Made by a program: the position numbers and the translations under genes | Part shown: positions 1 to 33,817 of the stretch, one piece after another | How the letters are laid out: each line of letters opens with the position of its first letter | Numbering within the stretch: position 1 is the stretch's first letter | The notes under the pieces: model-generated | The model's input: the letters and a program-made list of their open reading frames with translations, nothing else | The model's database searches: none | Told to the model about the DNA's origin: nothing | Assembly: GCA_033442325.1 (NCBI GenBank) | Contig: JAWQFM010000024.1 | Location: 1,140,490-1,174,306 of the forward strand | DNA from: Salpingoeca rosetta | Lineage: Eukaryota > Protista > Choanoflagellata | Length of the DNA stretch: 33,817 nucleotides | Reading direction: 5' to 3'

Positions 1-110
<110 letters not shown>

Positions 111-114
111 ACAG

Positions 115-239
115 GGTCGGCGCAAGTGACGCCATCTGGAGAGACAAGGGCAAACTGCTGGTACGGCTATCAGTGCCGCACACAACACAACCGGCCCCAT
201 CATGCAGTCCGCTTCAACCACGTGTGCGATCCAAGATGA
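115..239 (+). CDS. Terminal exon of a gene entering from the left; encodes a CHFR-type PAR-binding zinc finger (PBZ)
   Basis: After ctgacAG, the frame starting at 117 reads SAQVTPSGETRANCWYGYQCRTQHNRPHHAVRFNHVCDPR* (TGA 237-239). The C-x5-C-R-T-Q..H-H-A-x2-F-N-H-x-C pattern matches the CHFR C-terminal PBZ as I recall it (RPDCYWGRNCRTQVKAHHAMKFNHICE). Too short for the ORF track. Confidence 0.75.
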
Positions 240-957
240 TCCGTGGTTGGCGGTGGAGATGGTTGTGCTGTGAGTCTGCTCATGCTTTGGTGCTTGGTTT
301 TGTGTGTGTGGCGTCATCGTTGCTCTTGTCACATGGTCGTAAAATGTACACCCAACGAAGTGAGATTGAGTGAGTGGAGTGAGGGTTGAACACACGGCAG
401 ATACACGCACAGACAGAGCGAGAGAGAGTTCAGACACACACACACACTCTCTCACCCAACCCCTCCCAAGCAAGCAAGCACAACACCCAAGCACCACAAA
501 AAATTGATTGCTTACGCCAGCAAAAGCCTCCAATGCCGATTATTAGAGGCTATCTTTAACCAATTCTCCGCTGGCGCTTTGCACCATCGCCGACCTACCA
601 CCGTTGTTGCACACACACACGCACTCTCACGCCACACACACACACCAGCAGCACTTCCTTTGTCCTTCTTCCTCTTCTGCTCTGTTTTGGTTTTGTGTGT
701 GCGTGTGTATGCTTCCGCTGTCATCCACCGCCCAGCCAGCCAGCCAGCCATCAGCCGCCTACCTCCACACCTGTTGCTGCCATCCATCCCATCCCTCGCT
801 TGACCCGCTACCACGGTTCCAACGGTGCCTTGCCTTGCCTTGCATCCCCCTTTTTTTTTTCCTTTGCACACTGTGTCCACCACAACCCCACAACCACAAC
901 CACAACCACGGCACACGCACGGCAACCCAGAACACCAAACAACTGCAACCGACAGCG

Positions 958-1093
958 ATGCGGTTCCACGTGCGAACCCCAGTTGTCATGTTGCTGATGG
1001 CCCTGACAGTCCTCACGGCGAGTGGGCTTCTCTCTCAAGCCGCACCAACCAACCCCCGCGCCCTGGCCGCACGCAGCAGAAATGGCCATGCGG

Positions 1094-1127
<34 letters not shown>

Positions 1128-4100
1128 CCTCGAGTTGGACAATGGCCGAGACAATGATGATGCCCCGTCGCAGCGTCTTGTCGCCACCATGATCTTGGAC
1201 GTTGCTGCCGTTGCTGCCAGGCACGGGGTTACAGCACAGGCGGCTGCGAGCGCCTCCAGTGCGGACAATGACGCTGATGCAACCACTGCCAGCGCCGACG
1301 ATGACGAGAGAACATCGCGTTGGGGGTCCTACCATCGCCGCTTCAACTGGCAAACTCACCACGACCGCCAGCCTCACCATGAGTACCACCACCATCACGA
1401 CCACCACGATCGTCACTTTGACCACCACCATGAGCCACACTCCGACCATCACAGCGACAACGATGCCAAATCCACGTCCACATCATCATCAACATCAACA
1501 ACATCATCAACAAGCACAAGCTCAACAACTACCACGACGACAAGCACAACAACCACCACCACCACCACAACAACAACTACAACCACAACAACCACCACAA
1601 CAACAACTACAACCACAACAACCACCACAACAACAACTACAACCACAACAACCACCACCACAACCACAACAACAACAACAACCACAACCACAACCACAAC
1701 CACCACCATCCGGGCGCCTGATGTGCACACGGACGACGATAAGCCGACGCACCGTCCACTCGGTCCCTACGGCCCGAGCAACTCGTCTTCACCGTCCGCA
1801 CCGCGAGCGCCGCCGTACCCGGGCACGGGTCACGCGCCACCGTCAGACCCGTCAAGCGTGCGCTACCCAAACCAGGAAGCGTGGCAGCGGTATTACCAGC
1901 ACTTCAACTGGACAAAGTGGTGGGAGATGCAGCACAAGAGCAACTTGGCATGGCATGGCCACGGCAGGCACCCATATCCCAGCCATCCTGGCCAGTATCC
2001 CGTGAAACCGCAATCCCCACAACCAACGCCGCCTCCCCCTACCTCGACGGCAGCCGCCACCTACACGGCAGCATCAACGACAGACGGCAACAACGGCCAC
2101 CACCGCACGCGCTGGCAGGACTGGCGGTGGCTCACCGGGTTCTTCATCTCTGTTGGCTGCATCTTTGCCCTCACTGTTGGCATCTTTGTGTTTGTGTTCC
2201 GTCGCCTCCCATCATCGTCGACCCCAGCCAACCGCTCCAACAACGAGCACATGCAGCTCCTCGCAGAGGTGCGTGCATGATTTCTGCTCACGTGTGCGTG
2301 TGCATGTACATGCACATGTGCTCGTACTCGTGTGTACGTGTACGTTCGTATAAACGAGTCGATGCTTGTGCGTGTATTGTGTGTGCTTGTGTGTGCTTGT
2401 GTGTGCTTGCTCTTGCGAATAAGCGCCTTTCTTCCTGCGCCACGATTGTCGCTGCACTATTGTGGAACACCTCCTCCCTGCTCACACCACCAACATGTTC
2501 CTACACTCCTCACCACCATCTGCGCCAATGCCCTTCCCCCACATGTCTCCCTCTCCCTTCACTTCAAAACACCTGCCCCCCCCCCCTCTTCTGCAGATTG
2601 CACAGTACGATGATCCCGTGTTTATGCCGGCCACCAAGACGGCTGCATCGGGACCCGCGGCGCCGGTCAACCCAGCCCCGCCCTACGACGTCAACACTGC
2701 AGCAGGCACCACCCACACCATCAGCATCAGCATCAGCAACGGCAACAGCAACAGCAACAGCACAGACAGCGACAGTGAGGCCTGTTTCCAGGGCCTGGTC
2801 ACTGCTGACCACCGCCATCACGATCATCATCAGCAGCGTGATCATCATCACCACGGCCATGACAGCGCGTCGTCGAGTGAGGTTGGCTGCTCCTCGTCGC
2901 CGTGGTCGTCGTCGATTGCGCACTCGGACCCGGCCACTGCAGCCAGCAACAGCAGTGCCGACCACTCCTCACCGGGGCAGCACTCGCACTCGCACAGCAC
3001 AGGCAGTGTTGTCATTGCCATGGATGACACACCATACAACAGCAGCAGCAGCCAGCAGCAGCAACAACAACAGCAACAGCAGCAGCATGCTTCGTTGCTG
3101 CCACTGCTTCCACTTGACCAAACAACAAGGGAGCAGAAGCAGACGAACAGTCAGGCAATGGCGCTGCCCACTTATTTCCGCACAGATGATGCAGACATTC
3201 CCACCATCTCCACGTCATCGTGTTCCGGCGCTGCCAACCCCTCCTCCCCGTCCCCCATCTCCCCTGCTGCCGTGTGGTCTCGCCTTTATTCTCTCATGAC
3301 TGCCCTCTGGCCAGCAGCAGCCACCACCTCCTCCTCATCGCCGACCCACCAGCACCAGCACCAGCACCAGCGCCAACGCCAACACCACTCCCACATCAGC
3401 GGCGGCGGCCGCGGCGGCGGCGCCATCACGGCGGATGTCGCCCAGTACCGCCGGCTGCTGCAGCACCTGTACCCGCGCCACCTGCTCGACCGCGCACACG
3501 CCCACCGCGTCCTGCCGCTGCGCACCGCTGTCCTCCTGGGTGATGTGGACCAGCTGTCCGCCCTTCTCGAGGACACGCCCCCATCTCTGCTGGCGGCGAC
3601 AGATGCTGCGGGCCGCACGCTGCTGCACGAGGCCGTGCTGTCGCGGTCTGGGCTTGACGTTGCGCTCATCGCCATGCTGCTGCGCCACCGCTGCCCGACG
3701 GAGGTGCCCGACCTCCACGGCCGCACGCCGCTCCTGTGCGCCTGCGAGCTGAGCAAACCCGCGGCGGTGCGGGCGATGGCGGCCGGCGGCGCCGACGTCA
3801 ACGCGCGCGACGCCATGCAGCAGACGGGGCTCATGATCGCCTGCGCACGCAACGACGCAGACGTGGCCAGCGCGCTGCTCACCGCGGGGGCAGACAGCGC
3901 ACTGGCGGACGGGCGCGGGTACACAGCGATGCACTGGTGCTGCGCCACGGGGGCGGTGGAGGCCATGACCCGCCTCTCTGCATTCACCAGCAGACTCGTG
4001 GAGGTGAAGACGGGCGCCGGGGACACCTGCCTGCACCTGGCCGCGCGCGAAGCAAACGAGGCCGTCATCAAGGTGCTCATGGGGGAACGTGCGTCTGTCC

Positions 4101-4732
4101 GCGCCGTGCTGCTCACCTCTGTCAACGCCTTTGGGCAGCGGGCGGAGGATGCCGCGGCCGCCGCCAACCACCACGCCATTGCCCGGCACTTGCAGCAGCA
4201 CCGCGTCGCGCTGGAGCAGGACGTGCTGTGTGGACGCATGTCGCTCAAGGACCGCGCACCGCGCCGCCGAAGACACGCGAGCACGCCCGCTGGCGATGGC
4301 GAGGACGATGGCGACGCCGGCAGGCACCTCAGTACGACTCGGCCCGGCTCGAAGGTTGGGCGTGCCATGTACATGCGCAAGCACCGGCACCGCCACAAGG
4401 TGATTTCGCAGCTGCGGGAGACGCGCGTGCGGCACCTGGAGGGGGAGGGCGCGGCCATTGCTGCTGCTGTTGCCGCGCTCAAGGCAGACCGTCACTCCCT
4501 GATGCAGGCGCTGGCTGCCGTCTCGCCAGAGCACCTGCAGCGTCTCAAGGGACGCAAGGCACGGCCAGCAAAGCGACGCGCACTGGCGCTGGTCAAGACA
4601 AATGGATCAGCCGCGCCGCTCTCACCGCCGCTCGCGCCACCACTCGCAGCATCAGTGGCAGCAGCAGCGCACGGCAACCGAGCAACCAAAGCAAATCGCC
4701 GGCGCAGCCTCAGTGGTGCTGCATTTGTCTGA
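958..4732 (+). CDS. Type I single-pass membrane protein: signal peptide, His-rich/poly-Thr mucin-like ectodomain, TM, cytoplasmic ankyrin repeats and C-terminal bZIP-like domain (2 exons, about 1148 aa)
   Basis: Exon 1 is 958-2268 (437 codons), with donor GAG|GTGCGT at 2269 and polypyrimidine acceptor cctcttctgcAG at 2596. Exon 2 is 2597-4732. The phase-0 join fuses ORFs 604..2280 and 2462..4732 (..QLLAE|IAQYDDP..). Signal peptide MRFHVRTPVVMLLMALTVLTASGLLSQA. TM WLTGFFISVGCIFALTVGIFVFVF followed by RR (2128-2199). Ankyrin motifs GRTLLHEA, GRTPLLCAC, QQTGLMIAC, GYTAMHWCC, GDTCLHLAA (about 3520-4200). Basic region plus heptads at about 4352-4513. Confidence 0.75.
1489..1707 (+). repeat. Poly-Thr coding repeat, including three exact 30-bp units (1561-1650)
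   Basis: accaccacaacaacaactacaaccacaaca x3 inside an ACN codon run. Confidence 0.9.
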
Positions 4733-5824
4733 TTGACCGTTGCTTTGTTCGTTGAATTAGCAGCTATAGATTCGCGTACGTTGTAACACGTGTGTGTGTG
4801 TGTATGTACGTGCGTGTGTGTGTGTGTGTGTACGTGTGCGTATTGTGATTTGTTTTGGGTTGGATGAGACTTTTATCTGTTCACAAGGGGTTGTTGATAG
4901 TGGCCGTTGTTGTTGTCATATGTGTGTGCGTGTGCGTGTGTGCGTGTGTGCGTGTGTGCGCAGTGCCCTGCGCGCATGCTGCGCTTCCTTTCTTGACGAT
5001 GACTGTTGTGTTGTTTTGTGCTGTTAATTTGTTTTCTCTCATGTGTGTGTGTGTGTGTGTTTTGTATGGTTTTTTTTTGTTGTTTTTTCTTGCTGAGTTT
5101 GATTCGTTTGACCCATAATTGCTCCCCGTGGCCGTGTTCATCATCCTACCTATTCCGTGGGTGTTGTTGGACATGTGTTGTTCCACGTCTTCTCTCCTTT
5201 GTTCCCTTCCACTGTTCCTGTTTTCTCCTACCCCAGACCTTTCACTCCATTCCCCAGCCAATGATGTTGCTTGCCCCCGCCCCCTTCTGCCCTCTCCTCC
5301 TCCACTGCTGCTGCCGAACTCCTTCTTTGCCCCCTTCCCTCCACCAACATGACGTAACTGATCACGTTTCTGGTCACCTTGATTAATTCTTCCAATACAG
5401 AAAGCAAATCCCATATCAGTTGCCAGTACGTGCGCGTGCGTTTTGTGTGGTGAGCAAGGAAGCACGAGAACTGACTGGCCCGACACACATGTCAAGATAA
5501 CACGACAAAACAGAATGATGCGCAAATGAGCAAACAGGGGCTAACAAAGCGCAAAGCAACGAGGCGGTAAAGGGTAACACAACCAAAAACAAAACAAAAA
5601 CAAGCAAACGCACTGGCACACGACCACACAGAGTGATGTAACCGAGGAACAGAATCATGTCACATTTAACAACAAATGGAAAAACCACAAGCGTCACACA
5701 TCCTTAACAACCCAAGAGCAACAGTGGGTGGATGTAGCGTGGTGCAAAGAACGCAAACTCAACAAAGTCTTGCCAATCCTCATGATCATGATGTGTCATG
5801 TCATGCATGCCGTGTCCTGCCGTG

Positions 5825-7325
5825 TCACACCATGCTTTCCTTGTCCGAGTCAAATCCGTCTGGAATCGTCTGCGATGATGCCGGCAGTTCGTCCGCCAGA
5901 TCGTCGTCGTCATCATCAAACTCGTCTCGCGCAACAATCGTTGGTTGGCTCACCATTGGCCGGAGCGTGTGCAGTCGCGCGCGCCGCTCAGCACCGCCAT
6001 CATTGTCGTCACGCGTGGAGTTGGCGCTGTGGGCTTGCGTGTCGTTGGGGTGCAAATTGCTGCTGCTGCTGCTGCTGTTGTTGTTGACGGTTTCTTCACT
6101 GTTGTCATCATCACCATCACCATCACCATCGCCATCACCATCACCATCACCGTGCTTGCGCCCGCTGTTCCTGCTCAAGTTCCGTGAGAGCCGGCCCGCG
6201 CCCGTGTTTGACCGCGTGCGTCCGAGCCGCCGCTTCGTCGACCGCTGCGACGGCGGCGGCGTTGTTGATCGCCCCGCATTCGGCACCTCATTCACGGGCG
6301 CCAGCTTTGTCGGCGACTCCTTCGTGACGCTGCTGCTGCTGCTGCTCTTGTCGCCGTACACCACCAGCTCGTCGTCGTCATCCCACAGCGAGGACCGCGT
6401 GCGAGACTCGCGTCTCGAATCGCTGCCGGAACTGAACGTCGAGTCCCGTCGGAAGTGCTGTGCGCGCGTCGTGTTCTGGCGCGGGGGCAGCACCCGCCGC
6501 CGCACGCTCGACCCGCTCCTGGGCCCACCGGTCCCGCTGCTGCTGGCACTGCTGGCCGGAGCGCTGCCCAGGTTCAGGTCATCGCTGCTGCCGCCGTTGG
6601 TGACAGTGGAGGGTGTCATCGTTCCCTTTCGTCCGCTGGCGGTGCGGGACACGGCGGCCTTTCCGCTGCTGCTCACGTCGCTCGCGCTGGCGGCTTTGAT
6701 CACGGCCGATGGCGTGGTTGCGCGGGGGCTGCGGCCGTGAAGAGAGCCCGGTGCAGTGCTGGGCACCACCAGCGTGGTGTGGGCGTGGGCATCGGCGAGG
6801 TGGTAGTCTGGCTCGATGAGCGATGCAGACTGGTCGAGCGAGTGCGCCTGCTTGAAGAAGCGTCGCCGCACAGACGCGTTGGCGGAGTCAGGCGCGTCTG
6901 ACCGCGGCATCTGGTGGCAGTGGTTATGATGATGACGATGATGGCAGTGTTGATGGTGGTGATGGCAGTGGTGGTGGTGGTGGTGGTGAGTTGCCATGCA
7001 AGGGAAAGGGCATTGCAAGGCGTGGGTTGGATAAACGGGTCAGGAAACAGCGAGCGAAAGGTGTGAGCAAGCTTAATGCGTGTAACATAACGTACGCTGT
7101 AGCTGGCGGTGGATGCGCTTGGGCTCTTGCCCTGGGGACGAATGCGCCGAGAGCGGATGGCAGCGCTGGGGGAGCTGGTTGATGTTTCGCAGGGCATGGA
7201 AGGGTGGAGGAAGAGGAGGAGGAGATGCTTGTTTAGTGGAGCGATGGCAAGCAAAAGAAGGCTCAAAGCATAGGCAGAAAGACACGCGCACAGAATACTG
7301 AAAAGACAGAAAAGCAGAAAAACTA

Positions 7326-7368
<43 letters not shown>

Positions 7369-8543
7369 CCAGCACGCGTGTTGTTACCGCATGGATCCCG
7401 AGCTTGAGCGATGGCTCCTGGCGCGCGCAATGGCCTCTGTTTGGCCAGAGAGCGCATCCATCAGCGCCACCTGGTATGCCTGCATGCCTGGTGGTGCAGG
7501 TTTTGGGTGCGTCAAGTGCAAAATGGTCCCAGATGCGAAACGCGGGTTGGTAACGTGGTACAGAATCAAGTGACACAACCGCCAGCAGCAGCAGTAGCAG
7601 TAGCAGCAGTAGCAAACAGCAGTGACAACGGCTACTCGAGCACGGCTGTCAACTCACGGTTCATGCTGTCAGCGAGGGCCTCGATTTTGTTGTTGACGCG
7701 ATCGTCCAAACTTCCGATTCGGTCCGTCTGCCGCTTCTCCATCGCCTGTACACATGCACGTGTGGTTGTGCTATGAGCGTGGTGGTGGTTGGTGTCGATG
7801 CAAACTAACGCAACTGCGACAGGCCGCGCACACAAGAAGAGCTTGGCAAAACTGCACATGCGTGCTCACATCAAAGTGGGTGATGATGTGCGCCTGCAGG
7901 CGGTCGAGCGTGTCGCGGGTGCGGCGCTCCAGCCCCATGTTCTCTGCACCACGGAAGGCGAAGAATTGTGTGTGAACGTGTGTATGCATGTGTTGGGTGT
8001 TTGTGTGTTGTGTGCGTTGTGTGCGTTGTGTGCATGTATGTGTGTTGTTTGTGTGTTGTTTGTGTGCGTGCATGTGTCTGCTAGGTGTGGATTGTACGTT
8101 GTACATGTGTGCATGTGTGGAGTAGTACATGTGCATGAATTCATCACCTGCGCGAATTGCCTGGACGGTTCCCTGCCACTCGTCAATGCCTTCGCGTTCA
8201 CCGAGCTCGCCGCCCTGAAACACACGAACGCGGACGTGGTGGTGGTGGCGGTGGTGAGAGGAGGCGAAGGAAGGGGGAAGCCACGTGCAATACAAAACTG
8301 TTTCAATGCAAATCACGTCATGGGCATTCCGTGCCGCACCTTGGGCGTGAGCATGTGGAGCCACCGAGGGAAGAAGGTCTTGTTGCTCAGCAACTCATCA
8401 CCCATGCTCAACTCAATCTCTGGCACGCGGGGAACAAGAGGCAAAGGCGTGAGGCAAAATTGTGGGCAGTCGAGACGGGCGAGGGTCAGAATTGGGATGA
8501 GACAAGCGGCTCTCTCAACAACGGAATATGCATGGCACACACG

Positions 8544-8618
<75 letters not shown>

Positions 8619-10663
8619 CTGTTGCACCTGCGATGATGCGCGCTTTCTCGAAAGGGAACGCGTCGCCTTCTTCGTCGTTGATCTTTTGCATGAAATCGTC
8701 CATCAAGTTGATCTGACCGGGAAGAGAGGGGGGGATGGGGCGAGATGAGGCAAGAAAAGGACGCATCTACACGACAAACAAACAAACACACACACACACA
8801 CACACATACACACACACGTGCAAAAGCGCACAGACATGCATATACACACACATACAAGCGCATGGACATGTATATACGAGCGCACCATGAGATTCAGCAT
8901 GAAGATGTTGATGCCAACCATGAAGACAACGAACAGAAGCTTTACAACGCCCGTCTGTCGAAAACAGAGCGACAATCACACGAGAGAGGACATGGAGCAG
9001 TGTGAGCAAGATCCGCAAGATCGCTGGCGTCAATTTACACACTCACGCACGCACACGTGCACATACGGAAACACACAGACACAATCACAAACACAGACAC
9101 TCAGACACAGACACACTCGTACACGCCCCCCCCCCTCTTTGCACGCACCACTGCGTCGTCTGGGGGCAGTCCCTCCTCCACGGTACCGTCGCCAAGGAGG
9201 AGCAGCTTGAAGGTCTTGAACACGGAGTCCATCACAGAGTCGTCAATCTGAAACAGCGCGTCCTCGGATGGAATCGTGCTGTTGAACCCATGATGTGAGG
9301 CCACGTGCAAACGACGCGAGGATGACAAACAGCAGTCAAGCGGTCGTGTGCGCAAGGGACGTGTGCGCAAGGGACGTGGGCGTGGTGAACAAGGCGTGGG
9401 TGAGAAGTTACGTTGGGGGATGCCTTTGTGTTTGTGGCGAATGGATGGCAGCCTTGCGTGGCAACGAGTACTTGCACACATGCCTGCATGTACGCAACCA
9501 TGCAATCGCGTGGGCACGTGTTTGTGGATGTTACCTGAAGAGGACATGGAAGCAGTTGGCTGTTCCGAGGAGAACAACGACGAGGATGAGGAGGAACGGG
9601 CCGGTGTAGTAGAAGATCTGGGAACGACCGGTGGGCGGGACAAGAAGTGAGACGCGTGGAAGAATAGAGGCCGGGGGTATGGAGATGAAGGTAGACGGGG
9701 GGGGGGAGCCAAAGATGATGACATGATGAGACGCACAGTACTTGCCACATAAAGCATAGTTCAAACAGACGTGTGTCACAAAACAAACAAACAACAAACA
9801 AACAAACAAACAAACAAACAGAGACAAACAGCAATGCGGGCACCTTAAAGACCATGCGGACAAGACCGCCGGTGAATTCAAACGCGCGGAGAAAATAGAG
9901 AATTTCGAGCCAGAGGAAGAACGACGCAGCAGACGTGACGGGGATGAACTGAAGCGAGGGGGGGGGGGGAATACGATGATGGGTACAAGGTTGAGGTGGG
10001 TGTGGTGAGTTGCGGAAGGGCGGGGAGTGGATGAGGGTGAACATCAGCAGAACGCAATCATGCAGCAAGACGTGGGCACACGCTGCTTCGTGTGTGTTCA
10101 GGCACACGACCTAAACCAAGCGGCACGTTGGGAGTTGACTATCACCACCAGCATCACCGGCCGCACCCAGCGAGAGCCGAAGAGGAAGAGGACAGCGGAG
10201 ATGAGGGCCAGGGTGGCGGTGCCGGATTGCAGGAGATTCCATCCGTCGAGCACAACAGCCTTCACCAGCTCCGTTGGGTTGGCGTGCGGTGACGTCAGCA
10301 TTGCGGAGCGCAGTGCTGCCTCATCGTCGTCATCGTCGTCGTCATCCTCATACCCAACGCTCCGGTCGTCAGCAGCAGTGCCTGCAGGCACGAAGCGGGC
10401 AGAGTGCATTGGCGGGATTGGGAGAGGGGGGAGGAGGGTGTAGGTGGTGTTGGTACATAATGACGGGCACGTGAATGGGTACACAGACAGCACGATGGTT
10501 TGTGGACACTCGAGTGCAGGGCAAGCGTCACATCCACCACCACCACGACGATGGGTCAGACCTGAGACAAGGCGGACGGCGGTGCTGCGAACGACTTGAC
10601 GGTACTCGTTCTTCAGCTGGCGATAGCAGAAGAACGGAATCACCAGCGCCAGCAGTACACTAC

Positions 10664-10757
<94 letters not shown>

Positions 10758-12916
10758 GCACGCACGCACAAAGAAACAACGTGAGTGTATGTGTTGGACA
10801 AGGTGCACTGTTCAGAGATGAGAGAGCAACAAGACAAAGAGAGGGAGTGGGAGAGAGTCGTGGGTTACCTGAAGACGGTAGTGGTGTCGGAGAAGATGGA
10901 GAGAACAGGAGAGGTCGACAGGTCGATCCGCGGTGCCGATAACGAGAACAGCGTGAATGTCACGAGAAATCCGCCAAAGATGCCCAGCTCCCTGCACACA
11001 CATAACGCAGCATATTCGTCACATCATGCGTGCGTGTGTGTGTTTGGGTCAAAATGAGCAGCGAGAGGCAGAGGGGTGCATAGGTGACAGGGGTGCACAG
11101 AGCAGCGAACACAGGACACAAGAACAGGAAACAACAATCATAGTAATAAAACAACAAAAGCAGCCGGTGTTGGTGGTGGTGACAGACCGCATGAAGAGGG
11201 AGCGTGCGTACGCCTGCCACTTGTAGTCCAACACCATCTTCAGCAGCGGATTGCCGAACAGCTGCAGCGGAGTACAATACCACACACAAGGAGCAAGCAC
11301 GTATGAGCAGTGAGAACATTGGTGGGCAAAGCAGCGTGCGCGCGCGCATGTGTGTAACAGAGAGTAAGAAGGACAGCGCGTGCATGTGGGACAGCGCGTG
11401 CATGTGTGTGTGTGTGTGCGTGTGCATGTGTGTGCATGTGTGTACCTGAGCGTTTCCTGTGCGCACGAATCTATGGAGAACGGTGTCCTTCAGACAGGAG
11501 ACGGGATCTGCCGAGGCCGATGTGCGGATCAGGCCGGCAAAGTTTGGGATGCTGATGGTGATGGTGGTGCATGGTTGATGTGTGGTTGATGGTGGCGAGG
11601 AGGAGGAGGGTGAGAAGCAATAGGTGTGAGCAACAGAAGGCTGATGGGGTGATGGGGTGATGGGAGCGTGTGCATGTGCATTGGTGGCGTGGCGTGATGA
11701 CGATGGAGGGAGGGCGCACCTCAGGTACTTGGCCTGAAACCGGACCACTTTGCCAACATCCTTCTCGCCCAAGCGATCTGTTGATGCACACGACGAGGTT
11801 GTTGGTGAAAGGTGCGGTGAATGAATCAAACAATTCCCATGAATGGACACATTCGCACACATGCACATACGCACACATGTACAATTACACTCATGCACAA
11901 TGAACAACAAGAGCACTGCCAGGCTGGCAGGTCGGCGAGAAGGTGTGCGTGCGTACCTTCTTCGTAGAGGTTGTTCCAGTGCGCCTCTGGCAGACGGATA
12001 GCCGACGGCATGATCACAGTCCGTGGCGATCGCAGGGACAGCTGGTCCCCCTTCAACTGTAACATCAGGACAACGAGAAGACGGGGGGGGGTAAGGTGTG
12101 TTGACATGTGTGCTCATGCGTGGACATGTCTCTCTCTCTCACACTCTCGCACGCGTGCATGTGTGTGAGCGCATGCATGATTGCAGCGTGTGCGCACCAC
12201 GCCTGGGGCGTCGTCGAGGCCAAACTGCTTGAGGAAGAGGGCGAGCAGGTCGTCCATCTCGTCCGCCAGCTGCAGCAGCGTGCGCAGGAACCGGTCCCGA
12301 CGCGACGGCACCCGGCTCAGCTGCCCGCTCTGCCCCGTGCACCGCGATTGCGGATGGCGGAGGTGGTGATGATGATGATGAGGTGGACATGGCGGCGCGA
12401 TGGTGGTGAGGAGAACGAACACAACAGAAGCACATGTGTGGAGATGTGTGTGCAAGTGGTTGTGAACGCGACCAAAGGCGCGTTGCGAGCATGGTGTGCT
12501 CACCTCCTTGGCGCTGATGATGCAGTCGAGAATCAACTTCACGCACGACCTGCAGAGAACGAGTTTGAGAGTGACGAATGCACGCGCGTGAGAGCCAACG
12601 CTTGAGGCACAACGTCGTGCATTGAATCAAACAGCGCATGCTATTACGCACAAACAATCACACACAAGCACCACAGTGCACGCGTACACACGAACACGCG
12701 CACATACAAACAGCCGCGTGCACACCTTGATTTGTTTGAAACGGCGAGGTGAAGGATGTCTGCACCGTCAGCGTTGACGGGGAGCCAAAACTCGGGCAAC
12801 TTGGCAGACAGCAGGATGTTGAGCAATGTGTCATTTTCTTGCATCACGGCATAGTGGCACAGCGTGTTCCCACGTCGATCCTCGCTGCACAAAACCGCAC
12901 ACGAACGTGTGTGCGT

Positions 12917-12973
<57 letters not shown>

Positions 12974-13271
12974 TGAGAATGTGTGTGGGTGAATGTGTAA
13001 GTTCATGTCTGTGTCTCTTCAGCAACGCTCCTCCCCAAAATAGACCGCCTGCGTGTCACTGCTGCGCACCTGTGCACGACGAGCGGGTATCGCTTGACGA
13101 CAGCAGACATCATGGTGTAGTCGCCGGTCGCCTTTGCCCGCTCAGCGATCATCTGCGCTTCTCGGAACAGCGGCTGCACACACACGCGCACGCACATGTG
13201 AGGTGATGTGTGCATGATGAAGGCGAGGTAAACAACAGCAGCAGGCGGGAATGCTGTACTGCACAGCAACG

Positions 13272-13302
<31 letters not shown>

Positions 13303-13723
13303 GCACGCACGCACGCGCGCGACAGATAAGCAGCGGCGCGTTCCTGCACGCCACCTGCTGGTTTGTGAAGCTGAGGTCGATGAAGCAGATGCGGCTGTCA
13401 CTGCAGCCCACGGCAATGAGCTGTCATCACACGTCGCGTTGCATCCAAGTAGTGCATGGACGGGTGAGCGTACACAGCAGGCACAGCAAACAAACGACAA
13501 GGGGAGGGACGGAGAGATAGAGAGAGAGTGTGTGTGGGTATGCGTGCAGCACTTGTGTGTGTGCAACATATGCACACATAACATGGTGCAAGCGACACGT
13601 CCTGCCTCCTCAGACCTGGGCGAATCGCGACTCCGTCGGCGCTGCGTCGACACAGAGAGCGCCCGACGGCAGCTCAACGAAACGCACATTCCGGTCCTCC
13701 ACGTTTTCGTCCACTGGTGATCG

Positions 13724-13758
<35 letters not shown>

Positions 13759-14470
13759 GCGAGGAGGAGGAGGAGGAGGAAGAGGAGGAGGAGGAGGAGG
13801 AGGAGGAGGAGGAGGAGGAGGAGGAGGAGGAGGAGGAGGAGAAATAACATGAGCAGGAGCTATAAACCGTGCGCGCGTGTGTGTGTGTGTGTGTCCGTGC
13901 ACTGACTTGGAATGACGCGGCAGGTGCCGTCAAGGGAAACAGAGACGACCTCATCCTTGGGAGTGAAGCAGACACCCTGACGACACAACAGTGGACAGTG
14001 CATGAGATCACGTGACTTCACGAGGACGAAAGTTCGCCTCCACTACCACCACCACCATCACCATCACCGCTGCTGCTGCTTCTGCCTTCAGAAGCACTGC
14101 AACAACACCAACACATCACACCCGAAACAACACCAACATACGACACGTGCGACCGCTGCCACAGTCACCAGCACATACACGATACCTTCACGTGGTCGAC
14201 GTGGCCGACCATCTTGGCGATGACCTGCCCCGTCTCCACATCGACGATGCGAACCGTCTTGTCACGCGACCCCGTGGCGAGATACGAGCTGTCCGCACTG
14301 AACCGCACAGAGTACACCTGCCACCAGCCGTCGTGGGGAGTTGAGGTTCGGGTGGAGGTTGACACGTAGGTGGTTCGTGCTGTGAGCATGTAATGCCGTA
14401 CAACAAGCGAAAAAAAAATGCTTCTTTGTAGCGACCCAGCAAATACACGGCATGCGCAAACAAAGCACAG

Positions 14471-14543
<73 letters not shown>

Positions 14544-14915
14544 CACACACACACACACATACACACACACACAAACACACACACACACGCACACACACAC
14601 ACACACGCGCACACACACACACACGCACACACACGCACACACACACACACACCCACACACACACACATACACACACACCTCCTTGTCGTGGCCTGTGACG
14701 ACAAAGCGGACCGCTTCCTCAACAATTCCGTCGTTCAAGTACTCGTTCACTGGTGGTGATGGTGGTGGTGGTGATGGTGGTGGTGGTGATGGTGTTAATG
14801 TGTCAAGAGGACACGCACTTCCATTACACTTGCAACAGATTGCGCCAACGCACAACCACACAAAGATTCACAACCACATCAAACACAACGAGAACATGAA
14901 ACACAACGAGCATGT

Positions 14916-14986
<71 letters not shown>

Positions 14987-15858
14987 CAAACACGTCAGTC
15001 GAACACGATCATGACCAGCCGCTGACCTGCGTCTGCGACGTCGAGAACAACGGTGCTCTTGTTGTGGCACGCCACCGCAATGAGCACAGACCCGTTGCGC
15101 ATTCCTGCCGATGCATCGCCGGCGTCGTCATCATCGTTGCCGGCGGGGCGGTCGCTGCTGTCGTTGGCGCTGGCAGCGTCTGCACCGTGGCGCTCGAGAA
15201 ACCCAAAGTCAATTGCACTCACGGGCGCATCGCACACTTGGTGGTGGCACACCTTGTGGTTTTTTTTTTTTGGGGGGGGGATGGAAGGGTTTGGTGTGTG
15301 CAACGAAGGGTGGGTGGGCAAATGTGAAATACAGCGATGAATGCTTCGGAGACATGCTCATGGATGGGCGCGCAGGAAGACAGTCACACATACAGACGCA
15401 CAGACACACACACACACACATGTAGACACACAGTAGACACACGTACACACACGCATGTAGACACACATACACACACACATGTAGACACACGTACACACAC
15501 ACATGTAGACACACATACACACAGACACACACGCACAGACACGCACACGGACAAACAGACACGCACACGGACAAACAGACGCACGAGGTTGTTTGTTTCG
15601 TCGAAGATGAAGAGGCAGCCCGCCACGTTTGCACACGCCAGCCAGCGCCCACAGGCCGATAGTGCCGTGCATGTCAAGGGCGTCTGGCGCGTGGTTGAGA
15701 ATGGCCATGGTTACATTGTGACGTGAGAACCACAATGATGGGCGTGGGGCAAGAAACCGTGTGATATGTAACCCTTTCTCAAATGCTTCTCCTGCTTCTT
15801 CACAAGCACACATGTGTACACACACACACACGTGGACACATACACACACACACACATA

Positions 15859-15891
<33 letters not shown>

Positions 15892-17324
15892 CACCGCCAT
15901 CACCACATATCAATCACGACCACCACCAGTGGCGCACCTTGCTGACGTGCACGGTGGCGACCTCGTCGTTCGGGTTGGCGGAGTCGAAGACGACGAGAGA
16001 GCCGTCCTCAGATGCAGAAGCAACGTGGCCCGATGGCGCCGTTGCAATGCTGCTCACGGGTTTGGTGTGCAGCCGCAGCACAGCCTCCTCCTGCACAGGC
16101 CGACAGTTGTTGGCACACGTGGATGGCACACGGCAGGGGAGAGACAGGTTGCATGGTGTGTTGTGTGAGAGAGTGTGTGTGCGTGTGCGTGTAGGAGAGC
16201 GAGTGAATGTGCAAGTGTGACTATGAGTGTGTGACGCCGTGGAGGTGTGCAGGGTGCGAGGTATTGTCTCAAAAGTGCGGCTGCGTAAAAGAGCCCCCTT
16301 GCCCATTTTCCCTCCTCCATTCGCCCCTTGGCTAAGCGCTTGATGATACGAGTAGCAGAAGTAGCAGCGCACCTGGAAGGTGGTGATGTCATGCATGGAC
16401 ACGACGCCGTTCTTGCCGCCCGAGAACATCTTCTCGCCATCCTTGCTGAAGCAGAGCGCCGTCACGGGCGACGTCAACTTCATCGTCATCAGCATGTCCG
16501 AGCTCCGGTCGTGGAAGATGTTGAAGATGTTCAGATGCAGCACAGGGCCTGATATGTGGGTGGAGGGGTGTGGATGTCAGCGACAACAACACAAAACAAA
16601 ACGTATGCACACTCGCACGCACACACATGTGCACACACACACACACATGTGCACACACACACACACACGCACGCACGCACGCACGCACACACGCATGTGC
16701 ATAGAGGTGTTCACTGCACATACAGGTTGCTCACAACATCAATACTCCATCCCCTCCTCCGTCTTCCTCATCACAATCCCCCACACGCCCAACGCACCGC
16801 TGGACTTGTCCTGGGCTGCGGTGACAAACTGGTACCCGTCTGTGGACTGCGCCATCATCACTGTCCATCCAATCCGCCGAATTGGCAGCAGCGGCTGGCC
16901 GGTCGCGACATCATAAAAATACAGCTGCCCGTCCTTGCCGCCAGTGAGGATTCGACGCCCATCTGGGACGTAATGGGGATGTGTAAGGGAGGGTGAGAGG
17001 GAGTGAGCGGGAAGGGGAGGGGGGGAGGGAGCGGGAGGGAGGGTGAGAGAGAGAGAGAGACGGTCGAATGCAGTGGGTGGTGATGTACAGGGATGCGCAT
17101 GAGGGAGGAGAAGGGTTGCCAGTTGCATTGACATTGATGGCGACAAAGGAGGAGCAATGAAACTTGACACGAAGACGAACATCATGGGTTGTGCACCTGG
17201 CGTGAACATGACGGCGCGCACGTAGTCCTTGTGGCCCTCGAGCGTTTGCTTCACCCGCTGGAGCTTCAGATCAATCAGCACCGTCTGCGCATTCAAACAC
17301 ACAACCAGAGGGGCACACGTGAGA

Positions 17325-17404
<80 letters not shown>

Positions 17405-18094
17405 CTGTGTGTGTGTGTATCGTACGAGTCGACTCTGCCATCTTTGCCTTCATGTTGCAGGCGTGCATGCGTGCATTTGACTCGCCTTGTTGTTGTCTGC
17501 GCCGACAGCGAGGCGAGAGCCGTCTGGCGAAAACACAACGGCGTAGCAGCGCCCCTCCTGTGATTCATATCCACATGTCCACGCGCATGGGTGAGACGAT
17601 GGTGCAGTGCATCGGAAACATCCACGACGGGCATTGTGGCCGCGACGTGTGCGACCAACAACATGATATCATGGTGTGGTGCTCGCGCTGGACTCACGGC
17701 GTTGTGTTCGAGTTCCAATGAGGGGTCCGAGCGGGAGAGGTCAAACACGCGCGCGTGCTTGTCTTTGCTGCCCGTGACAAGGAAGCGGCCTGCAGTGGGT
17801 TGCACACAGCAGAAGCAGACAGTGAAGGCGAGCAGTGGGTTGCACACAGCAGAAGCAGACAGTGAAGGCGAGCAGCGAGGAGAACACGTGAGAGGACACG
17901 CAGCGCGCACGCGTGTACGGGAACAGCAGGTGTGCTCACCTGTGGGGTGAAAGTCCATGCCGACGATGATGTCGTGATGGAAGTTTGCGATGCGGTGAAC
18001 CAGCACCCCAGTTCGCACATCATACACCCTGGCGGAGTGTGTTTTGGGGGTTGGGGGATGGGAAGGTGGGTGATGATGAGTTGTGAGTGGTGAC

Positions 18095-18125
<31 letters not shown>

Positions 18126-18142
18126 AGCGTGTGTGTGTGTGT

Positions 18143-18205
<63 letters not shown>

Positions 18206-18582
18206 GAGGGTGGGGATGGAAAGGACAGGGAGTTGTGACTTGTGAGAGGAAGAGGGACAAATGAACGCGTGTTGCCCATCAACATGTGTGCGTGTGTGCC
18301 GCCGCTCGATACATGTGCGCGCGTGCAACGGACCTTGCGACGCGGTCTTCGCCACCCGCGGCGACGAGAGCGTCATCACGCGACCAGACGATGACGCGCA
18401 GCGTGCACTTCTTTCCTTCCATCAACGGCACCACTGAATTGCATGCATGCACGCAAGCACATGTTTTGTGAGTGGGTCAGCGGGCACGGAGTGAGGAGAT
18501 GAAGGGGGTGTAAAGGGGCGAGGGAAGGAAGATTGTTGTGGAGCGGGGGAGGAGGGAGTAGACACACAAGCAATCACACACA

Positions 18583-18632
<50 letters not shown>

Positions 18633-18763
18633 GCGCACCGTTGATGGAGAGCTTGGCGTCGAACCCGTTGAACTCAGCGCCGTGATCAAAGATGAGAAGC
18701 CGTTTCTTCGTCGTGTACACCGCAATCATGCTGTGGCGCGCAATGTGGTGATTGCGCGCGCGC

Positions 18764-18814
<51 letters not shown>

Positions 18815-20126
18815 CGTGTGTGTGTGTGTGCGTGTGTGTGTTGGGGATTGTGATCAAATGAAGGTCGTGGTGAGGAAGGCAATGACAGGAAGCAGGGAGA
18901 GAGAGACAGACAGACAGACACACAGACACACAGACAAACACACACACACACAGAGACAAACAGACAGACACACACAGGTACACAGACACACAGACAGAGA
19001 GACAAATAGACAGACACACAGACACACACACAGACACACAGACAGACATACAGACAAACACAGACACACAGACAGACACACAGACACATGACGAGAGTCA
19101 CGCACTTTGCGTGATGCGCGAATGCGGCGGATTTGATGATGGACGTCTCCACTGCTTCGATGAACGTGTCATATTGGATCTTTGACGTGCAGGCCGCCGT
19201 GAGAAGGCAGAGGTGAGTGAGCAAGGAAAGGGCGTGCACACATGACAGCAATCCAGCGAGCTGCTAAAACAGGAGGATTCGGCCTCACAGAACGCGACCA
19301 CACCCACACAACCAACTTCGGAAAGCCCAAGAACGCAGCACACGTGCAATGCGTGCAGTACACACACACACACACACACACAGACACACACAGACACACA
19401 TACACACAGACACAGACACACACACACACAGACACACACACAGACACACACACACACACAGACACACATACACACGCGCACGCACACACACACATACACA
19501 GACCACAGACACACATACACACATACACATACACACACACCTTGCCGGATCCTTTGTCAATGAGAATGATCTGGCCATCCTCGTGCAAGACGGCAATACC
19601 ACACACGTCACTGTCGAAGATGCGCACTGCCACAATGTTCTATCGAGAGTAGAGAAGAACATGACACCATGATAAGTGAGGGGTGGTGTCTCAACCAACC
19701 AGCGATTGATCAGAGGTAAGTTTGCAGTGCCAAGAATTCAGCTAACACAGCACTTGCAAGCATCACACACACGCATACACACATACACACGTACACACAC
19801 ATACACACACACGTACATACACACATACACACACCTTGGCTCTTGAGATAACTTGGCGGAACATGCGCCTGCGCCCAACGCTCTGGAAGGCTTCGGCCAC
19901 CTATGAATGCGATTGATCGATCATGTTGTTGTTGTCAGATGAGGTGAGCAGGTGCGATCGCCAGTCGCGCGATGAGAGCCGCGCAATCCAGCGCAGCAAC
20001 AGCCGCAGCAGCAGCAGCCGCAGCAGCAACAGGACGAACCTTGAACTTGTTGGCCGTCGAGATCCAGCGGCCCCGGCCTCCCGGTTTGTCACGACGGGAG
20101 GAGGAGGAGATGGATGAAGAGGACAT
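5825..20126 (-). CDS. WD40-repeat and ankyrin-repeat TRP-type 6TM cation channel (43 exons, about 1791 aa)
   Basis: Phase-consistent exons in transcript order: 20126-20040, 19900-19835, 19639-19541, 19179-19106, 18730-18639, 18433-18334, 18028-17940, 17789-17698, 17557-17486, 17284-17197, 16962-16798, 16548-16373, 16090-15938, 15683-15585, 15252-15027, 14749-14679, 14317-14186, 13976-13907, 13713-13616, 13420-13355, 13173-13070, 12884-12726, 12549-12504, 12329-12198, 12056-11957, 11777-11720, 11551-11446, 11261-11188, 10991-10869, 10659-10562, 10381-10167, 9948-9844, 9617-9535, 9278-9149, 8954-8886, 8712-8628, 8419-8340, 8214-8148, 7943-7870, 7745-7658, 7487-7388, 7174-7096, 6910-5825 (total 5376 nt). 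WD40 blades include [31 protein letters not shown] and [31 protein letters not shown]. Ankyrin motifs GNTLCHYAV and GADILHLAV. Pre-S1 LDYKWQAY, S3 DGWNLL, S4 and linker [21 protein letters not shown], pore [13 protein letters not shown]6 [18 protein letters not shown]-helix-like [10 protein letters not shown], then a coiled coil. Exons 1-2 and a few acceptors are less certain. Confidence 0.88.
13722..13841. repeat. (GAT)n-(GAG)n trinucleotide tract, intronic, next to the acceptor at 13714
   Basis: About 12 GAT followed by about 27 GAG/GAA; reads as a CTC/CAT pyrimidine-rich tract on the sense (-) strand. Confidence 0.9.
17792..17875. repeat. Exact 40-bp tandem duplication at an intron 3' end
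   Basis: gcagtgggttgcacacagcagaagcagacagtgaaggcga x2, abutting the acceptor at 17790-17791. Confidence 0.9.
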
Positions 20127-20628
20127 GTGGAACGGTGAGGACCACGATCGTGATCGTGGTCGGGAAGGGTAACGGGGTTGGTTGAGGTGTTGTGTTCGGG
20201 CCCCGCTGGAACCCGAGTGGTGGTTGGCGGGGTTGCCGAGAGGATGGGGTTGATACGGCAAGGTGGGGAAGAAGTAGGGGAGAATTAGACGAGGAGGGAA
20301 GAGGGGCAGGGGGTGTTGTATGCGACGACAATGTCGATGTCGGTGGCAGTGGTTGTTGCCGGTTGCGAGTTTTCCACACACAATCAATTTTTTGCGCGCA
20401 AAACGCAAGGAGGAAGATGGATGAAGAGAGAAGAGGAGAGGTGTTGTGAGACTGACATCGTGCATGACATCGCACGCACACACACACACACACACGCACA
20501 CATACACACACATACACACACGTGCTCGTTCACACGTCACACGGTCGCTTGCACACTGAATGTTGTTGCTCTTCGGTTTGTTCAGGGGCACATGCACGCA
20601 GCACACGGGATAAATAAAAGACCACACG

Positions 20629-20733
20629 AAGAAGAAGAACAAGAACAAGAACAAGAACAAGAAGAACAAGAAGAAGAACAAGAACAAGAACAAGAACAAG
20701 AAGAACAAGAACAAGAACAAGAACAAGAAGAAG
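20629..20733. repeat. (GAACAA)n/(GAA)n simple repeat between genes 3 and 4
   Basis: Read directly; lies between the gene 4 stop (20933) and the TRP start (20126). Confidence 0.9.
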
Positions 20734-20843
20734 AGGACCAACGCCCAGGCCAAAGCAGCAGTTGTGATGCTCGCACGACAATAGATAACATCCATGTGGG
20801 CAGAACGCGTGGAGGAAGGAGGGCGGGAGGGAGGCAGCGCATG

Positions 20844-20930
<87 letters not shown>

Positions 20931-20932
20931 GA

Positions 20933-21336
20933 TCAAGACCATCCCTCGCTGTAGTTGTCATAGCTGTCGTCGTCATCATCGTCTGAGCTCACGGGGATCA
21001 AAAACGATGAGAGGGGTTGCACCGGTGCTCGCTCGTTGTCGGGTGTACGCCGGGGGCTGGCCTCCTGCTGGTGTCGCTCCTCATCGGCTCCCTCGTTGGC
21101 ATACGAGTAGTCGTTGTCTTCGTCGCGGTACGCAAACACAATGTCGTCGTCATCATCGTCGTCGTACGGAAGTGGTGGGGCCTGGTTGAAATCGTAATCA
21201 CTCGCGTCATCCTCGTCATCCTCGTCATCCTCGTCATCCTCGTCATCATCGTCGTCATCGTCGTCGTCATTCCAGTCAGCGCCCCAGCTAGACACGGGGT
21301 CTGTGCTACCCTCCTCCTCCTCGCCATCATCATCAC

Positions 21337-21374
<38 letters not shown>

Positions 21375-21754
21375 ACAACAACAACACTGGTGTGTTGCTC
21401 CAGTTCATCCTCCTTGTCATGCGCCTCATCATCGTCAGGCCCTCCGTTTGTGCCCAGTTCCCCGTACACGGCCTGCCACCGCTCCTGCGCCTCCTGCATG
21501 TGCTGGTGGAACTCGTCCTCCGGCTCCGGGTATCCGCGTGCCCGCGCCATCACGCCCATGCTCCCGTCCCACGCGTCTGCAGCGCGCTTCTTCTGCAGCA
21601 GCACCCGCTTCAGGTTCCTGCCATGCGTGTGCATGTGTGTGTGTGTGTGACGGACACAGATTGGCAAAGGTGTTCGCAAGAGGGCTAAACTACAAAGCAA
21701 ACCCGACACACACACACACGCACACACACACACACGCACACACACACACACACA

Positions 21755-21802
<48 letters not shown>

Positions 21803-23553
21803 ATCACGCACACACACACACACAAACACGCACACACACAAACACGCACACACACACACACAAACACGCACAAACACGCACACACACACAAACACGCACA
21901 CACACGCACACGCACAAACACGCACACACACACAAACACGCACACACACAAACACGCACACGCGCGCGCATACTCATAACACACAGCACACGCTTACAGG
22001 ATCTCTTGATGGCGCCTGATTTCGTCGCACTTCTCATCAATGGGCTTGCGACGGGCAAGGCCTGCCGCCTGTGTGTGCTCGGGCGTTTCCCACAGCACAA
22101 CTGCGCGCGGCACAAACGTCACGGAGCGGCTGCGCGGCACACCTTCCGAGGACGGTGCGGGCGACAGGCCCGGGTTGCTTGGCGCTCGGTCGAGCGTGGA
22201 CGACAGGCAGGGCTTGATGCGGGGCTCGGCCGAGTCGTCGTCCTCAATCACCGGCGGCGTGCACGGTTGCGGCACTGCACCATGCACAATGGCACGGGGG
22301 CAGCCACGGGCATTGGGTGTGCTGGCTGTGTCGAGGCAAGCTACAACACCGCCCTGCTCCTCTGCACCTGGATCGCCATCGTCATCAGCGTGTTCGGGTT
22401 CATGATGGTGGGCAGGCTGGCTGCTGACGGGAGAGACACCGGGTCTTGTTGTGTCGTCAGCAGGCAAGGCGGCGTTCTTGCTTGGGGGGATGATGGCGGC
22501 GCTGTCGGGAGCGTGGGGGTTCTTGTCGCCATGTGCGCTCTTGTGCCGTTGGTTCTCTCTGGTCCTGCTGTTCTTGCCCTTGTTCTTGCTCTTGTTCCTG
22601 TTCTTGTTCTTGCTCTGCTTCTTGTTGCTCTTCTTGGTGCTGGTGCTTGACGTGCCTGTTGCGGATGAGGCGTTCGCGGCGTCCGGTGGTGCATCGTGGC
22701 TGCTGTGTGGGTTGAACTGCACCTCGTCCGTGGACACAATGTCGCTGGACAGGGCGGGCAGCGCCGTGGCAGACAGGCACGCACCAATGAGGGCGCGATC
22801 GCTGTCGTCAAACTCGTCGTTGTCGAGGAGGAGGGAGCTGTGACGGGCGCTTAAGGGCGCACCAGCGTCCACACTGTCCACTTGCCTTGCCAGCCCATCC
22901 ACACGGCCTTGGACGTCCTCGTCGTCGCTGATGCCGTTGTGGTCGGTGTTGTCATGGTGGGTTCCTGCTGCGGCGTTTGGTGGTGGTGGTGGTGGTTGTG
23001 GCTGTTGTAGTTGTTGTGACAATTTGGCAACATCGGCAGCAACAACCGCGAACCCCTTTTCTTGCTGTTTTTGGTGGAGGGGTGTTTCCGCACCTTGCAG
23101 CCGAACGCTATTGCTGCTTCCTGTCCTGCTGCCCGTGCTGGTGGAAGGGGGCGAAGGCCCTCCGTCGCTGCTGCTGCTACCGCTACCGCTCTGGCTGCTT
23201 GCTGCGCGACTGCTGCAGGTGTCGTTGGTGTTATTGCTGCTGTTGCTGGCACTGAAACCGGCTTTCATGACTGCAGAGCGCTGAGGAGGAGGAGGAGGGG
23301 TTGAACCTTTCGCTTCAGCGAGGGGGCCTTGAGGTTCCATGGTGACGGCGGCTGAGGTGATGACGGCACGAAGATGTTGTTGTTGATGTTGATGATACAC
23401 GCGTTGTGATTGAGGAGCTGTGCTATCATTCTCAGCAAACCGCGGCTCAGCGAAAGATGGTGCTTCTTGCTGTTGATCTCGCTCGTGCTGCCACTGCTGC
23501 CGCTGGTCCTGCTGCTGGTCCTGCTGCTGCTGCACTCTGTTGTTGTCGTCCAT
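20933..23553 (-). CDS. Low-complexity acidic protein with RVxF PP1-docking motif and PPP1R15 (GADD34/CReP/DP71L)-like segment (2 exons, about 746 aa)
   Basis: Exon 1 is 23553-21998 (donor CT|GTAAGC) and exon 2 is 21617-20933 (acceptor ggcAG), joined in phase 2. The only ordered-looking part spans the junction: RSRSVTFVPRAVVLWETPEHTQAAGLARRKPIDEKCDEIRRHQEILNLKRVLLQKKR. The gene structure is fairly solid; the family call is tentative. Confidence 0.65.
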
Positions 23554-23800
23554 TCACGTTGGTGGTGTTGATGGCGATGAGGTGGGTGGTGATGATGGCT
23601 TGGATGGCTTGGCGTTTGCGATGTGTCTTCTTGTCTTGGCGTCGACGACAGGGCGACAGGCAAAGGCGTGGTGAGAGGCGAATGTCCCGGTGCGAGGGGT
23701 GTGTGGGCGTTGCGCGGCGAGTCGATGGGTTGCGAGGGTGGGACGTGGCGAAGGTGTAAATGGGACCATCCGGTGCACCGTTGCCTCACCGATTGGGTGG

Positions 23801-23873
23801 GATGCACATCGGAGAACATCGGTGCACATCGGTGCACATCGGAATACATCGGAATACATCGGAATACATCGGT
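23801..23873. repeat. Seven 10-bp tandem units with invariant ACATCGG core, about 250-320 bp upstream of gene 4
   Basis: gatgcacatc ggagaacatc ggtgcacatc ggtgcacatc ggaatacatc ggaatacatc ggaatacatc gg. Confidence 0.9.
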
Positions 23874-24000
23874 GTACCGAACCATACGCAGTTCAAAGTT
23901 CCGAAATGAATGTTGGGAGGAAACGGGTTGCATGCATGCAAAACAAACAAAGAAACAAGGTTGAAGCGTGATGAAGAGGAAGACAGAGAGGGAAGAGCAG

Positions 24001-24037
24001 TGCTCTCCTGTGCTCTCCTGTGCTCTCCTGTGCTCTT
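24001..24037. repeat. 10-bp tandem repeat (tgctctcctg)x3
   Basis: Read directly. Confidence 0.85.
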
Positions 24038-24227
24038 GGTTCGGCTTCATGCCTTTCATGGACACCGTGAACACCCCTTTGCCACAACAGCGCTCATGCA
24101 CCCTCACACACACACACACACACATATTCTCACACACGCACACACAACGCACACACACACGAACACACGCACACACACACGCACACGCACGCGCACTGGA
24201 TCGGATGTAAAGATGCAGAATGGTTGT

Positions 24228-24577
24228 TGACGTCGTGTGCAACGAGCAGCGGCACTGGACAACGAGGTCGCAACGGAGTGGCAAGCTGGGCAACCGGTTG
24301 TGTTGCTGAGGAGCGGATGCAAAACGCGCTCGCTGTCATGTGCACGAGCACATTGGCGGGGTCGGGACCGCGGTGGCATCCCATGCACTTCCCCGGAGTG
24401 CGTGCTGTGACTTTTTTCTCACTCCTCCGTGCCATTCTGCGATGACGTGAGTTCGGAATGCAAAACGCAAGTCATGCCAGTCCCTTTGGGCAAACAAGAC
24501 ACGAGCAAGACGAAGAACAGAACAGAACAGCACAGAACTGCTGTTGTGTGTTGTGTATGTGTGTGTGTGTGTGGTGT

Positions 24578-24621
<44 letters not shown>

Positions 24622-24970
24622 CCCTGCTGTGTCTGCTTTGTGGGTGCTGCACCAGACACACACACACACACACACACACCCATACGCACACACGCAGTGA
24701 GGTGTTCGGGGTGCCTTGCTCTCGCCTTTGGCCTTGTGACGTCGGTTGGAACGTTGTGGCTGGGATGATCGGCTGGTTGCGGGGCATGTTGCAAGAAACG
24801 ATTTGTGTGTGAGGTATGTGCACGTGCGAAACGGTGGAGACGTGACGATGGCGGGTCATTCCACCTTTATCGTGTCCTCACGTTTCCCAGCAATATCTTC
24901 CACAAAATTTGCGCTTCGATCTTCAAGGACGTCAGTGTTTGCCCCAACGCGCCATGAGAAAGCATGACGT
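24228..24970. promoter_or_regulatory. Cluster of five TGACGT (CRE/ATF-type) motifs in the divergent intergenic region
   Basis: TGACGT at 24228, 24443, 24737 and 24965, and its reverse complement at 24929. Function unproven. Confidence 0.3.
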
Positions 24971-26320
24971 GTGACGCGAGAGTGCGCAGTTTTTCTTGCA
25001 GCTCCAAGGCAGGCAAGTCAACCACGCACACACACTGCCAAGCGAAAAACCTTCCCCCTCTCGTTGTTGAGGGAATGCGCTGTTGTTTGTTGATTGCTTT
25101 CCACCATAACCCAACCAGCTGCACTCTCGCCACTGTCCTCCTCCTCGTTCACCTTGCTTGCTTGCTTGCTTTCTTTCTTGTGTGCTTGTGTACTTGCGTG
25201 GGGGGTCAACAGCCAGCAGCAGAACAGAGGAAGAAGCCGCGCGCACACAGACAGGAAGGAGGAGGTGGGGCTGTGGTGATGCACCCATTCGCCCACCATT
25301 TTTTCCATTGCCACCCCCATCAAACACAACCCTGTGCCGTGCCAACCCTCTCTTCCCTCTCCTCATCTTCCTCCGCCGGGGCGATTCGCCTTGTTGATGT
25401 TGGTGTTGGTGTTCCATCTGCTCTTCTTTGCCTTGTTTTGTTGTTGAGGTGTCCTGTTGAGTGAGGTGTGCATCCTTCCGGCTGCATACACAAGACCGAC
25501 AGCCCTTTCTTTTCGCAAGAAGGTGAGCAGCTCGCTCTCATATGTGTGTGTGTGTGTGTTGTGTGTGCGTTTGCATGTGACTGTGTGTATGTTTGCATGT
25601 GCATGTGTGTGATTGTGTGTGTGTGTGTGTGTGGAAAGCCTTGCTCCCTCCCTTGCTCCCTGCCACTGTGCTTGCTGCCACCGTCCCCTCCGACATCATC
25701 ATCCCTTGTTTTTGTTGGGACAGTCGCGCCTTACTGATGAGCCACCGCTGTTGCGACTCATTCACATTCGCTGTTTTTCGCACTGCCGCTTTCTTGCGTT
25801 TCTTTTCGTGACCATCGTCCGTGCGTGCGCGCGTGTGTGTGTGTGTGTGTGTCGGGGTGTGCTTGCGCGTGTGCCTGTGCTTGTTGTGGGCTGTGGCTGT
25901 TGGCTTGTGATTGCTGTTTGGGTCGTCGGTTGTTGTTGTTGTTCGGTTTGGTTTGGTTTGGCGTGGCTTGGTTTTGCTGGCTGTTGTGTGTGTGCTTTTC
26001 TGGGCTTTGTGGCAGTGTGTTCATCATCATCATCATCACAGCAACGCCAATCGTCCACGCAACGCAAGCCATCAATCCAGGCTGCGCAAAACCACTGGAC
26101 TCGTGGACTTACGCTTCTCTTCTCCTCGTCTGCTGTTGTCTCCTCCTCTCCCCTCTTCTCCTCCTCTTCTTCTCCTTTCTTCTTCGCCTCTGTTTGGTCG
26201 CTCGTGCATATGGTTTGACAGCGCAGTGGCCAATTTCAGGCACACCCTGCGCAGCAGCCGAGACCGAAAGGGGGGAAAACACGACCAACCAACCAATCGG
26301 GCAGGCACAGGCAGTGAGTT

Positions 26321-26382
<62 letters not shown>

Positions 26383-26852
26383 TTTGAACAGTGAAACGGT
26401 TTCCACCTGCACACACACACACACACTCACTACACTCGCAAACACACTCACTACACTCGCAAACACACTCACTGCGCACTCTAACACCCTCACTGCACAC
26501 TCTAACACCCTCACGTACTCACACAAACACATGTGTACACTACACCAACCCCGTCTGCCTTTTCCACGTCACCTCTTGCCTGCAGGCAACAATCGCGCCT
26601 CCACTGTGCCGCTTCCCTGCTGAGCATCGCACCACCTGTCAACCAGTCAAACGGCTGTCGCGGCGCGCGCGAGAGAGTTGCGCCAACAGCACCCCGTACC
26701 CACAAGCCATCACAGAACCGACAGTGATTTAGGCCACCACAACAACAGCCTTCACACACACACATACTTACGCGCACACTTAGGAACGCGCACACACGCA
26801 CACACACACACAAACACACACATCTACACGCGCGCGCGCACACACACAAACA

Positions 26853-26890
<38 letters not shown>

Positions 26891-26985
26891 CACACACACA
26901 CCTACACACACACATCTGTCGACAACAGCAGCACGGCCAAACATCCGCGCGACGCGCAGTGCTGGCTTTACCGTGGACCTATGTC

Positions 26986-27484
26986 ATGCGGCGGGGCAGC
27001 GTTGGCCCTGCTGACACTGCAAGCGACGACTCGCAATCGCCAGCCACAAAGAAGCCCCACGTCCAGCTTCACCCCACTGCACAACACCACCATCAACCAC
27101 AGCAGCAGCAGCAACACCAGCAACACCAGCACCACGGGCCGCCATCCGCGCGGCTCCACTCTGCATCTTCAACAACATCACGCACTACCCCGTACTTCAG
27201 CCCGCCGCGCCACGCCGAGGGCGAGCAGCACCGCCTGCAGCAACAGCTGCCGTCCCCTCTGCTTCCCTCGCCAACCGCACAAATCGCCAACATGGCCATC
27301 GCTTCAGATCTGACACAGGCCCACAACGAGGCGGGCCAACACCACCACCAACACCATCAACAGCCCCAACACCAGCACAGCCACCACCACCAGCAGCAAC
27401 AGTTCTTCCCTCAAGGTCCTCATCAGCAACAGGTTGAAGAACACCACCACCACCACCATCATGAGCCACACCAACTCGAACAAG

Positions 27485-27531
<47 letters not shown>

Positions 27532-28510
27532 CGACTACGACACGGCATGGGAGAGGAGGAGGAGGAGGGGGCCCATGTGCATCACGACAGCAGGCAGCGA
27601 TCGCCGTCACTCGCCAGCAGCCGGCTACAACACCACCTGCAAGACCAGCGTCCGGAGGAGCACGCTGCACAGCTGACAAAGGCGAAAGATGACCCACAGC
27701 GAGCACAGCAACAGCACGCAACGAATGAGGATGATGATGATGATGATGATGGGGGCGAGTCAGGTGCGCAAGACCAACGACAGATTATCCCGCACTCCCT
27801 GCAGCAGCTGCTTGGCTACGGTGCATCGCCATCGGCAGCATCATCCGCCAGGCACACGCCGTCCACACAGACGGCGTGGTCCCACGGCGAGCATCGACTC
27901 AGCACGGACAGCAGAGGCAGCAGCGCCATCCATCATCAGCATGACCAGCACGAGCTGCTGCTCCAGCAGCATCCCGAAGCCACCAGCCACGAGGCGCAAG
28001 CCCTACTGAAAGTCTTGTTTCAGCAGCAACAATACCAGCAACAGCGGTACTCGCGCCAACAAGAAAGGCAGGCGCTGTACTCCCCCCAGCAGCAACAGCC
28101 GCAACATCATCAACAACAACGCCATCAAGAGCAGCACGGTCAGCCGCACTTGATATCGGCCGCCCAACGGGCGCAGCCCACGGGCGCAGGGGAGCTCGAC
28201 AACCTGGACGTGGCTGCGTTGGCGAACGCCCTGCTGCTGGGTACTGGGCATGCGCAGCCATCACCAAACCCAGAGCTACAACACCACCAGCAGCAGCACC
28301 CGCAGGAAGGCAGCGAACAGTACCAGCTGGGTGAAGAGCAGCAACAACAGCGGCCTCGACGACCTGTCCCGCCCCCACCAGTTATGGATCCCAGTGCGTC
28401 GCTGTCACAGGGTCACCACGAGCGAACAGCGGCAGGGGCGTGGATGCGCATGCTGGGCGGCCCACAGCCGCAGCAGCAGAACATGCACGACATGCTCGCT
28501 GCTCTCGTGC

Positions 28511-28577
<67 letters not shown>

Positions 28578-29955
28578 TCCAATGTTGACGCCCACAGCAC
28601 AGGCGAGGAGAAGAGTGTCGTCGAGTCTCCAACAGCCTCAGCCAGCGCTTGAAACAAGCAGTGAGCACACGAGTCCAGGGTCATCAGAAGTGCAGTCCTT
28701 CTTTGTCGCTCAACAAAAAGCAGCATTACAACAACAACTGCAGCAGCAGCAGCAGCAGCCAGCACAGCCTGCGTCAGGGCTGGAGTTGACGGGTGCTGGT
28801 GACATGAGCTCCCTACCATACAAAGGCCATCATTTGCAGCAGCGGCAACAACGGCAGCAACGGCAGCCGCTCATGTTCAGCCCAGCGTCGCGCACGCCAA
28901 TGTCGCCGCAACTCGCGGCACCGTCGCCAGCACTTCTCCCATTTGCGGCTTCTTCAGTCTCAGCCATGCGCGAGCCGGTTGCACGTGCCCCTGCCCAACC
29001 GGGCCTGAGTCAGGCCACACTGACGCCACTGCCGTTTAATCCTCCTGCACCCGCACCCCAACAGCAGCATCAACATCAACAGCAGCAGCAGCAGCAGTCG
29101 CCGTGGGTGTCGTCGTTGCTCTCAATGATGAGCGCTTCCCAGTCACTGCAGCAGCAGACGCAGCAGCACCAGATGCTACAGGAGGAGCACCGCCAGCAGC
29201 GGCGAAAGCACCAGGGCCGCATCAAGAGCAAACGCTATCGCGAGCGGAAGAAGGCGCTCCTCACCACCTTGGAACACGAGGCCAAGCAGTTGCACCAGCA
29301 ATGTCACCACACGCTTGCACTCCTCGTCTCTCGTGGGCTCGACGTCAACTCAATCATTCAGGTGTGTGTGTGTGTGCGTTTTTTTGCTGTGTTTTGTGTG
29401 TGATGTGTGTGTGTGTGTGTTGTGCCCATCATGTCTTCCTTTCTTCTTGATCCCCCCCCCCCTTCCATCTGCTCACTTCTGAATGGTTGTCCATTGCTGT
29501 ACATGTGTTTGTGTGTTCGTGCGTGCAGACATTCCCGACCCAGCTTGGGCAGCGCGAGTTTCGCGTGCCTTATGTTCGGCAATCGTACTCTGACGAACAT
29601 TTCCAAGCTGTAAGCCCTCTCGCCACATTGCTTTGCCATGGCCTTGAAGTGCTTGCATGCATGCAAGCGGGTTCAATGCACGTGTTGTTATGCCTGCGGC
29701 GGACTTGCTCGGCCATTGCGTCGCTAACGACAGCATCACTCATCCCCGATCATTGTGCAGGATTGTACACGCGAAGGGCTGGCGTTTGCAAATGAGGAGG
29801 AGGCTCGCCATGAGAAAAGCAAGAGGACTTCTCGCTTCTATCGCGCAGAAAAACGGCGTGAAGAGAAAGGTGGGATGTTTGTCTGTGTTTGTTTGTGTGC
29901 TTATATTTGTGTGGAGGGTTCTTTTGGGTATGTGTGTATATGCGTGTGGAGGTTT

Positions 29956-29998
<43 letters not shown>

Positions 29999-30583
29999 AG
30001 GGTTCTTTTGGGCATGTGTGTGTGTGTGTTGAGGTTTCTTTTGGGCATGTGTGTGTGTGTTGAGGGTTCTTTTGGGCATATGTGTGTGTGTGTGTATGTG
30101 TGGAGGGGTCTTTTGGGTGGTGCTGCTCGTTTGTCAGCACGCCTTGTGCGTGTGCCTCGCTTGTTTTGTCCTTGTTCACATGAGCTGTGTTCTCACGTGT
30201 GCTCCGCTGTTGCTGTTGGGTCTTCTGTCCCGTGTGGCGCTGCGCGTGCGCGATGCTCTGCTCCGAATTCTTCTGTTGGTGCAGCCTGGAACGAACATGT
30301 TGCCGGATATCGGAGGTGCCTGTCCCATCTCGAGGATTTCTACACCGCCTTTGGCACAATGCAGCCACCACCACACCACCAGCAGCAGCAGCAGCATCAA
30401 CAGCAACGACAACAACAACGACACCACTCTTCGTCTTCCTCCATGGTTCGTGAACCCACTGGTCGCGCAAGTGGGAGAGCGTGCAACATGTATTTCACAC
30501 ACGCACGCTCTAAACGATCATCTCATGCACATCATACTAACAACACGCGCGCTGCTGTACACGTTCCACAAACACTTACACAC

Positions 30584-30662
<79 letters not shown>

Positions 30663-30691
30663 GTCTTCACCATGACCAGGGGCAAAACTAG
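26986..30691 (+). CDS. Gln/His-rich putative transcription factor with two tandem bZIP-like domains (5 exons, about 912 aa)
   Basis: Exons 26986-29361, 29529-29609, 29761-29869, 30285-30445, 30680-30691, all GT-AG and phase-consistent. The last intron and the start codon are less sure; an acceptor at 26958-26959 could bring in upstream exons. Domain 1: RQQRRKHQGRIKSKRYRERKKALLTTLEHEAKQLHQQCHHTL. Domain 2: EEEARHEKSKRTSRFYRAEKRREEKAWNEHVAGYRRCLSHL. Confidence 0.8.
29908..30120. repeat. Intronic minisatellite: about 6 copies of gagggttcttttgggcat separated by (GT)n
   Basis: Degenerate copies read directly in intron 29870-30284. Confidence 0.8.
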
Positions 30692-32119
30692 CAGCTTGTA
30701 GAAGAATCCCTGAATCCCTGAATTCACTGCTCGTGATTGACCCCCAACGCCTCGTCCTATTCGTCGTCATCATCGTGTTTTGCCGCCTGCTGGCGACTGG
30801 AGGCTGTTGTTGAAGCAGACCATACCTCCGCCGTTGGCAGGCTGAATTGAAATGAAAGTTTCACCCACGAAGACCCCAACCGCCACACAAGCCATAGAAG
30901 TCAGGCAGCAATCTAGACACTCTCGTGTTTCTTCACCGTCATCCCCATCGACAACAAAGCAAGTACTCTACTGCGACATATCCCTTCTTTGATGCCCAGC
31001 TACCATTGTCAGGTGTTTGTCGCCCCTTCACTGCCAATAGACGCCCTGTTGACCGTCCCCACGTTCGCCTCCATTGTCGTTCAGCAATGTGTGTTCCGTC
31101 TGTTCGTCAACTTTTCCCTACTTTTGCAACTCAATCGCATGTCAGCGCTGGCAAGCAACATTCTTGCCCACGTTCCTCATCTTGGTCTTGTTTCGAAGAG
31201 GGGAGGCTGGAGCGCCTGCTGGGCACGTGCATCTGTGCACATACTCGCCTTGTGCAGAAGGGGTCGCCTCCAAGCAGCCACGCGCCCCAGCGCCTTCCCC
31301 AATCACCTCCATCTCCCTCTTCACATCCCCACATGTTTGCTGTACATACAGTTTCTCAGTTCTCAGCTGCCTTGTTCCGATCCAGTGATCGCCCAGAGAC
31401 AATACACCAGTTCACTATCGTGATTCGTGTTCGAGGAAGTGCATGAGAGCAGCGCTGCGGCGCAGAAGGGGCGAAGGCGGCTTGTGACGACGGAGAGGAC
31501 AGAGAGTGTATCTGTCTGCTTGTGTAGTGTGCTTGTGCGACTGTGATACTGTGATGGAGTGTGTTGATGAGCAAGATGTTGAACAGCAGTGCAGATGCTC
31601 GTCACAAGGCGAAGAAGCAACAGGGAGTTGCGAGACGGCTTTGGTGGTGTAGGCGTGGGGCTTTCCCTTCCGCTTCTCGGCTTCTCTCGGCTTCTCTCGT
31701 TGCTTGCTTAGTTGCCTTGACCCACTCCAGCCTCTGAGCGTGCCTACCTGGCTGGACTGGGACAAAGACAAAGGAAGAAGTCAAGCAAAGTGCATTTGCA
31801 AGCTGCATGCGGTCATGTGTTGGGTGGATGAGCAGGCAGCCCTCTTCCTTCTTGCTGCCGTTGGTGTGTGCCTGTGCAGGAGTGCTTGTGCAGGAGAGCA
31901 AAGAAGAAAGAACTAACATAAAGAACGAGACGAAAGCGTTGGAGCAGGAGCGTTTCTCATGTCCTTCTTGGGTTGCGGAGCTTTGCTGCTGGTTGCTGTG
32001 GGCGGTGCGGTTGTAGAAATTTGGAGCAAAGTTTCCAACAGTTATCGACAAGCGGATGAGTCAGCAACAGCGACGAAAGCAAGGAAGGAAGGACGACAAC
32101 CAACCAGACAACCGCGACG

Positions 32120-33202
32120 ATGGACGTGCCAGACGCCGCCAAAGACGTGAAGGTGTGTGTGCATGTGTGTGTGTGTGTGCATGTGTGTGTGTGTGTGCAT
32201 GTGTGTGTGCATGTGTGTGTGTGTGTGTGTGGAAGAGAGAGTGAGAGAGTATGTATTTGTGAGCGTTCGTTGACGTTTGTTGACGTTCGTTGTCGTTTGT
32301 TGACGTTCGTTGTCGTTCGTTGTCGTTCGTTGTCGTCTCCACCGTTCGTTGACGTCTCCACTTGTCTGCGTCTGTGTGTCGCACATGGTGTAGCGCTTCA
32401 TCAAGACGGGTGAGGCCCTTCAAGCGCAAGCGCCGTACGCCACGTTTTGGTGTAAGTCCGTGGCAGCATGTTCATGTGATTGATTGTGTAGGTGTGCATG
32501 GAAGAACGGGTGTTGTTTCTCTGTCTGATGGAAACATGCTTCCACACACACACACACACACACAACACTTCGTTTACGACACAAACACACGTGCACACGT
32601 ATACGCGCGTCAGGCTGGATGCATGCGCTGGAGGTCATGGTTCCACGCGTGCAACAAGACCCAAGCTTACAAGGGTTTGTCATCCAACTCATGGACAGTG
32701 TCGAACAGGTGCGTTCGTCAGGCGTAGGTGTGTGAATGTGTGTGCGTGTATGTGTGTGCGGATGTGTGTGACTGTACTCTTGTGTTCTTGTATGTGTGTG
32801 TGTGCTTGTATGCTTGCGAGAATTCTTTTCATCTGTGTGAACGTGTGTGTGCGAGCGTTCCCTCTCGTTCGCGCGCGTCTCTCGATGTCAATTTCTCATT
32901 CTGGTTCCACAATACTTCTTGCTTGCGCGGACAGATGAAAACACAACATGGCCAGCTTAGCAGCGTGTCCGACAAGGACACGGGCCGCGTGAGTCCTGCA
33001 TCCCTTTGCGTGCGTGTGTGTGTGTGTGTCATCAATTCTTGTATCCTTCTCTGTGTGACCATTGCCCCAAGCAAAGGCAAAAGCTCATGCATGTTTTGGC
33101 CTCCACCTGTTTGCTGTTGCAGGAGTCTGTGGCGCTGCTCGCTGCCAAGATCTTCCAGCAGGCCGACCGCGAAGACCACGCAGGCGCAACAATGTATGCC
33201 AG

Positions 33203-33255
<53 letters not shown>

Positions 33256-33429
33256 TTGAATGTCGAGTGCTGGCGCCAATCAAGCCCCTTTGCCCTGACC
33301 CACATACACCCATTCCTCATCTCCACCAACTACGATAATGTAACGGTTTGTAGGGGCACGGCGCTCAAGTTCCGCACGGCGAGCACGCTATTCGACGTGT
33401 GCAAGGCCATGAACCCCGACATCGATGAG
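32120..33429 (+). CDS. VTA1: Vta1/LIP5 (Vps4 cofactor, ESCRT pathway), N-terminal tandem MIT region; 3' end lies beyond the window
   Basis: Exons 32120-32152, 32394-32451, 32614-32708, 32935-32988, 33123-33193, 33354-33429 splice to MDVPDAAKDVKRFIKTGEALQAQAPYATFWCWMHALEVMVPRVQQDPSLQGFVIQLMDSVEQMKTQHGQLSSVSDKDTGRESVALLAAKIFQQADREDHAGATMGTALKFRTASTLFDVCKAMNPDIDE. This matches the Vta1 motifs P..A..C..A, LMD..E..K, A.K.F..AD.ED.AG and F.TAS.L.DV. Confidence 0.88.
32264..32355. repeat. 10-bp degenerate tandem repeat (cgttYgttgW) in Vta1 intron 1
   Basis: cgttcgttga cgtttgttga cgttcgttgt cgtttgttga and further copies. Confidence 0.85.
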
Positions 33430-33473
33430 GTGGGGTCGATCAACCAGGAATCCCGCGCCGTATGCGTGCGTGC

Positions 33474-33544
<71 letters not shown>

Positions 33545-33598
33545 TGTGAGTGTGGTGAGTGGCCACTAACAAACATATACTCTCGCACTCTCTCTTCG

Positions 33599-33664
<66 letters not shown>

Positions 33665-33805
33665 TCTCTCTCTGTCTCTCTCTCTCTCTCTCACGCACGC
33701 ACGCATACAGAGCGGGAGTTGTGAGCGCTCGCCCCCACCACATCGCTGGGTGGTTACGTGCCCTCTGCACATATAAAATCGCGGTGCGCGCCCGTCAAAA
33801 ATATA
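33376..33805. repeat. Long imperfect inverted repeat; near-perfect core arms begin at 33460 and end at 33708
   Basis: gtatgcgtgcgtgcgtgagagagag..(GT)n is the reverse complement of (CA)n..ctctctctcacgcacgcacgcatac. Weaker similarity continues outward across the exon 6 donor into the exon. Confidence 0.8.
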
Positions 33806-33817
33806 TAGACACCCACC

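Follow-up and report, generated by a model that had tools for sequence, protein, structure and literature searches.

A spliced Salpingoeca rosetta gene for a predicted single-pass membrane protein with ankyrin repeats and a bZIP-like C-terminal helix

Gene structure and transcription

The window analyzed here, 33,817 nucleotides of contig JAWQFM010000024.1 of the choanoflagellate Salpingoeca rosetta (assembly GCA_033442325.1, positions 1,140,490 to 1,174,306), holds a spliced gene on the + strand whose features are collected in Table 1. Its coding sequence (958-2268 joined to 2597-4732) amounts to 3447 nt and translates into 1148 aa with a single terminal stop. An earlier note, made from the letters alone, had proposed that an intron at 2269-2596 joins two ORFs into one gene and that RNA-seq be used to check the junction. 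This proposal is confirmed, as the junction 2268|2597 is present on the + strand in RNA-seq data of four runs from three studies, with 6+6 stranded reads in X21 and X22 and one contig each in X12 and X14; the first mates of X21 and X22 lie on the - strand, and the RNA is therefore that of the + strand. In the read layout the joint runs from 2266 to 2595 with 328 nt skipped between GT and AG, which after a cut shifted by +2 corresponds to 2268|2597, and the X12 contig is a 906-nt record spanning 1849-2266|2595-3033. The intron, which reads GTGCGT...CTGCAG at its ends, is thus removed from the RNA, and no other GT..AG joint was found in the RNA data within 500-5500. Trans-splicing of the trypanosomatid type at the AG of 2595-2596 was considered because TG/CA repeats and a polypyrimidine tract are present, and was rejected in view of the cis-spliced reads and of the S. 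rosetta origin of the DNA.

Table 1. Features of the gene, in positions of the window
Feature	Residues (aa)	Position	Strand	Basis
5' UTR (approximate start)		763..957	+	RNA contig starts, depth, ATG absence
Start codon and signal peptide	1-28	958..1041	+	
His/Asp-rich extracellular cluster	131-166	1348..1455	+	direct reading
Mucin-like Thr/Ser stalk (78 residues)	173-250	1474..1707	+	composition
Pro/Trp/His-rich membrane-proximal ectodomain	251-390	1708..2127	+	
Transmembrane helix, then RR	391-414	2128..2199	+	hydropathy
Disordered cytoplasmic linker (~320 aa)	415-735	2200-2268 + 2597..3490	+	
Intron, phase 0, GT..AG, polypyrimidine tract		2269..2596	+	junction reads X21/X22, contigs X12/X14
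Seven ankyrin repeats	736-980	3491..4225	+	Pfam, AlphaFold, Foldseek
Basic cluster RAPRRRRH, NLS-like	990-997	4253..4276	+	
Conserved basic helix, core YMRKHRHRHKV	1023-1050	4352..4435	+	
Heptad (zipper-like) region	1051-1080	4436..4525	+	
Second basic cluster KGRKARPAKRR	1088-1098	4547..4579	+	
Stop codon		4730..4732	+	
3' UTR (approximate end)		4733..5345	+	same-strand RNA depth

The transcript is delimited on both sides. Upstream, RNA contigs start at 763 (X14) and 780 (X12), beyond a trough of depth ~1-2 across 500-666, and ATG is absent in every frame from 710 to 957. Downstream, same-strand RNA extends to ~5340 (37-105x at 5009-5342) and drops thereafter. RNA coverage leaves out the Thr/Ser stalk (1474-1707), where reads were skipped as repeat. 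That two genes are encoded instead, with 958-2280 coding for a small mucin-like membrane protein and an internal ATG, e.g. 2624, opening the frame of a soluble ankyrin protein, the junction being minor or artefactual, is very improbable and already largely refuted: each ORF is open by itself and some RNA reads fall within 2337-2503, but the GT..AG junction recurs in all four runs and three studies, assembled contigs included, and is used by the public gene model as well, starts or ends of RNA molecules do not cluster at 2268-2600, and most of the intron reads come loose at 2377/2378 and 2406/2409, their match being limited to a TG microsatellite.

The public model, PTSG_12744, has the identical junction 2268|2597 and is an erroneous fusion of a complete CHFR-like E3 ligase with the receptor-like gene described here. 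Indeed, its aa 1-793 make up a complete FHA-RING-CRD-PBZ protein, and the frame of the CHFR-like gene stops at 236-238; together with the depth trough and the contig starts at 763 and 780, these observations speak for two separate genes. In practical terms, both are misannotated by the chimera, from which the signal peptide and the stalk of the receptor-like gene are missing and in which they are thereby hidden.

Ectodomain, membrane anchor and ankyrin domain

Only two hydrophobic segments are found in the 1148 aa, at aa 7-27 and aa 391-414, and a Kyte-Doolittle hydropathy heuristic calls the first a signal peptide and the second a transmembrane helix. The former has the expected tripartite appearance, with an n-region containing R/H/R, a 17-residue hydrophobic core (Kyte-Doolittle 1.99) and the sequence SQA|AP; the latter reaches 2.64 over 19 residues. 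The predicted ectodomain contains 31 His residues, a stalk made exclusively of Thr (86%) and Ser (14%) and, between stalk and membrane, the sequons NSS275 and NWT317. Pfam identifies no family in aa 1-440, and no paralog of the membrane-proximal ectodomain (aa 251-390) was found in the S. rosetta genome. Hydropathy and the mucin-like stalk taken together point to a type I topology, in which the linker, rich in Ser, Gln and His and matching no Pfam family, would be cytoplasmic. The order of signal peptide, stalk, transmembrane helix, linker and ankyrin repeats, as put forward previously, is thus borne out by the spliced protein and its hydropathy profile.

The ankyrin domain is recognized by Pfam (Ank_2, 1.8e-21), as had been anticipated; its repeat number, estimated at about six, has to be revised to seven, because the alignment-based AlphaFold model displays seven helix-pair repeats (pLDDT 85-98). 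Foldseek superimposes the domain on gankyrin with a TM score of 0.85 and an rmsd of 2.5 Å, and its closest counterparts in the PDB, by sequence and by fold, are DARPins, ankyrin-1/2, NOMPC, gankyrin, EHMT1 and Shank3. Notch chains are found neither among the best 60 PDB sequence matches nor among the best 50 fold matches, and a word-indexed protein search with the whole exon-2 protein returned generic ankyrin proteins only. The ankyrin block is generic and not Notch-like.

The C-terminal tail and its relatives

Both NLS-like clusters reported previously (PRRRRH and KGRKARPAKRR) and the accompanying heptad series are present in the tail, with L1051, I1058, L1065, L1072 and V1079 at the d positions and V, G, V, R and L at the a positions. 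AlphaFold supplied with the alignment predicts a single continuous helix for aa 1024-1079 (pLDDT 67-88), on which the basic region and the heptads are contiguous, as in a bZIP. This model supersedes a single-sequence prediction of aa 806-1148 (pLDDT 48 overall), useful for the tail helix alone.

The assignment of 4352-4513 to a bZIP domain, by contrast with these features that it was built on, fails with Pfam, with a custom HMM and with hhalign. The Pfam bZIP families (PF00170/PF07716) match neither the S. rosetta tail nor that of its ortholog from Tara Oceans at E<=10, and genome-wide scans with PF00170 and PF07716 at the same threshold do not list the tail, though they do list coiled-coil noise of 14-17 bits. 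A profile built from S. rosetta bZIPs gives 7.0 bits with the S. rosetta tail and 3.4 bits with the Tara tail, the latter being at least equaled by 21 of 200 shuffled sequences. Likewise, hhalign of the tail against bZIPs attains a probability of 9%, covers the zipper part only and shifts the register by one heptad relative to BLAST. The signature N-x2-A-A-x2-[CS]-R is absent from the tail in the register of a second S. rosetta gene, the C2 paralog described below: Arg1026 stands in place of the invariant Asn, Tyr1029-Met1030 in place of Ala-Ala and His1033 in place of Cys/Ser, R1034 alone is kept, and the position of the first zipper Leu is taken by Arg1044. The Tara ortholog carries identical substitutions in the basic-region signature. 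Neither a PDB sequence search (nothing meaningful) nor a word-indexed protein search (no matches) with the tail added to this picture, and in language-model features the nearest named families are bZIP clusters (0.81-0.83), a weak lead.

The tail nevertheless holds an element more conserved than the ankyrin part. An exhaustive HMMER search with the tail, in sources including EukProt, retrieved PTSG_12744, i.e. the protein itself, and one Tara Oceans cluster only, with no orthologs from other choanoflagellates. The basic helix is 57% identical to that of the Tara ortholog, as against 44% for the ankyrin part and 13% for the linker preceding the basic helix, which argues that the tail is not random sequence; the stretch of aa 976-996, which includes part of the RAPRRRRH cluster, is 62% identical. 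The Tara protein ends 8 aa beyond the last heptad and lacks the KGRKARPAKRR cluster, and this end directly after the zipper is as in the C2 paralog. A scan of JGI metagenomes with the alignment of the S. rosetta and Tara sequences gave 33 loci, in which every match is confined to the ankyrin part.

The C2 paralog, on contig C2 (~2192985-2196812, + strand; L013:4985-8815), encodes a transmembrane helix, a linker, ankyrin repeats (Pfam Ank_2, 5.7e-33) and a C-terminal bZIP in one open frame of 1276 aa. Its bZIP is canonical: bZIP_1 scores 28.6-28.7 bits against a cut-off of 27.6, N-x7-R is present, and hhalign to S. rosetta bZIPs reaches 91%. Both genes share a collinear arrangement of a transmembrane helix with basic stop-transfer residues (KRRKQQKRRH in the C2 paralog), a long disordered linker, ankyrin repeats and a basic-zipper region at the extreme C-terminus, and a Thr-rich stalk is found in ORFs upstream of the C2 frame on the same strand. 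They differ in that the C2 paralog has a Pfam-significant bZIP, a large and Cys-rich ectodomain and a spacer of ~190 aa between ankyrin repeats and bZIP, as compared with ~45 aa in the receptor-like gene, and in that their ankyrin domains are only 29-33% identical, no higher than with several other ankyrin genes. In a word-indexed protein search the C2 tail had no matches, the length window probably excluding annotated models. No ankyrin or transmembrane segments were found upstream of ~20 other S. rosetta bZIP loci.

Several comparisons connect the two tails. BLASTP aligns the tail with the C2 bZIP in an ungapped 44-aa HSP (E 0.003) that pairs the basic helix with the C2 basic region, and in a six-frame search of the genome the C2 tail is the best match in a real coding frame (E 0.13). 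A further match, at C24:247249-247419 (E 0.016), was rejected as low-complexity sequence that is either antisense to a + strand gene or not in its frame. Among 10 bZIPs, that of C2 is the best for both the S. rosetta and the Tara tail, in one common register. Smith-Waterman alignment to it gives z 7.5 for the S. rosetta tail (0/500 shuffles) and z 4.9 for the Tara tail (1/500 shuffles), scores which may partly reflect generic coiled-coil similarity since shuffling destroys the heptad periodicity. Furthermore, the S. rosetta, Tara and C2 tails have in common the motif L-x-A-[DE]-R-x-[SA]-L, in which an 'a' position is occupied by Arg. This resemblance is suggestive of homology and lies below the usual thresholds. 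We infer that the tail is a strongly diverged bZIP-type module. The C2 gene lends the idea of the earlier note indirect support, but the term "built-in bZIP" used there is, on sequence grounds, overstated for this gene.

Possible function and comparison with known systems

It is quite plausible, and we hold this tentatively, that the gene represents a divergent form of a choanoflagellate architecture not described before, combining a transmembrane helix, ankyrin repeats and a bZIP or bZIP-like module, for which a role as a membrane-tethered regulator is possible. The protein would be a type I single-pass glycoprotein at the cell surface, its Thr stalk being a candidate for O-glycosylation, and the tail and the canonical C2 bZIP would share ancestry as well as layout. 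From this point on we infer the steps: shedding and intramembrane cleavage, set off by an ectodomain signal or following from constitutive turnover, would free a fragment comprising ankyrin repeats, basic region and zipper. Through its heptads this fragment might form homodimers or heterodimers with the C2 paralog, and the basic clusters might direct it to the nucleus. Presenilin and rhomboid genes are present in the S. rosetta genome; nicastrin was not detected in a genome search, a blank result that is uninformative on absence.

Possible too, though less likely, is that the protein stays outside the nucleus as a receptor or scaffold with its mucin-like ectodomain at the cell surface. With neither release nor DNA binding, its ankyrin repeats would recruit cytoplasmic partners, and its C-terminal helix would merely dimerize, with the polybasic beginning of the helix contacting acidic lipids, calmodulin or some other partner. 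Scaffolds combining ankyrin repeats and coiled coils are common, and the generic nature of the ankyrin block, the failure of every bZIP profile test, the lack of the DNA-contact Asn and Ala-Ala signature and the restriction of profile alignments to the zipper part all agree with such a role. However, it is the basic helix and not the heptads that is the most conserved element of the tail, the helix is flanked by basic clusters, and, among real matches in the genome, the best is a true bZIP at the equivalent position of an equivalent architecture, namely that of C2. Rather improbable, as judged from the sequence, is a released partner devoid of DNA binding that would heterodimerize with the bZIP of the C2 paralog or with another one and modulate or inhibit it, a role suggested by a basic region without Asn, as in CHOP-type bZIPs. 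This role would be in keeping with what the tail has in common with the C2 paralog, namely its heptad register and L-x-A-[DE]-R-x-[SA]-L motif, and with a basic-region signature which is degenerate yet conserved, but the strong conservation of the basic helix argues for an independent function of that helix.

Choanoflagellates are the sister group of animals, and S. rosetta is amenable to transfection and editing. If the membrane-tethered protein were cleaved and its tail nuclear, S. rosetta would offer a tractable system for studying it. More broadly, type I receptor transcription factors could form a small, undescribed class, present in S. rosetta and in one or more uncultured marine relatives. 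Its members would be built of a mucin stalk, a transmembrane helix, seven ankyrin repeats and, at the C-terminus, a bZIP or a module derived from one, and would act through intramembrane proteolysis with no CSL-like partner. This proposal seems doubtful to us; if true, the closest living relatives of animals would possess a Notch-style surface-to-nucleus logic with a DNA-binding domain within the receptor itself.

Known membrane-tethered transcription factors include Notch, ATF6/CREB3, SREBP, MYRF and Nrf1. In the literature, we found no description of a type I protein in which an ankyrin domain is combined with a bZIP-type module at the C-terminus, nor of the succession of transmembrane helix, linker, ankyrin repeats and basic-zipper region, in agreement with the earlier note, which named no described family with this architecture. 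ATF6/CREB3 (OASIS) and plant bZIP17/28 are membrane-tethered bZIPs activated by regulated intramembrane proteolysis (PMC13294678). These are type II proteins with the bZIP N-terminal to the transmembrane helix, an order opposite to that in S. rosetta, and they have canonical bZIPs and are devoid of ankyrins, cleaved signal peptide and mucin ectodomain. The CNC-bZIP NFE2L1 (Nrf1) has its bZIP at the C-terminus and its membrane anchor on the N-terminal side of it, and its release is proteolytic (PMC12285602). However, this protein relies on an N-terminal signal-anchor in the ER and on retrotranslocation, and has neither ectodomain stalk nor ankyrin repeats. GABP-beta and the fungal bANK proteins (TOXE-type) are transcription regulators that combine ankyrins with an NLS and with a region that is basic or resembles a leucine zipper. 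No sequence relationship to either came up. Compared by description only, both are soluble, while the S. rosetta protein has a signal peptide and a transmembrane helix; moreover, GABP-beta is without a basic DNA-contact region, and in TOXE the basic region is N-terminal to the ankyrins, the reverse of the order seen here.

As to Notch, the likeness claimed by the earlier note holds for the type I order of transmembrane helix and ankyrin repeats and is to be read as an analogy only, as the ankyrin block shows no specific similarity to that of Notch and Pfam finds no EGF, LNR or NOD domains here. Like Notch, the S. rosetta protein is predicted to be a type I single-pass protein in which a disordered juxtamembrane stretch precedes seven cytoplasmic ankyrin repeats; NLS-like clusters are a further common trait, and the proposed logic, by analogy, would share the release of an intracellular domain. 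Notch itself is without a DNA-binding module and needs CSL. Should the S. rosetta protein be cleaved and its tail be nuclear, direct surface-to-nucleus signaling with a Notch topology would have existed, or have arisen in parallel, outside animals.

Gene model and public annotation

The gene at 958-4732, here called the receptor gene, is transcribed and spliced, and encodes a type-I-looking protein whose cytoplasmic end carries ankyrin repeats and a conserved basic helix and zipper. The window is C24:1140490-1174306, on contig C24 in a 55.4-Mb assembly of 68 contigs, and RNA was mapped over 500-5500 from two older runs, as contigs, and from two stranded RNA-seq runs of 2026, as reads. Within this region, a single GT..AG joint (2266 to 2595) skips 328 nt and, with the cut moved by +2, gives the intron 2269-2596, of the ordinary GT-AG type of the introns of Salpingoeca rosetta, a choanoflagellate. 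It is supported by 6+6 reads, with the first mate on the - strand, and by one contig per older run; a 906-nt RNA record spans it (1849-2266 and 2595-3033), and these reads and contigs gave no report of further intron-like joints. The junction, present in four runs, bears out the claim of the earlier note that an intron joins two ORFs into one gene, the spliced coding sequence being 3447 nt for 1148 aa. Two separate genes, one per ORF with transcripts ending near 2300-2500, are essentially refuted by the 2268/2597 junction reads, and the RNA mapping revealed no clustered molecule ends around 2268-2600. Intronic reads mostly have loose ends at 2377/2378 and 2406/2409, and therefore match only a TG microsatellite. 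Same-strand depth is unbroken from ~700 to ~5340, masked repeats excepted, with a trough at 500-666 and contig starts at 763 and 780; the only ATGs in 650-960 lie at 709 and 958, so that the observed mRNA has its first AUG at 958.

Two mapping features are set apart. A joint from 893 to 2894 (888-911 and 2894-2914) links opposite strands through sides of ~20 nt, and loose ends lie at 911 and 2914. Seen in 51 and 140 reads of the two raw runs and in one contig of run X12, it probably stems from an abundant transcript of another locus that has ACC/CAC-rich words in common with this place, and not from a rearrangement. Contig depth at 2671-2837 spikes to 665-726x, vs ~5-10x, and G>A occurs at 2741/2742; the spike is likely cross-mapping from other loci, because an AGC/AAC-rich low-complexity stretch lies underneath.

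An exhaustive protein search showed that the last 177 residues of the 1679-aa public model PTSG_12744 (XP_004990757.1, F2UJW4; S. rosetta) are 100% identical to the C-terminal 177 aa of the receptor. The source is therefore this choanoflagellate and no trans-splicing kinetoplastid, a reading that TG/CA microsatellites had initially suggested. This model is a chimera of a CHFR-like gene and the receptor gene. Its residues 1-793, a complete CHFR-like protein (zf-CRD 2.3e-25, PBZ match weak), correspond to a series of exons reaching from before the window into it. The last of them, 108-221, reads on in its own frame as FNHVCDPR to a stop at 236-238, an ending that resembles CHFR C-termini. The unsupported-looking 221 to 1743 junction fuses both genes and deprives the receptor of its signal peptide, His-rich region and Thr stalk, while 2268/2597 is also present in the model. 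Because PTSG_12744 fuses two genes and drops the receptor N-terminus, the gene model of the earlier note is the better one. A pure (AC)n microsatellite of ~107 nt, at 1-107, abuts the last CHFR-like exon on its upstream side and is presumably intronic.

Features of the receptor gene, its protein and related loci (window coordinates unless stated otherwise)
Feature	Position	Strand	Remarks
CHFR-like E3 ligase gene, last exon and stop codon	108-238 and upstream (excerpt L036:2563-9211)	+	FHA, RING, zf-CRD, PBZ
ORF A	frame of 958..2280	+	open reading frame
ORF B	2462..4732	+	open reading frame
Signal-peptide-like segment	aa 1-28		KD 1.99; SQA/AP
Ectodomain	aa 29-390		Asn run, acidic stretches, His/Asp cluster, Thr/Ser stalk, membrane-proximal part
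His/Asp cluster	aa 131-166 (1348-1455)		in ectodomain
Stalk	78 residues		in ectodomain; 86% Thr, 14% Ser
Membrane-proximal ectodomain			Pro/Trp/His-rich, two sequons
TM segment	aa 391-414		KD 2.64, then RR; sole other hydrophobic segment besides signal peptide
Cytoplasmic linker	aa 415-735		low-complexity
Ankyrin repeats	aa 736-980		Pfam Ank_2 1.8e-21; AlphaFold pLDDT 85-98
Disordered spacer	aa 992-1023		after ankyrin block
Long single helix	aa 1024-1079		AlphaFold pLDDT 67-88
C-terminal end	after aa 1079		short helix, then basic Ala/Pro-rich end
C2 gene	contig C2 ~2192985-2196812 (excerpt L013:4985-8815)	+	single 1276-aa open frame
ORFs upstream of C2 gene	L013:672-2693 and 2694-5039	+	Cys-rich sequence, Thr stalk

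The predicted signal peptide, the stalk and the predicted TM segment reside in one spliced protein, and hydropathy points to a type I topology, with which a mucin-type stalk agrees, being sensible only on the lumenal or extracellular side. Ankyrin repeats are present as announced; their number, put at about six, is seven helix pairs according to AlphaFold and a 30-row alignment. Clusters rich in His and Asp (HHDHH-type, 1348-1455 and 2809-2874) are predicted to lie one outside the cell and one in the cytoplasm, and the basic helix also shows alternating His and Arg; these could be metal-binding or mere low complexity derived from CAC/CAT microsatellites.

The receptor tail and its relation to bZIPs

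The tail that follows the ankyrin repeats has a net charge of +22, and its basic helix runs into heptads on one helix; this much of the proposed built-in bZIP stands, while every formal test says no. No Pfam bZIP family matched the tail, its 92-aa core or the tail of a Tara Oceans ortholog at E<=10, and the tail is missing from the lists of six-frame PF00170 and PF07716 genome scans (E<=10), which yielded ~20 genuine bZIPs and many coiled-coil matches of 14-17 bits. A custom HMM of 11 S. rosetta bZIPs gave 7.0 bits for the tail (zipper only), 3.4 bits for the Tara sequence (21/200 shuffles as good) and 19.7 bits for C2, the bZIP of a second S. rosetta gene. By hhalign, a two-sequence tail profile reached 9% probability against nine S. 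rosetta bZIPs, vs 91% for C2 over basic region plus zipper. Furthermore, the Asn-x7-Arg signature is broken, Arg occupying the Asn position in both S. rosetta and Tara; in the C2 register, Ala-Ala becomes Tyr-Met, Cys/Ser becomes His and the first zipper Leu becomes Arg1044.

Nevertheless, an ortholog, a gene of like layout and a preferential match to it suggest that this tail is not just any helix. The ortholog fragment (259 aa, from TARA_SAMEA2622614_METAG-scaffold_123834, excerpt L035, and from L034) covers ankyrin repeats R4-R7 and the basic-zipper tail, with 44% identity over 239 aa (E 5e-57), and ends eight residues past the last heptad. The ankyrin part is 44% identical, the stretch around DRAPRR 62%, the acidic/Gly spacer 13%, the basic helix, with the common core YMRK-x-R-x-RHKV, 57%, and the heptads 36%. 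TG repeats resembling those of S. rosetta occur in the 3' UTR of the ortholog, and the source is therefore presumably an uncultured relative; by eye, L035 opens with ~125 nt that look AT-rich, in contrast to the remaining contig.

The C2 gene encodes, in order, a TM helix, KRRKQQKRRH, a long disordered linker, ankyrin repeats (Ank_2 5.7e-33) and a bZIP that ends four residues before the stop, scores 28.6-28.7 bits vs a Pfam cut-off of 27.6 and has N-x7-R; the ORFs that precede this frame probably represent exons for its ectodomain. At ~20 other S. rosetta bZIP loci, neither ankyrin repeats within 8 kb upstream nor a credible in-frame TM helix were found. Elsewhere in the window, an 891-aa open frame holds bZIP_1 and bZIP_2 matches below threshold (22.2 and 19.5 bits, respectively) at 29179-29304 (+).

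BLASTP aligned the receptor tail with the C2 bZIP in an ungapped 44-residue HSP (E 0.003), and Smith-Waterman gave z 7.5 for S. rosetta (0/500 shuffles) and 4.9 for Tara (1/500), values that may partly reflect generic coiled-coil similarity, because shuffles destroy heptad periodicity. C2 is the top scorer among ten bZIPs for both tails, in identical register, and the best real-coding-frame match in a six-frame whole-genome search (E 0.13); the hhalign register is one heptad off. Residues R1031, R1034, R1036 and K1038 match R-x2-R-x-R-x-K of C2, L1051, I1058, L1065 and L1072 match its zipper, and all three tails have L-x-A-[DE]-R-x-[SA]-L and place an Arg in an 'a' position. Among named families, bZIP clusters are nearest in language-model features (0.81-0.83), rated as a lead only. 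Descent of the tail from a bZIP like that of C2 appears slightly more likely than not.

Putative signalling role and comparison with known systems

The receptor protein would be processed, and the freed C-terminal fragment would act in the nucleus. We infer this tentatively, at slightly less than even confidence, a variant in which the fragment only heterodimerises being included. Presenilin and several rhomboids are encoded in the S. rosetta genome, which makes a machinery that cleaves type-I proteins plausible; an exon-wise genome scan gave no nicastrin match, an uninformative blank. The main rival, a receptor or scaffold that stays out of the nucleus and uses its helix just for dimerisation, is somewhat less likely; the negative bZIP tests lie on its side, and the conserved basic helix on that of nuclear action.

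The term 'Notch-like' holds for topology and logic, not for kinship, since the ectodomain has no Pfam family and no Notch chain is among the PDB sequence or fold matches listed for the ankyrin block. Its best sequence matches are DARPins, ankyrins, NOMPC and tankyrase, and its best fold matches DARPins, AnkB, gankyrin (TM 0.85), EHMT1, Shank3 and MIB1; no paralog of the ectodomain was found elsewhere in the S. rosetta genome. In agreement with the earlier note, which knew of no such family, full-text literature searches found no description of a type-I TM-ankyrin-bZIP(-like) architecture, in S. rosetta and other choanoflagellates included. A survey published in 2026 on membrane-bound transcription regulators covers Notch, ATF6 and CREB3L, and mentions choanoflagellates only for MYRF (PMC13294678). 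Beside these membrane-tethered regulators, the receptor gene would be a variant with a degenerate 'bZIP' and a predicted function.

Follow-up and report, generated by a model that had tools for sequence, protein, structure and literature searches.

The TRPW channels form their own clade among TRP channels of group 1 and are absent from animals (bioRxiv 10.64898/2026.06.15.732144; bioRxiv 10.64898/2026.06.15.732245 / PNAS PMC13663828). They represent a sensory-channel family that is older than animals and was lost in them, and one of its members lets choanoflagellates sense bacterial lipids. This member, TRPW1 of Salpingoeca rosetta, is located at the flagellar tip, is gated by a bacterial lipid and has a flagellar role; it was resolved by cryo-EM as a tetramer and gave ligand-evoked currents that were blocked by ruthenium red (2026 TRPW papers cited above). 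The WD40 propeller of TRPW1 was discussed by the authors as a possible, not demonstrated, scaffold for protein interactions, and one of the 2026 TRPW papers cautioned that conduction by TRPW channels needs experimental confirmation. In published trees, TRPW is a clade separate from the animal TRPA, TRPV and TRPC channels.

We analysed a window of 33,817 nucleotides from S. rosetta (contig JAWQFM010000024.1). Judged by its sequence, the locus at positions 5825-20126 on the minus strand is PTSG_12745 (protein EGD77414), an intact gene for a TRP-type channel of the TRPW family. The gene is already known from the two 2026 studies that name TRPW. It is one of the 17 S. rosetta TRPW genes reported in bioRxiv 10.64898/2026.06.15.732144, and its row in the table of the other study (bioRxiv 10.64898/2026.06.15.732245; PNAS PMC13663828) gives WD40=1, Ion_trans=1, Ank=1, 6 TM and class TRPW; in the published analyses, both the SSN and the tree assign it to TRPW. 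The original prediction had used the name TRPW and had placed the gene in a lineage lost or rare in animals, and both points agree with these papers, which use this family name, list PTSG_12745 under it and report no animal members.

The identity with the published entry was observed directly. Peptides of the transmembrane domain are verbatim matches to EGD77414 and to EP00044_Salpingoeca_rosetta_P003325 in the published supplements, where the entry carries best_subfamily=TRPW with a score of 203.5 by a custom HMM, aligned over 981-1253. In our final gene model the S1 motif is located at residue 981 and the post-S6 motif at residue 1253, equal to the published ali_from and ali_to. Because these motif positions coincide, the annotated protein must also have about 980 residues before S1. 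At the level tested, no difference was found between the published protein and the present model, as the transmembrane-domain sequence, the 981-1253 coordinates and the calls of WD40, Ank, Ion_trans and 6 TM were all equal. PTSG_12745 adds no new type of system; new beyond the tables of the papers are the exon-level model with its coordinates, a GC-AG intron and a count of about 14 blades, to which we add a description of the ankyrin repeats and wild relatives from Tara Oceans.

The gene model was built by dynamic programming and then refined by hand, and the final version (model 4) is supported by the peptide and motif-position matches to the published entry. It contains 43 exons encoding 1788 aa, with an ATG at 20126, a stop at 5825-5827, and a coding sequence that is divisible by 3 and has its sole stop at the end. 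The original prediction of 43 phase-consistent exons ending at 20126 and 5825 agrees with this model in count and ends, and the gene, its 43 exons and the family name were recoverable from the raw sequence alone. The 42 introns are 124-375 nt in length, and all of their acceptors are AG. Their donors are GT in 41 cases and GC in one, namely the intron at 17285-17485 on the minus strand (donor GCGAGT), which was read directly from the sequence. This only GC-AG intron lies 3' of the 72-nt exon 9 (17557-17486), which is frame-neutral and encodes a clean WD40 strand pair. Intron 14 spans 15584-15253, and Rfam searches on either side of 15469-15528 inside it returned no matches. A first dynamic-programming model with 45 exons was rejected because one of them was poly-Leu and a number of others were tiny; its exon 31 extended 21 nt past the true donor, as seen from the annotated sequence and from the Tara and Microstomoeca roanoka orthologs. 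Model 4 is weakest in exons 1-6, at the boundary of exons 11 and 12 and where exon 15 starts, which may be at 15192 or 15217 instead of 15252. Exons 1-2 (19835-20126, minus strand), which may encode a Ser/Arg-rich leader (aa 1-51), are of low confidence, as they were placed by dynamic programming and not by homology.

The WD40 part of PTSG_12745 comprises about 650 aa and about 14 blades, of which 10 were identified by a repeat HMM and 4 were inferred from spacing, and from their sequence these blades probably form two 7-bladed propellers. When raw ORF pieces were searched with Pfam, PF00400 scored 41.6 bits at 15917-16576 and 32.7 bits at 14168-14734, both above its gathering cut-off of 27 bits; two further pieces fell just under it (26.1 and 21.9 bits), and many propeller families besides PF00400 were also matched. 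The repeat HMM, which was self-built, placed its 10 WD40 repeats above the shuffle threshold. Blades 1-7, the probable first propeller, extend from exon 3 into part of exon 12 (from aa 52 to around aa 361; 16490-19639, minus strand), with Pfam WD40 or propeller matches on the ORF pieces 17296-18372 and 16742-17449 and HMM repeats at four positions. Blades 8-14, the probable second propeller, extend from the remainder of exon 12 to exon 20 (aa about 362 to 705; 13355-16489, minus strand), where Pfam WD40 matches and six HMM repeats were accompanied by weak propeller matches from exons 14, 18 and 20 searched singly. No WD40 match was obtained with Pfam for the N-terminal exons 3-7 searched singly. 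The extent and blade number originally proposed for this region, like its span from the start of exon 3 at 19639 to the end of exon 20 at 13355, were reproduced by these searches and by the refined model. Blade 11 is lengthened by an acidic insert of about 35 aa. The positions of blades 1, 2 and 7 were set by spacing only.

Immediately after the propellers, exons 21-23 (aa 706-808; 12504-13173, minus strand) encode a linker and 2-3 ankyrin repeats. Exon 22 alone matched Ank_2 in Pfam with E=6.8e-4 and 20.6 bits, below the cut-off of 27.3, and this match together with the published Ank=1 is in line with the 2-3 repeats proposed earlier. Exons 24-28 (11188-12329, minus strand) encode a helical linker and the pre-S1 region, and exons 26-28 are kept at 76-89% aa identity in the Tara Oceans contig L001. 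TRPW1 and PTSG_12745 share an N-terminal WD40 propeller and a group-1 TRP-like transmembrane domain, and the TRP helix and C-terminal coiled coil of TRPW1 have possible counterparts in PTSG_12745. However, TRPW1 has one 7-blade propeller and no ankyrin repeats were described in it, whereas PTSG_12745 has about twice the blades together with ankyrin repeats. As is predicted for PTSG_12745, the animal TRPA, TRPV and TRPC channels are laid out as tetrameric cation channels with six TM helices, carry ankyrin repeats ahead of the transmembrane domain and possess a TRP-helix region, but they have no WD40 propeller. A TRPA or TRPV channel would have an ankyrin N-terminus without other large domains and a transmembrane domain of the TRPA or TRPV clade, and in PTSG_12745 about 650 aa of WD40 precede the ankyrin repeats.

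Such an architecture could also arise if two adjacent genes, one for a WD40 protein and the other for an ankyrin-TRP channel, had been wrongly joined by both the present model and the annotation, a reading in line with word searches using the linker and ankyrin exons, which found no transcript-derived fragments. At the junction, however, the last WD40 exon ends at 13355 and the next exon starts at 13173, with an intron of 181 nt between them instead of a gap of intergenic size. The introns around the junction (195, 181 and 185 nt) are like all others, and being so short they leave no space for a terminator and a promoter. The reading frame is continuous, the published coordinates demand about 980 aa before S1, and at the cDNA level the same order of WD40, Ank and Ion_trans occurs in transcriptome proteins of relatives that are listed as complete (M. 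roanoka and Choanoeca perplexa). The architecture of the family, solved for TRPW1, likewise argues against two genes, and we regard a false joining as very unlikely.

The S1-S6 transmembrane domain with its pore loop is encoded by exons 29-35 (aa about 962 to 1240; 8886-10991, minus strand), as supported by hydropathy, identity with the published sequence and colinearity with L001. Six hydropathy peaks were confined to residues 956-1234 of model 3, which the final model numbers 962-1240, and the pore loop carries a Gly-Asp motif. Of the TRPA/TRPV-like six-TM pore originally predicted, the six helices and the pore loop agree with the hydropathy peaks and the pore-loop motif, but the affiliation does not hold, since the published trees place the transmembrane domain in the TRPW clade and not in TRPA or TRPV. 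Pfam searches with single channel exons found no channel family. With the S3-S4 exon, the ESM Atlas gave weak leads to PKD_channel, Ion_trans and YVC1_C (0.75-0.79), and a PDB sequence search gave chance-level matches only, the TRPW1 entries of the preprint not being among them. In a protein-library search, the sole match of this exon was a 200-aa metagenome ORF fragment (P0001), and the annotated protein was not found; scans of JGI metagenomes with this exon and with the ankyrin exon gave no match.

Directly after S6, exon 36 (8628-8712, minus strand) encodes a TRP-helix-like segment with 100% aa identity over 28 residues to the Tara relative, and the published FASTA files show the motif again in orthologs from six further species of choanoflagellates. 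A possible C-terminal coiled coil in exons 40-41 (7388-7745, minus strand) is conserved in L001, though its heptad count was not decisive; in TRPW1 a coiled coil is resolved. Exons 42-43 (5825-7165, minus strand), which end at the stop codon, encode a 382-aa tail in which S, R and D are abundant. Its composition agrees with the long disordered tail predicted earlier, and its conservation in L001 is patchy.

Comparative analysis with L001 showed that the orthologous exons 26-43 are colinear, in the same order as in PTSG_12745, with 45-100% aa identity. The similarity at the DNA level was restricted to the exons, and the introns were not conserved, a pattern that points to selection on the coding parts. 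As the Tara contigs end upstream at exon 26, the WD40 part of these metagenome relatives is unseen. The motifs of the S4-S5 linker, S6 and the TRP helix are near-identical to those of PTSG_12745 in the choanoflagellate orthologs and in the Tara orthologs (L001-L004), and in the M. roanoka ortholog the transmembrane domain lies at 958-1236, behind an N-terminal part similar in length to that of PTSG_12745.

The TRPW family is expanded and variable, in line with a reading of PTSG_12745 as a decaying or unexpressed paralog, but this reading is exceedingly improbable. The 5.4 kb coding sequence of PTSG_12745 has no internal stop and its exons, unlike its introns, are conserved. In addition, the likely RNA runs (X4-X11) contained 0.31-0.37 of the 31-mers sampled from 5825-15800, where the presence of every model exon and of no other sequence would give 0.313; this exon-sized share fits expression, and an expression fold-change was measured for PTSG_12745 in the published Data S4.

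These results support that PTSG_12745 is an intact TRPW channel, and very probably one polypeptide of about 1790 aa with WD40, ankyrin, six-TM, TRP-helix-like, coiled-coil and tail parts that most likely acts as a tetramer. Its predicted order of parts runs from about 14 WD40 blades through 2-3 ankyrin repeats to a voltage-gated-like transmembrane domain of six helices and a pore loop, after which follow a TRP-helix-like segment, then a probable coiled coil and, last, a disordered tail. The analysis shows the gene structure, the domain content and the match to the published entry; tetramerisation, ion conduction, stimulus and cell location are inferred. By analogy with TRPW1, PTSG_12745 would most likely assemble as a domain-swapped tetramer. 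Its cation pore would be built from the S5-pore-S6 parts, the coiled coil would aid assembly, and partners would dock on the propellers and ankyrin repeats in the cytoplasm.

The gene could be intact and its product still a non-conducting or regulatory subunit, such as a scaffold or a heteromer partner. Conduction is unproven for most TRPW members according to the authors' caution, the S6/TRP-helix motif of the PTSG_12745 orthogroup is unlike that of most other TRPW paralogs in the supplement, and TRPW1 was the strongest responder to bacterial extract among the TRPW genes tested. All six helices and the Gly-Asp pore loop are nevertheless present, and in the comparison with the Tara relative conservation is highest (76-100%) in the exons for the pore, S6 and the TRP helix; we regard a non-conducting or regulatory product as unlikely.

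We further suggest, tentatively and with more doubt than confidence, that PTSG_12745 represents a separate TRPW subtype that evolves slowly, and is not simply another copy within a fast-radiating family. This subtype would be marked by the double propeller, by its ankyrin repeats and by the near-invariance of the S4-S5 linker, S6 and the TRP helix; it would be conserved across craspedid and loricate choanoflagellates and be represented in metagenomes of the open ocean. Its role might then be unlike that of the flagellar TRPW1, because in the cRFXa data set (Data S4), where several TRPW genes fall with log2FC down to -3.2, PTSG_12745 does not (+0.41).

PTSG_12745 (protein EGD77414), the minus-strand gene at window positions 20126-5825, is already known. 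Published work covers the TRPW family and its name, the loss of the family in animals, and this gene together with its domain calls. Two June 2026 preprints (10.64898/2026.06.15.732144, 10.64898/2026.06.15.732245) and an October 2026 PNAS paper (PMC13663828) define TRPW channels as those TRP channels whose N-terminus carries WD40 repeats, which confirms the name that the original prediction gave for WD40-bearing TRP channels. Short peptides from the transmembrane exons were found verbatim in the supplements of 10.64898/2026.06.15.732144, under the entries EGD77414 (Data S1, the S. rosetta TRPW set), which is PTSG_12745 according to Data S4, and EP00044_Salpingoeca_rosetta_P003325 (best_subfamily=TRPW, score 203.5, ali_from=981, ali_to=1253). 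These identities assign the window to Salpingoeca rosetta. The same motifs were located exactly at residues 981 and 1253 of our final model, so the annotated protein likewise has 980 residues ahead of S1, which is the combined length supplied by all WD40 and ankyrin exons. In the companion feature table, PTSG_12745 was assigned to TRPW by both network and tree (WD40=1, Ion_trans=1, Ank=1, 6 TM) and no other TRPW row of S. rosetta carried Ank=1 (10.64898/2026.06.15.732245); the other paper counted ankyrin repeats in 2 of 17 S. rosetta TRPW genes (10.64898/2026.06.15.732144). Our analysis adds exon-level coordinates, a blade count of about 14, a GC-AG intron, and orthologs in marine metagenomes.

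The region has a G+C content of 51-66%, and its minus strand carries many short stop-free pieces, separated by microsatellite-rich spacers, whose translations resemble WD40 blades, an ankyrin repeat, and TRP-type transmembrane helices. Exons were modeled by a dynamic programme on codon usage and splice sites, trained on the obvious cores, which gave 45 exons at first and 42 after retraining with GC donors permitted; three corrections were then made by eye. The final model contained 43 exons from 20126 to 5825, encoding 1788 aa with a single terminal stop, and 42 introns of 124-375 nt. The exon number, both ends, and the WD40 span (19639-13355) were all equal to those predicted originally. The first correction was the 72-nt exon 9 with the donor GCGAGT, which is followed by the only intron with a non-GT donor, a GC-AG intron at 17285-17485 (minus strand). 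Exon 9 is frame-neutral, and a GT-only gene finder would miss it without a frame break. The second was a symmetric 99-nt exon (15683-15585) encoding a WD40 blade, which was missed by the programme and had a weak propeller match in Pfam (E=0.0018), and the third was the canonical CAG acceptor of exon 6 at 18433.

For exon 31, a donor 21 nt further downstream, the first choice of the programme, was rejected in favor of the upstream donor after '...GSRW', which was backed by the marine metagenome contig L001 and by M. roanoka cDNA. This second in-frame GT donor (10146-10166, minus strand) would, if used, insert 7 residues within S4. Long (CA)n/(TG)n-type microsatellites were present in nearly all introns between 5825 and 20126; they appeared as Cys-Val or Thr-His runs in six-frame translation and caused spurious blastn cross-matches.

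Two raw ORF pieces scored above the gathering threshold of Pfam WD40 (41.6 and 32.7 bits), two others fell just short of it, and many named propeller families were also matched. A repeat HMM made from seven clear blades, with a shuffle-based threshold, recovered three additional blades. Altogether about 14 blades, four of them placed by spacing alone, were located at aa 52-705 with a spacing of about 43 aa, which suggests two putative 7-blade propellers. Exon 22 by itself matched Ank_2 at 20.6 bits, under the cut-off. Six transmembrane helices were predicted by hydropathy; they all fell within about 280 consecutive aa, and the rest of the protein had none. S6 was followed by a TRP-helix-like segment and a conserved region, then by a possible coiled coil, for which the heptad count was undecided, and finally by a tail of 382 aa in which Ser, Arg, and Asp are abundant.

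Several indirect lines of evidence, namely frame, introns, residue coordinates, proteins of relatives, and run words, point to the WD40, ankyrin, and channel exons forming one gene. The frame was continuous, and the introns at the WD40/channel junction (195, 181, and 185 nt) were like all others. Transcriptome-derived TRPW proteins labelled 'complete' and combining WD40, Ion_trans, and Ank were reported from M. roanoka and C. perplexa (10.64898/2026.06.15.732245), and the transmembrane domain of the M. roanoka ortholog occupies 958-1236 (10.64898/2026.06.15.732144). In addition, 0.31-0.37 of the sampled 31-mers from 5825-15800 were present in the sequencing runs X4-X11 (likely RNA), with 0.313 expected if exactly all model exons were present.

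A full-library protein search with the S3-S4 exon as query yielded one match, a 200-aa ORF fragment with 64% identity from Tara Oceans and other marine metagenome contigs. L001 carried colinear orthologs of exons 26-43 with 45-100% amino acid identity, including a TRP-helix exon 100% identical at the protein level. DNA similarity between L001 and PTSG_12745 was found only in exons, other matches being microsatellites, which backs the exon limits modeled for the channel half and shows that these exons are under purifying selection. The marine contigs (L001-L004) end short of the WD40 part, and the orthology covers the channel half alone. The introns of the uncultured marine relative were similarly microsatellite-rich, and its exon order was as in PTSG_12745.

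TRPW1, the S. rosetta member studied in depth, assembles as a tetramer; its TRP transmembrane domain is domain-swapped, and the protein also has a TRP helix, a coiled coil, and a 7-blade propeller. A bacterial lipid and a synthetic agonist open the channel, ruthenium red blocks it, and it is located at the flagellar tip (10.64898/2026.06.15.732144; PMC13663828). On the model of TRPW1, PTSG_12745 most likely forms a tetrameric cation channel, in which the propellers and ankyrin repeats would lie in the cytoplasm and dock binding partners. TRPW1 has one 7-blade propeller, and PTSG_12745 has about 14 blades plus ankyrin repeats. In the cRFXa data set (Data S4), the log2FC of PTSG_12745 was +0.41 and those of several TRPW genes were -1.7 to -3.2 (10.64898/2026.06.15.732144), which hints that PTSG_12745 lies outside the RFX-dependent flagellar programme. 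The upstream same-strand neighbor, about 800 nt from the start codon of PTSG_12745, is an ORF of highly acidic composition that contains long runs of Asp/Glu (20936-21973, minus strand).
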